A stretch of 63,539 nt of DNA, the filler included, from Pelomyxa schiedti (Eukaryota > Protista > Evosea): NCBI GenBank assembly GCA_020536535.1. It is 10 parts of 10 records of this genome, joined end to end, with 100 filler letters (N's around TTAATTAATTAA, not from the genome) between each part and the next. Parts side by side here need not be neighbours in the genome. Positions count along the whole stretch, not along the records: positions 12,786 to 26,235 come from JAHLWZ010000219.1; 9 more parts are not named here. The stretch is one strand, 5' to 3'. The notes beneath the pieces were generated by a model that had not been told where the DNA came from, ran no database searches, and saw only the letters and a list, made by a program, of their open reading frames with translations. Position 1 is the first letter of the stretch. Each line of letters opens with the position of its first letter. The translations under genes and the position numbers were made by a program. Of this stretch, positions 1-63,539 are shown in pieces.

Positions 1-564
1 TGGGCCCCCAGCAGCAATTGAGCAGCCTGAACGTGGCCCTCCGTGCACAGCCCAATCAGCGTCGCTTCCACCTCCTTCACCGCAACATCGCGGTTCTGGC
101 TTCTTTGAACCTTCTGCAGGGAGCGAGAGCCACCAGCGCTCGTCGTGGTTGTTGTTGTTGCCGTTGGTTGTTCCCTGTGGTTGGAGATCCACGCGATGCA
201 CGAGGGGGCGGGGGCCCGTGCCGCGAGCGTGATGACGCCGTACGTGGACCCTGGGTCGTTGCCCGTGGCCGTGCGGGGGATCGCGAGGACCCTGCGGCAG
301 GCGAGGGCCACGAGGGGGAACATCGCCTCGGCCACTGAGAACACGTCGACGTGGCCTCGGCACCACTCGGGGAATTTGTGACGTTGTTGTTTGCCAAAGA
401 AGTTGGTTTGGGGCGGCACGCCGGCGTCGAGCCAGCCGGGGACCACGACCATGTCCCACACAACTCGCGACAGGACCAGCACGCGATCGCGGTTGGCGCG
501 TCGTTGGTGGTCGTAGTGGCAGTCAGTCCCTGGAGTGGCTGTTGACGACATGATCGGTGCGAAC

Positions 565-844
565 TGTGGCGAGGTGACTTCGCGTCGCTGTAGTTCTAAG
601 TACGGTTCTAATCACTGATGGATTTCTGGGAAAACTACAGTGACTCTGGGAGATTCAGGCGACACCTAGAACTGATTCTAGCGCCTTTATAAGGCGGGAA
701 CAACACCATCGTAGTTATTGCAAGCAAAAGCTAAAGTAATAAACAATAAACCCTTGTGTTCGGGCTCTTCTTTCTCCGTTACTCTAAAACAACAATCATC
801 CCAGTGTGGTGGTCACTATCCAAAACCCAATCTACTTCGGCACA
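565..844 (+). mobile_element. Solo LTR-like element (family A), 280 bp
   Basis: Starts TGTGGCGAGGT and ends ACTTCGGCACA (imperfect terminal inverted repeat, TG...CA). Flanked by CGAAC / CGAAG. Contains TTTATAAG and AATAAA. Region 649-844 is closely similar to 13161-13383. Confidence 0.8.
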
Positions 845-1304
845 CGAAGGCCCCAATGGGAATATCATCCCGATTGAACGCAAGTGCCTAGGAGAGCATA
901 CCACCAAGCATGTAAGATGAGGTGGGAGTGTGTTATATCCCTCAAGAGCTGTGAGAGGGATCCTGGGGAGGATATCTACCAAGCCACAGTAGATGTTACA
1001 TCACCATCACCCAGGCTCAGGAACCAAGGAATAATGTAAAGTTAGGAGAATAACAGAACCCCGTGTGTACACTATCATAGGAAGAAGAATATATTTATTA
1101 TTTTACTTGTTCTGAGGTGAGTGAAAGCGGCGTTGCTTATAAGCCCAGAGTCCCATGAATTCCGAGTATTCTGTGGATGTGATGCACAGCGTCAGGTGCC
1201 ATGGAATTCCCGGAAGTTGTCCGACTTCTGAGGGTTGTTCTGTGCCAACACCGCGATTCCCTTTTTCGGGAAGTCATCACTTTCACACTTCTTCTTAAGG
1301 CCAA

Positions 1305-2636
1305 TCACAACAAGGAGGAGCCAGTGTTGAGCCACTCAATGTCAGAAGAGGTCTCCATGGTGAGCACAATGACACCTGAGAGTGCCTCCATCATGGTCAC
1401 CTTGTTTCCACTTAACATAATCAGGAACCCACTGCCTCCAACAACCTGTGGAAGTTGATTTGATCTGTTGATGCTGAAGGCTGTGCAGTCCACAACCCTC
1501 AGTGGCTTGGCAGCATCATTGCAGTCCCACAATTCCACACGTGAACTGGAGGCTGGGTCGCGGAACCACAACGAGAACAGTGACGAACTCACCTGCGCGA
1601 CGGAAGTGCAGTCTGGTGTCATCATAGTTGTAGCACCAGTGGATGCTTCAATCCAGAAGACAGGAGAGGAAAGTGGAGTGTAGGTGCGCGAGGCGACAAT
1701 GAACACCACATCACCATTTCTCTTCCTAGTGATTGGGGAAATGCGCGTCACTGGTGGAGGAAGTGAGCAGCTAGTTGAGCACAGGACCACAAGCCTGTGC
1801 GTGGCGTGGGTCTGGGCAACATCCACCAACACGAAGCTGACTCTATTTCCTGCCAGGGTCAAGGTCATGATCAAGGCCTCATCAGGATTCGCCGGGTTCA
1901 TCATCACCCAATCGTGATAACTCCCACCTGGCCTCAGAGAATACGGGACACTGACACCTGCATAAGCCTCAGCACCACGAAAATCATCACAGCCACCAAC
2001 AGCACGACTGGGCTCCATGCTCTTGACAGTGAGACACTCCTTCCCACAACGAGGGAACTCGAGCATGACAAGCCACTTTGCGTTAACATCGGACACGAAC
2101 TTGCCCAGGTTGTCGGCCACGCGCGCCACCCTCGCCATCGAAGGCGGCCTGAGCACGTCCATGGAGGAGCTGCGGCGGCCCTCAGACCCCTCTGACACGC
2201 ACACGTCGGGAGCAACCCAGCGGCTGTCGTCGCGGGCGCCGGGCCGCACCATCTCGCGGGGCCCATCGGCCAACCCCAGCGTGGCGGGCGACACGCGGAA
2301 CCACACAACGAGCGAGCGGGAGCGCGGCCAGTCGCCCTCGTCGCCCCGCGGGTGCTGGGGGCACTGGTCCAGGACGAGGACGAAGGGGCGGGCGGGGCCG
2401 AGGACCCACGCGCGCCACCACGAGTGCATCAGCGGGGAGTCGGCGGCCACGGCGCGGGCGGGGCTCAGCGCCCCGCAGCGAGGGTGGGACGACGCCAGCA
2501 GGCCGGCGAACTGGTCGCGGCACGTGGCCACAGCCCTCGCCGATGTACCTCCTGTCACCGGGAAGGCTCCTCCGCCGACTGCCACTGGTGGTTGCGTCCC
2601 ACCACTGAATTGCCCCAACGTAACCTCGTTCATCAC
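1305..2636 (-). CDS. Intronless hypothetical protein of a lineage-expanded family (443 aa)
   Basis: Long ORF with GC-rich 5' half. N-terminal RDQFAGLLASSHPRCGALSPARA motif. Similar in style to 16310-17665 and 56690-57375. Confidence 0.65.
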   Translation of the reverse strand: MMNEVTLGQFSGGTQPPVAVGGGAFPVTGGTSARAVATCRDQFAGLLASSHPRCGALSPARAVAADSPLMHSWWRAWVLGPARPFVLVLDQCPQHPRGDEGDWPRSRSLVVWFRVSPATLGLADGPREMVRPGARDDSRWVAPDVCVSEGSEGRRSSSMDVLRPPSMARVARVADNLGKFVSDVNAKWLVMLEFPRCGKECLTVKSMEPSRAVGGCDDFRGAEAYAGVSVPYSLRPGGSYHDWVMMNPANPDEALIMTLTLAGNRVSFVLVDVAQTHATHRLVVLCSTSCSLPPPVTRISPITRKRNGDVVFIVASRTYTPLSSPVFWIEASTGATTMMTPDCTSVAQVSSSLFSLWFRDPASSSRVELWDCNDAAKPLRVVDCTAFSINRSNQLPQVVGGSGFLIMLSGNKVTMMEALSGVIVLTMETSSDIEWLNTGSSLL

Positions 2637-2890
2637 TCACAAATTGAAATCACTTCGCCTACCATAAGTCTAGCACAAAGGGGGGTGCAGAGAAACGGAC
2701 CTGGAGACGCTATCACCTACAACCCTGTGTGTGGAGACTGCCACCCAAGCTTGATCCTAGATTTCCCAGAACTCCAGGAGGCGAAAGACAAACGATGGTC
2801 GGTGCTGGACTTCCGAGGTCTGGGAAACGGACCCCTCAACGTCCCAGTAAGTGGTGACTTTCATTACTAATAGAGGCCTGTTTTGGAAGC

Positions 2891-3310
2891 CTAAGCGTTC
2901 AAGAATGGCAATGAAAGCAGTCCCCTGTCCAGTACTATACACAAGTGGTTGACCCTTAACTCCGTGCTATAAGCATATATGTATTTAACTTGCACTGTCA
3001 CTTCAGCTACCGCTGCAACGTCATTGTGTACGTGCCAACAAATGGTGCAAATAGCATCTACCCTCTCGCACGCCTTTGTGCAGGAACAAGACAGGCAAGC
3101 TGAAGGAGCAACATATTCGCCATGAACATGCTGACAGTCCATGCACACATTATATCCGGGCCTGCACATGTGCTGTTTGTGGACCTGGCATCCACATCCG
3201 CACACCCCCGGAATGTTCTCTCCATTTTCATTGGCACAGGTAGCACTGTTATTCCTTTCCCTCCTGGCTGAAATTTCTCTTCAGAGCGACTTCTTTCCGG
3301 ACTTGGATAC
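2891..3310 (-). pseudogene. Degenerate duplicate of the Cys/His-rich first exon of the neighbouring ankyrin gene
   Basis: CGCGCQVHKQHMCRPGYNVCMDCQHVHGEYVAPSACLSCSCTKACER is shared with ORF 6256-7017. The upstream part carries deletions that disrupt the frame. Confidence 0.7.
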
Positions 3311-3397
3311 AAATGAATTGGAGCAAGGGTGGAAAGAAAACGGGTTTTCATTTTAAAGAATATCTCACGTATCTAAATTTACATTGAATTACATGGC

Positions 3398-6300
3398 TCA
3401 TGAGCTGAGGAGCGCCCTTACGTTGTCACCCGAGGCCACTTCCACAGGCTTCCTACCTCTTAAATCCGTGGCATTCTTATCGGCGCCGTGCCTTAGCAGT
3501 ACCTCCACACACGCTGCGTTCCCGTCCTGCGCCGCGACGTGCAGTGCGCTCCTCGTTATCCCGCAGTTGGCTGATTCACTCTTAACAACTAGCCATGAAT
3601 CTGTGGTGGCACCTCTTTCCAGCAGAAGCTGCACTACTTCGACACTGCCTACACTGACTGCGTGACACAGAATTCCGCATGTCTTTCTTGACACTCTTAA
3701 GTCTGCTGTGAACTCGATCACTGAGTTCACGTTTTCGCCTGCGTTGATCAGTGCCCGGCATGCATCTACTTGGTTTGAGGCTACTGCGGCAACCATTGGG
3801 GATGTTCCTTCATATGCTTGCGTTCGGGATGCTCCATTGGACAGCAAGAATTCCAAGGTAGGCCCCATCTGCCTTGGTTCATTTGAGTATATTGCAGTGA
3901 ACAGAAGTTTCGTCATGAACTCTGAGTTGGCTTGAATTGCGTAGGGCTGCGCACTGAAAAGGGCCCTTAGAAGTGTTACATCACAGTAAGCGGTAACATT
4001 CATTATTAAGTCTTCAAATAGGCTCCTGGTAATGGCCGCAGGCTGCAAGCGTGAAAGAATGTCAAGAAACCGCTCGGTACTACATATTTCCAGTGCCGGC
4101 AACAAGTGTTTAACCTTTACTTGTGCTCCATTCAATATAAGCAGTCTAGCAACTTCATCACTCTCTCGCCTGAAGAAAAACCGAAAATTACAGGTGTATC
4201 TTTCACTGAGGCACTCATCAAGGGCTTCTTCAATACATGGCGAGCCAGCCGGTACGGTGCGAAGCAGTAAGGAAAGAGTGTTGGGATATGATTTCTGGGC
4301 AGTCACCTTGACGGCAGTCTCCTTGCCTGGACACCCAAGGTTCAACAGGAACTCCACACACCCGGTGAAGTTTCCTGATGCTGCTCCAATCAACGCCTGT
4401 TCAGTGAGAGGCACGTGGTTGTACTTGCTCCACAGCAGAGTGAGACACTCCAAGTGGCCTCCAGAAGCAGCGAGCACAACAGGTTGATTGTATGTCTGCT
4501 GCTGTGGGTCATGTGCGATTTCTCTGTCACCCAAGAGTTTCTGCAGAAGTGCAAGGTTCCCGACTTTAGAAACATACTGCAAAATTGACAAATTTCCAGA
4601 TAATGTTGAAGTGTAACGTGCATCATACCAAGCCTGATCTATCAAGCTCAAAGCACATTCCTGGTGCTCTTTCACAGCAGCAGATAACAGTGAAGGGCAG
4701 CAGGCATCATTCCACACGCACTCGGCACCCCTCCTCATGATCTGAATGCAACGGCGCACAGAAGTGTCCCACGGCTGCCCTGTAGTTTTAATTCTGCGTT
4801 CATCAACTGCTCCTTTCAGCCCTTCTTGGAGAATTGCTTCTCTTTCGGATGCTGAAAGGTTGCCCGCCCTCACCAACACCCTGACAACTTCATATTCTCC
4901 AGTTCTGATGGATCTGATGAGAAGTTTGTTGTCAGTATCAATTGCGCCAGCTTTCAGAATCAATTCCAGGCTCTCTGCTCCAACACTGGCAGATGCGGCT
5001 GCTACAATCCTACTCAATTCAGCTTTTAGGGATGTTTTATCATCACAGAGAGTATCTAGTAATTGCAATATATTCCGAGTGGGGACTATGCAGTTGCGTT
5101 CAGCAACATTCCTAAGCTCCGGAAATAATTTTCCGGAGATATCTTTCAAAGCCGTATTAGTTGCAAGAGAGCGCACATGATTACATAAGGCAGCAGTGAC
5201 ATCATTATCACTGGCCAAGAAAATTGCCGTGAAGCCCTAATTGCGACTTAGTGTTTTCGATGGAGAAGCCAGATACAAAAAGTACCCGGGAGGATTGTTT
5301 CCAAATATCCGCTCCTGCCGCCAGTAGTGCCCTAACAACTCCGAGGTCTGAGTAGTATGTTGCAGCTTGGAGTGGAGTAATCTCGCCAATCTCTTCGGAA
5401 ATGAATTCCACTGTGTCAATCCCCCTTATCCAAAATCTTGCACTGCACATAAGTGCGGCACACTGGCTATGCCTGGTATTAATTGCCTTAACCAATGACT
5501 TACTAATACAGCATTCACAGATTCCCAATGCCAGTTTTTCCTGCCTTTCTCTCATGAGGAATTCTTGTTGCCTGACTCTTTCTTGCTCTGCAAGTTCTTC
5601 CTGTCGTCTTCTCTGCAGTTCTTCTTCTTGCTTCAATCGAAGGTTCTCCGCTTTTCTATCTTCGATAACCCTCCGCAGAGATATTGCCTCTTCACTGAGG
5701 GGAATACTGGTTGGACCAGCAGCGGAAAGTCGAAGTATTTTCACTTCTTCGTGAACAGGTTCGGTTGCAGGCCTCACAACAGGTTGCCCTGCTCTCCCTG
5801 GTACAAGAGTGAGGAAAAGAGCTGCTGAGAAAGATACATACCTTCAACAGTGCTTGGTGCTGTGTGATTTGCGCGTTCTTTACACCCCAGTCCTTGCAGG
5901 GATCGTTGGCAACAACTCCATGAATAGGAATTCGATGCTCCTTGTATTTTGTGACAAAAGGGCATTTCTGACCGAGACACACGATTAAGAATAATACACC
6001 CGGAATGGTAACTGCACCGGGGATCCTTTATCGGCACAAGTAAGTCACCATTCTTCCATCCAACATAGTAATGACCGCACCTGCGTAAATTGTGTTAATA
6101 TTGCCTAGTTATTGGTTCCACTCACATTGTGCACTTGCAGGATAAGCTGGAAATCAGTTCGAGACAACAACCATGGATATCACTATCTGTACTTCCGCAG
6201 CATGTCCACATACCCGGGGCTATACTCCGCAAAGAGTATCCTGATGCATCACCGCTCATCGCTTTGATGTCAAGATAGCGCCCTGTGTGAACACTCTATG

Positions 6301-7017
6301 AAATAGACAGAACGTAAATACTCTGGAATCAAACAGACAGCTATGTACCTCTTGAATACCAGTTTCCTGATGTTTTTTCAGTATTGCCACTGCCACTGCC
6401 GCTGCGGAGTCAGTGTGTATATGCCCACAAATAGTGCAAATAGCATCTTCCCTCTCACACGCCTTTGTGCAGGAACAAGACAGGCAAGCTGAAGGAGCAA
6501 CATATTCACCATGAACATGCTGACAGTCCATGCACACATTATATCCGGGCCTGCACATGTGCTGTTTGTGGACCTGGCATCCACACCCGCACGCCGCCAG
6601 ACCGTTCTTTCCATTCCCGTTGACATTGGCACAGGTAGCACTGTTGTTCCTTTCCTCCCGGCTGACATTTCTCTTCAGGGTGACTTCTTGCCATGCAGGT
6701 TTTGGCTCTTCTTTCCGGACTTGGTTCCTGGAATTATCAGTTGCATTGTCAGGAGCCCTTGCCGCCGCGGCAGCCTTGTTTGCCCTGAGGGCTGCCTTCC
6801 AGGTCGGTTCTTCATCCTTCAGAGGAGGAGGCACAGCATTCTGCTGCTGAGAATTTTGTTGGGCAGCTTTTATGTTGGCGGCCTTTCGTTTCCTGGCCTC
6901 TGTCTTCCATGATGGGACTTCTTGTTGTTCCTGCTGTTCATGTTGACATTGATGTGTTTGGCTTGTGGTACTTGTGCTTGTTGATGACTCCAAAGAGTTA
7001 TTATGGTCGTACCCCAT
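3398..7017 (-). CDS. Multi-exon Cys-rich (WxCC...GC zinc-motif-like) + coiled-coil + ankyrin-repeat protein
   Basis: ORFs 6256-7017, 5774-6037, 5208-5777 and 3398-5218 can be joined by GT-AG introns (e.g. ~5238-5285 gives ADIWKQSSR|GFTAIFLASDND). Ankyrin motifs SALHVAAQDGNAACVEVLLRHGADKN and TPLQAATYYSDLGVVRALLAAGAD. PGMWTCC and YSWSCC...GC motifs. Some exon borders are approximate. Confidence 0.75.
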
Positions 7018-7178
7018 CTTGTTAATTATTGTTTACGGTAAAAAATATGAACAAAGTTTTCGAAGAGAGTAGTCTCCTTTCTAACTTGGAAAACCAAGTC
7101 TGAGAAAATGAAGTTGGGTATTTTTTACAGTATGAATAAGATTTCGGTAGAGTGAGGTAGGTGATAGTGCAGTTGCTT

Positions 7179-10100
7179 TTAAAAACCATCATCGTCATCA
7201 AAGCCACTACCACCACCTCCATTGTTGTTCACATCATCACCATCCAGTATGTTGTCACCATCACCACCATCATCAACATAGTCACCAAGGATTCCCCCTT
7301 CACCATCACCATCAAATTCCGCTGGATTAGCCTGCTCATCTTCATTCCCACTGTATGAACCCCCACCATTGGCACCCCCTGGCCCATTGGGATCGTCGTC
7401 ATCATAGAGTACTTCTTGGTTGTCACCATCATTGGATTTGTCCATCATGTCGTCGCCGTCCCCGATTCCTGCTCCCTCCGCATCCACGGCGTCAAGTGCA
7501 TCAAGCAGGTCGCCGCTGGCACTTCTCTCGCCTGAATACTGCAACTGTGCACCACCGGCGTCATCATCATCCTGAGTGGAATTTCCAAGTAGAGGTTCGC
7601 TGTTGTGTGCGGCGGAGTGCGGTGGTGTCCGCATGGAATTCGGCTGACTTTTCTGTGGCTGTTGTTGGTATTGTTGCCGGGGTTGATTCTGCTGCTGCTG
7701 CAGATTCTGTTGTTTTTGTTGCGGTGAAGTGGAGGGTGTTTTTGTTGACATTGGCGGTTGTTGGAGTGGTGGCCGGACTAGTGGTGGCAATTTATGGGGA
7801 ATAGAAGTTTTGGGTGCATTTATTGGCTGGTTACTGGCTGCAGGTGATGCGGTTTGTTGTTGAGTCTGCGGTGGCCGAAATTGTGTGTTTGACGAGGGCC
7901 GGATGTTTTGAGTGTTTGAGGGTGAGGTGGGGGTTTGTGCGGAAGAGGACGAGACACTTTTCTGAGGTGCGGGGAGAGAATTTTGCTCTTGGATTTGTGG
8001 TTGCTGTGCTATCTTGCTTAATTGCATCGCTAGTTGCTTTGGTTGAACACCCTGATTGGGTGCGGGGGATTGAACTTGTTTCTGACTTGTAGTTTGAGCC
8101 GGTAGCTTCTGGAGAGCCGGAGGGAGATCAAAGCTGTTACCAGGGCTGGAAGAAGCACCCAGGATGGTGTAAGGCAAAATAAAAGGATGGAATTAACCAT
8201 ACCGCTTTTGGGAATTCACAGGTGAGGGGATAAATGTGAATAACAGTGTAGCCAGATGGAAGAATAGTGTGCGAATGTGCTCAATCAAAGATATCAGTGC
8301 CCCCGCTTCTACACGCGCTCCGCCACCATATCCCCAGGTAGTGTGCAGTTTCTGTTTACAATTAAATTTGATAATATGTGATATGACAGTACTTGTTCTG
8401 CTTCCGACAAGAGATTATTTATCGTTGCAATGTCGGTCTATAACTGGTCATTGTTTGGAGCAAGAGTTGAGCATACATTATTCTGGAGTACAGAAGACTT
8501 TGTCAGGCAGTCAAGAGCATGTCTGAATTGGAAAACACACTTCAGCATGCTATCTTCCAATTGCCTTGCCACCACCTTTGCAAAATGAATGAAAAATGAA
8601 AAAAGCTCTTACATTCAGTAATTCCTCAGTTTGATCACTCTTTCTCATTGATGGAACATTCACTTTTGTCAAAGAATCACTTTTCATTTTTAGTATTTGT
8701 TTTCAAGAAAAAGAGGAATGAACCTTCTGCCAGTATCCGGTGCTAAAGCTTGTAACAGTGGAAGGTACCTTTCAAAGGGAAATTCTAGCTCCTTATTAAG
8801 ATTATTCAGTGCTTGTTCTATTGATCTGGATAACTCTGATGAAAGAGATTTGTAACTTTTTACGGAAACCTACAGGAAATACCTGTTTGCGAGAGGCAAG
8901 CTTCTTTGTAGGTTTCAACATCCATCAAAAATTCCACATTCTCTTCACTTTAAAATGTATTTACTCGATATAAGTGGACTAGAAAGTTACCAACTTCTTG
9001 ACTTCAAGTATTCCAAGAAAAACTTGCGGCCATCAGAATCCCGCAATAGGGACTCGAGGCTGTCCAAAATGCATGTAACTGTATTCGTGGGCATCTTTCT
9101 CGTTACTAAGGAATTCTTCAGTTCGGTGAAGTATCTCGAACCACAGAATCTGAACAAAAATAAGTACACATTCCTTTTACTGAGTGCAAAAGGCACCTCG
9201 AGTAAAATTGATTCACCATCATCATATACATAATTTCAGCAGTCGCCACATCGTAGATATTAGGTGTGAACTTTCCTGAGTTGAGGCATTGTGTAATTGC
9301 AGTCTTGGTGTTACTCGACAGGTTAACCTCACTGAGTGCCTCACTTTTAATGTATTTATCAAAAATTTGATTTGCCAGAGTTCCTGATAGTATTTACCAT
9401 TAAGAAGTTATGCAAAACATGAGGTACTTGGATTTCCTCGAGAAGACTTCGATCTCTCAAGAAAATTGTGCAGTTCTTGCACAAGCTGTTCCCAACCCAG
9501 TGTAAGGAAACATCACAATAGTACCTGACAAACCTTTACTCGTTGTTGGGTTACAGATTCTTTCCATTGTTGCAGGTACATTTCAGGCTCAAATGATTTT
9601 GAGGGTCTCCCACTGTGACCCCCACGAGATAGAGAGGACTTCTTTGTGTTAATTTGGCCAATACTGCATAGTAATAATTACATTTTCGTGATCTGACAAC
9701 CTCTTTTCAAAACTGGAAAGCTCAGCTGTTTGTTGCTGTATCAGCTGCTGCAATCTCCCCAGAATCTTATTCTGTTTATAATTAGTAACGCTTGACAAAC
9801 AAGAGTAATTACCTCTTGGTCTGGAGAAGCCGTTGGATTTCTGAATACAGGGGAAGATTGTGCAAGGGGAGAAGGTAGGTAAGTGTGACCGTTTTTCTGT
9901 AGCACACCACTTTCGAGAAGCTCTGTACAGAGCTTTGTGAAAAATACCGTTTAAAGATAGATGCATCATACCTGAGACTTGATCTTGAAGAGATTTGAAC
10001 ATTTTATTGCTATAATCAATTTCCGCACTCTGCTTTTGAAGTAGCTGGCGGTGGCTCTCATTTTGTGCTTTTACAATCTAAGAACATGAGTAAAACTTTG

Positions 10101-12685
10101 TTTGAAATTTCGTAGACACATGTTCCAAATTGAGCAACTCCTTGGTGGCATCAGACTGCACATTTTCAACAACTTGTCTGAGTTGTGCAATCTCCTTATT
10201 TCTTATATCCAAAAGTTGTGAGGCACTGAGAGCCCTAGCTTCAAGTGCATCAGCTCTATTTCGGTGAGATGTAAGTTGTGCCCTGAGCGATTCTTCAACT
10301 GCTTGTTTTTGTGCCAGCTCTGTGTGATGCTAGGGAGGATTGAGAAATCATTTTCGTGTGGTTGATACCTGATCCTCAAGTCTCTTGATGGTTTCTGCGT
10401 GATTAATCACAAGGTCTCGGTTTTTTGCCTACAAATGGTCAGTGTTAACTTCCAGTATGACAACCCACTTGTTGTTCACGAAGTTTTTCTTGTAGTTTCG
10501 CAATAGTATCGAGTGTGCTTGACGAAACTGCAGGGTTTGAATCATCGGCTGGTTCTTTTCCGAGAGAGGGGTTGATGGGATCAGATAATGGCTCCAAAGG
10601 TTCATTTGGCATCTGATCAATAGCAGGGGAGTGTGCCATACTCTTGGGAGCAGATTGGGATGAATCTCTATCAGAATTCGCGGACTTTTTTGTTGCAGGA
10701 GCAGTGGCACCACCTCTGTGTGGTACCTGAAAATGCCGTTAATCATGGAATAAGTCGACAGTGCTTACCTGATACGTGACATTCTTTGTTCTCGGTTGTG
10801 GAGGATTTATCATCCCAACGCTGTGCTGTAATTAATTTGACTCAAAAATAGGGTAAAAACTTGATGGGAAGATCAAAGTAATTAGAGGATGCTGTCACTA
10901 AGTCCAAGGATTTCTAGGAATGTATCAATAATTACTGGAGGACCTAGATAGCTGACTACCTTGGAAATCTCAGGATCTGAGGTAGCCTTTCTTTTGTGGT
11001 GTCAATGAAATTTGCACAACGACTTATTACGCACAAATGAGAAGTAATGATCAATGGGCCAGATCCATTGAGAGTCAAGGGAAGCATTTGAGTTAGTTTT
11101 GATGCATGCCAAGCAAGCCCGGTAGGGTTGGTCCGCTTCCCACGTTCTGTGCACGAATTAAAACAAACAAACAAACAAAAAAAACCACTATATGATTACC
11201 AAGTAGTAGCTTCAATGAATCCAGAGATGATTCCACATTTCGGAAGTTTTTTTTCATGTCTTGCGCTTTAATATAGTGAGGAAGGAACTAGAGATAAAAA
11301 AAAAGTCATACACGGGGGTGAAAGTGTGCTGGGATAGCTGGCAAGCATAATGAGCTCAAAAACTGACATTTGTTGTGATTCTCTAATGCCACCTGTCATC
11401 CTTGTTCCCCTTTGTATTATTCAGTGTAAGGGATAGGAAAGCCATGCACACACGGTAGTGATTGGCGAAAGAGACTTTGAGGTATTGAAAACTGAAAGAA
11501 GAGGTGAGAGCATTGCACTCCATTTCTGATAGAGTTGCCTTTAGGAAAAGAAGCAAAGGGGTTGGAGTTACCTGAACTTAGCATTTGAAATTGTAGAACC
11601 AAGAATTTTTTCGCAGGCTTCACAGGTTTCAATTGCACTGATACTGAGACCAGGGAGTTTGGGTGGTGCCTCAAATTGTGGATGTGAGCCGCCATAATGT
11701 TCGGCAGGCATCAGATGTTTTCCAGAAACAAGGTCATATATTTGGTCGTTATCTGGTTTTATTGATTGGACAGAGATAGAAATATCATTGTCGTACATAT
11801 TTCAAATGCACTGAACATCATTACAGATGAAGCTTGCAACATGGTTTTTGCAGCTCTTCTTAGTTGCGATACACGCGAAACCACTGCTTGCCCAACCCAC
11901 CTCAGAACACCACCAGCTGGAACTGCAGAGGAAACCCTTGACCTGGAACAAGGAATAAACGAAACGATCAAAAAAAAAAGGGGGGGTGTGCTACGCAATA
12001 TATCCTGCTGGGTCACTAGTTCCGAATAACCATTCCAGTGCACTATCTCCACCACATGAAAGGATTGAAGCACGCATGCACAAACCACTGAACAGAGAAT
12101 CAAGCAAAAACGGAACGCAAACACGCTCCCCCCAGTGGCCAAGAACAATCCCAGGTCTTGATATGAAGACGTGATCGAAGTGATACCTGGAAAAAGTTGG
12201 CCATAGATTGTGCGATGCAGGATGTTTACGTTTGGTCAACACCAGCCAGTACAACATCCCCCTGTTCATTGCACATTGCTTTTTTTTATTTGTTACAATG
12301 AGGGGAAAAGGAACAAAAAGCCACTGTGCACACCTGTTTGAGCTAAAAGTTTACTGGTAGCTGAAGAATTCGAAGGTGCCATAGGAGCAATGAACCCACA
12401 TAATAAAACATTCTGAGAAGCATATTATAAAAATGGGAAAAAAAAAGTCATAAGTATCCCGGGTGAGAAGAACTTCTCGGCGGGCGTTTAGGGGGCGTGT
12501 GGGGTGTCAGATAATCATATGAGATAGCGAACCACAACCATCATCATCAGCACCACCATACCTTTTGAGGCAACACAGGATCCAAGTCGTCGGGGTCGCC
12601 GTCGTCAGACTGAGCCCGTGTCTGGGCCTGTGCTTGTGCCCGCGGCTGCTGGCGGCGTATCATCACCATATCGTCGCCGTCGCCG
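7179..12685 (-). CDS. 5'-truncated multi-exon gene: divergent kinesin-like motor domain, coiled coil, two RGS domains, Q/P-rich and acidic tail
   Basis: Kinesin-like motifs in order: YHFDHVF, PFLLDSLFSG, NDQIYDLV, CSHLFFQF, ELIMLAS, WHASKLTQMLPLTLNG. RGS-like: ANQIFDKYIKSEALSEVNLSSNTK (~9300-9380) and LESLLRDSDGRKFFLEYLKS...ENVEF (~8930-9060). Final exon lies in ORF 7179-8177. Confidence 0.75.
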
Positions 12686-12785
12686 NNNNNNNNNNNNNNN
12701 NNNNNNNNNNNNNNNNNNNNNNNNNNNNNTTAATTAATTAANNNNNNNNNNNNNNNNNNNNNNNNNNNNNNNNNNNNNNNNNNNN
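12686..12785. other. Artificial contig linker (N44-TTAATTAATTAA-N44). Identical linkers at 26236-26335, 39549-39648, 41458-41557, 43604-43703, 52419-52518, 55642-55741, 57376-57475, 61187-61286
   Basis: Six-frame-stop 12-mer centred in 100-nt N blocks. Plain 100-N gaps at 14775-14874, 25510-25609, 32672-32771 and 62855-62954. Confidence 0.97.
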
Positions 12786-13140
12786 TAATGGGATGTCAAA
12801 AATGAGTTGATACTTTGTGGACACGGAACCAACGTCAATCACCGCCGCGTTCACATCTGTTGTGTGCGTGCGTGTTAGCAATCGACCCATAAGTGCGAGA
12901 AAGAGCAACACACACCACCGTGCATTTGAGACGAATGGGTGTCGCTTGCCCAGCGTAATGCTACACAAATTTTGATCCAAAAGCTTTTCACGGAAAGGAT
13001 TCATCATCATTACAGTGTGTCAGAGGGACCTCCTGGCAATTGGTTCCGTTGGGGATTCCAAGCACAATACTCCCAGACCCCCCTGCTCCGAGCAGTTCGA
13101 ATCAATTGTGGTCCACCATGACGGCTGTTGTAATGATGAC

Positions 13141-13383
13141 TGTGGCGCCGGGACCCTGAGGGAGATTCAGGCGACACCTAGAATTGATTCTAGCGCCTTT
13201 ATAAGGCGGGAACAACACCATCGTAGTTATCCAAACAAAAAGCTAAAGTAATAAACAATAAACTCTTGTGTTTGTATTCGGGCTTCTTTCTCCCTTACTA
13301 CACAAGTAAAACAACAACCATCAACACCCCAGCACACCTCACAGTGTGGTGATCACTATCCAAATCCAATCTACCTCGGCACA
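13141..13383 (+). mobile_element. Solo LTR-like element (family A), 243 bp
   Basis: TGTGGCG...ACCTCGGCACA, flanked by ATGAC / ATGAG. Homologous to 565-844. Confidence 0.8.
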
Positions 13384-13468
13384 ATGAGCAAAACAAATTT
13401 TTTTGATTAGCCTTGTTCTCCTTCAGGCTTCTGTACATAAGGGTAAATATCCGCCTCTCTATCTGGGG

Positions 13469-14774
13469 TCAAGAGGAAGACATGGCAGTCGGTTGTGTGT
13501 GATTGTGGAATGCTGCTGCGATGTTTGCGAGGCATCTGGCTACGTGACCGGTAACGTCGTAGTCAGTTGCGGGAGTATTGTTTGTCACCGTGCTTGTTGC
13601 TGCTGTCGACGGGTCAGGTCTGGAATTTGTGAACACGATCTCGGCACACGTCGCAAACACTTTGTCAATTGCCGAGAATGACGGCCGATCGATTTCTGTG
13701 TGAGTGTGAGGAGGGACAGAATGAAAAGAAAAACGAACCGAGGAGTGAGAGACAGGACTCAACAACGACAGAGAACAGACCAACGCACGCACGGGGCACG
13801 TTGTTCATCTTGGGCTGCGAACGCAACGCGGAAATGATTGCAATCTTCCGGCTGAGGCACTCCACGACGGGATAATCCCCAACGTCATCACAAAGCCGGT
13901 CCAATTCTATGTGTGTGTGAGAGGAGTTATTGTTGTAAACAACAAACCGGCAATTTCCGGGGCTGAGATTGATGCCCGCTGGACCCGCATAAATTCTGTT
14001 ACTTGGGCAGCGGACTTCGGCATATTTACTGGTGGCACTTCGCCTTGAAGAAGCTCACTCACCAAAACTGCAAACTCCCACATGTCTCCTTTTGAATGTG
14101 TTTGTTGAGGTGTGATGCAGAGTTAATATTGAGATGAAACTCAACAACATCCAAATACCTTGAATTCCGTAGTGCCCAGTGTGCATCTGTGGTGGCAAGT
14201 AAATTGGTGTTCCAGCCCCTTTCGTAAAACTCCCAATCATAGCTGCTTTACTCCCGCGGCCGATTTGGTGCTGCTGGAGGGCTCTTGATACTCCTTCATT
14301 TTCAGTTGGATTGAGTTGAGTGTGTTGAGGCATGTGTGTGTCTGTGTCAGAAAGTACCAAAGTCAGTTATTTTTGGAGTTCCACATGAATCGAGGAGAAC
14401 ATTGTTGCTGGTCAGGTCCCGGTGCATGTAGTTCCTCCTGTACTTTTTTAGTATTATTGCATTTTTTTGTTTTTAACCCAATCAACGTAAATGATATTTT
14501 TTAAAAAAGAGTGTAAGAAGAATTGAAATTGAATGAAACCTGTGAAGTGCAGTCATTCCTTTGGCAATTCCGGAAGAAACTGCCACAACTTCGGTGAATG
14601 TCAAATCTTTCTAATAATTGTGTGTATGATAGATATAGATTCATATTTACAATTTGAGTGAGTCCAACCAAAAACAAGTGGGAGGAAGAGGGTGCAAAAA
14701 ACAAACATGTTGAAGGAGCTGCCTGAGACTCATTTCCATGAGTTCAGACACGATCCAGAGTGACCCTGTGCTCG
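13469..14774 (-). CDS. TKL-type protein kinase paralogue A, 3' part (5' lost in gap)
   Basis: Spliced reading LWIVSELMEMSLRQLLQH, GIAKGMTALH, YMHRDLTSNNVLLD, KITDFG, GTPIYLPPQM, DRPSFSAI. Highly similar to 20320-21650. Confidence 0.8.
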
Positions 14775-15408
14775 NNNNNNNNNNNNNNNNNNNNNNNNNN
14801 NNNNNNNNNNNNNNNNNNNNNNNNNNNNNNNNNNNNNNNNNNNNNNNNNNNNNNNNNNNNNNNNNNNNNNNNNNGTTCTCACAACAACACAGGTCATTGA
14901 AGATTCCATGACGAGGAGAAGGGGCACAGCGGTATGTTTCCATTTCTCTTCTCCATTTTTCTTTTTCGACTTCTCACATTTGAAAACCAGGTGGTATTGC
15001 CGATGTCAGCAGAATGTGTGTGTGTGCGGGTTGGCTCCATTCCACCGGTATTCCTCTTCTTGAGTCCCCCCAAATATATAACTCCCCTCTAGGTCCTTTT
15101 CTGCATTCAAGCTGTATGTCGGTATTGAGGCCCTGTGACTTTCAGCAATGGCATTTTCAGCAGCTCAGCCACTGGTAAGTTTCACCTTGTACAGTTGGTG
15201 GTGGACATGCCTTGACAGCCTGTTCACCATTGTAAATCCCCCTCTCCCTTTTCATCGCACCCCCACTCAAACATAATTATCCCATACTGACACCACTCAG
15301 GTACCCCAAGTGAGTGCGCCAGCGAGGTGGCCAACTGCACAGCTCACTTTTTTTCCTTGTACCCAATGTATTGAAAGTAAAAACACCCTTCTCGCCCACA
15401 CTAACAAG

Positions 15409-16080
15409 GAGACAACTGAAATGGGTTCAAGGGCATATATGTTCCGTCATCGAAAGATATTGCTGTGAAGACACTACAACCACCTGTTTTTTTTTTATAA
15501 GCTGAGCTTTACTAATACAAAACCGAAACAACTGAATTTCCAAGAAATTGCCGGGATTGCACTTGGTATTTCCAGGGGAATGGACAGCCTTCACGGGTAT
15601 TCTTAAAGTCCTATATCTCCAGTCCTAACGTAAAACAGACAAAATTACATGCACCGCGATCTTGCCAGCACTAATATCCTTTTGGATGCAAATGGAACTC
15701 CAAAAATATGTTATTTTGGTGTGTGTTTCTTCACTGTTCATTGTATAGGGGAAGGTGTGTCCCAAGTAATGAATTCTAAAGGCGTGAAATATCTGTAGTT
15801 TACATGTCTCCTCAGATGAGGACCGGCAATTACATTAATCCTCCATTCCTCACCATTTAATCCATTCAGGAAGTGGTTCAGCTTTGCCTGGAAGCCACTG
15901 AACCTGCCATTGTTGAATGTCTTGGCCAGAGGGATGCGTTCCTCCAAACAGTGAATCGTTAACGCACCTGACTCTCCCATTGTTTCTTGGTACCCTCTCA
16001 ATTTGGAATGTGTTTTGCACCCACCCTAAACCACCACTTTCAAACAGTGACTGAACAACTGTCCACAGTCATGTACTTGC
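15409..16080 (+). pseudogene. Degenerate TKL kinase remnant
   Basis: EIAGIALGISRGMDSLH and NYMHRDLASTNILLDANGTPKICYFG (DFG changed to YFG). Fragmented frames. Confidence 0.65.
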
Positions 16081-16189
16081 AAGAACTCTTGAAGGAAGTG
16101 GCACCTCACAGTTTACCCTCCTGTTAACTTGTTATGTATCCCCCACCCCATCAACACAGAACAAAAAAGCACTGCTTTCAGAGGTTTTT

Positions 16190-17961
16190 CTTTGTTGTCT
16201 ACAACAACAAACTGATTTTGTCCTTGATAAATGCACGACAACCAGGGCATTTCCTCATGAATGTGGCACACTGTTTGTTTTTTGTTTTGGTGTGTAGTCA
16301 GTTGGGATGTTAAGAAAAGAGAAGAGAATAACAAACAACACAGACCTGAGAGCACACTACAACGTGACTACAAGGATGAAACTGAACGTTTGGTGGCCTC
16401 TCATCACATTCCATGCAGACGTTGTGGTTGTTGTTCACCACAACTGAGGAAACAGATGTTTGTGTCACTGCAGTGACCGTGGCTGTGCATCCTGGGGTGT
16501 CAGCAGTGCGGCATGTTGCTGCTTGAGCCGGCTCAACATCACTCCAAGGCAATGGCAATGGGAAAGGGGGTGAGCTGGGGCGTGTGTTGTGGAGAATTTC
16601 TTCAATGTGAGCACCAAGAGGATCCCAGGTTGCAGTAACTATCGCCAACTGTGCGCCACTAATGAGATCCTTGATCTGAAATGACACAGTCCCCTCTATG
16701 GAGCAACTGCAGGGTGTAGAATAAACTCCTGTGCCTTCAGGTGACAGAAGATCTACTGTCGTATCTTGAATGCAGTTGCAGGGAGTATCCAAGTCAGAAG
16801 CACAAAACACCTGTTGGTTGATTCCCAGTTTGGTTGGAGTTTCGTTGTTAAGGGTGGCAACCAGGTGTGAGGGCTTGTGTGTGACCAGTCTTGTGTATTC
16901 TGACGAAAAGGTCTTCACCCTTTGAGATACAGTGTTGTACACCTTGAAGCCCTTCTGAAGTGAATGTATTGTTATCATTTCCTCAGCAGATACCCACAGC
17001 ATGTCAATTGGAGATGAATAAGGCAGGGGAACCCTTTTGGCAAACACGGCGGTGCCGCTTTCCAGACTATGAGGCAGGTCAACAAACAATACGTAGTTCC
17101 CCCGGAGCAGCTCCTTTACCATCACTGCCAACACATCTCCCTCGCCAGGTGGAAACCCACTTTCAATGAGATACAGGTCCCCCAGGTTTATGTCAAACTC
17201 AGGATTCTTGGGTTCACCATTCTCAATTTTCCACAGGGTAAGAATGTTGAACGAGCCATGCACCAGCCACTTGGAGTTGCAATACCATTCAGTGCTGTAA
17301 ATCCCTGATTGTAGGATACTGACAAACCGACCTTTGTTGTTCATTACACATTCTTCGTTTTTCAGAGCCACAACAAAGTTGCTGCTCCCTGGAATTCCGC
17401 ACTGTATTCCCTTCAACATCGGGGGGATCCAGCACGCGCAGCTCACAACTCCAAGCGTGGGTGACAGCTCCAAGGACACACAACATCTCACATTCCGAGT
17501 TGTATCACCATTGCCAACACTCTTGTCAACGAGGTCAAGAACGTGCCTTGTGGGACATACCACCCACCTCCTTCCAAGCATCTCCAGAACGTGGACAGAT
17601 CCCCTCAGCAGTTGTACGGCACAGCCGGGGCCACATCGGCGGTCAAAAAATATCCCACATGCCAAGGCAACGAACTGAGCGCGAGCGGTGACGGGTTGGA
17701 GGCTCGGCGTAGGGAGCCACTGTTGTTAGATACACCGACATTCTGACTTTTTGGCAAGGTAGTTGAAGGATCCATCATCAAGTTGTCAGTGAAACCTGGT
17801 TTTGTGGTGGTCATTTTGGGTTCATTTGTTTGTGAGGATATTATCATTAACATACCTTTGAGTGGTGATTCAAGAAGCATTCCTCCTTCATCAATCAGCA
17901 GTTGTGGTTTGATTGGGGCTCCTTCCAGATTCTGAATCAGCTTATGACTCTTCAAGTACAA
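16190..17961 (-). CDS. Lineage-family domain protein with C-terminal RING finger
   Basis: 451-aa ORF ending CMECDERPPNVQFHPCSHVVVCSQ; after an intron CATFMRKCPGCRA completes a C3HC4-type RING. 5' boundary uncertain. Confidence 0.65.
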
Positions 17962-18450
17962 TAAACTCTGGAGTGTATTTTTTGAGCTGGAGACGGAGCT
18001 AAGTGGCCAGAGTGAATGCCCGGTTCAATTCTGGCTTGATTGTTGTTTTTGCTTTGGATTTTTCACTTCTCATTCTTCTCTGATGGGAAAAGAACCTCCT
18101 CTTCCATTTTAAGTTCGTTCAGAGTTTCATACAGCTTGTTGAGTGCCTCAATGTGTTGCTTTTTTTTTTCAGTAATTGATATTTGTTTTAGAACTTAATC
18201 TATGACTTTGCATCACTCACCTCTTTGTTAAAGATTACGAAAAATAGGATGGATAGTCCACACCTCAATCTGTTGATGATGTTCAAACTGTGGCAACGAT
18301 GATCCCATCAGATGGAGTGCTGGCGCAGTACTTGCACAACTTGTTGGCTGTTGGTGGAATTCACAATATTATCATAATTCATATTATCATATCAATTCCC
18401 AGCTGTTACACATTTCAGTATTAAGATCATTCACAAATGCTGGATCTCTA

Positions 18451-18890
18451 TCACATTAGGATTCCCGCCAACGGAGCATGACCCCCAGAGGAGAGGGTCA
18501 GAACACCCTCGCCACAGCACCCCCAACCGTCCCCACGTTCTCTGTCTTGTTGAGGCTGGGTGAAAGTGCCTGCAAAGCTGTCACCGTTTGGCCACCTCCT
18601 CGTTCCCTTCTTTGGAACACCCAGCTCCCACCGTGAATGACGATCCATCCCTTGACCACACCTTTGTCCCTTGGCCGTTCTCCTTTCCACACACCCACTG
18701 GCCAACATACCTGTCACCGTTTGCCCACAGCCTCACGCCCAGACCATGGAACATGTCATCCTTCCACTCCCCAGACACCCCACCCCTGCATCTCGGGCCC
18801 CGTGATGGCGCCAAACCCCCACTGCCGTCGTAGGTGCACCGCTGCCGTGCCACTTGAACGTGCCCTTGCCGTCGCGCCTGCCGGGCGGAA
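18451..18890 (-). pseudogene. MORN-repeat coding fragment, frameshifted, abutting a retroelement
   Basis: GEWKDDMFHGLGVRLWANGDRYVGQWVCGKENGQGTKVW MORN motifs. Homologous to 59450-59700. Confidence 0.7.
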
Positions 18891-20260
18891 TAAAGAAGCA
18901 GCAACCTTAGTGCGATGTATCGAAAAACATTGGATTAATACTGAAATGTGTAACAGCTGGGGGTATTCATAGAAATGTGGTTACTGCATATCATCCACAA
19001 TCAAACGTTAAAATCCTGTTAAGAATGTGAAGCATTGTGTCGAGAAGTACATCGAAAGGAATCTGCAAGATTGGGATCAACAACTGCACTGGATTGAATT
19101 TGATATCAACACTACACCATCTGTTTTGACTGGAGTCACTCTGTTTTTCCTAGACCATATTCGTGATCCAAGAATACCTCTAGATACCTTGCTGTTAGAT
19201 TCATTCCCAAAAGAAGAGAAGGATAACATGACGAGAGCCCAAGAACAATTGTTGACTAGACAAAACATCCGGGAAATAGTTCGTGAACAACAAGCACAAG
19301 AAAAAGCCAGACAACGACCTGAGATGATGACAAGATTGAAGAAAGCTAGTGATGATTTAGAAATAGGTGTTCGAGTTTGGAGAGAGGTACCTAAAACTCA
19401 ACAACAATCTGGATATCCGAAGTATGAAGGACCCTATAGGATTGTAGCTAAGCCTACAGAGTTGACAAGAGAACTGTACATACCAAGTAGTAGCGCGCAT
19501 CCTATTGTGCATATTGATGCCTGAAGCCATACTTGGATAGTGACCTTCGTGTTAAAGCAGCTGAAGAAGAGCAACTTCCATTTGTACCTCAAGAACCGGC
19601 CAAAATCCCAGAACGAATTACTATGGATAAAATAAGGGATGGAGTGATCCAATATAGGTTGAAATGGAAAGGATTGTCACCAAAGAAGAAGTAGAACCGC
19701 GAATCATGAGAATCTACAAACTCAAACAAGCATGAAAGAAACTACTGCCGGTGAAACGACCACAAAAACCACGAGCAGTAAAACAACCCAACATCAAAAC
19801 GCTCACGTAAAAAGGACCAACAATCAAAACACAAACATTACTACAACTAAACAAACCATTACAACTGAAGTTTCAAATGACACCTCGCCACTGACACCCT
19901 CAATGACCAGATCTACACCGACACCGGAAACACGTCACCCTCCACATTGTCCAACGAGTTCTCCTATTTCACCGAACTTTTTTTAATATTTGGCTGAATA
20001 ATCAACGGACCGCACGCTGTCATTTTCGTTATCATCGCTCAGTATCAGGAGATCTGAGTGTTGCGAGGACGAAACAGGCTTAGCAGGAGATGTGAAGGGG
20101 TTTTCGTGCAACGGTGATGGCTAATGCTTATGTCAGCCTCCAGGGCATTCATGCTAAGCCCATTTGTTAAAGTAATTAACACAAAAATACCGGTTGTTTT
20201 GGAGTCGTATTGTTATACCTCCGAACATCACAAAACACCACACCCACACGTGTCAGCACA
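18890..20260 (+). mobile_element. 5'-truncated Ty3/Gypsy chromovirus-type LTR retrotransposon (integrase, GPY/F, chromodomain, PPT, 3' LTR 20091-20260)
   Basis: TAYHPQSN; DWDQQLHWIEFDINTTPSVLTG; KYEGPYRIV...HPIVHI; chromodomain-like PERI...GVIQYRLKWKG (~19600-19690). GAGGACGAAAC...AGCAGGAGA precedes a TGTG...CACA LTR. The flank after 20260 resumes homology with the 13408+ paralogous region. Confidence 0.85.
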
Positions 20261-20319
20261 AGCCTCGTTCTCCTTCAGGCTTCTGTACACCATACGGGTA
20301 AATATCCCTCTATGTGGGG

Positions 20320-23300
20320 TCAAGAGGAAGACCTGGCAGTTGGTTCTGTGTGATTGCGGTGGTCAGGGAATGCTGCTGCGATGTTTGCGAGGCACCTGGT
20401 TATGTGACTGGTAACGTCGTCGTCAGTTGTGGGAGTCTTGTTTGTCACCGTGCTTGTTATTGCTGCCGTTGTTGTTGCTGTCGACGGGTCAGCTCTGGAA
20501 TTTGTGAACACGATCTCGGCACACGTCACCAACACTTTGTCAATTGCCGGGAATGCCGGTCGATCGATTTCTGTGTGTGTGAGGAGGGACAGAATGGAAA
20601 GAAAAACGAACCGAGGAGTGAGAGGCAGGATTCAACAACGACAGAGAACAGACCAACGCACGCACGGTGCACGTTGATCATCTTGGGCTGCGAACGTAAC
20701 GCGGAAATGATTGCAATCTTCCGGCTGAGGCACTCCACGACGGGATAATCCCCAACGTCATCACAAAGCCGGTCCAATTCTGTGTGTGTGAGGAGTTGGC
20801 TTTTATTGTTGTAAACAACAAACCGGCAATTTCCGGGGCTGAGAGTGATGCCCGCTGGACCCTCATAAATTCTGTTACTTGGGCACCGGACTTCGGCATC
20901 TTTACTGGTGGCACTTCGCCTTGAAGAAGTTCACTCACCAAAACTGCAAACTCCCACATGTCTCCTTTTGAATGTGTTTGTTTATGTGTGATGTAAAGTT
21001 AATATTGAGGGAACTATCAACAGGATGAACACAACAACATCCAAATACCTTGAATTCCGTAGTGCCCAGTGTGCATCTGTGGTGGCAAGTAAATTGGTGT
21101 TCCAGCCCCATTTGTAAAACTCCCAATCATAGCTGGTTTACTCCCGCGGCCGATTTGGTGCTGGAGGGCTCTTGATACTCCTTCATTTTCAGTTGGATTG
21201 AGTTGAGTGTGTTGAGCATGTGTGTGTCTGTGTCAGAAAGTACCAAAGTCAGTTATTTTTGGAGTTCCACAAGAATCGAGGAGAACATTGTTGCTGCTCA
21301 GGTCCCGGTGCATGTAGTTCCTCCTGTGTTTTTTATTATTATTGCATTTTTGGTTTTTACAGCCAATCAACGGAAATGATATTATTTTTAAAAAGAAGAA
21401 TTGAAATTGAATGAAACCTGTGAAGTGCAGTCATTCCTTTGGCAATTCCGGAAGAAACTGCCACAGCTTCAGTGAATGTCAAATCTTTCTAATAATGTGT
21501 ATGATGATATAGATTCATATTTACAATTGAGTGAGTCCAACCAAAAACAAGTGGGAGGAAGAGGGTGCAAAAAACAAACATGTTGAAGGAGCTGCCTGAG
21601 ACTCATTTCCATGAGTTCAGACACGATCCAGAGTGACCCTGTGCTCGTGACGCAAGTTCCAAGGCATCTCACAATGTTTGGGTGCCTCAAGCTTGACGAA
21701 ACCTGGTGAGTTGATGGATGAATGTTTAGAACGCAAGATGATGAGAGACAAAACTCCGTATCACTCACCAGAGCTTCCTGCTGAAACCTGGTGATGTTGA
21801 ACTCAGACTTGATGGCGTCGTGAAGTGCTTTAATTGCCACAAACGTTGGTGTTCTTTCTGATGAGGATGATGATGAGGAGGAAGTGGTAATCACGTTGTG
21901 ATCATGGCAGGTGCACTTGAAAACAGTTCCATACGATCCGACTCCAAGTGTGGAAACAACTTTCAGGTCTTTCTCTTGGATTGACATGGTTGATTTGATT
22001 CGAACCTTGATTTGAACAACACCTCTGTTTCTGTTGCTGCTGCCGCTGTCTTGTTGTTGCTGTCGTTGTTGAATGTCACCCAAGGTAATGGATGAATCGA
22101 TCGGCAGCAGTTCCTCAGGTTTGTTGTTTTCTGAACCGAGAGTGAAAATCACTTGTTGTGTTGGTTCAACTCCAAACTTCCTTGAAACGATAAGCTTCAC
22201 AATCTTTTTTGAACAAAACAACCAGTTAGAAACATCGCAAACAACGAGAAAAAAAGGGAGGTGGGGGAAGCTTCAAAAAGAAAAGAAAGGGCAGAGCTTC
22301 AAGAGAGGAAAGCACCATCTGAAGGGGACAGGATCCACACACAATTTCATCAAAAGAGGGAAGGTCCTCAAACGTGATCCTGAGTTGCGATCGCTTGCAG
22401 CCGTTGGTCTTATTGTTTTCAGGGAGAATGTTGCGCCACGTGCCTTCTCCTTGTTCAACATGTGACATAACATGATTTGTGTCTGTATTGACAGAATTAG
22501 AATTGTTGGTGTGGTGCCGTGTTATTATATGCTGCATGTATGTGGGTTGAGAAAAAAAGGAGGGGATGCAGTGTGTTGAGTGGGCAGCAAGCACAAACAG
22601 TGTTGGAGATCACGAAATCTTTGTTGGTCAGATGCTGTCTCATCACAAAACCTTTTCAGGTTCTGGGCACTTTCTTCCTCCAATGTTGTTATGTGCGCCT
22701 CCAGTTCCATGAGTTCTGTTTTTGGAAAAAGGGGAAAAAAAACCCAGTGAGGAGGGAGAATGATGAGTTCAACTGGAGGAGGAAGGTGTGTTCAAACCCT
22801 TGTTCTTTGCAGTCATGTCGGACACAGTTTTTTCTTGCAAGCTTTGGAGCTCCATCTGTGTGGATGCATGTTGTTAAGAGATTACTTATTGTCAAGGCAA
22901 ACAACAACACACCTCTGAATTATGTTTCCCTTGATGATGTGCACATGAGATGATGAGAAACGCAAAAAAGAAGAAGGAAGGAGGAAAGGGGAGCACAAAC
23001 ATTGTTGTTGAAGCTCACGAAATCTTTGTTGGTTGTCTGTTTCTCTTTCTTCATAGATTCGTTTAATTTCTTTAATTCTTTGTTGGGTGGTCGCATGTTG
23101 TTTTCTTTCTTCATGGAGAAGATTCAGATTCTTTGTGTTTTCTTCCTCCAATTGTGTGATTCTTGCCTTCAGTTCTGTGATCTCATCTGTTGAACACAAA
23201 GTAATTTGCATTTTCATTTGAGGAAGGGGTTTTTCACTAAACTCTTCAGCTGCTTCGCCTCGATTTCCCAGCAGTCTCTCTCTTGTTTTCTGACGTTGTT

Positions 23301-23737
23301 GATGTCATCACCTTCGTCAAGAGCTTTGGGGAGCACTTTGCTGGTCGCCATTGGTGTGGTTGGTGATGGATCGTTTGTAGCAGAGGCCGGTCTTGGATGT
23401 GGTTGTTGGGATGTTTTGGGAGAGGTGACTGCCTGCGTTATTGCTGATGTTGTGGCTGTACACACGGCTTGGAACACTTGACGCACTTTATCATTTTTCG
23501 AGCTCTCCAGTGCTGTTTTTCCCTCCTTGTTCTGTGCCGACAGGAAAATTAAAACACATATCAATCAAATAGGGGGAAAACAACCTTGATGTGAGTGCTG
23601 ATACCCACACAAGATAGAAGTTGTTTCACAATTGCAACGTTTCCTTCTCTGCAGGCAAGATGAAGCGTGGTCTGAGAGAGAGGGAGACGAAAATTAAGTT
23701 TTGTGTCAAGCATCAAATAAAGGGTACATACATCACC
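20320..23737 (-). CDS. Ankyrin - coiled coil - ubiquitin-like(?) - TKL kinase (paralogue B); 5' end runs into the microexon array and gap
   Basis: Exon 23585-23671 TTLHLACREGNVAIVKQLLSCVGISTHIK, then NKEGKTALE. Coiled-coil exons ELKARITQLEEEN and ELEAHITTLEEES. Kinase LGVGSYGTVFK, VAIKAL, LRHPNIVRCLG, HRDLSSNNVLL, KITDFG, DRPAF. Confidence 0.85.
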
Positions 23738-23934
23738 CTGCCAATTTGAAAGAGACCCCAAAAGATATGTGAGGAACAACAAGAACAAGAAAAAAGGTCA
23801 TACTTCCTGAAAAATAAGAAGGTGAGCACAAAGATTCAAGGAGTGGAGTTCATACAATCTGCAGCAGTGAAAAAATAGCATAAAAATTGCGGAAAGTTAG
23901 AACAAAAAGCTGCCAGGGAGTGGGTACTTACTCC
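23732..23934 (-). other. Four non-repetitive phase-0 microexons: GGA (23932-23934), ATT (23856-23858), GAA (23804-23806), GGTGAT (23732-23737)
   Basis: Minus strand reads AAG|GGA|GTAAGT, CAG|ATT|GTATGA, CAG|GAA|GTATGA, CAG|GGTGAT|GTATGT. Separated by pyrimidine-rich introns of 73, 49, 66 and 60 nt. Product G-I-E-G-D-T aligns with N-K-E-G-K-T of the next ankyrin repeat. Confidence 0.75.
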
Positions 23935-23959
23935 CTTTATGGTATGAAAAATGATATAA

Positions 23960-25509
23960 AGTGTAACAGAGAGAAATTGAAGGTCAGAAATTGATGAATG
24001 AAAAGGGGTTGAGGAGCAGTTACACACTCGCTGAGTTTATCACAGAGCAAAGCAAAGAGAGAGAAATTGAAGCAAGTCAACAAAAAGGGTTGGGGAGCAG
24101 TTACACACAAACTAAACATTCCATAGAGAAGGAAAGAGAGAGAAATTGAAGCAAGTCAGAAATTGATGAATAAACGCAATAAAACAAGGTTGAGGAGCAG
24201 TTACACACATCCTGAGTTTATCACAGAGCGAAGCAAAGAGAGAGGAATTGAAACAAATCAGGAATTGATTAATAAACGCATTAAAAAGAGTTGGGGAGCA
24301 GTTACACACAAACTAAACATGCCACAGAGTGAAGCAAAGAGAGAAAAATTGAAGCAAGTCAGAAATTGATGATTAAACGCAATAAAAAAGGGTTGGGGAG
24401 CAGTTACACACTCGCTGAGTTTATCACAGAGCAAAGCAAAGAGAGAGAAATTGAAGCAAGTCGGGAATTGATGATTAAACGCAATAAAAAAGGGTTGGGG
24501 AGCAGTTACACACAAACTAAACATGCCACAGAGTGAAGCAAAGAGAGAGAAATTGAAGCAAGTCAGAAATTGATGAATAAACACAAGAAAAGGGTTGGGG
24601 AGCAGTTACACACTCCCTGAGTTTATCACAGAGTGAAGCAAAGAGAGAGAAATTGAAATAAATCAGAAATTAGTGATTAAACAGGGTTGGAGAGCAGTTA
24701 CACACTGCCTGAGTTTATCACAGAGCAAAGTAAAGAGAAATTGGGCAAGTCAGAAATTGATGAATAAACACCATAAAAAAGGGTTGGGGAGCAGTTACAC
24801 ACAAACTAAACATGCCACAGAGTGAAGCAAAGAGAGAAATTGAAGCAAATCAGAAATTGATGGTTTTCAAGTTGGGGGGCAGTTACACACTCCCTGAGTT
24901 TATCACAGAGCAAAGAGAGAGAAATTGAGGCAAATCAGAAATTAATTAATAAACACAATAAAAAAGGGGTGGGGAGCAGTTACACACTCACTGAGTTTAT
25001 CACAGAGTGTAGGAAAGAGAGAGAAATTGAAGCAAGTCAGAAATTGATGATTAAACGCAATAAAAAAGGGTGGGGAGCAGTTACACACAAGCTAAACATG
25101 CCACAGAGTGAAGGAAAGAGAGAAAAATTGAAGCAAGTCATAAATTGATGATTAAATGTAATAAAAAAGGGGTGGGAGCAGTTACACACAAACTAAACAT
25201 GCCACAGAGTGAAGCAAGCAGAGAGAAATTGAAGCAAGTCATAAATTGATGATTAAACGCAATAAAAAAAGGTTGAGGAGCAGTTACACACATCCTGAGT
25301 TTATCACAGAGCGAAGCAAAGAGAGAGAAATTGAAGCAAGTCAACAAAAAGGGTTGGGGAGCAGATACACACAAACTAAACATTCCAGAGAGAAGGAAAG
25401 AGAGAGAAATTGAAGCAAGTCAGAAATTGATGAATAAACGCAATAAAACAAGGTTGAGGAGCAGTTACACACATCCTGAGTTTATCACAGAGCGAAGCAA
25501 AGAGAGAGG
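23960..25509 (-). repeat. Tandem array of 16 units (~80-102 bp), each an intron plus a 3-nt microexon; two unit subtypes
   Basis: Every unit reads (minus strand) polypyrimidine...AAACTCAG or ATGTTTAG | NNN | GTGTGT. AG and GT are invariant in all 16 units, while NNN takes 7 values. The array is cut by the gap at 25510. Confidence 0.9.
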
Positions 25510-25609
25510 NNNNNNNNNNNNNNNNNNNNNNNNNNNNNNNNNNNNNNNNNNNNNNNNNNNNNNNNNNNNNNNNNNNNNNNNNNNNNNNNNNNNNNNNNNN
25601 NNNNNNNNN

Positions 25610-26235
25610 TTGAAGAAGTTCACTCACCAAAACCGCAAACTCCCACATGTCTCCTTTTGAATGTGTTTGTTTATGTGTGATGCAGAGTTAATATTGAGTG
25701 AACTATCAACAGGATGAAACTCAACAACATCCAAATACCTTGAATTCCGTAGTGCCCAGTGTGCATCTGTGGTGGCAAGTAAATTGGTGTTCCAGCCCCT
25801 TTTGTAAAACTCCCAATCATAGCCGGTTTACTCCCGCGGCCGATTTGGTGCTGCTGGAGAGCTCTTGATACTCCTTCATTTTAAGTTGGATTGAGTTGAG
25901 GCATGTGTGTCTGTGTCAGAAAGTACCAAAGTCAGTTATTTTTGGAGTTCCACAAGAATCGAGGAGAACATTGTTGCTGCTCAGGTCCCGGTGCATGTAG
26001 TTCCTCCTGTTTTTTTAGTATTATTGCATTTTTTGTTTTCCAGCCAATCAACGTAAATGATATTTGTTTAAAAAGAGTGCAAGAAGAATTGAAATCGAAT
26101 GAAACCTGTGAAGGGCAGTCATTCCTTTGGCAATTCCGGAAGAAACTGCCACAACTTCGGTGAATGTCAAATCTTTCTAATAATTGTGTGTATGATAGAT
26201 ATAGATTCATATTTACAATTTGAGTGAGTCCAACC
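25610..26235 (-). CDS. TKL kinase paralogue C, internal fragment
   Basis: Near-identical to 20930-21545 (HRDLSSNNVLLD, KITDFG). Bounded by a gap and a linker. Confidence 0.75.
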
Positions 26236-26335
26236 NNNNNNNNNNNNNNNNNNNNNNNNNNNNNNNNNNNNNNNNNNNNTTAATTAATTAANNNNNNNNN
26301 NNNNNNNNNNNNNNNNNNNNNNNNNNNNNNNNNNN

Positions 26336-26655
26336 GAAAATGTTAGAGGGACAAAAGGCAGACCCAAAATGGCCACACGCATACAGAGAGGGAAGGGTCA
26401 GCAGACAACTTCTTCCGAGCGCAAGCGAGACACACACTGTGGAGGCACACGGGGAATGTCACAGGGTCAACGAGTACGCCCCCGCAGATGTGACACACAA
26501 ACACCTGTGAAACCCCCCAAAATGTGGTTGGTTCGGGGTGGGTGCTTCGAAACCGTATCGATTGAGAAAGAATGACGAACCATGCATGTTGCGACGGTGT
26601 TGGCAGCTTGGGTAGGCGCCGTTGTTCCCGCCAAGTTGGAACAACAAGATGCCAT
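26336..26655 (-). CDS. TRIM-like paralogue 0, 5' fragment (RING)
   Basis: ATG at 26655 (MASCCSNLAGTTAPTQ); CHICGGVLVDPVTFPVCLHSVCLAC. Truncated by contig end. Confidence 0.75.
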
Positions 26656-26828
26656 TCTTTTGTTTCCGAGAAACACACACCGAATTCAATCACGCAATAT
26701 TTCATGAATGAGCCGCAAACAAACACAACATAAGGGGTCCATACTTCGAGGTCACTGACAAGCCAGCCCTCACGGGATCCAGCAAGGTCGTCGTCACTGA
26801 AAAAAATTTTCCAAACTTTGTTGAAGAG

Positions 26829-29646
26829 TCAAAGTGGAGCCCACACTTCGATATCACTGACCACCCATGGGTTGGCTCCAGCAAGGTATTCATTTGGGGG
26901 GTTGTGCTGTGGCTGCTCACAGTAACTCGGGTGCACGTTCGCGTAGCTGCCTATTGTTGTGTTGCTGTTGTTGCATACATACAAGGAGTGTCCACCACCA
27001 TATGTTGGCCCATAATCAGGTCTGCAGCAAATGCAGTAGTGATGGTCTCGGCACCTGAGGATTGTGCCTGTTGTGGTTCCCGCCCGAACAAGGCTGTATA
27101 CAAATGTGCGTCCCCCACACCCTCCTCTATAGTCGTTGCAGTTGTCAAACTGAATGTTTGTGTATCCTCCACATATATCTGCGGATTATCACTTAATATT
27201 CATTCATTAACTGAGGTGATAACACACAGTTTGTTGTGGTCCTGACAATGGACAGCGTTGGGGTGATGTTGTTGCACAGTTCATGGAACTTGGCACCACC
27301 GAAACCGTGGTCTGATCCACGCCACAGCAGCCGCCACGTTGTGTTTGTCATCTTGTGGCCCATGGCACCCTCTGCGCCAACAACCATCTCGTGCAACTTG
27401 TTGTCGAGTTCACGTGTCGTGAGAATCTTGCTTCCTGGGAATGCTCTGTGTGCAATATTGTGCAATGTGAGACAGAGAGAAGAGTGAGCGATGTGATGAA
27501 CGTCACTGTTTGTTTAGGCTTTGAGAGATTGGGCAGTGGCACACACCCATCAACAACAGGAATGACGAGAGGAGACCCAACGATGTGCACGTTGTTGAAT
27601 TTGACTGTGAGAGTGTGATCACCAGTTGGACTCGGTGTCATTCTCACTGTCACGTGTCCTCGTCCCTTCTCTGCGTTCTCCATCAAAATCTTGGTTGCTG
27701 TCCCATCATTCCCTGGGCTCTGAATAAGAATGGTTGGGTTATTACTGGATGAATTTGGCACAAAAGAAAAAGAGGGAGGGAGGAAGGGGGAGAACCGAGC
27801 AAGAACAAGTGAGTCCCGAGGTGCATGTGGAGGGTTTCCCTGTTTTGTCACACACTTGTATTGCTGCAACAACAACCGGCTCATTTCCGAGGGATATTGG
27901 CCCCGCCTCCGTTCTCACAATCTTGCTTTGTGTTGCGTCAACTGTCGTGTGTCAGACAATGTTTTGACGCATTGTATAGATTGGTGCTGGCGAAAAAGAA
28001 GGACCTGGAGGAAGGAGCTGCAAGTCCCTGATGACTGCGGAAAGGTGACTGCAGTCAAGTGGTGATTCCTCGAGTTGTGCTGAGGCACATGGAACGAGCA
28101 TGCTCCCGCTTGGGAACTGTGTTGCCGAATTGGCTGCGTGAATGGCAACAACACCAAAACTCAAGAATCCAAATGGATCTTCGTCTTTCACTCTTTGTGT
28201 GGACATCTCGGCACACGAGATCTGCCTTAAAGTAAGAATTCAAAAAAGGGAAGAAAGCCAGGAGGAAATGTCAATTATCAATTTCGTACCCCACACTTGA
28301 CTGCCGAAATTTGGTCTTCAACGGATTTGATCTGTGCCTCCAGTGCACACACTTTCATGTTTTGCTTTCTTTCAACAATCTCGGACATCTCATTTTCTTT
28401 TAGTTCCAACAGTTTGCACATTTGTCCTATCTTGAGAAACAGACCCATAGAGAGCAAGAATAAGAATGGTGATCCAGAAATAAGAGAATGGGTGTGACAA
28501 ACAGTTTCTTTGATGGAGTGGCAATGCCTTCTTTTTTCCATTTCTGCTTCCTCTTTTACTGCTTCAAGCCGTGACTTGAAAGCCTGACAAAAAAGAAGTG
28601 AGAGTGGGTTGCTCAATAAGATTCGAAAAAGGCAGACCATCAACTCATCGACACACTGCACAAGATAATCATTTTTTGAACGGAGTTGCGGAATAATCAG
28701 GTTCCTCCCTTCCTCAAGATCAACGCACTCATGTTGTCTGTGCTTTTTGTGGTTGGCAAAAAAAAAAGCTTTGGGTGAGTGAGTGTTGTTTTAGATAGGG
28801 ACGAAGAAGGAAGGAAGGGAGAAGGTGCATACAGTGCCGATACTGATACACTTGTCACAAATGACTTCATTGCACTGCTTGCAAAACAGCCCTCGTTTTT
28901 CTTTCTTGTGGATCCTGCAGTACTTTGGTGAAACTTTTGATCCATCCACCACAGGAGTGCTTCCCATCAAGGAAACAACCACATGTGCCTTGAATGCTGG
29001 CATTGAGTGCAATTTGTTCAAATGTTTCGAGCACAGCTGGTGCAAAATCAGTTGAAAAATGCAAAAAGGAAACACCAACCAATCCGCAAGTTTCACACTT
29101 GAATGACGCAGGCCTCTCTTGACACAGACTGCAAAGGCCCGCCTCTCTGGTCCCACATGCACCCTCAGTATTAGTTGGTGTTCTATGACCCAACAGAAGA
29201 TTTGCACCACCAATGACTGATCGCAGGTCCACGTTCACAGTCAATGACGTCGACTTGAGTGCGGTTCCACACCCGAATCCACACTCGATCTCCTGAACAT
29301 GTGTTTTGAAGAGGAAGGGAAAAGGCGTTAGATGGGACAACACTCAAGTACACCAGAATGGCCACACGCATACAGAGACGGAAGGGTCAGCAGACAACTT
29401 CTTACCAGAGATTGAAGGCTCAGTCAATAACTTTTTCCGAGCGCAAGCGAGACACACACTGTGGAAGCACACAGGGAACGTCACAGGGTCAACGAGTACG
29501 CCCCCGCAGATGTGACACACAAACGCCTGTGTGATGCCCCCGATTAAAAAAAATTATGGGTCTTGGGTTCGAACCCTGAATGTTGCAGTGGTTTGGGCCG
29601 TCGGTGCCGCAGTCGTAGTGCCCGCCAAGTTCGAAGAAGATGTCAT
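26829..29646 (-). CDS. TRIM-like protein: RING, two B-boxes, coiled coil, filamin repeat, TLDc (paralogue 1)
   Basis: RING CHIC...CFHSVCLAC...CGFGC; B-box CSLCQERPASFKCETC...LCSKH...H; B-box CRIHKKEKRGLFCKQCNEVICDKC; filamin GDHTLTVKFNNVHIVGSPLVIPV; TLDc WRLLWRGSDHGFGGAKFHELCNNITPTLSIVRT...VSDIEVW. Confidence 0.85.
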
Positions 29647-32385
29647 TTCAACCGTTTTTTTCCGTTTTTTTTTCAGGAAAATTGAAAAGGGCTCAAATTT
29701 TTAATTTCCGGAGCCTCCTGATTCTAAAACGGAGTCCGAGAACAACACCGAGATACTACACACACAAGCCACGACAATCATTACATTGTGGAGTGGGTAG
29801 TGGGAGAACGAGGGAGGAGGGTGCAGGTGTGTGGGGTGCAGGCGCGCGGGGTGCAAGTGCGTGTGTGGTTCCATAAACAGGGTGCCAGGTGCGTGTGAAT
29901 GATACACCCTTCCACAGAGTGTATCCCCACCCCCAACCCCCATCCCCACATGTGCATCCTTCCAAAGGGTGAGCCTCCACCTCCCCCTCCCCTCTCACTG
30001 CCTCTGTGGCACCCCTCCATGAGGTGCACAGGAAGGGCGAACATACACCCTTCCTCATAATGCATATATACCCACGCAGAGCAATCCCGCACCCTTCCAA
30101 AGGGAGGGAGTTGCAAGGCGGCCTGTATAGTACAAGTAAGTAAGTGCAGTGTGTGGTAGAGGTTTCTAAAATTCCGGGTATCCGGAATTACTATTTGTTC
30201 AATAATAATCATAACGGCGTGAATAGTAGTGGTAGTAGTAATATATGTTGGTGATATTATATTAGGAGTAGAAGTAGTAGTAGCCGGCGAATAGTAAGTA
30301 GTAGTCGTCTCTAATAATGTGCTGCCCTAGCACAGCGCCATTGTGGGACAGCAGCAGCAGCAGGTTGTTGCTGTGGAGGCAATACAGCTTGCTGGTAGCG
30401 CGGTGGTGGAACATACAGCAACGGTTGTGATGGTGATGAGGGAGTGATTTGTGGCCCACGTTGCTGTTGTTGTTGCGCAGAACCAGTGGCGGGACAGCAT
30501 GCACATACTGTGATTGCAGTAGGTTGGCCCGTATTTTGGGTGGAAACGTAGACACATCTCTTTGTTTTCATCACAAACTCTTCCTGAATCAAAGCTCAGA
30601 ATCACTTCCTTTAGCAGGGGATAACAGGGTGTGTTACTGGCACTTGTTGTGGTAGCCGATGCTGGGGACAATGGACCACCATCATGTCGGCGGTGCGGGT
30701 TGCTCTGCAGTCGGGCCAGGGGGGCCACTGGGGTCGATGTGCCGGGGAATGTCACATGAGTGAGTGGTGACGAAGTTGGTTGTATCACCGTCTTTCTCTG
30801 TAAAAAGTGTAAGGAAATGAGATATATTCTGGAGTTTTTTGGCGTATTGACCTGTATTTATGAGACAAGGGAACCCATGATTCCTTCAGCATAAGATAGT
30901 GTGACTCAATTTGCACGGTGGAATGAGGGAGTACTTGGCGTAAGGAAATGGCCATGCAATTGAGAGCATTGAGAAGCAGTCGCCACGTTTCTATGTGAAA
31001 CAAGTCAAAGGTGGAGAAGCACAAAAGTACTGTAAAAAACAGGATCTCCACTTGCTGGCGGTGTGCTCATCCCTCAATTTGCGCAGAGTGGGTCCAATTG
31101 GCACATGAAGTTGGGCCACTATTGTCGTCCTTAACTTCCTCAACAACAATGACTGCGTCTGCTGCATTTCCTGCTGCTGTAACACCTCGTTGCAGTGACT
31201 GGTGTTTTGCCAAGTGTAAGGGTCAAGTCCCACATAGGAATAATAATATATACCATCAATTCGATATTGTTGGTATTACCAATGAGAAAGAATTTGGAGA
31301 AAGCACGTCGCCACTGTTGCTGCAGTATCAACAAAAACAGAGCATGATGGTGGAAGGTGTCTCTGGGAGGATTGCTCCCCCTTTGCACTCTGCCACAATC
31401 ACCACCACCAAAACATTCTTTTCTGTCTGCTCACAACCAAACAGTCAACCCCAACTGACATATTATCACTTTGCTCTTTTCTCTATTGCTCTTTCTTTGG
31501 GCTGGCCTTCCTTCTTTGAGAAATACCCCAATCAAATTCGAGTTTGGGTTCAGTTCTTGATTGCTTGGCTTGGCTTGGCATCTGTGTAAATGTGAGTGAC
31601 TTGGGGTTATTTACAGTGTCACAATTTACCTTGGTTATTTGCTTTTTGGGCTGGAGGAAGGAGGCAAAGAAGTGCGCAAATGTTTTCGCGGTTGTTCTGG
31701 CCTGTTTCTTGCTCCTGCTTGGCTTCGCTTCTGTGTAAATGTGAGTGTTGCGAGTCATTTAGCACATAAAAGTTGAATAAAAATAGAAGAGAGAAATAAG
31801 ACAGCGAAGAACCCCAGGGCATTCTCCTCCATGCTTCTCTTTGAGGGGTAAACGTTGAGACGGAAACACAGTAATACCTCAACGATGGCGCCATGATTTT
31901 CTACGAAAAAATGCTGGCTGCGATTAAAAACCCTGCTGGTGCTTTTTGATTCGTGGTGCTCTACACAGGCAAGTGCAAATGAACGGAGACTTGAGCGTCA
32001 AAATGACGGGTTGAAGAGGCGTTGTGTCAACCAAAAAATTGGAGTTTGGAGGGCTCTTCACACTTGGTGGGTTCGCGATTTTGCCGTTGGAACTTGGGGG
32101 GAGAAAACAAAAATAACGGATGTGTTGGCGACACCACCTCGTGCCAATGTGTGGGTGCTGTGGAAGTACAACGTGGTGTTTTATATGCTGCGCCTGTTAA
32201 CTCAGGCAGCTTTATTTCTTTTTTTTTTTTTCCGTTGGCTATGGAACTTCTATGGACCAAGCTGGAACTGCATGTATCTTCTCTGCTTTTCTTTTTCGCG
32301 TTCTTAATGTCCTTGAAGTAACAATGAAGGGATAAAAGTTTCTTGAGATTTTCTTTTTTTGGAACTGCTGTACAGCAGGAATTGC

Positions 32386-32671
32386 TCAGTGTGACCAGCC
32401 GATGGTCTTGAGGTGTCGCACGACACTGGAATACGTGACACTGCTCAAAAATTCCTCATCTCTGGCGTTCCTCATGGCTGTGGATGACACATCGGAATCC
32501 CTTTCAAAGGGCCCACCTTCCCCTGGTGGAACGGTCTATGGAACTCAGTTTGAATAAACAGGGGTAGGGAATTACATAATTGTGCAGGGCGGTGGATTTG
32601 CGACTGACAGTGTATCCTGGTCGTGGAACAGAGACAACATATTCTGAAGACGTAAGCCTGATGGAGGTTCC
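32386..32671 (-). CDS. NMNAT: NMNAT duplicate, 3' fragment (5' part in gap)
   Basis: Near-identical to 37948-38235, including DVSSTAMR. Confidence 0.7.
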
Positions 32672-32771
32672 NNNNNNNNNNNNNNNNNNNNNNNNNNNNN
32701 NNNNNNNNNNNNNNNNNNNNNNNNNNNNNNNNNNNNNNNNNNNNNNNNNNNNNNNNNNNNNNNNNNNNNNN

Positions 32772-35036
32772 TGCAACTTGTTGTCGAGTTCACGTGTCGT
32801 GAGTATCTTGCTTCCTCGGAATGCTCTGTGTGCAATATTGTGCAATGTGAGACAGAGAGAAGAGTGAGCGATGTGATGAACGTCACTGTTTGTTTAGGCT
32901 TTGAGAGATTGGGCAGTAGCACACACCGATCATCAACAACAGGAATGACGAGAGGAGACCCAACGATGTGCACGTTGTTGAATTTGACTGTGAGAGTGTG
33001 ATCACCAGTTGGATGTGGTGTCATTCTCACTGTCATGTGTCCTCGTCCCTTCTCCGCGTTCTCCTCCATCAAAGTCTTGGTTGCTGTCCCATCATTCCCT
33101 GGGCTCTGAATAAGAATGGTTGGGTTATTACTGGATGAAGTTGGCACAAAAGAAAATGAGGGAGGAAGGGGGAGAACCGAGCAAGAACAAGTGAGTCCCG
33201 ATGTGCACGTTGAGGGTTTCCCTGTTTTGTCACACACTTGTATTGCTGCAACAACAATCGGCTCATTTCCGAGGAATATTGGCCCTGTCTCCGTTCTCAC
33301 AATCTTGCTTTGTGTTGCGTCAACTGTTGTGTGTCAGATAATGTTTTGACGCATTGGATATATTGGGTTTGGCGAAAAAGAAGAACCTGGAGGAAGAAGC
33401 TGCAAGTCCCTGATGACTGCGGAAAGGTGACTGCAGTCAAGTGGTGATTCCTCGAGTTGTGCTGAGGCACATGGAACGAGCATGCTCCCGCTTGGGAACT
33501 GTGTTGCCGAATTGGCTGCGTGAATGGCAACAACACCAAAAATCAAGAATCCAAATGGATCTTCGTCTTTCACTCTTTGTGTGGACATCTCGGCACACGA
33601 GATCTGCCTTAAAGTAAGAACTCAAAAAAGGGAAGAAAGCCAGGAAGAAATGTCTATTGTCAATTTCGTACCCCACACTTGACTGCCGAAATTTGGTCTT
33701 CAACGGATTTGATTTGTGCCTCCAGTGCACACACTTTCATGTTTTGCTTTCTTTCAACAATCTCGGACATCTCATTTTCTTTTAGTTCCAACAGTTTGCA
33801 CATTTGTCCTATCTTGAGAAACAGAGAGGGAGAAATAGAGAGCAAGAATAAGAATGGTGATCCAGAAATAAGAGAATGGGTGTGACAAACAGTTTCTTTG
33901 ATGGAGTGGCAATGTCTTCTTTTTTCCATTTCTGCTTCCTCTTTTACTGCTTCAAGCCGTGACTTGAAAGCCTGACAAAAAAGAAGTGAGAGTGGGTTGC
34001 TCAATAAGATTCGAAAAAGGCAGACCATCAACTCATCGACACACTGCACAAGATAATCATTTTTTGAACGGAGTTGCGGAACAATCAGGTTCCTCCCTTC
34101 CTCAAGATCAACGCACTCATGTTGTCTGTGCTTTTTGTGGTTGGAAAAAAAAAAAGCTTTGGGTGAGTGATTGTTGTTTTAGATATGGACGAAGAAGGAA
34201 GGAAGGGAGAAGGTACATACAGTGCCGATACTGATACACTTGTCACAAATGACTTCATTGCATTGCTTGCAAAACAGCCCTCGTTTTTCTTTCTTGTGGA
34301 TCCTGCAGTACTTTGGTGAAACTTTTGATCCATCCACCACAGGAGTGCTTCCCATCAAGGAAACAACCTCATGTGCCTTGAATGCTGGCATTGAGTGCAA
34401 TTTGTTCAAATGTTTCGAGCACAGCTGGCGCAAAATCAGTTGAAAAATGCAAAAAGGAAACACCAACCAATCCGCAAGTTTCACACTTGAATGATGCAGG
34501 CCTCTCTTGACACAGACTGCAAAGGCCCGCCTCTCTGGTCCCACATGGACCCTCAGTATTAGTTGGTGTTCTATGACCCAACAGAAGATTTGCACCACCA
34601 ATGACTGATCTCAGGTCCACGTTCACAGTCAATGACTTCGACTTGAGTGCCGTTCCACACCCGAATCCACACTCGATCTCCTGAACATGTGTTTTGAAGA
34701 GGAAGGGAAAAGGCGTTAGATGGGACAACACTCAAGTACACCAGAATGGCCACACGCATACAGAGACGGAAGGGTCAGCAGACAACTTCTTACCAGAGAT
34801 TGAAGGCTCAGTCAATAACTTTTTCCGAGCGCAAGCGAGACACACACTGTGGAAGCACACAGGGAACGTCACAGGGTCAACGAGTACGCCCCCGCAGATG
34901 TGACACACAAACGCCTGTGTGTGATGCCCCCGATTAAAAAAAATTATGGGTCTTGGGTTCGAACCCTGAATGTTGCAGTGGTTTGGGCCGTCGGTGGCGC
35001 AGTCGTAGTGCCCGCCAAGTTCGAAGAAGATGTCAT
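32772..35036 (-). CDS. TRIM-like paralogue 2 (3' TLDc part lost in gap)
   Basis: Near-identical to paralogue 1; ATG at 35036. Confidence 0.8.
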
Positions 35037-35111
35037 TTCAACCGTTTTTTTCCGTTTTTTTTTTAAGGAAAAATTGTAAATGGCTCAAATTTTTAATTTC
35101 CGGAGGCTCCT

Positions 35112-35156
35112 TGTGGCGAGGTGTCGCTTATAGCTCTTCAAAAGGCACTCGCCACA
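35112..35156 (+). mobile_element. 45-bp TG...CA mini-element with 9-bp terminal inverted repeats and 5-bp target site duplication
   Basis: CTCCT-[TGTGGCGAG...CTCGCCACA]-CTCCT. The paralogous site at 29715-29719 has a single CTCCT (empty site). Confidence 0.9.
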
Positions 35157-37947
35157 CTCCTGATTCTAAAACGGAGTCCGAGAACAACACCGAGATACTA
35201 CACACAAGCCACGACATTGTGGAGTGGGTAGTGGGAGAACGAGGGAGGAGGGTGTAGGTGTGTGGGATGCAGGCGCGCGGGGTGCAAGTGCGTGTGTGGT
35301 TCCATAAACAGGGTGTGTGTGAATGATACACCCTTCCACAGAGTGTATCCCCACCCCCAACCCCCATCCCCACATGTGCATCCTTCCAAAGGGTGAGCCT
35401 ACACCCCTCCACAGGGTGTGGTCCCCACCTCCACCTCCCCCCCCCTCTCACTGCCTCTGTGGCACCCCTCCATGAGGTGCACAGGAAGGGCGAACATACA
35501 CCCTTCCTCAGAATGCCTCTACACCCACGCAGAGCAATCCCGCACCCTTCCAAAGGGAGGGAGTTGCAAGGCGGCCTGTATAGTACAAGTAAGTAAGTGC
35601 AGTGTGTGTGGTAGAGGTTTCTAAAATTCCGGGTATCCCGGAATTACTATTTGTTCAATAATAATCATAACGGCGTGAATAGTAGTGGTAGTAATATATG
35701 TTGGTGATATTATATTAGGAGTAGAAGTAGTAGTAGCCGGCGAATAGTAAGTAGTAGTAGTCGTCTCTAATAATGTGCTGCCCTAGCATAGCGCCATTGT
35801 GGGACAGCAGCAGCAGGTTGTTGCTGTGGAGGCAATACAGCTTGCTGGTAGCGCGGTGGTGGAACATACAGCAACGGTTGTGATGGTGATGAGGGAGTGA
35901 TTTGTGGCCCACGTTGCTGTTGTTGTTGCGCAGAACCAGTGGCGGGACAGCATGCACATACTGTGATTGCAGTAGGTTGGCCCGTATTTTGGGTGGAAAC
36001 GTAGACACATCTCTTTGTTTTCATCACAAACTCTTCCTGAATCAAAGCTCAGAATCACTTCCTTTAGCAGGGGATAACAGGGTGTGTTACTGGCACTTGT
36101 TGTGGTAGCCGATGCTGGGGACAATGGACCACCATCATGTCGGCGGTGCGGGTTGCTCTGCAGTCGGGCCAGGGGGGCCACTGGGGTCGATGTGCCGGGG
36201 AATGTCACATGAGTGAGTGGTGACGAAGTTGGTTGTATCACCGTCTTTCTCTGTAAAAAGTGTAAGGAAATGAGATATATTCTGGAGTTTTTTGGCGTAT
36301 GACCTGTATTCATTGCTGTACATCGGTCTTCGCTTGTTTGATTCGGTTCCTGCACTTGATCCATCTGTGGCCCAGTTTGTTTTCTGCCTCAACGTCTGCA
36401 CGGGACATAATGTTATCTGCCCGGATATCGGAGTACAGCAACACTCCAATCTTCTCCAGTTCTTATTGTGGGCTTCCAGTTGCCCATTGAGACAAGGGAA
36501 CCCATGATTCCTTCAGCATAAGATAGTGTGACTCAATTTGCACGGTGGAATGAGGGAGTACTTGGCGTAAGGAAATGACCATGCAATTGAGAGCATTGAG
36601 AAGCAGTCGCCACGTTTCTATGTGAAACAAGTCAAAGGTGGAGAAGCACAAAAGTACTGTAAAAAACAGGATCTCCACTTGCTGGCAGTGTGCTCATCCC
36701 TCAATTTGCGCAGAGTGGGTCCAATTGGCACATGAAGTTGGGCCACTATTGTCGTCCTTAACTTCCTCAACAACAATGACTGCGTCTGCTGCATTTCCTG
36801 CTGCTGTAACACCTCGTTGCAGTGACTGGTGTTTTGCCAAGTGTAAGGGTCAAGTCCCACATAGGAATAATAATATATACCATCAATTCGATATTGTTGG
36901 TATTACCAATGAGAAAGAATTTGGAGAAAGCACGTCGCCACTGTTGCTGCAGTATCAACAAAAACAGAGCATGATGGTGGAAGGTGTCTCTGGGAGGATT
37001 GCTCCCCCTTTGCACTCTGCCACAATCACCACCACCAAAACATTCTTTTCTGTCTGCTCACAACCAAACAGTCAACCCCAACTGACATATTATCACTTTG
37101 CTCTTTTCTCTATTGCTCTTTCTTTGGGCTGGCCTTCCTTCTTTGAGAAATACCCCAATCAAATTCGAGTTTGGGTTCAGTTCTTGATTGCTTGGCTTGG
37201 CTTGGCATCTGTGTAAATGTGAGTGACTTGGGGTTATTTACAGTGTAACAATTTACCTTGGTTATTTGCTTTTTGGGCTGGAGGAAGGAGGCAAAGAAGT
37301 GCGCAAATGTTTTCGCGGGTTGCTGGCCTGTTTCTTGCTCCTGCTTGGCTTCGCTTCTGTGTAAATGTGAGTGTTGCGAGTCATTTAGCACATAAAAGTT
37401 GACATAAAAATAGAAGAGAGAAATAAGACAGCGAAGAACCCCAGGGCATTCTCCTCCATGCTTCTCTTTGAGGGGTAAACGTTGAGACGGAAACACAGTT
37501 ATACCTCAACGATGGCGCCATGATTTTCTACGAACGGAGACTTGAGCGCCAAAATGACGGGTTGAAGAGGCGTTGTGTCAACCAAAAAATTGGAGTTTGG
37601 AGAGCTCTTCACACTTGGTGGGTTCGCGATTTTGCCGTTGGAACTTGGGGAGAGAAAACAAAAATAACGGATGTGTTGGTGACACCACCTCGTGCCAATG
37701 TGTGGGTGCTGTGGAAGTACAACGTGGTGTTTTATATGCTGCGCCTGTTAACTCAGGCAGCTTTATTTCTTTTTTTTTTCCCGTTGGCTATGGAACTTCT
37801 ATGGACCAAGCTGGAACTGCATGTATCTTCTCTGCTTTTCTTTTTCGCGTTCTTAATTTCTTAATTAATTGTCCTTGAAGTAACAATGAAGGGATAAAAG
37901 TTTCTTGAGATTTTCTTTTTTTGGAACTGCTGTGCAGCAGGAATTGC

Positions 37948-38949
37948 TCAGTGTGACCAGCCGATGGTCTTGAGGTGTCGCACGACACTGGAATACGTAA
38001 CACTGCTCAAAAATTCCTCATCTCTGGCGTTCCTCATGGCTGTGGATGACACATCGGAATCCCTTTCAAAGGGCCCACCTTCCCCTGGTGGAACGGTCTA
38101 TGGAACTCAGTTTGTGAATAAACAGGGGTAGGGAATTACATAATTGTGCAGGGCGGTGGATTTGCGACTGACAGTGTATCCTGGTCGTGGAACAGAGACA
38201 ACATATTCTGAAGACGTAAGCCTGATGGAGGTTCCTTTAAAAAAAGTAATACTTTCTTGGAAACGAACCATTTGACATATAGATCAGTTCCGCAAAGAAA
38301 CAATGTCTACAATCAAGTTAGACAAAGAAAGAAACAGTCCTCCCCGTACAATCAAGTTGAATGCAGCGAATCGAGAGGCAAAGAAATCCCGTCTATCTCG
38401 TGCGACATCAGGGAAGTCAATGAAGCGTGACTGCATTCCTTCCCATTTGTCCACAAAGATGGTGAATCCATCCTCTAATTACACTTATAAAAAAGAAGGA
38501 AGCAAAGAGAAAAGAAAAACCAGCAGGGAACTGAGTGAAGTGATCCTCTACTGCCAATTCACACATTCTGACCCTTTCTGTCCAGGCAATAGCTTGATCC
38601 CCAAGTTTATCACGAAGGTACCCATCATGAGATGGTGAAATATACCCTGCTACCACATGCAAACTGTAGCAAAAAAAAAAATCAGAGTTGCAAAAAAAGA
38701 GCCATAACTCCAACCACCAAAGGGAGAACAAAACGAACAAACCCTGGCATACACAAACCCATACTTTTCGTGGGAGTTGAGCCAGTGCCTGGCAATCTCA
38801 AACTGCCGTATGTGCATATGGTGCACTGGGTTGAAGCTGCCCGTCGCCAGAAGCACCACGAGCTGCTTCGTCGGATGCGCTTCATGGTGGCGCACAATCA
38901 ACGCCGCCAGGTCCCGTGTGGGCGTAGTCTCCTCGGACGGGTGTGCCAT
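37948..38949 (-). CDS. NMNAT: Nicotinamide/nicotinate mononucleotide adenylyltransferase (multi-exon)
   Basis: LLATGSFNPVHHMH, GYISPSHDGY, RVRMCELAV, VDKWEG, FLCGTDL and DVSSTAMR match eukaryotic NMNAT motifs (GSFNPxTxxH, SPVxDxY, LLCGADL, ISSTxIR). Confidence 0.88.
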
Positions 38950-39397
38950 TTTGGTTGTAAGGCTTGCGGCGGTTCGCTTTTTTTGTATGTTGTCTTTGCT
39001 GTTCGACGAAAGAAAATACAAAATTTGCCTTCACATTAGACTTACCCGAAAAATCATGATTAGTCTTGACACAACGAAAAAAACAGACTTGTGACGTACG
39101 GAATTGAGTTCAAAACGTCGCCACTACAGCCTGGATCTCCGCTTGCTGGGGGTTGTGCTCATCCCTCAATTTGCGCACTGTGGGCTCATTTTGCAGCAGA
39201 TTGTGCACTTCTGTGGTCCTGTTGGGGGTGTGTGAGACTGGAGTTGGGCCATTGGACAAGCGGGGGTAGCCACAGAGAAGGAACCATGCCACACGTTTCG
39301 CACTTGAATTTCGATCATCACAAATGGTCCCACTACTTCGAACCTTTGGTTGTTGGTTCAAGGATCCTGAAAAAAATTTCGAAACTTTGTTGAAGAG

Positions 39398-39548
39398 TCA
39401 AAGTGGGGTCCACACTTCAATTTCACTGACCACCCATGAGGAGTATGTTCCAGCAAGGTATTCATTTGGGGGGTTGTGCTGTGGCTGCTCACAGTAACTG
39501 GGGTGCACGTTCGCGTAGCTGCCGGTTGTTGTGTTGCTGTTGTTGCAT
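39398..39548 (-). CDS. TRIM-like paralogue 3, 3' end (TLDc C-terminus)
   Basis: Homologous to 26829-26977; NEYLAGTYSSWVVSEIEVWTPL*. Confidence 0.7.
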
Positions 39549-39648
39549 NNNNNNNNNNNNNNNNNNNNNNNNNNNNNNNNNNNNNNNNNNNNTTAATTAA
39601 TTAANNNNNNNNNNNNNNNNNNNNNNNNNNNNNNNNNNNNNNNNNNNN

Positions 39649-41340
39649 CCACACAACCTGCTGGCTGCCACCCCTTGTGTCAGCCCCCACGCCACGTGCT
39701 GGCTGTCAAACGATTTGTTGGCTGGAAGACAACACCCCAGCTGGCTGTATACTGTTTTAGGGGAAGTCTCTTGAGGGTCTCCCTGTTCAGCCCCCAGAAG
39801 TTTGTGCACAGCCGCATGCTGCCATCCTTTTTCATGGACAGTGACAATGGGGCCACCCATTCGCTAGCCCCCTCCTTAATCACACCCAGCCGCAGCATCA
39901 TATCAATCTCCTCCCCCACCATCTCTTTTTCTTTTGGGGACATGACCTTCTCTGGTCTGCACACAGGTCTACACGGCTTAGTTGGAATGTGGTGCTCTAG
40001 AAGTGTTGTCCTCCCCAGCTTAGCCTGGTCGTTCGTAAACAGGTTGCTGAACTCTGTTTGTAGCTGGGTTAGTGCTGCTCTCTGCCCTTCTGTGAGGTTT
40101 TCCCATGTGATGCTGGCAGTTTTCCACTCAGCCTCATCCGTCTGTACTGTGGTGATGAACAGTGTGTACTTCCATCAAGTACACGAACTCACTGAGTCGG
40201 AGGAATCTGATCATCTCGGGGGTGAGAGATCTGATCTTGACTTGCAGATTCGTGATGGTTACTGGAAATGGAGGCCGAGAGTAAATATCACATGGCGGGG
40301 CTAGCACAAGCATCTGCCGTTGATAATCCTCAAGCCATTGGCTCGGCTGTGTTGAAAAGTGGTCCCCCCAATACTCTGGACCATGTGGCTGTTGGAACCT
40401 TCTAGAACAAGCGTGTCCTTTTAAGCCAGGCTCAAATCCACCTGACAACACACACAAAGAAAAAGCAATAAGAACACACCAACACTACACAAAATAAACC
40501 AAAACATTATCATTATTAAATTCTTGTTACACACAAAAGCACACAACAGTTGGGCCACCCTTTCCTCTGGGGCTATTTCGTCGTATGGGTCCCTCAGTTT
40601 CAATAGCATTGGGGGAATCGCCTGTGCAGTGTCGGCCTGTTCCGCGCTTCTCATTCTTTCCTCCTCTACCGTGACTGGCCACGCTGTTGCGACGGGCTGC
40701 CCGGCCCTCACCACTAGTGTGGCTGATCCTTTGTTGAGTAGACCCACGGTCGCCACTCGCAGGTCGTCGAGCTGGGCAACGCGGGGGTCCCCAAATACCA
40801 TTCCTCGCGGGAGTAACACCCATCGCAGCCACACCCGCTTTCCAGTGTGTGATGGACTTACTGACTCCACTGTGAGCCGGCGTGTGGTACCCGGTGGTAC
40901 GTGCTGGTCCATAGTGGCAATTAGAGTGGCCTTTCCGTCGTCGTTCGTGGGGTTGATAAAGTCCCTCTTCCAGTCCCCACAGTGCACGCGTCCTTTTGCC
41001 ATTGACAGCTCAGCACCCACCTTCTGCAGTAGGTCTAAGCCTATCAGGGCTTGGACTGGGCACCCTTGGATTATGACGAAGTCGTGTTGTATCTTTTGCC
41101 TGCAAATGTGTGCCTTCATCCTTGCACACCCCATTGCCAGCACCCAGCCTCCAATGCCTGCAATTCTGCCACACCATGGCTCGTGATGTCCCCATCGGCC
41201 CATTGTATCCAACGGAAGGTGGCCTCATCCAGTATGGATATTGTCGCGCATGTGTCCAACGTTAGCATAACTCTTTTGCCACCGATTCTTCCCCTGATAG
41301 TAGGTAATGTGGCACCTGATCCCCCATCCTTGAATATAAG
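39649..41340 (-). mobile_element. Degenerate Ty3/Gypsy pol fragment (aspartic protease to start of reverse transcriptase)
   Basis: Protease VMLTLDTCATISIL...ALIGLDLL; RT EEIDMMLRLGVIKEGASEWVAP...KKDGSMRLCTNFWGLN. Confidence 0.85.
40163..40545 (+). mobile_element. Nested solo LTR-like insertion (383 bp) inside pol
   Basis: TGTGT...ACACA flanked by ACAG/ACAG. Removing it restores a continuous pol frame ERVAQL|FITTVQTDEAE. Confidence 0.85.
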
Positions 41341-41589
41341 CTCCTGCCAACCTAGTCAGGCTTTTGCCAATGAATCAGGTTTACAGAACCCAGGAAATTA
41401 CACCCAAAAAGCACAAAATTACAGTCAAATTGCAACTCTGTGGTTGATATTGTGTAANNNNNNNNNNNNNNNNNNNNNNNNNNNNNNNNNNNNNNNNNNN
41501 NTTAATTAATTAANNNNNNNNNNNNNNNNNNNNNNNNNNNNNNNNNNNNNNNNNNNNACATGTTGTTCATCATTCCCTCTATTGGAGCA

Positions 41590-41880
41590 CATTGGGTGTT
41601 AGGCATGCTCCCAGACATCAATCACATGTCACGATGGGGCGGCCAGCTCCTACAACTATGGGGGTTAAGAAGAATGCATGCACATTATAACAGTAGTACG
41701 GGAGTTGGTATACCTTAAGAGGGTTATCGGCATCATGATAGTATGAGACAATTTCCAGCTTGCCCATTGAGCACCAACCAGCACTTCCAAAGTGTCCGAG
41801 TGCAGTCTCAGAGAACTTTCTCTTGAACTCGGCGAAGGAGCCAAAGTCTCGGGCTTGTAGTGAGTCAGGCATTCAACTTC
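41590..41880 (-). pseudogene. Fe/Mn superoxide dismutase C-terminal pseudogene fragment
   Basis: RDFGSFAEFKRKFSETALGHFGS-GW, HDADNPL, and DVWEHA followed by a stop in place of YY; frameshifts present. Confidence 0.8.
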
Positions 41881-43127
41881 GTGGCATAGCCCAAACTAAG
41901 AAAGTGAGACTACAGTGGAGACACAGTGACAGGCATTGTTGCGAGAGGAAATGATTGTTGTTGATGAGAAGATTCTCACTGTCGCTTTGTTGGTTTGTTT
42001 TTTATTTTATTTTTATTTTATGTTGGGAATGTAATTAATTAAAGAACATCTTTAATACCCTAATTCTACAAGTCACACGTTTGTCTTTGAGGAGCTTTTT
42101 TCTGGTGGAAATGAATTTTTGTGTAAAAAGACAAGAGGTGGCACAAAACCTCCACTGTCTCGCCTACTACACATAGCATGTTTGAAGAAACAATTGCCTG
42201 CCAAGATGGCTTCCACGATTTCTGATATGAGTGTGATTATCTGAGATTGATGGCCTGTGTAGATATTAGGCTTCTTTCTTCTGTGTTGTTGTTCTGATGA
42301 GTTCAATCAAAAGCACAACGGTTTCGGTTGGTATCGTAAGCGGGAGTGCGACACACAACAACAAAACAACTGCAACAGGTGACCATAAAAGAAGAATGGG
42401 AGCAAGAGAGAAATTACCATGGAATTCCAACAGAATGGAAATGCCTCACAAGCACAGCCCCAGCCCCAAGATTTTTTCCACTCGTGTGCCTCAACTCCGT
42501 CACCACAATGCCCACATGTTGGAATGGAGTCCCGGCAAAATTAGGCCGATTCCCCATCACACAAGCAATCTGCAATCACGCTACATGACGACCACCACAA
42601 CGATGAGTGCCCACCACCACCAACCAAATCCCCAGTTCGGCCAGCAGCAGCCTCATCGCCAACCCAAACCCACCGCAAATCTCCCTCCACGCGCAACAGA
42701 GTGTGATGTCCAACAACCACAACCAGCCAATGGCGTAATCGCACATGCGACCACTGTGAACGATCTCACTACGATGCACGTCACTTGACTGGGGGTGCGT
42801 CACAACAGCGACAGCGACAACCGCACCACACTAATCACATCTCACATCTAGATCCATTGTTGGAAATATCTATTTATGCTTCGCCGGAGTTGCAAAATGT
42901 TTCCCCTGGTTTCCTTTAAAATAAAAAAAAAAAGCAGCGTAACCACTTAAACATAAACCACAAAAAAAAAACAACCAAAGTTGCACGTGACAACTATGAC
43001 TAGAGATCTACCACGAAACTGCAATACTAAAGCCAAACCAACCTTAACAGCACGTGTTTGTTCTTCCCTGTTTGCGTTTTTCTTTCCCCCCTATCGCAGT
43101 TTTTGTCACGCATACCACACGAAATTT

Positions 43128-43214
43128 AAGCCAGTATAGTGCAAAACATGGTGGGAGTATTGTGTCTTAAATTTCGACACAATACTCCCACCATGTTTTG
43201 CACTTTTCTGGCTT
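43128..43214. repeat. Long inverted repeat / hairpin
   Basis: Perfect 29-bp arms 43138-43166 and 43176-43204 with a 9-nt loop, extended by AAGCCAG/CTGGCTT. Confidence 0.92.
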
Positions 43215-44237
43215 TAATAGTTACTGGAATCCACTTGGTGTTAATGAAGAATTTTCGACTTTGACTTTGAGAATTCCAGCAATTTGCAGCAAGGTATCTT
43301 GAGTACCTTACAAGAGTTCACTAACCGGACCAACAGGGACCGCCACACCCACCTGAGAATTTCCCAAAAAATTGCCCTTTCGTGTAAAATGCTTTTCTCC
43401 TAAATGGGTAAATAAAAAAAACACCAGACCATCGCGTTTCTAAAGTTTAGGTTTTGTTGCTAATCACAACAGATTCGATTAGATCGAATTCAAAGAATAA
43501 GAGGTGATCGAATCGATTACGGACGTAACAGCCACAACAGCGCGGACATGGAACGTTTTCACACACAAGTGAAGGAGTGTCTTGCACAAAACATCAACCA
43601 AGGNNNNNNNNNNNNNNNNNNNNNNNNNNNNNNNNNNNNNNNNNNNNTTAATTAATTAANNNNNNNNNNNNNNNNNNNNNNNNNNNNNNNNNNNNNNNNN
43701 NNNAGCAGAATCAACCGTTAATTAAAAACCAAAGATCCAAGCCTCACAAACCAGTCACTACCAGCCTGAGCGTCACCGGCATTTTTCGTTTTTACGGCCG
43801 TCCTTTGGCTTCTGGAAGCGATAAAAGATCGGTGGTGTGATTGGTACCGCGAATTCGATGAGAGTCTGAGTGCCACCCACAAAACAATGCAAGGAGGAGA
43901 GTGTCTCAACGTTGAATCTTGATCTACAAAATGTCTTTTCCCCAACAAGTTGGTCCTGCGCTGTAGTTTTTCCGGCGTTCGCTTCCTGGGTCGTTCACCG
44001 TGTCCACGTTTGCTATACTGTGGAAACATTTTCTTCTCCATAATTGCGGGCTCATCTGACTCAGTTGGCCACCGGGTCAAAAAGCATAAATTTTGAGCAA
44101 GAGAAGGCGGGTGTGCGTGCATGTGCGAACAAGGGAAAAAAAAGCGCGGTCCGTGATTTATAAGGAGGAGAAAGAGTGCAGCGTCATGTGAGACTCACTA
44201 CAAATAAAAACTCAACACGGTTTACTACTGCTGGGTG

Positions 44238-46742
44238 ATGCGTTTTTCCCTCTGGATCTCGGCCTTGGTGGTTGTGGCGTGCTACGGGAGTGCAGAGATC
44301 TGCAACACGTCTTTCACTTTCTTGTGTTTGAATGAAAAACGGTGCATAGATTTGTCACCTTTTTGACGCCTTCTGACGTTCCTATGTTAACACCAGATTC
44401 CTACGTTGTTCTGCCGTTACGAACGTGAGCACAGAGAACAGCACCCTTTGGACCACTGAAGAGGCAACATGTTCGTCTGGTCAAGTGTGTTCTTGTGGCC
44501 GCAGTTCATCTTGGCCTTGTCTATGGTACTGAATTGTTGTTACATCTACTCAATCCCTGTAACGAGTCATCTGAAGGGACCACGATGTTACTCCAATTGA
44601 CTGTGAGGGCTATGCTGGTACAGAAGAAAGTAGATGGAACACTGACAACGCAAAGTCTATTGACGGTATTACATTCTTTATACGTAACCTTTCTTGACTT
44701 CCCTTTTTCTGTATTAGATACTTATAGCCTTATGCCTAGCAAGCACCTTTCTATGGCTATTTGCTTCGATAAGAAGAAATGGCTCTCCCAGCTTGGTGCT
44801 CTGCTACTTTCTGCAACTTATGACAAGATTGACGCTCATGTGGCCGTTGGAAGCAATTTCATGTGCTCATTGCACCCAAATGTACACTACGACTATAATC
44901 CCACACAGCTGTGGTTAGGTGATCACCATTTACTATTACTCAACAACACCAATTATTTACTTTCTCCAGGTTTTCCAGAAGATGTTGTTCCAACGGACTT
45001 GTCCAGGGGGAAACGTTTGCGATTTTTACGGCTACCTGATTCAATGACCGGTCTAACACTTGGTTTCTTGATGGACATGTACGGAATGTATGAGTCGCTA
45101 TTCATTCTATCTGTTGAGATGACCCAAACAAAAAAAAAAAACAAAGAAACCCTGGGACACTTCTTGCTCTGTTAACTGATGAATCTCTTGCTACAGTGAC
45201 AAGTGTTCCATCAAATTTCTTCGTAGCACCACTTTTTGGTGAGATGTGGAAGTGCTCCGAGACTGTTGCACAATCCAAGTTTCTCTCCCCTCTTTCCCTC
45301 TTTTTTTAATAGAACTTCCGTAGTAGCACAACATGTGACAATTACAGCCCACTGACAAGCGATGGGGGAGCTCTGCAGACCTCCAAAACTGTTCTGAGTG
45401 ACCTCGTTTCAATTATTCCACAACGTCTCAAAGTTCCATCAGCAGAAGGTTGCACACGATTTCTTACCATGATCAACTGACACTTGAAGCAGGCAGACCA
45501 AACAACACAAAACAACCTGATTACCAGAGCCATCAATACTTCGAGTCGAACCCAAACTTTGATGCATACTTTGCAGAACTTTCTTTTGCGCCCTTGTACA
45601 AATCCTTGATTGTAACTGCCTTGGAGATGCATGCTCATCATTCCCCCTTGTTCTTATTTGACTGCCGTAAGCTTTTTCTTTCTTCTTTCCCTGCTTACCG
45701 ATACCACAGTGGGAATGAGGCCTATCTGGAATGTACTTTCACGAACATCTATGGATTCACTCGAGTTCTCGTTTGCCATACATGCCCACAAGGTCGGCTT
45801 GTTTGACACCTCTTTACGCTATGAGAATGTGATGCAATGTCTTACATCTTCCAACCTCACAAGCAAGTCGTTTGAGCAGTGTGACTTCCTCTTCTTATGA
45901 GTGACGTGCTGATTTTTCCATCAGATGTGTATTCTCCTCCACGTACACACAGATCGATCGTGTTCGAGCCCTATGCAAGATATTTGACTCTTCAACCTTG
46001 ATTTATGATTACCCCATCTACTGGACAGATGTTGAGTATGCTTTTTGGTCAAGTTATCACATGCTCACTCTCTCAGGTTGTTTATTACTCGGCTTCGCAG
46101 TACATATCCTTTCAGCACCGTTGAAATGCATGGCACTATTCTTTGGGATACACTTTCTCGAGACTCCCTGACGGCGTTTCAAGTTCTTGCAGAGCACAGG
46201 CAAATCTTTATTTTGGAGATACTGGAATAGCTAAATACTCACAGGGCCTCGACTGGAACATTCTCTGAGTATGGGTCTGGCCCCTCCCAAGGGGCGATTT
46301 CATTGAAATACGATTGGAGAGCTTTGTGTGCCGTAATAAGGATGTACCTTCCGGCCAGTGAGATTCTTGTGGGTAGGACTCTTCAGGTATTCTGTGCCCC
46401 TCCTCTCTATCTTGAATAACTTGTGACAGGCTCTAGCCCAGAGAGGCCGGGTCTCTGAGGACATTAACTACATAAATCCTGACTGGTGGCCGACTTCATT
46501 TGGATCTTTTGCCGGCTATAATGAAAATGTATGCCCCCCAGCCGAGATCACAAACAGTTCGTCTTCAGAGGGACAAAATGGTACAGTGTCAAACAGCAGC
46601 TCCGCAGCAGACGAGTATGCCAGCAATTGCATTTTCTATTTTGTTCAACACAAGCAGGTCACAGTATGGTACAGCAATCAGCCTGCCAGTGGCCCAGTCA
46701 CTCACTCTCATCCTTTGCATTTGTGCACTCCTGTTTGTCTAA
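44238..46742 (+). CDS. Multi-exon predicted secreted / GPI-anchored surface protein
   Basis: Signal-peptide-like MRFSLWISALVVVACYGSA; Cys-containing exons; hydrophobic C-terminus TAISLPVAQSLTLILCICALLFV*. Exon structure not resolved. Confidence 0.5.
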
Positions 46743-46833
46743 AAAAGCAACAAACAAAATTAATTAAATTTCCTTGCTTCATCCATCCCTTTCTTTTTTC
46801 TTATGTTCTGGCCTGCAAAATGACCGATGATTA

Positions 46834-49497
46834 TCAGCAAGAGTATTTGGTTTCTCCAAGCCAGTGGTCTACTTCTGGGGTTGTTGTAGCCCTACCGTTC
46901 TTCCCATAGTACTGGCGAACCTCGTCGATGCTGATGCCTAGCCTGGCTGCGGTTGGTCGACCAATGAAAGCGGATTGTGCTAAAATGGGCATGAAGTGCT
47001 TTCGTATGACAGTGACATCATCGAGTGGTGGGAACATTGCCAGGAGCATGTTCCATGTATCCAGGTCGAGGCCATAAAGGCGGGGTATGAATGGTAACCA
47101 GCGGTCGAACATATCCAGTACCTTGTTGGGTATGTGATTATTAGGTCATGGGTAGAAACTAGTCAGTAATTACTAGAACTTGTACCTCTTGAGAAGTGAT
47201 TCCAAACGATGTTACGAGCCACTTGACTCCACTTCTGTTATTCCAGTTGAGATTTCTGTACAACAAGCAATTGAAATCCCGTTTGATGTGACTAGCATTG
47301 AGACGGAATTGGATCACCAACCATTTCATGACTTTGGTTGGGCATGAATGTGAGAACCTGTAATTATCACAGTTCAGGACCCTGGCAACTGCATCGGAAG
47401 TTAGCAGCGGTGGTGAGGAAAGTTGATTGATGGTGGACAAAAGCCACTTCAGCCTCTCAAGGCCACCCATTGACATGAATGAAACCACCATGGATTCCAA
47501 CAGGGATGTTGGGAAGGATTCGCCACCATCATCCTCCTCATGTGACAGTCTCTGTGGGTGCCGAAGAAGCTGTGAAAATTGTGCAGGAAATGCCTTTAAA
47601 ACCAGTTCAAGGCCATTTGCACCCATGTTCTCGGTTGCTAAGCGGATGGCTTTGCGGACTAAAGTCACACTGATATTGGAATGCCGTGACAGGTGGTCAA
47701 GGAACCACTTTAGCCCTTCAACTTGGTCCAGGCAATAAGGGTTATTGCATATTTTGGCGAGAATAGTACCAGCAACAACATCACTGGCGTTGACTTGGTT
47801 CATGACATGGAACGTGCTCTCCAACCATTCTGCAGTTTCCGGGTGGTTGAAGCGAAGTGAACGATGGAGAGCGCGGATGAGAATGCTGGGTAAAAGTGAC
47901 ACCCTTGCTGAAAGCCACTGTAGAAGAGGAATGGAAGATTTGTGTTCACACGCGAGTATAAATGAGTCTGTGGTTGCTTTGAATGGAACTGTACGGTAGA
48001 CCCACTTGGTAAATTCCACACCCAGGTTGGCACACATATGATCAACGCAGTTTCTATCTGGTGAAACTTTTAGAAACGTTGTGAGGATCCACTTCGCAAC
48101 ATCAGGATTCTTGACGCTTCTCAGAGTGTTCTTAATACTTTTACAATTCCACCATTTTCCATCTTTAAGCCATTTGCACAGCGGCACAGATGAATGCTTA
48201 TTTTGTACCACAAAGGGAGCTATGTTCCATTTACGTGGATCAAGGCCCTTCTCAAGCAACCACTTTACAATTGTTGGGTCCTTTCCCTCACAGGCTTGCC
48301 AAAGTACACACATGGGCGGTCGCAGTCCCGTTGCAAGGTATAGTTTATCGTACAACCATTCCACAATCTCCCGATGGCCACGAGGCAGTGCCAGTGTCAG
48401 ACCTTTGGTAAGAAACCACCCTATTTGCCTCCACTGCTCATTACTTTCCTCAGTCACGAGAAATGTGTAAACCACCCACTTAACAGTTTCGAGGTTCCCA
48501 GAAATGCACGCTTCTTTGGTGATAGAATGTATCCAACTTGATGGTGCCTGCATCATGTAGTCTCTAGGGGAAGTTGTTGGATTCGCAATTCTGTGTATAT
48601 GTCAACAAAAAAACCTGCCACGACAAGATGGAAAGACCTGTCACTGGCTCCGGAATCCGCACCCAAATTGGCATTCCTTCCCCGTTGTTCCCATTCCGGA
48701 ATGAGTCTCCCGTCCCATAACGCCGGGAACGAAGGGCTCCCTCGTTCCGCCTCCTCGCCCCTCTGCCCGCCGAACATTGCACGCAACATCCTCACATTCC
48801 CAGCCCGGCACAGCCCTGACATCACCCACATCACTTCCTTCACTGTAACACCCCTCGCCCATTGTTCCGGCTCATCATCACAGTGCCCATGGCCACTGTC
48901 ATCGTATATCCTTGCATCAACCCCGCTGGGCGATTTGGGCATGGTTTCCATTCGCGTTTTCCTGTGGCTCTTCACCAGCCAAGCGACGCAGGCAGGCGCG
49001 CCAGCCAGTGCGGCGATTCCGATAAAACGGTAGTGCGACAGGCACAGCCTGCGTTGGAAGGTGCTCGTGACTCGGCGGCAGCACAGTCCCACAATTGGGA
49101 ACATCGCCTCGCCCAGTCGCAGGGTGCTCAGTATCGAGTCCAGCAGTGGCGCCCCGCCGATCTCCTCGAAGTGCAACTCGAGGCTGGACCCGTAATTATG
49201 GCGTATCATGCCTTTCGGGTGGGGACCGTCGAGCCACCCCGGCACGACAACACACCCCCACACGATACACGAGACTCTAAGCATTGATGGGGTTCTGCTC
49301 GACGCCAAAACTTTTCCCGACTTCGCCAAGCTTTGGCTGTCGGTTGGCGAACACGAAACTGCATGGCGGCGGGACCTGCAAACAAAACGACGATGGAGGC
49401 AGTCAAGGTGTGCGTTGTTGGAGGAACTTATCTTTCCAACCCACGACGTTCCAACACCCACCAACAAGGCTGGAGAAGCACACCTAGACGAGTGCAC
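46834..49497 (-). CDS. Lineage-expanded helical (ankyrin-like) repeat protein, possibly frameshifted
   Basis: ORFs 48553-49497, 47159-48556 and 46834-47112; repeats such as ACISGNLETVKWVV and GHREIVEWL. Confidence 0.6.
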
Positions 49498-51443
49498 CCA
49501 ACGCGCCGCCGAGATCCTCGAGTGCTGGGCTCGGAAGTACCCGGGAGGCTCCGCGGCCGCCGACGCCGCCAGCCTGCGCCAGTGGGACGAGGACTCCTAC
49601 GTCATCGTGGCGGGAAGCACCAACAGCGGCAAGAGCAGCCTGATCTGCAAGCTGCTAGGCGCCGATCTCGCCAAGGTCGACGCCTCCATGATCACAAACG
49701 CCACGTGGACCTACCACCACCGCGAGGCTCCCGCGCCCGACAACGAGACGCCGCAGCAGCCGAAGTTGAGCACCAACGGGGTGGAAAAGTCATTCCCTAA
49801 TGTAGAGGCCCTGGTCGAACATGTACGCATTATGGGTATGGGAACTCCTCCTTATGAATCAGACACTACCCTTACCTGGTGACTATTTTTGGTGCATTAG
49901 ATGACAGGCATCCCTTTGATGTGGCTATTGAGTTTCCGTCAGAGACTTTACGCGACCTGCAGGCGGCATTTGTGGACACACCTGGCGTGGATGAGACTAA
50001 TACAGAAGGTGATCCTGTGCACATTGAAAGGCTACTGAGCATGGTTGGTGACAAGGCAGCAGTGGTTGTGTTCTTGGTCACTGCACAGTCTGGAATCCTG
50101 GGCCCGACTCATGTTAGATTTCTGAAGAAGGTGCCGAAGGACATCCCGATTGTTATCTTGTTGACTCAGGTGGACCTCTTCCAAGCCTCCCAAAGGAAAG
50201 ATGTAGAAGCTGTATTGCAAAGGCAGCTTGGCCAACTCCAAAGATATTCCACGGAAGCATTGGACAGAGCTATTGATGTGCTCCCAATGATGATTCTACA
50301 AGGTACGTTCCTTGCTACCGTCAACTCGAAAACACAGGAGGCGCAGTACTGGAAGGGGTTCCTGAATAATGTCAAAGAAAAACTCAGGTTTACACTTTCG
50401 GTCTTCTTATGCCTTGCCACAATAACGCTTATCAGTGCCCCCGCCCTCTTGCGGCACCAAAAGAAGTTTTCGCGAATACTGAAACAGTTCTTCAACTGCG
50501 AGACTTTCAACCTTAAACAACATGCCGAATGCCCCATTATTATCAGTCGGCTCAAGCAGACTATTGATTCGGTAATTAGCAACCAAGTTGACCCTATTGT
50601 TCAGGTATTGACATTGCATCTTCTTGACGAGCCACCCTATCAATGTGCAGGAGAAACTGAAACTCCCATGGCGGAAATATCTCTCTCAACACCTACACGA
50701 TCACCCACTTGGAGGTGGCTGGGTATCTGAAAAGGCATACGTGGAAGCAGTAGTGACATTCCTTGGTGGTTTTGCACGCACGTAAGCAATCCAAATTCCA
50801 ACAGAAATACCGACGCGTTTCTACAGTGAGCTCACGGAAATGATTTCCACTGAAGTTTCTGCTGCAGTGAAAAAGGCAGTTGATCTGGAACTACATCAGC
50901 TCCAACTCCAGGTATAAGTTGAGTTGATGATAAAACTAAAGGGTGCAGTTAAACGTAGGATCCTTTACTGCAGGAGGCTCTCAAATTTATACTGGATTAG
51001 CCGTTCTCATGTCCGGAGGAGGTATTCTTTTTCAAGCTTTTTCGCCAAAGAGCATCGGCATTGCCTTGAATGGCATCATTGTTGGCACCGTCGCGATTTG
51101 TGCTGGCGTTCTCAGCCTCGCGTCTCTTGTTACCAACAACATGGTATTTTGGCGCTACTCGACCGCCAACGATATAGCCCTGGAGTATGCACTACAAAGC
51201 CTGCAACAAGGGGCTATTGATTTGGGGCATCAAACACAAAGGTGGCTGCACACAATGCTGAATGCCCGTGTTGAGGAAATCAAGGCACAACTCGATGAAG
51301 AGGAAAAAGATAAAACTTGCATGCTAGTAAAGCTACAAATACTTCTTTCCAACTACCCTGATGTACAACTAGCCCCATGCACTGCTCCCAACACCACGAC
51401 ATCCACTACATGCACCACAACAACAACCAGTGGTAACTCATGA
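49208..51443 (+). CDS. Dynamin-superfamily GTPase (BDLP/mitofusin-like layout) with C-terminal hydrophobic hairpin
   Basis: G1 GSTNSGKS, G3 FVDTPG, G4 LLTQVD; intron ~49836-49900 joins the frames. Hydrophobic IYTGLAVLMSGGGILF...IGIALNGIIVGTVAICAGVLSLASLV followed by a helical segment. Confidence 0.75.
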
Positions 51444-52806
51444 ACAAAGAAAATAACTACTTTAGGTGATGGAGAGTTCCTGTTGCCAAATTTATTTTAT
51501 GCAATCTTATCAATCACTAGGCAGTACAAGACAGTTGACCTGGGCCTGTGGGCTCATGGGCAGGGTTGTCAATGCGCTCACCAAGGTCGTCACGAATCCA
51601 CGTTGTGAAGTCAACAGAATTACTGGAGAGTGTTGTTAGAATGTAGGTGTAGAGCACATGTTCATACTCGGAATGTAGGGTTATCTCTATTATCCTTGAG
51701 CCGTGGTGCATGGGCCATTCTGGGTTGCTGAACAGGTGTTTTTTTGTTTGTTTGTGAACAGGCCTATGCTTTTGAAGTGTACCTGTATCCAAATCCGGTC
51801 TTCCGTCCATAACACAACATCAACTGTGGGTGTGCGGCAAAGGAACCACAATAGTCATTGTGGTGGTCGTGGCTAAAGGGTTGAATCAATAATTCAAAAT
51901 GAGCTAAGAAAAAAAACCACACCCAACAAACATGCCATGAATATCCCCAGACTCCAATGCAGCATCATACCTGGGTAAAGGTTACATTATGGGGAGGAAG
52001 ATCTGTCCAATTACAAGCCAGTGTTTACTACAGGGCAGCAAACATCTTCTCCTTTGGTGCCATATGTGACTTCGTAGTTCCATAAATCGACATACTCTGG
52101 CGTGGGGACATGCAAAAAGAATAAGCCAAAATGAGAACCCAACTTAGCTGTTTCATTCTTGTACCACTCCACCTAATTTGGTTTTTTTTTGGCTCTGTTG
52201 GGTTTTTAATCCTTGACTACCTGCGCTTTTGATACACAAGCATTCGAGCTGACATTTTCGCATCCCCAATTGTCACAAAGGTCACTGGGAAAAAGAGTGA
52301 ATAGGTAAAATTTATGGAGTCTCATACAAGAACCACAGAACTGCAACTGTTTGATTGCCGGTAGTATCATAGATAGGCAAATAATAATTTGTCACACCAG
52401 GAATATCTTAAAAATTATNNNNNNNNNNNNNNNNNNNNNNNNNNNNNNNNNNNNNNNNNNNNTTAATTAATTAANNNNNNNNNNNNNNNNNNNNNNNNNN
52501 NNNNNNNNNNNNNNNNNNGTGCTATTGGCACAATGCCATGGCACTGCACGGTAACGGCGTGACCACAACCCACAACCGACACCAACGTCGAGCATAATTA
52601 ATAATGTGTCCGTAGAATAGAAAAAGGGAAAAATGGCTGGGTGTGGAACCGATTTACCAGAACCCGATGATTGCAAGTTGGGTTAAAAATTCCGAGTCGG
52701 GTAAGTTTTGTGAGTCGGATTTTTGCTTTTGTGAGTCGGTTTTTAAGGGCCTACTCTAGTTTCCAACGAACGAATTCGAATGGCAGCGAGCAGCGAGCAA
52801 CAGCCA

Positions 52807-54124
52807 ATGTATCAACTTGTGCCGGAAGAGATTATGGGACAGTGCAACAGAGTGTTACTTTGTGGATGTGGTGGGGGGTACGACGTCTACAGTGCTATTC
52901 CTCTATTCTATGCATTAAAGGCCCGCGGAAAGGTTTAGTGTCACTTTTTTTTTCTTCTTTTGTTTTTGACACTGATGGTGCTTATAGCAAGTTTTTTTGG
53001 GAAGCAATACTTTCATTTTCTTGGATGCCTTTTCATCCCCACCTTTGTCAAGTGCTCATTTACCTCCTGTTTCCGATGAGACTCCATTGACCTATGTGTG
53101 TGCTGATAGTACGTGGCCCCCTGGAGGGAAGGATGATTACTGGTATGTCTGACAACATGTGGGAACTAGCACTTATGCTGTGGAACAGGGGAGAATACTT
53201 TCCAGAGTTTTACCTGACCCATTGGTTCAAGAAAGTCGAGAACCAGGATGTCCCTATCTTCATGTTCCGGGGTGGAGTGCGACAGTTGAGATCAGCAATG
53301 CAGACACTTGTTGATGCATTAAATGTATGCCTACAACTTGCGATATCGTTGGTGTAAGAGAGAATCATCAGGTCGATACTGTAATTATAGTTGATGGCGG
53401 AACAGATAGTCTAATGTCTGGTGATGAACCAGGTTTGGGTACGCCTACTGAGGACCTTGCATGCATTGTAGCTGCGAGTAGGCTCACACGTGTGCATCAC
53501 TTTTTCCTATCAATTATCAGTTAAATACTTTAAGGTGCGAGAAGTTTCCTTTCCTGTGTAGGCTTTGGCCTAGACACCTTCCACGGTGTAGAGCACTACT
53601 ATGTACTAAAAGCAATTGCCGAAGTGACCAGGGCAAGGGGCTATCTCGGTCTGCACGCCCTGCTACCCCAATCTACCGAAGTGAGTTCAGCTTTTGTATT
53701 TGAGAACTCGTTTATGCATACTAACATATTTCATATTTCCCAGTTTCAGAAATCTAGATCGCTGCAAGAGTACATCAATACCAACGCCAGAGATTTCCCG
53801 AGTATCGTGTGCAGTTCTGTTCTTGGTATTCTTGTGCAATATCATCATATCCTATTCTTATATCTCGACATAGATGCGGCCGACGGACACTTTGGAGATC
53901 ACCGCAGCAATCCCCGCACTGGGGGATCGGAACTTTTCATCAATCCGCTGATGAGTATTTATTGGTACCTCACCATGGAGGCAGTTGCCAGTAGGATGCA
54001 ACTCAGGGAAGCTCTTGAGGGCACAACCACAATCCAGGATGTGCAATCAACAATAGAAGCTTGGAGAAAAGCCAAGGCTGCCAAAGGAGAAATTCTCGAC
54101 CACCACCCAACACTCAAGTTGTAA
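52807..54124 (+). CDS. DUF1152-family protein (multi-exon)
   Basis: LLCGCGGGYDV, YFPEFYL, VDGGTDSLMSGDEPGLGTPTED, GFGLDTFHGV, RTGGSELFINPLMSIYW. Confidence 0.85.
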
Positions 54125-54219
54125 ACAAAAGTGCTTACTATTGTATAGCCGTTTTAGATCGATCTTGATCAATTCAATCCTTTCAAAGGAAAACCGAAAA
54201 AACATAACCGCGCGACAGT

Positions 54220-55368
54220 ATGGACGACTATCGAGGTTCTGAAGCCGAGTATTACGAGCGTTATGAAGGGAGTGAGGCGAGGCGCTATGTGCACAGTGAG
54301 GCGGCGGCAGCAATGAGACCGACTGGCCCTGTGGCCAAAGTAGTGCCTCCACTGTCTTGGCAGTGGCCGCCGGGATACTCCTGCCCTGGGGCGATCAGCG
54401 TTGAAACTGTGCCTGACAACACTGCAAGTCCGTTCTCGCTACGAAAGAACTTTGTAAAATTATGCTATGTACCTAATAGTTCGAACTTACGTGTGATTAG
54501 CGGGGAGTGCTGTGGTATTGGGGCCGTTGATTCATGCGGTATTTTTGGGAGGAAAATACTCTACCCCTGCAGATGTAATGGCATTGGCTAGGGCAACTGT
54601 GGGCTCTGAGGTACAACTGGCAGAGTTTAAATTTGTAGACAATACAAGTCAAAGTGCGGCCGCAATATCAATTTGCTCAGTGAACCCACCGGGGACAACA
54701 AGTCCCCCACTTTCCACTGCCGTACCAAGAGCAAGCTCAGGGGGAGCATCGGTAATCGTGGAATTCACTGACAGGACTGTGACCGAAAGAGTGCCGTACC
54801 TACAGCTATTGTTAGAGGAGGCCATCAGAAACACTTTGTCAAGGTGCACAAAACAAATAAAAATAAAAACAAAAAGCATAAAAACCCAAACTTTAGGCCT
54901 CCACCCATAACGAGCCTGCAGTGGAACCAGACAGTCATTGGGACTCTTAGAACAACCGATGTACTACTATGCCCTGGTCTTGCTCTGATGTGGAATTGGC
55001 AGCTATCAGACACGCACCACGAGACTGGAGTATCTGTCGACGCAGTTGCTCCCTTAATCGAGATTGCCACAAATAGGTGGCGTGACGCAATATGCAACTG
55101 CGGAGGGTGCGGCCCCACGTCAAGCGGCGGGTGTGGGGGCTCGGCTAGGGAGACAACACGGACCGAGAAGCACGTGATTGTGGGACAAGGGTTTGGGGCC
55201 AAACACGTGGACACAGGAGATCTGACTGTGCAGGAGGCAACACTGACATTCCTGAGATCTCGTGGCTTCGTGGTGCACTCAATGAACACAGCCTCCGCCG
55301 TAAGGCTCTACAACCAGCTCGTATCTTGTGGTCATTGTGTTGTTGCACTCCTCCACAGCCGATGCTGA
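54220..55368 (+). CDS. AAMDC: Mth938-domain (AAMDC-like) protein with N-terminal extension
   Basis: PPITSLQW...DVLLCPG...WNWQLSDTHHETGV...VIVGQG...AVRLYNQLV...ALLHSRC resembles AAMDC (PEIASLSW...WDWRETGTEHSPGV...FHSTC). Confidence 0.8.
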
Positions 55369-55526
55369 TACTCTCAGTGAAGAAACAATAAAATTCTCCG
55401 CTGATGTATCCTACCCTAAGTAGGAAGAAAATTTCCAACTTCCTGTAAAAATTCATCTGCAAAGACCCATAATTGTGGTAGAGGAATCCCCGGGGGACTT
55501 GCGAGGGAGGGAAGAAGTTTGACTTC

Positions 55527-55641
55527 ATACCTTCTCGGCCTTTTGGCTAAGATCAAGTGTAGTATCTGTTCTTTTCAGCTTAATATCTGAAAGCTGCCCA
55601 TTGGGTAGCATCGATATTAAACTTATTTTTCGTGGGGTCGC
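55527..55641 (+). ncRNA. U2: U2 spliceosomal snRNA (3' truncated by contig end)
   Basis: ATACCTTCTCGGCCTTTTGGCTAAGATCAAGTGTAGTATCTGTTCTT; branch-point helix GTAGTA; stem IIa TCAG-CTTAATAT-CTGA; U-rich Sm-like site. Confidence 0.96.
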
Positions 55642-55741
55642 NNNNNNNNNNNNNNNNNNNNNNNNNNNNNNNNNNNNNNNNNNNNTTAATTAATTAANNN
55701 NNNNNNNNNNNNNNNNNNNNNNNNNNNNNNNNNNNNNNNNN

Positions 55742-56463
55742 AGAGTTGCTAGACTTACTTGATGTCGCTCCAGAGTGAACAACCGAGAATTCTAACATCA
55801 GTACCGGGAACATCGCAGGAATCACAGTCAAGAAATACAAAGTTCGCGATGGAACTCTGCAGTTGCCTCAATTTTTTTGTCACATCTTCAATTGTTGTGC
55901 CGTACCTCGTTGCGAATTAGGTTTTTGTTTCATGGAAGTTGAAAGTACCCTTCATGATTTCCGTACACAAAGAACACAGCCCTTAAATCAGGATTATTCA
56001 GGTTAAAAGTAGCAGTATCTGCGGTTTTATAATACATAAAATTCCAGCCATCATTCAATAAGTATTTGTATTTCCTTAAAAAATAAAAAAAAATAAAAAA
56101 GCAGTGTGTGGCAGCGCGGTGTTTCATCCAAAACCTATATTCATTAACCTATTATATAGGTTAATATTCAGGCGTTCGTCTCCCTCTTTTTATTTACCTG
56201 AACATAGAGCACACCTTGAGAATGAAGGCGTGGAGCTGGTCGAAGCGCTCATCGCAACACAGCCCGATGTCGCCCAACAACGCCAAGTACGGCGCGCTGG
56301 GAACCACGTCCACTACCCCGTCAAACTCCAGGTGCGTGTCTGACAGCACCTGCAACTCGAACAACTCCTTGCTCCTTTTTTCGGGAGCACCGCTCCCATA
56401 ACCGCCGCCGCCGCTGCCGCTGCTACTGCCGCTTGATGACGCGGTCGCGGGAGCGTTACCCAT
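55742..56463 (-). CDS. Calcineurin-like metallophosphoesterase, 3'-truncated; possible N-myristoylation (MGNA)
   Basis: LSDTHLEF, LLGDIG, YGNHE motifs. Confidence 0.85.
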
Positions 56464-56689
56464 CGCTTGTTGTTGTGTCTTTGGATCTGCGAATTGTTTT
56501 TTCCGATTAAGTTCTTGTGTACACAGCTTTACAAGGCAAACGGTGTTGTTGGGGCTTTCCATGAAGTACCAATTTGGGAATGGGCTTGTGACACCTGGAT
56601 TGATTTCACAAGCAGGAATGTATTCCAAGGTAAGCCTGCCTGAGAATTGACAACAGTGGCTTCGAAGCTAACAACCCTCCTTTTGGTGT

Positions 56690-57375
56690 ATTATTGCGTT
56701 TCCTTCCATTTGATGCTGGGTGTGGGATCAGAACGTGGCAATTGATGTACATCTGTGTGTTTGTTCCTGCATTGGATGCCGTATGTAGGCCTGGTGGTAC
56801 TGTGTCGTTGTTGGGCAGTGAATATGGTTGTTATTCTCGTTGACAGTGAAAAGGTCCCACATGATGATCTTGGATCCATCCTGGATTCCAGCAAGAATGG
56901 TGCCAGAGTATACTGTGAGAAGTTCAAGTGGTGGTGAAAAAGGGCAATCCAAGGAGCTGAGGGGATCACCGGTTTCACTGTGGAATATCTGTTTGTGTTT
57001 TTGAGTGAAGAAAATGGGAGGATTGTGGGCACATACAACTATTTGAGGGGCTCTGTTTGGTTGAATGATTTGGGCGAAGATGCAACCAATCGAGGAGGCC
57101 ACAGATGATGCGTGCTGTGAGAGGATCCTGTGTGAACAGTGTCTCTTGTCAAACAATCCTGTGAACAAATGCAGAGAACCAGGGAAGATTGTGGGACTGG
57201 TCTCGTGGATCAACACAGCAATCGCCTCTGCGTGTGTTTGGTGTGCTGCTGCCTGGTGATGCACAGGTGAAATAGTGACATCACCGTAAACGGCACCAAG
57301 GAACTGTCTTGAAAGGAGGATGGCTTTTCCCTCCTCTGCCTTAATCGGGCATGGTGAATTGTGGGTGTTGGGTGA
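56690..57375 (-). CDS. 3' fragment of a lineage-family hypothetical protein
   Basis: Overlapping ORFs 56728-57264 and 56691-57038, similar in style to the C-terminus of 1305-2636. Confidence 0.35.
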
Positions 57376-57779
57376 NNNNNNNNNNNNNNNNNNNNNNNNN
57401 NNNNNNNNNNNNNNNNNNNTTAATTAATTAANNNNNNNNNNNNNNNNNNNNNNNNNNNNNNNNNNNNNNNNNNNNTGGACAATTCCATGCTAACTACATA
57501 AAACCCAACAACAGCCAACAGTGTTCTTCTGAGCCAACACTGTAAAAACCAAAACTTATTGAAACGAAATGAGAGTTTCATCCCCCAAAACCCACAAATG
57601 AGCAGGCATTTCTGAAAAGGAGTAAGCCAGACGAAGCCTGGTTTTCTGGCAAAAGCCTGACTGGGTTGGCAAGCGCTTATTTTGTTTTTTCTTTCGAGCA
57701 GAGTGAGGGTGGTTCGACGGCGGTTACTTGGTTAGTAGCTTTTCAAAAAGGTTTCCATTGTATTGCTTGAGTGATCACA

Positions 57780-60361
57780 TCAGAGGAACAACTGTTGCTT
57801 CCGCAGGATTGGAGCACGACAGAATGGGCACTTCCTCACACTTGATGCACACTGTATTTTTTGTGTTGTGTTAGATGACAAACATGTTACTTGATGATGT
57901 TGGGATGTGATGTCTCTACCTCATAACAGACACTGTGTTCACAAGGATGGAACCTGATGCTACATGGCCTCTCATCGCATTCCGTGCACACAATGCACTC
58001 AAAGTTGCTGCTGGTTCCTGCTGTTGAGAAAGGAGGAGCCCCCTGCTGTTGTGACCATGTCCCTTTGGAACCGTACTTCAGGAATGTGAAGTTCACCAGC
58101 AAGTGTTGAGCACGAGGATCAACTGGGAGAGCTGAGACCACACGTAAGGGTGTGACATGAACTGCTCGTCACCCTCAAGCCCTCGCATCACCATGTACTT
58201 GCGTTTGTATGCCTCTTTGAGATCCCTGCATTTTGCACAGAGGGAGTCGATTTCATCGTGGAGCCGTTGAAAAAGAGTTGCTGTGAATGGAACTCCTTGT
58301 GGAACCCCGTGAGTTCATCAATGAGCTTCCTGCAGCTTCCAAACTTGCTGCACCCTCCTCCTTGGGATTGTGGGGCAACTTCGGTGATCTCTCTCAGCAG
58401 TGAACCAAATGATGCAGCAGAGGAGGGTGGTGGTGGGGTTCACATCAGGCAACAGCAGCCACCGCCTGAGGGTGATCAAGTTTTTGAGATCTGAGTGTGT
58501 TGTCAGTTGTGAACAAAGTTAAAAGTTAAGTTAAAAGAGCTGGAATTGATTCCACCTTGGGATGGGACTGCTCTTTCTGCATTGTTGTCTGATGAAGATG
58601 GCTTGATTACCAGAAGAAACTTCTTTGTCAACGATGAGATGTTCCTCGAACACTGCTGTATCTCTGACTCACTGCTCTCCACTGTCAGTGTTTCCCCAAG
58701 GATCTCCTTGCACCTCCTGTCGCACTCCCCAACTACTTTTTCGAGTGATTCCCTCAGAGCTGTCAAGTCCCTCAAGTGAACATCAAGTGCTTGGTTTGTT
58801 TCAGTGGCACGTTGGAGGAACTTCTGTTGCGTTGATACTGACTCCTCAAGCGAGACCAACAGAGGTGCTGCTTTTTTCAATTGTGATCGTAACTTGGTGG
58901 CAACCTTGAACGCTGTGTTCAACTCAGAGAGTGCCTCTGATTGCCTTTGGCTTGTTTCATGCGCAATGTCGTGAACAGCAGACAATTCATCAGCTCCTTC
59001 TTCCTCTTCTTTTTGCTTGGTTTGGAGTTCCTTTTTGAGTGAGTGAACCCAAGACCAAGGTTAACAAACATGCCTTTATCTTATTTTCTGCCGTCTTCAA
59101 CTCGGTTTGAAGGAGACACAGTTCAGTGTTCCATTTATTTCTTTCAATCTCTCTCAGATTTTTGTGTTCCTCTTGCAAGCTCTTTTTTTTTTATTGTGGT
59201 TAGCTTTTCAACAATTAATCAACGGGGCAAGAACCTTGATAAGCTTGCTGTGGCCTAACTGTGGCAACGATGATCCCATCACATGTGAGAGAATTCCATC
59301 AGTTCCATGAAACATGTTCCCTTGGAGAATTCCCTTGAGTCCATCACTATGAATCAACTGAAACTCTGAGGGTGAGGGTGAGAGTGTCATGACACCCTCG
59401 CCACTGTATCTCCTCACTTCGCCATCTCGTTGTTCTGAAACTTCTGTTTCATCTGTGAATGTGCCAGTGACCACACTTGTCACCGTTTGGGCACTCCATC
59501 GTGCCCTTGACTGGTGCACCCCTCTCCCACACACCAGTGAACGATGACCCATCCCTGGCCCACCTCTTCGTCCCGTTCCCGTGCTCCTTTCCATCCACCC
59601 AGTCGCCCTGATACCTGTCGCCGTTCGACCACAACCTCACACCCTCCCCATGGAACTCGTCATTCTTCCTCTCACCCACGTAGCTCCCTCCTGGGTCGTG
59701 GTGGAGTGTGCTGTTGTCACCAATGAGCATCCTCGCTGTCCCGCTCATCACATCGTGGTCCCACTCACCACAGTAGATCGTGCCTGTTTCCGGTGACCTC
59801 CACATCCCATGGCCGTGCCTCTGGCCGTTGTTCCACCAACCCTCATACACAGTCACCATCACAGCTGCTGCCTGGTTCAGCTTGGCAGCAGCAGATTCTG
59901 TGATCGAAGCTTCAATGTAGGTACCAAAAAGGTCACATCATCCATTTCCTCCACACGCCCCACCCTTGTAGTTTGTAGGATGCTGCAGACTCATCCCAAG
60001 CCCACTCGCCCTCCTTCACGTCGACTCCGTTTTCATCGTGCCACGTTCCCCTCGTGAGTCTATCCCCACGCCACAGTCCCTCGTACCGCCCCCCGTTTGT
60101 ACAGCGCACCACACCCCACCCGTCAAATTTGTTGTTGTTCCACTCGCCGTCGTACGTCACACCGTCTGGCCAGGTGTAGGTCCCTCGGCCGTGCTTCAGG
60201 CCGTCCCTCCAGTCTCCGTCGTAGGTGTGCTGGCCGCCGGGGCCCTGCCACGTGAGCTTGCCCCTGCCGTCGCGTTTGTTGTTGACCAGACGACCTGTGT
60301 ACACACCGACAGCCAACTTCGCGTTCTCAACAGACTCAACGGCACATCGTCTCGTTGCCAT
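57780..60361 (-). CDS. MORN-repeat + coiled-coil + C-terminal RING protein (possibly with frameshifts)
   Basis: YDGDWRDGLKHGRGTYTWPDGVTYDGEW; YQGDWVDGKEHGNG; CTECDERPCSIRFHPCEHSVCYE|CASSVRKCPFCR. Confidence 0.8.
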
Positions 60362-60475
60362 TGCGACACAAAAAGTAGGATGAAATTTGATCCTTCACTG
60401 TCTTGCTTGTTGCCATTTGTTAGTTTTAAAACTTAATTGGTGTACGAGAGATGAACAGCACTAGGGAACTGCAGA

Positions 60476-60980
60476 TCAGAGGACCGACTTGTGCTGGATT
60501 TGAGCACGGCAGAATGGGCACTTCCTCACGTTTGATGAGCACTGTTTGTGTTGTTGTAGTGGTGTTGTGGTGTTGGTGGCACCCACAGTTAGTTTTGGTG
60601 ATGACTGTTGTGTGGGTTGTGGTGGTGGTAAATACCTCAGAACAGCAGACAGTGTGGCCACATGGATGGAACATGACGTTGCGTGGCCTCTCATCGCACA
60701 CGATGCAATCAGTGTTGCTTGTGATGTTGATCCCTCCTTGCTTTTGTGGTTGTGGGTGATTGCTGCTGTTTGTTGCCGTTTCTGTTGTGCTTCTCGGTGG
60801 GATGGAGGCAGAGCCAGAAGCAGTTCACCCAGCCTGCTGCTGCGAACCTGGTGACACTTTCCCTGACGTGAACTTCGCCAATGTGATATCCATGACCACC
60901 TGTTGTGCACGAGGCAGCAACTCGGAGAGCTGATGCCACACATCAGGGTGTGACATGAAACTCTCGTCACCCTCAAGGTG
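60476..60980 (-). CDS. 3' end of a paralogous RING-finger gene
   Basis: CIVCDERPRNVMFHPCGHTVCCSE|CSSNVRKCPFCRAQI; homologous to 57780-58180. Confidence 0.7.
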
Positions 60981-61286
60981 TTAGCTTCTGTGGGCTCGAG
61001 AATAAGTCCCACAGAGGAAGAAAACAAGTGAGAGTGAAGAGAATAAAGAGTGTTCTCTTGTTTGTTCTCGTCGTTGTTGTAAAGGGGATAAAAAGGGAGT
61101 GTGTAAAATCTCGCAGAGCGGTTGTGCGATTGGGTTAAAAGGCTGCGATGTTCAAATGGATTCTCGGACAAGTGTGCATGTAATCANNNNNNNNNNNNNN
61201 NNNNNNNNNNNNNNNNNNNNNNNNNNNNNNTTAATTAATTAANNNNNNNNNNNNNNNNNNNNNNNNNNNNNNNNNNNNNNNNNNNN

Positions 61287-61489
61287 AGGTCAAGGTGGCC
61301 AGGGCCTGGGCAAAGTGGTACAACAAGCAGCAGCGCATGGTCAAGTTCGACAAGGCCGCGACGCCGCTGGACAAGTGCCTGTGGTCCTTTGGCTTGCGCG
61401 ACCCTGCTGACCTTAAAAAGGCTTTGAAGAAACCCCAACAGAGGTCAAAAACCAGAGGCAGAAAGCCAAAAGGAGAAACACAAAGCTAA
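61287..61489 (+). CDS. C-terminal fragment of an unknown basic protein
   Basis: GC-rich open frame from contig start to TAA, followed by an AT-rich tail. Confidence 0.4.
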
Positions 61490-61569
61490 TGAATATCCCA
61501 CTTTATTATTGCTGCCACTCTATCTATCTTTTTTTTTTTTTTTGCACATGTTGTTGATTGGAACTTATT

Positions 61570-63539
61570 CTAGTCCTCGGCATTGCCGAGATTGGCTCTC
61601 ATTCTGTCAAAGAGACCTGTCATTGTTCTGATGGCGGCTTGTGCTCCTTGTGATGTTGCCGCTGCTGCGGAGGAAGCAGCTGTGGCCGCGGAGCTTGCCG
61701 CGGCTGCCGCGGCTGTGCTGGCCGATGATGGGCCTATCAGAGAGGGAAGAGTGATGGAGCCACTAGTGGGTGCAGCCTGCGGCTGGCGTGAGGTGTTGGC
61801 CGGTGTTGCGGTTGAGCTTGCGCTTGTGGTTGATGTGGCTGCTGTGAGTCTCGCTTGGTCGGCGGCTCGGTTGAATTTGTCCACAAGGTATTGCCTATCG
61901 GGTCCTTTCAGTCCCTTTTTTGGTGGTTAGGTTGGTGCACTGGGGCACGGGTTAACAATCAACCTTCAACTCGATTATCTTTTGGAACTCTTCATCACTT
62001 GGTGCCTGTACCAGCGCCAAATAGGTTTCGATGCAAGTCTCTTGAATTAGTTTAATCTTTCTGGAAAAGAAGAAGGAAAGAACCTTGTGGAGCGCCAGCC
62101 ACCTTGAGTATTAATTCAGCTTTTGACATTTGCCCATTCACAAATTTGATAAATCGGTTGCTATGGTTTGTTAGGGGGGGAAAAAAAAAAAGCTAGGGAT
62201 TTCGTACTTGGCTTTTTTCTCCTTCCTTTCCGGTTGTGCGTCACCAAAAGGATTTACAGGTGTTGCTGTAACATTAGGAAGTTGTAAGAGGGCTGTTCGA
62301 ATTGCGGCCATGTCGAGGAGTAGACTTTGAGCACCATTTTCACTGATGCGCTTGCACCTGTACAGACGTCATCCAAGTTAGGAAAGATGGGAGAGGGATT
62401 ACTTGAAGATACAGTTTATCAACTCAGGGCAGAATGACCCAACAAATAAATCGCAGAAAAATCCATAGTGATTGACCAACCACTTGACAATTTCGGGTGC
62501 ATCACTAGCAAGGGTGGTCATGATATTAGTCACATATGTGGACTGGTCGGTTTGAGTGTCGGCCATGGTTGCCCAAGGTTGTTTGGTCATGTCTACCAAA
62601 AAAGGCTCCAATTTACAGTTGAGTAGAGTGCTCAATGTACGGACTCCTTTCGATATACAGCTGGCAATTTAGGTGAGTACAGGAAAGCTTTTGAAACTTG
62701 CCCGACTTTGCTTTAAGCTCATTCTGCTCGGCTGACATGTCAACCTTCTCTTTGAACTTGAAAGATATCCTCCGCCTCCATAAGGCACCCATCTGCTCGG
62801 TTCTAAGCCGTAAATATTCTGCAGTATTCACGATGATACCACAAAGTTCGATTTNNNNNNNNNNNNNNNNNNNNNNNNNNNNNNNNNNNNNNNNNNNNNN
62901 NNNNNNNNNNNNNNNNNNNNNNNNNNNNNNNNNNNNNNNNNNNNNNNNNNNNNNATATCCTCCGCCTCCATAAGGCACCCATCTGCTCGGTTCTAAGCCG
63001 TAAATATTCTGCAGTATTCACGATGATACCACAAAGTTCGATTTCCCGTGCTGTTAGTCGCCCGTTTTCTCTGTCTAGGGTCACGGCATTCCCACTGTAA
63101 AAACTTTACATACGGCGGAATTTTTGCACTCAAAGCTGAAGCGTAACTCCTTATGTGCCGCTTGAATACACCATTCAGCTCGAACAACGGTTGCCCATCA
63201 GACAGTTCCATACACCGCTTCATACTAGTTCGGAGGTAGTAAACAATGTCGGTACTACTGTTGAGAACCTGGGAAATGATATTTCAGTGCCAACTTTAGT
63301 ATTTCAATACATAAGAATTTACTACCTTTTGGTCATTTTCCTCCTCCACAGTCCATTTTTCCTCACTCAGAGAATTAGAAATGAATTTTGCTATGTTCCT
63401 GAAAAAGCAAGTAAGACAAAGAGCATTAAACCTACCTAAAACAACATACTTGTCCTCTTGTGAGACATACAAATCCATATAAGGATCGAAGCAAGAGGAT
63501 ATCACTCGTTTGAATTTAACTGGGGGTGGTGCGACAGCA
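61570..63539 (-). CDS. VPS53: GARP/EARP complex subunit Vps53, 3' part
   Basis: ISSCFDPYMDLYVSQED, IIVNTAEY, DQSTYV, CKRISENGAQSLLLD, MSKAELILKV. Confidence 0.9.

Follow-up and report, generated by a model that had tools for sequence, protein, structure and literature searches.

In Dscam, tandem-duplicated cassettes diversify a recognition surface by splicing, each exon encoding part or all of a domain and one exon being chosen per cluster. The arrays of Pelomyxa schiedti described here resemble Dscam in having duplicated cassettes at a putative recognition surface, but their cassettes are single codons. Similarly, exon shuffling in brown algae concerns expanded sets of repeat-domain receptor candidates with exon-level turnover and diversifying selection; there, however, an exon is a whole repeat and DNA recombination has been proposed, whereas the Pelomyxa exons are single codons within one loop. 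The micro-exon genes of Schistosoma encode small, mostly secreted proteins, with micro-exons forming up to 75% of the coding sequence (PMC4015677). They share with Pelomyxa the runs of symmetric tiny exons that can be skipped with the frame kept, and differ in that the Pelomyxa tiny exons, nearly all of a single codon, form one loop of a large kinase. DARPins and LoopDARPins (PMC9611651) likewise carry variation on the ankyrin binding face and an enlarged hairpin loop, although as engineered libraries they offer an analogy only.

The closest system is the nank (NACHT-ANK) NLR family of the truffle Tuber melanosporum, to which papers citing its description attribute tens of codon-sized, alternatively spliced exons (Iotti et al., 2012, PMID 22289772; PMC4986451, PMC3689799, PMC10197012, PMC13449251). 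This precedent overturns the claim, made in a sequence-only reading of the present locus, that no single-codon cassette array of this kind had been described. Nank and Pelomyxa have in common an expanded ankyrin gene family and many codon-sized exons, which in nank have been described as a diversification mechanism; the two differ in domain (NACHT versus TKL kinase), in the amoebozoan host, and in that splicing is reported for nank and inferred for Pelomyxa. No NACHT domain was found in a scan of the window exons or in the paralog models, which show only ankyrin and kinase families, and the gene 5′ ends that could be read in paralogs contain ankyrin exons only. The Pelomyxa genes are thus not members of the nank family, but probably work like them. 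That ankyrin genes are concerned in two such distantly related organisms speaks for convergence, and the Pelomyxa array would be a second case, after truffle, probably of independent origin. Our literature search found no paper on amoebozoan microexon arrays. If spliced as proposed below, the array would represent the second known codon-by-codon diversification of a protein, and the first outside fungi in the literature searched; it also offers a concrete way into the question of whether unicellular eukaryotes assemble repertoires of variable receptors.

Layout of the array and its paralogs

The window analysed here is a stretch of 63,539 nucleotides, filler included, in which the array lies on the minus strand, within an ankyrin-kinase gene (Table 1). 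A pattern scan of the window piece containing this gene identified 16 tandem units of about 80–100 nt each, and every unit consists of a GTGTGT donor, a pyrimidine-rich body, CAG or TAG, and then exactly 3 nt, with introns of 78–99 nt. All 16 triplets previously proposed to lie between acceptor and donor were recovered with the same coordinates and order. A CTGAY motif some 48 nt before the AG is a putative branch point. There are two unit types in rough alternation, with codons for D, F, L, G, A and R and one stop. Matches to YAG-NNN-GTRWG, counted on both strands, numbered 18 within the array and loop versus 2 in the rest of the piece. Downstream, the GGA, ATT, GAA and GGTGAT exons were recovered at 23934–23732, and lead as proposed into the phase-0 ankyrin exon at 23671–23585, bringing the tiny exons of the window loop to 20. 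The sequence-only reading had taken these exons as a continuation of the pattern in unique DNA; the DNA is indeed non-repetitive, but G, I, E and GD constitute a conserved frame common to paralogs. The assembly gap next to the array should, judging from the layout of the paralogs, hide ankyrin repeats 1 and 2, the first tiny exons and possibly further array units.

Table 1. Coordinates of the ankyrin-kinase gene features in the window
Feature	Position	Strand	Remarks
Assembly gap	25510..25609	.	
Tandem array, 16 units of intron + single-codon exon	24028..25509	-	5′ end cut by assembly gap
Array triplets 1–8		-	GAT 25473, TTT 25373, GAT 25292, TTT 25190, CTT 25089, TGA 24988, GGA 24891, TTT 24803
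Array triplets 9–16		-	GCA 24706, GGA 24614, TTT 24514, CGA 24412, TTT 24310, GAT 24209, TTT 24109, CGA 24028
Sixth array exon, TGA stop	24988..24990	-	an all-exon transcript would terminate here
Frame microexon GGA (Gly)	23932..23934	-	AAG acceptor, GTAAGT donor; conserved
Frame microexon ATT (Ile)	23856..23858	-	conserved
Frame microexon GAA (Glu)	23804..23806	-	conserved; Gln or Ala in some paralogs
6-nt exon GGTGAT (Gly-Asp)	23732..23737	-	G-x of ankyrin hairpin; in all intact loops
87-nt helix exon, ankyrin repeat 3	23585..23671	-	phase 0 at both ends; Pfam Ank, E 3.6e-5
Six exons: start of last ankyrin-like unit, Thr/Pro-rich linker, probable coiled coil	22316..23531	-	open, compatible phases
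Eight exons: spacer region and TKL-type kinase domain (HRD, DFG) to stop codon	20320..22203	-	all open

The remainder of the gene appears intact. Its 15 exons from repeat 3 to the stop at 20320, checked and searched one by one and unjoined, have canonical splice sites, compatible phases and no internal stops. With its ankyrin repeats placed before a kinase domain in which HRD and DFG are intact, the gene has the domain order of an ankyrin-TKL kinase. The tiny exons add up to about 60 nt, versus about 2.3 kb of ordinary exons including the kinase domain. The gene has small exons outside the loop as well, as in the coiled-coil region, where an ordinary exon of 17 nt (22913–22929, minus strand) has a GTGTGT donor.

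A protein homology search revealed kinase homologs in Pelomyxa schiedti only, with about 20 close paralogs. The array layout is repeated at 12 further P. schiedti loci, giving 13 loops with the window, and it lies between ankyrin repeats 2 and 3; the proposal that the units feed the β-hairpin of an ankyrin-kinase was thereby supported, in the window and in the paralogs, as regards a hairpin between two ankyrin repeats. The family plan begins with a repeat-1 exon and a repeat-2 exon, both ending in phase 0, continues with a single-codon exon (mostly Ile), a 9-nt exon G-x-x and the block of single-codon units, and ends with the G, I, E and GD exons before the repeat-3 exon. The number of tiny exons per gene ranges from 4 to 25. 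In twelve loops, a scan that admitted only lengths of 3, 4, 6 or 9 nt counted 175 tiny exons, comprising 150 of 3 nt, 15 of 6 nt and 10 of 9 nt. The shortest loop, in an ankyrin-only gene (L008 3736–4264), has the exons D, H, F and GD, that is, a canonical D-x-x-G-x-T hairpin before the TALH motif; this exact reconstruction is the clearest sign that the single-codon exons are translated. A kinase gene (L013) has N, N, N, A and GD plus one dead unit, its four live codons and GD being one above the canonical hairpin.

No tiny-exon runs were found in the other ankyrin-kinase subfamily of the same clusters, a protein search with the reading frame around the window ankyrin exon gave no match, and a metagenome scan with the repeat-2 alignment returned a single unrelated, intronless ankyrin gene and no relative outside P. 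schiedti. Decay was also seen among the copies. At L008 7440–8213, a copy of the minimal ankyrin gene has its repeat exons fused by deletion, has lost the splice sites of one tiny exon and has its loop interrupted by an inverted segment. The paralog at L002 7670–8990, possibly a pseudogene or an assembly error, has a repeat-2 exon that is apparently frameshifted and an Ile exon that has lost its acceptor, yet has the most diverged array.

P. schiedti has an intron-rich genome assembled from amplified single cells (PMC8887013), and the window array adjoins a gap, so we considered whether it could be an artefact of whole-genome amplification or of collapsed repeats. The read comparison, made with assembled contigs, covers the DNA outside the tandem array; over 23739–24042 the DNA contigs match without differences. 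Because several other contigs carry whole arrays that no gap interrupts and that have unit variants of their own, an artefact is very improbable, and any error should be confined to the number of units or to individual bases. The array is a real, family-wide and unannotated structure.

Splice signals and turnover of the array codons

The exon sizes and the spacing of splice signals agree with the proposal that the array exons are symmetric and keep the frame. When the distance from each donor-like hexamer back to the nearest AG was taken in 12 loops, for cases within 12 nt and with no length filter, it was 3, 6, 9 or 12 nt in 134 of 140 cases versus 195 of 550 in control DNA, although the units are related by duplication and the counts are not independent. 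Five of the exceptions lie at distance 1, which equals the number of CGT and TGT codons, and these offer a second donor register. Public paralog models yielded 97 introns with a median of 69 nt, in which GTGTGT ranks second among the donors and AAG is frequent as an acceptor; by these statistics the array introns look like ordinary P. schiedti introns. Of the 108 array codons, 104 end in T or A and none ends in C or in AG, while ordinary exons of these genes mostly end in G; this bias may serve to adjust how strong the donor is or to prevent exons of zero length. At L001 4755–4775, in an array adjoining a gap, the loss of a donor base in one unit leaves an exon of either 4 nt (frameshifting) or 6 nt (in-frame). 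Three 6-nt units derived from damaged donors were set aside as coding evidence, since a GTGTGT donor that loses one base will in any case still offer a GT in frame.

The array codons also look diversified, as had been claimed. Within-gene spanning trees built on intron sequence gave 0.41 differences per site for array codons versus 0.11 for introns, about four times faster, and 64 intron triplets held out as a control never reached as high (mean 0.13, maximum 0.27). Among recent duplicates, the values were 0.38 and 0.04, a contrast inflated by tree building. The frame exons G, I, E and GD behave in the opposite way, with a between-gene difference of 0.044 per site versus 0.167 for their introns. 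Residues F, Y, G, L, R and D are preferred among the array codons; F, Y, W and H make up 35%, and Lys is absent. All 60 codon changes scored in arrays alter the residue. The absence of synonymous changes (0 of 28) was dropped as evidence because a splice constraint on the third base can explain it, P being 0.08–0.19 once that base is restricted as such a constraint might require. Stops number 1 in 108 array codons versus 7.7 expected from base frequencies, a depletion that is weak (P=0.09) once duplicates are collapsed. The nearest relative of 70 of 96 units lies in the same gene, suggesting that arrays expand and homogenise gene by gene.

These patterns bear on the idea that only the frame exons are used, and that the middle block is an intronic minisatellite grown from one real unit and wholly skipped or rarely used. 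Tandem Repeats Finder indeed classes the window array as an ordinary minisatellite of about 100 nt, recent duplication by itself preserves splice motifs, a few units of older arrays (L009, L002 and L013) have lost AG or GT, and one window unit is a stop. However, AG, three bases and GT are kept in nearly all units of old arrays whose introns differ by 30–40%, and variation along the unit peaks at the three exon bases with both flanks fixed, the opposite of the pattern expected of a neutrally drifting minisatellite. We regard such an unused block as improbable.

Transcripts and proposed splicing of the loop

Four runs of one study contain this stretch, three of which (X1–X3) cover introns and look like DNA. 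The fourth (X4) is RNA-like, with a joint that has intron ends at 21322–21417, no depth over 22880–22998 or 23713–23950, and two records that match only as far as the acceptor of the exon that follows repeat 3; from this joint, the depth gaps and the match ends, members of the ankyrin-kinase family are probably expressed and spliced. None of the contig matches listed spans the loop. Annotation commonly misses tiny exons (PMC8831610), and the array exposes such a blind spot: no public protein model of the subfamily includes the loop, each model checked starting at repeat 3 or having spurious upstream sequence. The public model of the window gene begins at ATG 23733, a start that we reject because this ATG overlaps the conserved Gly-Asp exon and its donor. 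A position of the array in a 5′ UTR is likewise rejected, given the open repeat-1 and repeat-2 exons upstream in complete paralogs. The tiny exons are very probably real coding exons that public gene models have overlooked.

We consider it rather probable, on the strength of sequence comparison, that the array encodes a hypervariable ankyrin loop, and that combinatorial splicing of its cassettes yields many loops per gene; the truffle precedent supports this reading by showing that splicing of this kind is feasible. In the DNA, ordinary short introns divide the repeat 2–repeat 3 hairpin into tiny in-frame exons. Frame exons conserved among the genes (I, G-x-x ... G, I, E, G-D) surround a block of single-codon cassettes, which each gene has enlarged by tandem duplication of intron plus codon, with codons changing much faster than introns. 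Such short introns would be recognised across the intron, a donor would pair with one of several later acceptors, and different subsets would be skipped; since donors and acceptors are near-identical and every cassette keeps the frame, the spliceosome could skip varied subsets in frame. For the visible exons of the window gene, subsets allow at most 110,968 stop-free loops, or at most 190 if three codons are kept.

In ankyrin repeats, the hairpin is part of the surface that contacts binding partners, and the loops tolerate insertions (PMC9611651). With such splicing, one gene would produce loops varied in length and sequence on the ankyrin binding face. The frame of G, I, E and GD common to paralogs suggests that the loop may be a lengthened hairpin whose tip varies, and not a canonical hairpin in which every residue is freely chosen. 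The ankyrin-TKL kinases of P. schiedti are probably cytoplasmic sensors, and their architecture and the analogies above suggest that the loops might bind diverse non-self ligands, with the kinase relaying the signal. It is possible, if short of probable, that a receptor repertoire based on splicing has arisen independently in this free-living amoeba, in which each ankyrin-kinase gene writes a variable binding-face loop from single-codon exons, with up to about 10^5 stop-free peptides in the window gene and perhaps different sets in different cells, recognising prey, symbionts or parasites.

Diversity could instead reside at the DNA level, between genes and alleles, if all tiny exons were included to give one long loop per gene; unit gain, loss and mutation would then drive diversity and the introns would act as recombination spacers. 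The rarity of stops and the frame kept throughout accord with full inclusion, as do the conservation of the frame exons as a set, the varying unit number among genes, the relatedness of most units within their own gene, and the tolerance of ankyrin loops to insertions. However, full inclusion would make the window gene null because of the TGA exon, at odds with the intact state of the remaining exons; error-free inclusion of 15–25 successive 3-nt exons with near-identical sites seems unlikely, and in the truffle precedent the splicing is alternative. A TGA exon in a gene with 15 intact downstream exons implies that the full protein requires skipping, although this TGA could be an assembly error or the mark of a dead allele. 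On balance, we hold constant inclusion to be unlikely. The combinatorial splicing proposed here is testable with public RNA reads (BioProject PRJNA672820).

Neighbourhood of the window gene

Two further paralogous kinase 3′ parts lie at 25610–26235 and 13470–14774 (minus strand), each adjoining a gap of 100 N, so that the window piece holds a tandem cluster of three kinase copies, whose order across gaps may be a scaffolding guess. A protein of contig JAHLWZ010000219.1 (GCA_020536535.1), from which the piece comes, matches the third kinase copy at 96–100%. A diverged kinase gene is found on the opposite strand at 14908–16127 (+), with a public model of 206 aa and 45–58% identity to the family over short stretches. 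An open frame of 451 codons (16310–17665, -) resembles a RING domain weakly at its C-terminus (E 0.11) and matches no further Pfam family, and a MORN-repeat fragment is located at 18581–18904 (-; E 6e-13). In addition, a remnant at 19027–19700 (+) resembles the integrase end and the chromodomain of an LTR retrotransposon, with a weak Tf2-type match (E 0.14).

Follow-up and report, generated by a model that had tools for sequence, protein, structure and literature searches.

Candidate exons of three to six nucleotides beside tandemly arrayed intron-like units in an ankyrin-kinase gene of Pelomyxa schiedti

Introduction

Plants possess ultra-short microexons, of 1–15 nt, whose misannotation has been documented (Yu et al., 2022; PMC8831610). 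Their conservation extends to the donor hexamer, and gene predictors overlook them, so that annotated proteins have wrong or shortened N-termini; two adjacent ones, of 5 and 12 nt, have been validated by RT-PCR (PMC8831610). The sites described here in Pelomyxa schiedti would resemble them in being tiny coding exons set between ordinary introns and conserved together with their donors. They are unlike those of plants in that four sites in a row (3, 3, 3, and 6 nt), known here from the sequence, are each in phase 0, in that a tandem array of 9–16 cassettes built in a like manner lies upstream, and in that the host is an archamoebid.

Both in intron gain by tandem duplication and in the spread of introner elements, intron-like units bring their own splice sites and multiply. 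The units of P. schiedti share these two properties, splice sites of their own and multiplication, with introners and duplicated introns. They differ from introners in being arranged, at the loci compared, head to tail in tandem rather than dispersed, without terminal inverted repeats (a search of the array units for inverted termini found none), and in that the four terminal spacers are unrelated.

At a ratchet point the AG of one splice site is followed by the GT of the next with nothing between them, so that the mRNA keeps no bases. In long introns of Drosophila, a 3′ splice site that stands against a 5′ splice site serves the stepwise removal of short segments (PMC6110457), and the P. schiedti sites resemble this recursive splicing in having adjoining 3′ and 5′ splice sites within a long interval. 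Here, at least three bases lie between AG and GT and no triplet starts with GT, so that each step would leave a codon, unlike at a ratchet point.

Data and layout of the gene

The window, i.e., the whole stretch of DNA that we analysed (63,539 nt, filler included), was drawn from the P. schiedti assembly GCA_020536535.1. The ankyrin-kinase gene treated here (the study copy) lies in a 13.4-kb piece of it, and all the features of this gene are on the minus strand (Table 1). According to the genome paper, P. schiedti has 7.43 introns per gene, its gene models were made with Augustus, PASA, and EVM, and its scaffolding was RNA-based (P_RNA_scaffolder), which accounts for the 100-N gaps in the assembly (PMC8887013).

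The ankyrin exon at 23671–23585 matches Pfam Ank (PF00023) over model positions 4–27 (E 3.6e-5), and the exon that follows the 53-nt intron starts with NKEGKTALE. With this NKEGK exon as the query (profile-free HMMER) six proteins were matched, the best of them annotated P. schiedti proteins. Word-index protein searches with ORFs of 75 and 96 aa returned P0001 or nothing, P0001 as a query returned itself alone, and the ankyrin exon had no match in a metagenome scan. The putative ubiquitin-like segment within 20300–23190 was called from the sequence alone, and Pfam gave no match to it. The intron at 21181–21243 of the kinase gene appears as a joint in the RNA runs. Among the proven or likely introns in 20781–23584 (minus strand) the donors are mostly GTTTGT, GTTGTT, GTTTCA, GTACTT, and GTATTT; those at the microexon sites are unlike them, being the consensus-like GTAAGT or GTATGW.

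Table 1. Features of the study copy, in window coordinates, and the arrays of three paralogous loci, in coordinates of those loci.
Feature	Position	Strand	Remarks
N gap of scaffold, 100 N	25510..25609	none	cuts the array; start exon and 28-aa ankyrin exon hidden here
Tandem array	24028..25509	-	16 intron-like units
Hybrid unit, ends aaag	23935..24027	-	5′ part array-like, 3′ 30 nt unique
Candidate microexon GGA (Gly)	23932..23934	-	donor GTAAGT
Spacer/intron 1, 73 nt	23859..23931	-	GTAAGT ... CTAAC ... pyrimidine tract ... CAG
Candidate microexon ATT (Ile)	23856..23858	-	donor GTATGA
Spacer/intron 2, 49 nt	23807..23855	-	same length in L003 (by eye)
Candidate microexon GAA (Glu)	23804..23806	-	donor GTATGA
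Intron 3, 66 nt	23738..23803	-	without RNA cover at 23679-23802; both flanks covered
Candidate fourth site, two readings	23728..23737	-	6-nt GGTGAT (Gly-Asp) or 10-nt with ATG
Intron 4, starting at 23731 (60 nt) or 23727 (56 nt)	23672..23727	-	ends in strong pyrimidine tract and CAG
Ankyrin exon, 87 nt, 29 aa, phase 0 at both ends	23585..23671	-	codes TTLHLACREGNVAIVKQLLSCVGISTHIK; Pfam Ank match
53-nt intron, GTTGTT donor	23532..23584	-	P0001 and P0002 proteins read straight over the junction
NKEGK exon with rest of fourth ankyrin repeat and low-complexity linker	23243..23531	-	P0001 70%, P0002 63% identical
Remaining gene: two coiled-coil exons, putative ubiquitin-like segment, protein kinase domain	20300..23190	-	P0005 model joins parts
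Array of L002	3720..4680
Array of L004	1830..3200
Array of L003	3298..4200

Four candidate microexons

In the study copy all four sites have an AG directly 5′ and a GT directly 3′ on the coding strand (aaag-GGA-gtaagt, gcag-ATT-gtatga, tcag-GAA-gtatga, and gcag-GGTGAT-gtatgt), after which ctctcag-ACC opens the ankyrin exon. The spacers that separate them from one another and from this exon measure 73, 49, 66, and 60 nt, as against ca. 45–80 nt for the other introns of the gene; their pyrimidine fraction is 0.55–0.95 and one of them contains CTAAC. The pattern AG-NNN-GTAWGW is found four times on both strands of the whole 13.4-kb piece, and three of the four occurrences fall within 140 nt here. 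Under a first-order Markov model of the strand 0.017 sites are expected per 263 nt and P(≥4) is ca. 3e-9, a figure to be read bearing in mind that the pattern was set after the data had been seen. The four-site cluster is real and far beyond chance, and a chance origin was rejected on the pattern counts together with the Markov expectation. Recent slippage as the source of the four spacers was rejected too, because they have no significant similarity to one another (one alone, 23931–23859, is weakly array-like, z 3.6). This agrees with the sequence-only reading, which had described dissimilar introns with canonical donors and had considered chance or recent slippage unlikely; its coordinates, donors, residue count, and E-G alignment were all correct as well. 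A known RNA family or stable structure (a snoRNA-cluster host) was rejected, the units having no Rfam match at E≤1 and no stable fold (fold z-score 0.41).

The fourth site has an alternative reading, GGTG-ATG-TAT/GTACCC, in which the ATG is at 23733–23731, the donor is at 23727, and the following intron is of 56 nt. A start at the in-frame ATG 23714–23712, with intron 4 not spliced, was rejected since the RNA depth agrees with an exon that begins at 23671, and also on the ground that paralogues carry insertions of ca. 30–40 nt, including a poly-C run, in this stretch of intron 4.

The first reading of the four sites gives 3+3+3+6 = 15 nt, all in phase 0, and a peptide, GIEGD, with the same five-residue length as NKEGK of the next repeat and with E-G likewise at positions 3–4. 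What would precede it in the protein can be seen at L004 and L002 (L003 is damaged), where two exons lie on the same strand 5′ of the array. The first starts with ATG (MMTTT...), and the second, of 84 nt in phase 0 and with a GTAAGG or GTATAA donor, codes 28 residues, TALH...MNVDVNSQ, that match Pfam Ank over positions 4–30 (E 3e-6 and 8e-6 in the paralogues). The exon at 23671–23585 begins at Ank position 4, and therefore five residues are missing; 28 + 5 = 33 residues is the ankyrin period, and E-G-D falls by count on Pfam Ank positions 1–3. The introns of the gene point to the same length. The intron that separates repeats 1 and 2 lies directly before T, and that separating repeats 3 and 4 is placed five residues ahead of T. 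At the boundary of repeats 2 and 3 introns occupy both positions, and an exon of 15 nt is hence to be expected. The four sites sum to exactly this value, although picking the last four sites partly builds in the five-residue count. On the L003/L005 contig, three neighbouring members of the family are each annotated as one gene of 736–896 aa with ankyrin repeats and kinase, and their ankyrin region is intron-free. The exon at 23671–23585 aligns best to residues 151–179 of one of these intronless relatives (52% identity), which reads ...RVDVNLMDEGQ-TALHVAC..., i.e., with E-G-x before T-x-L-H, to be compared with I-E-G-D-TTLH.

We regard as plausible, if unproven and somewhat short of an even chance, that this is one ankyrin-kinase gene in which four maintained coding microexons restore an ankyrin loop. 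The four sites would then be splice-site pairs held by selection and spliced as exons, and they would form the end of a long series of short intron-like units placed between two ankyrin-coding exons of a single gene. This gene belongs to a large P. schiedti family whose members have ankyrin repeats at the N terminus, then a coiled coil and a protein kinase. GGA, ATT, GAA, and GGTGAT would code a G-I-E-G-D loop ahead of T-T-L-H, which brings the repeat to 33 residues. An exon of 3 nt is too short for factors to sit on both splice sites and hence the introns would have to be removed one after another, probably the downstream ones first, with the array cassettes skipped or partly included.

Conservation among paralogous loci

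Four paralogous loci and one extension were compared with the study copy. In all four loci an array is followed by the same four sites. L001, L002, and L004 are close copies, too similar to the study copy to tell exon from intron; the contrast between sites and spacers rests on one divergent paralogue, L003. In this comparison AG, microexon, and six donor bases are identical at 47 of 53 positions (89%), the spacers at 99 of 212 columns (47%, with 73 further gap columns), and the ankyrin exon at 68 of 87 (78%); the difference between sites and spacers has a Fisher p of 1e-8. Outside the exon, an identity to L003 of at least 10/11 is reached only at the four sites and at the ankyrin acceptor, the GAA site being identical at 11/11. 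The spacers of L003 measure ca. 88, 49, 68, and 62 nt (by reading the sequences). The sites are thus islands of conservation, and of the proposal that the tiny-exon architecture is old and maintained, the part on the age and maintenance of the sites is supported.

The same reading had suggested comparing paralogues for shared intron positions with differing triplets. The positions of the sites are shared by the four loci; the triplets are mostly the same, with GGA, ATT, and GGT unchanged in five of five copies and GAA in four of five (L002 has CAA), and GAT replaced in L003 by GAC, which is synonymous in the frame proposed. L003 itself has CGG in place of CAG before ATT, i.e., it lacks the AG there, and a 13-nt deletion causes a frameshift in its ankyrin exon 2 (its lesions map to 3150–3250 and 4300–4420). 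It may be a decaying copy, and this would make it a weaker witness of selection.

Transcripts and annotated gene models

Transcripts were sought in Logan contigs (three single-cell RNA runs and a further run that is probably DNA), the RNA cover of this locus being very thin; all that we say of splicing in 23585–23862 is arithmetic from binned depths rather than from listed junctions. No spliced string and no joints within 23585–23862 were found in these low-cover contigs. One RNA contig of run X1 (depth 7.23) covers, by its depths, the 60 nt of 23803–23862 and downstream exons; this contig and a second one (depth 3.77) cover, again as judged from depths, exactly the 87-nt ankyrin exon, and neither covers 23679–23802. 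The match of an X1 contig stops at 23533. The depths fit the use of a GAA/GT donor, a G as the next base (GGTGAT...), and an acceptor at 23671. The upstream piece of the contig of depth 7.23 includes ATT with the 4 nt on its 5′ side and the 49-nt spacer; it appears to retain the spacer between ATT and GAA, and ATT was therefore no separate exon in that molecule. The molecule could be either a splicing intermediate, with the downstream introns out first, or a transcript that starts near 23862. The array and spacer 1 have almost no RNA cover (the last 4 nt of spacer 1 are covered) even though they are multi-copy in the DNA run, so they are either removed from the RNA or not transcribed.

The GenBank models of the paralogues (PMC8887013) agree with our reading in the T-A/T-L-H exon, the 53-nt intron, and the downstream exons, and differ from it in starting at the ATG of the fourth site or elsewhere and in treating the upstream ankyrin exons as a separate gene. 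Models P0001 (Pelo_19132) and P0002 start with MYTALHLAC, the annotated start of L002 being the ATG inside the fourth site. Among the paralogues the downstream models begin variously with MY..., with a read-through start, or with a later Met, an inconsistency such as is expected of ab initio guesses. The upstream models, of 136, 134, and 110 aa (L004 591–1877, L002 2705–4002, and L003 2847–3372), take in the start and ankyrin exons and continue into the first unit of the array (ATT GTG TGT ...) as far as a stop. These models are probably the cut-off halves of the downstream kinase genes, and the public annotation of P. schiedti probably splits the genes of this family at the array, an error comparable in kind to the one described in plants.

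These same models invite a different interpretation, which we consider rather unlikely and yet the best of the alternatives, namely that the downstream half is transcribed as a separate unit. It would start at ca. 23862, with a 5′ UTR exon to 23804 and a 10-nt start-codon exon, GGTGATGTAT, followed by the donor GTACCC at 23727; the protein would begin M-Y-T-T-L-H, GGA and ATT would not be exons, and the conserved islands would be accounted for by the first donor and the start-codon exon, together with an element of the promoter or start site. The MYTALHLAC starts of P0001 and P0002 speak for it, as does the string ATG-TAY/GT in the study copy, L001, L002, and L004, but L003 has ACG instead of ATG, and GAT followed by GTATGT makes the ATG-TAT/GT reading almost automatic. 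Its donor is made credible by the proven use of GTACTT elsewhere in the gene. The upstream piece of the X1 contig, at 23803–23862, is collinear with the genome over ATT and the spacer and ends 4 nt upstream of ATT, and AT-rich, TATA-like stretches are seen (by eye) a few tens of nt 5′ of this triplet, both in the study copy and in L003; the end at 23862 may, however, be an assembly break, as L002-type copies differ at 23863–23864. A separate unit would also leave the two-repeat ankyrin exons upstream as an orphan mini-gene running into the array, whereas in all complete members of the family a single gene has both ankyrin and kinase, and neither the splice-like conservation of the array (pyrimidine tract and AG, GTRYGT) nor the match of E-G-D to the intronless relative would find an explanation. 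Were it nevertheless correct, the locus would offer no more than a start-codon exon of 10 nt, with a conserved region upstream, and would be of modest interest.

The tandem array

The array units are of ca. 80–102 nt and of two alternating types, A and B, and end in a pyrimidine tract with AG, after which come three variable bases and GTGTGTAACTGC; all 16 carry ag-NNN-gtgtgt. When the units of the study copy, L001, L002, and L004 are pooled, the 11 A-type units do not differ at all in the 18 nt before AG or in the 12 nt that follow NNN, and the 30 B-type units hardly differ there, while the triplet varies in both types, with an entropy of ca. 1 bit. Across unit types and paralogues, what is retained is the pyrimidine tract and AG in the left block and GTRYGT alone in the right one. 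By these retained motifs the conservation pattern of the blocks is that of splice sites. The array-type paralogues each have an array of their own, with 9–16 units and a differing mix of unit types. An opposite, plus-strand coding of the array was rejected, as the ORFs are broken and the unit lengths are not multiples of 3.

The unit at 24027–23935 had been called a hybrid and proves to be one, with an array-like 5′ part (z 18) and a unique 3′ tail of 30 nt that is also present in L002 and L004. The suggestion that the array is a recent amplification of one cassette fares less well. Although each array is locally homogenised, L003 has a diverged array at the same place, and so the array is older than was supposed. 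We also observed that 23915–23936 (minus strand) and the A-type units contain GGGAGT ... ACTCCC, a possible 6-bp hairpin over the GGA triplet and donor; array units with GAT have TCCT in place of TCCC downstream, which may be covariation or simply shared descent.

The triplets of the array of the study copy would read D, F, D, F, L, stop, G, F, A, G, F, R, F, D, F, and R. The stop is a TGA at 24990–24988, and with it not all the cassettes of this copy can be coding. In the paralogues, a greedy chain search from the VDVNSQ exon to the TALH exon gave chains of 22 codons in L004, 18 in L002, and 18 in L003, all without stops. Exon sizes were limited in this search to 3, 6, 9, 12, and 15 nt, so the 3n length of 9-nt exons is not independent evidence, and the absence of stops is not significant given the triplet composition. 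Nothing was found to distinguish the last four sites from the 16 of the array beyond their unique spacers and conserved triplets.

That the four sites run unbroken into 16 units of the same AG-NNN-GT layout is also what one would see if they were relics, i.e., if an intron with its three flanking bases had been copied in tandem and the oldest copies had decayed save for the splice motifs, the 2-kb interval now being a single intron or left unprocessed and the study copy perhaps a dead gene. The weak resemblance of 23931–23859 to the array and the TGA triplet are in line with such a history, as are the many truncated or rearranged paralogues (P0002 is without the kinase N-lobe, L003 has its frameshift) and the depths of hundreds that the family reaches in the DNA run. 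Neutral decay, on the other hand, would not yield an identity of 89% at the sites against 47% in the spacers, nor would it keep the triplets at the sites while those of the array drift, and VNSQ joined straight to TTLH would give a 28-residue repeat without its loop. We consider relics improbable.

A bolder version of the coding-microexon reading seems to us distinctly improbable. In it the interval is fully transcribed and the cassettes, each with an intron of ca. 100 nt and an exon of 3n nt, are spliced stepwise, placing a variable number of one-codon exons in the loop between two ankyrin repeats. As every cassette would keep the frame, changes of copy number or alternative inclusion would give loops specific to a paralogue or an isoform (18–22 residues in L002, L003, and L004). 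In the study copy, splicing the array cassettes in this way would take in the TGA. If true, it would be a generator of diversity made of tandemly multiplied introns, and a live case of intron proliferation by tandem duplication.

Finally, the invariant blocks that flank a variable 3-nt spacer about every 100 nt on one strand could suggest half-sites of protein-binding repeats in an upstream regulatory array that resembles splice sites only in appearance, a very improbable option since the left block changes in sequence and yet keeps its pyrimidine tract and AG, the right one keeps GTRYGT only, these retained features are those that splice sites need rather than those of one sequence-specific factor, and the spacer lengths match the introns of the gene.

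A proposed single gene with coding microexons

What leads us to favour one gene with four coding microexons is the architecture of the family, the exact gap of five residues, the E-G match, and the selective conservation of sites and triplets. It is weakened by a very low prior, by the X1 contig that keeps the spacer between ATT and GAA, by the ATG, by the TGA cassette, and by the dependence of the conservation on L003 as a single divergent and possibly decaying paralogue. If the sites are spliced as we read them, this would be, to our knowledge, the densest run of minimal exons described, with four exons of 3–6 nt in 200 nt and up to 16 cassettes before them. It would be a test of the spliceosome on exons too short for factors at both ends, and a case of introns multiplying in tandem within a coding loop.

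The gene family and its surroundings

Three tandem, near-identical kinase copies lie on the minus strand, at 20300–22221, 13900–14943, and 25640–26235. In the DNA run the kinase family reaches depths of hundreds, with many contigs 90–95% alike; the ankyrin-kinase family is very large and recently expanded. At the N gap (25510–25609) the middle of a kinase exon of copy 3 (...WEFAVLVSELLQ) abuts the array, and both the 3′ part of this copy and the initial exons of the gene after it are missing there. Since scaffolding relied on RNA pairs and the kinase copies are near-identical, this join may be spurious. The coiled-coil exon is duplicated in the study copy (23000–23190 and 22600–22716, minus strand); joints in DNA contigs (22646>23123 and 22813>23100) correspond to paralogues with a single coiled-coil exon.

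On the plus strand, 19027–19700 contains ORFs with strings typical of the C-terminus of Ty3/gypsy integrases and of a chromodomain; the ORF at 19027–19524, which has the integrase-like strings and was the one scanned, had no Pfam match at E<0.01. Between the kinase copies, 16310–18904 (minus strand) holds a separate gene with MORN repeats (Pfam E 6e-13), after which a 451-aa open frame follows that ends in a RING-like cysteine-rich motif.
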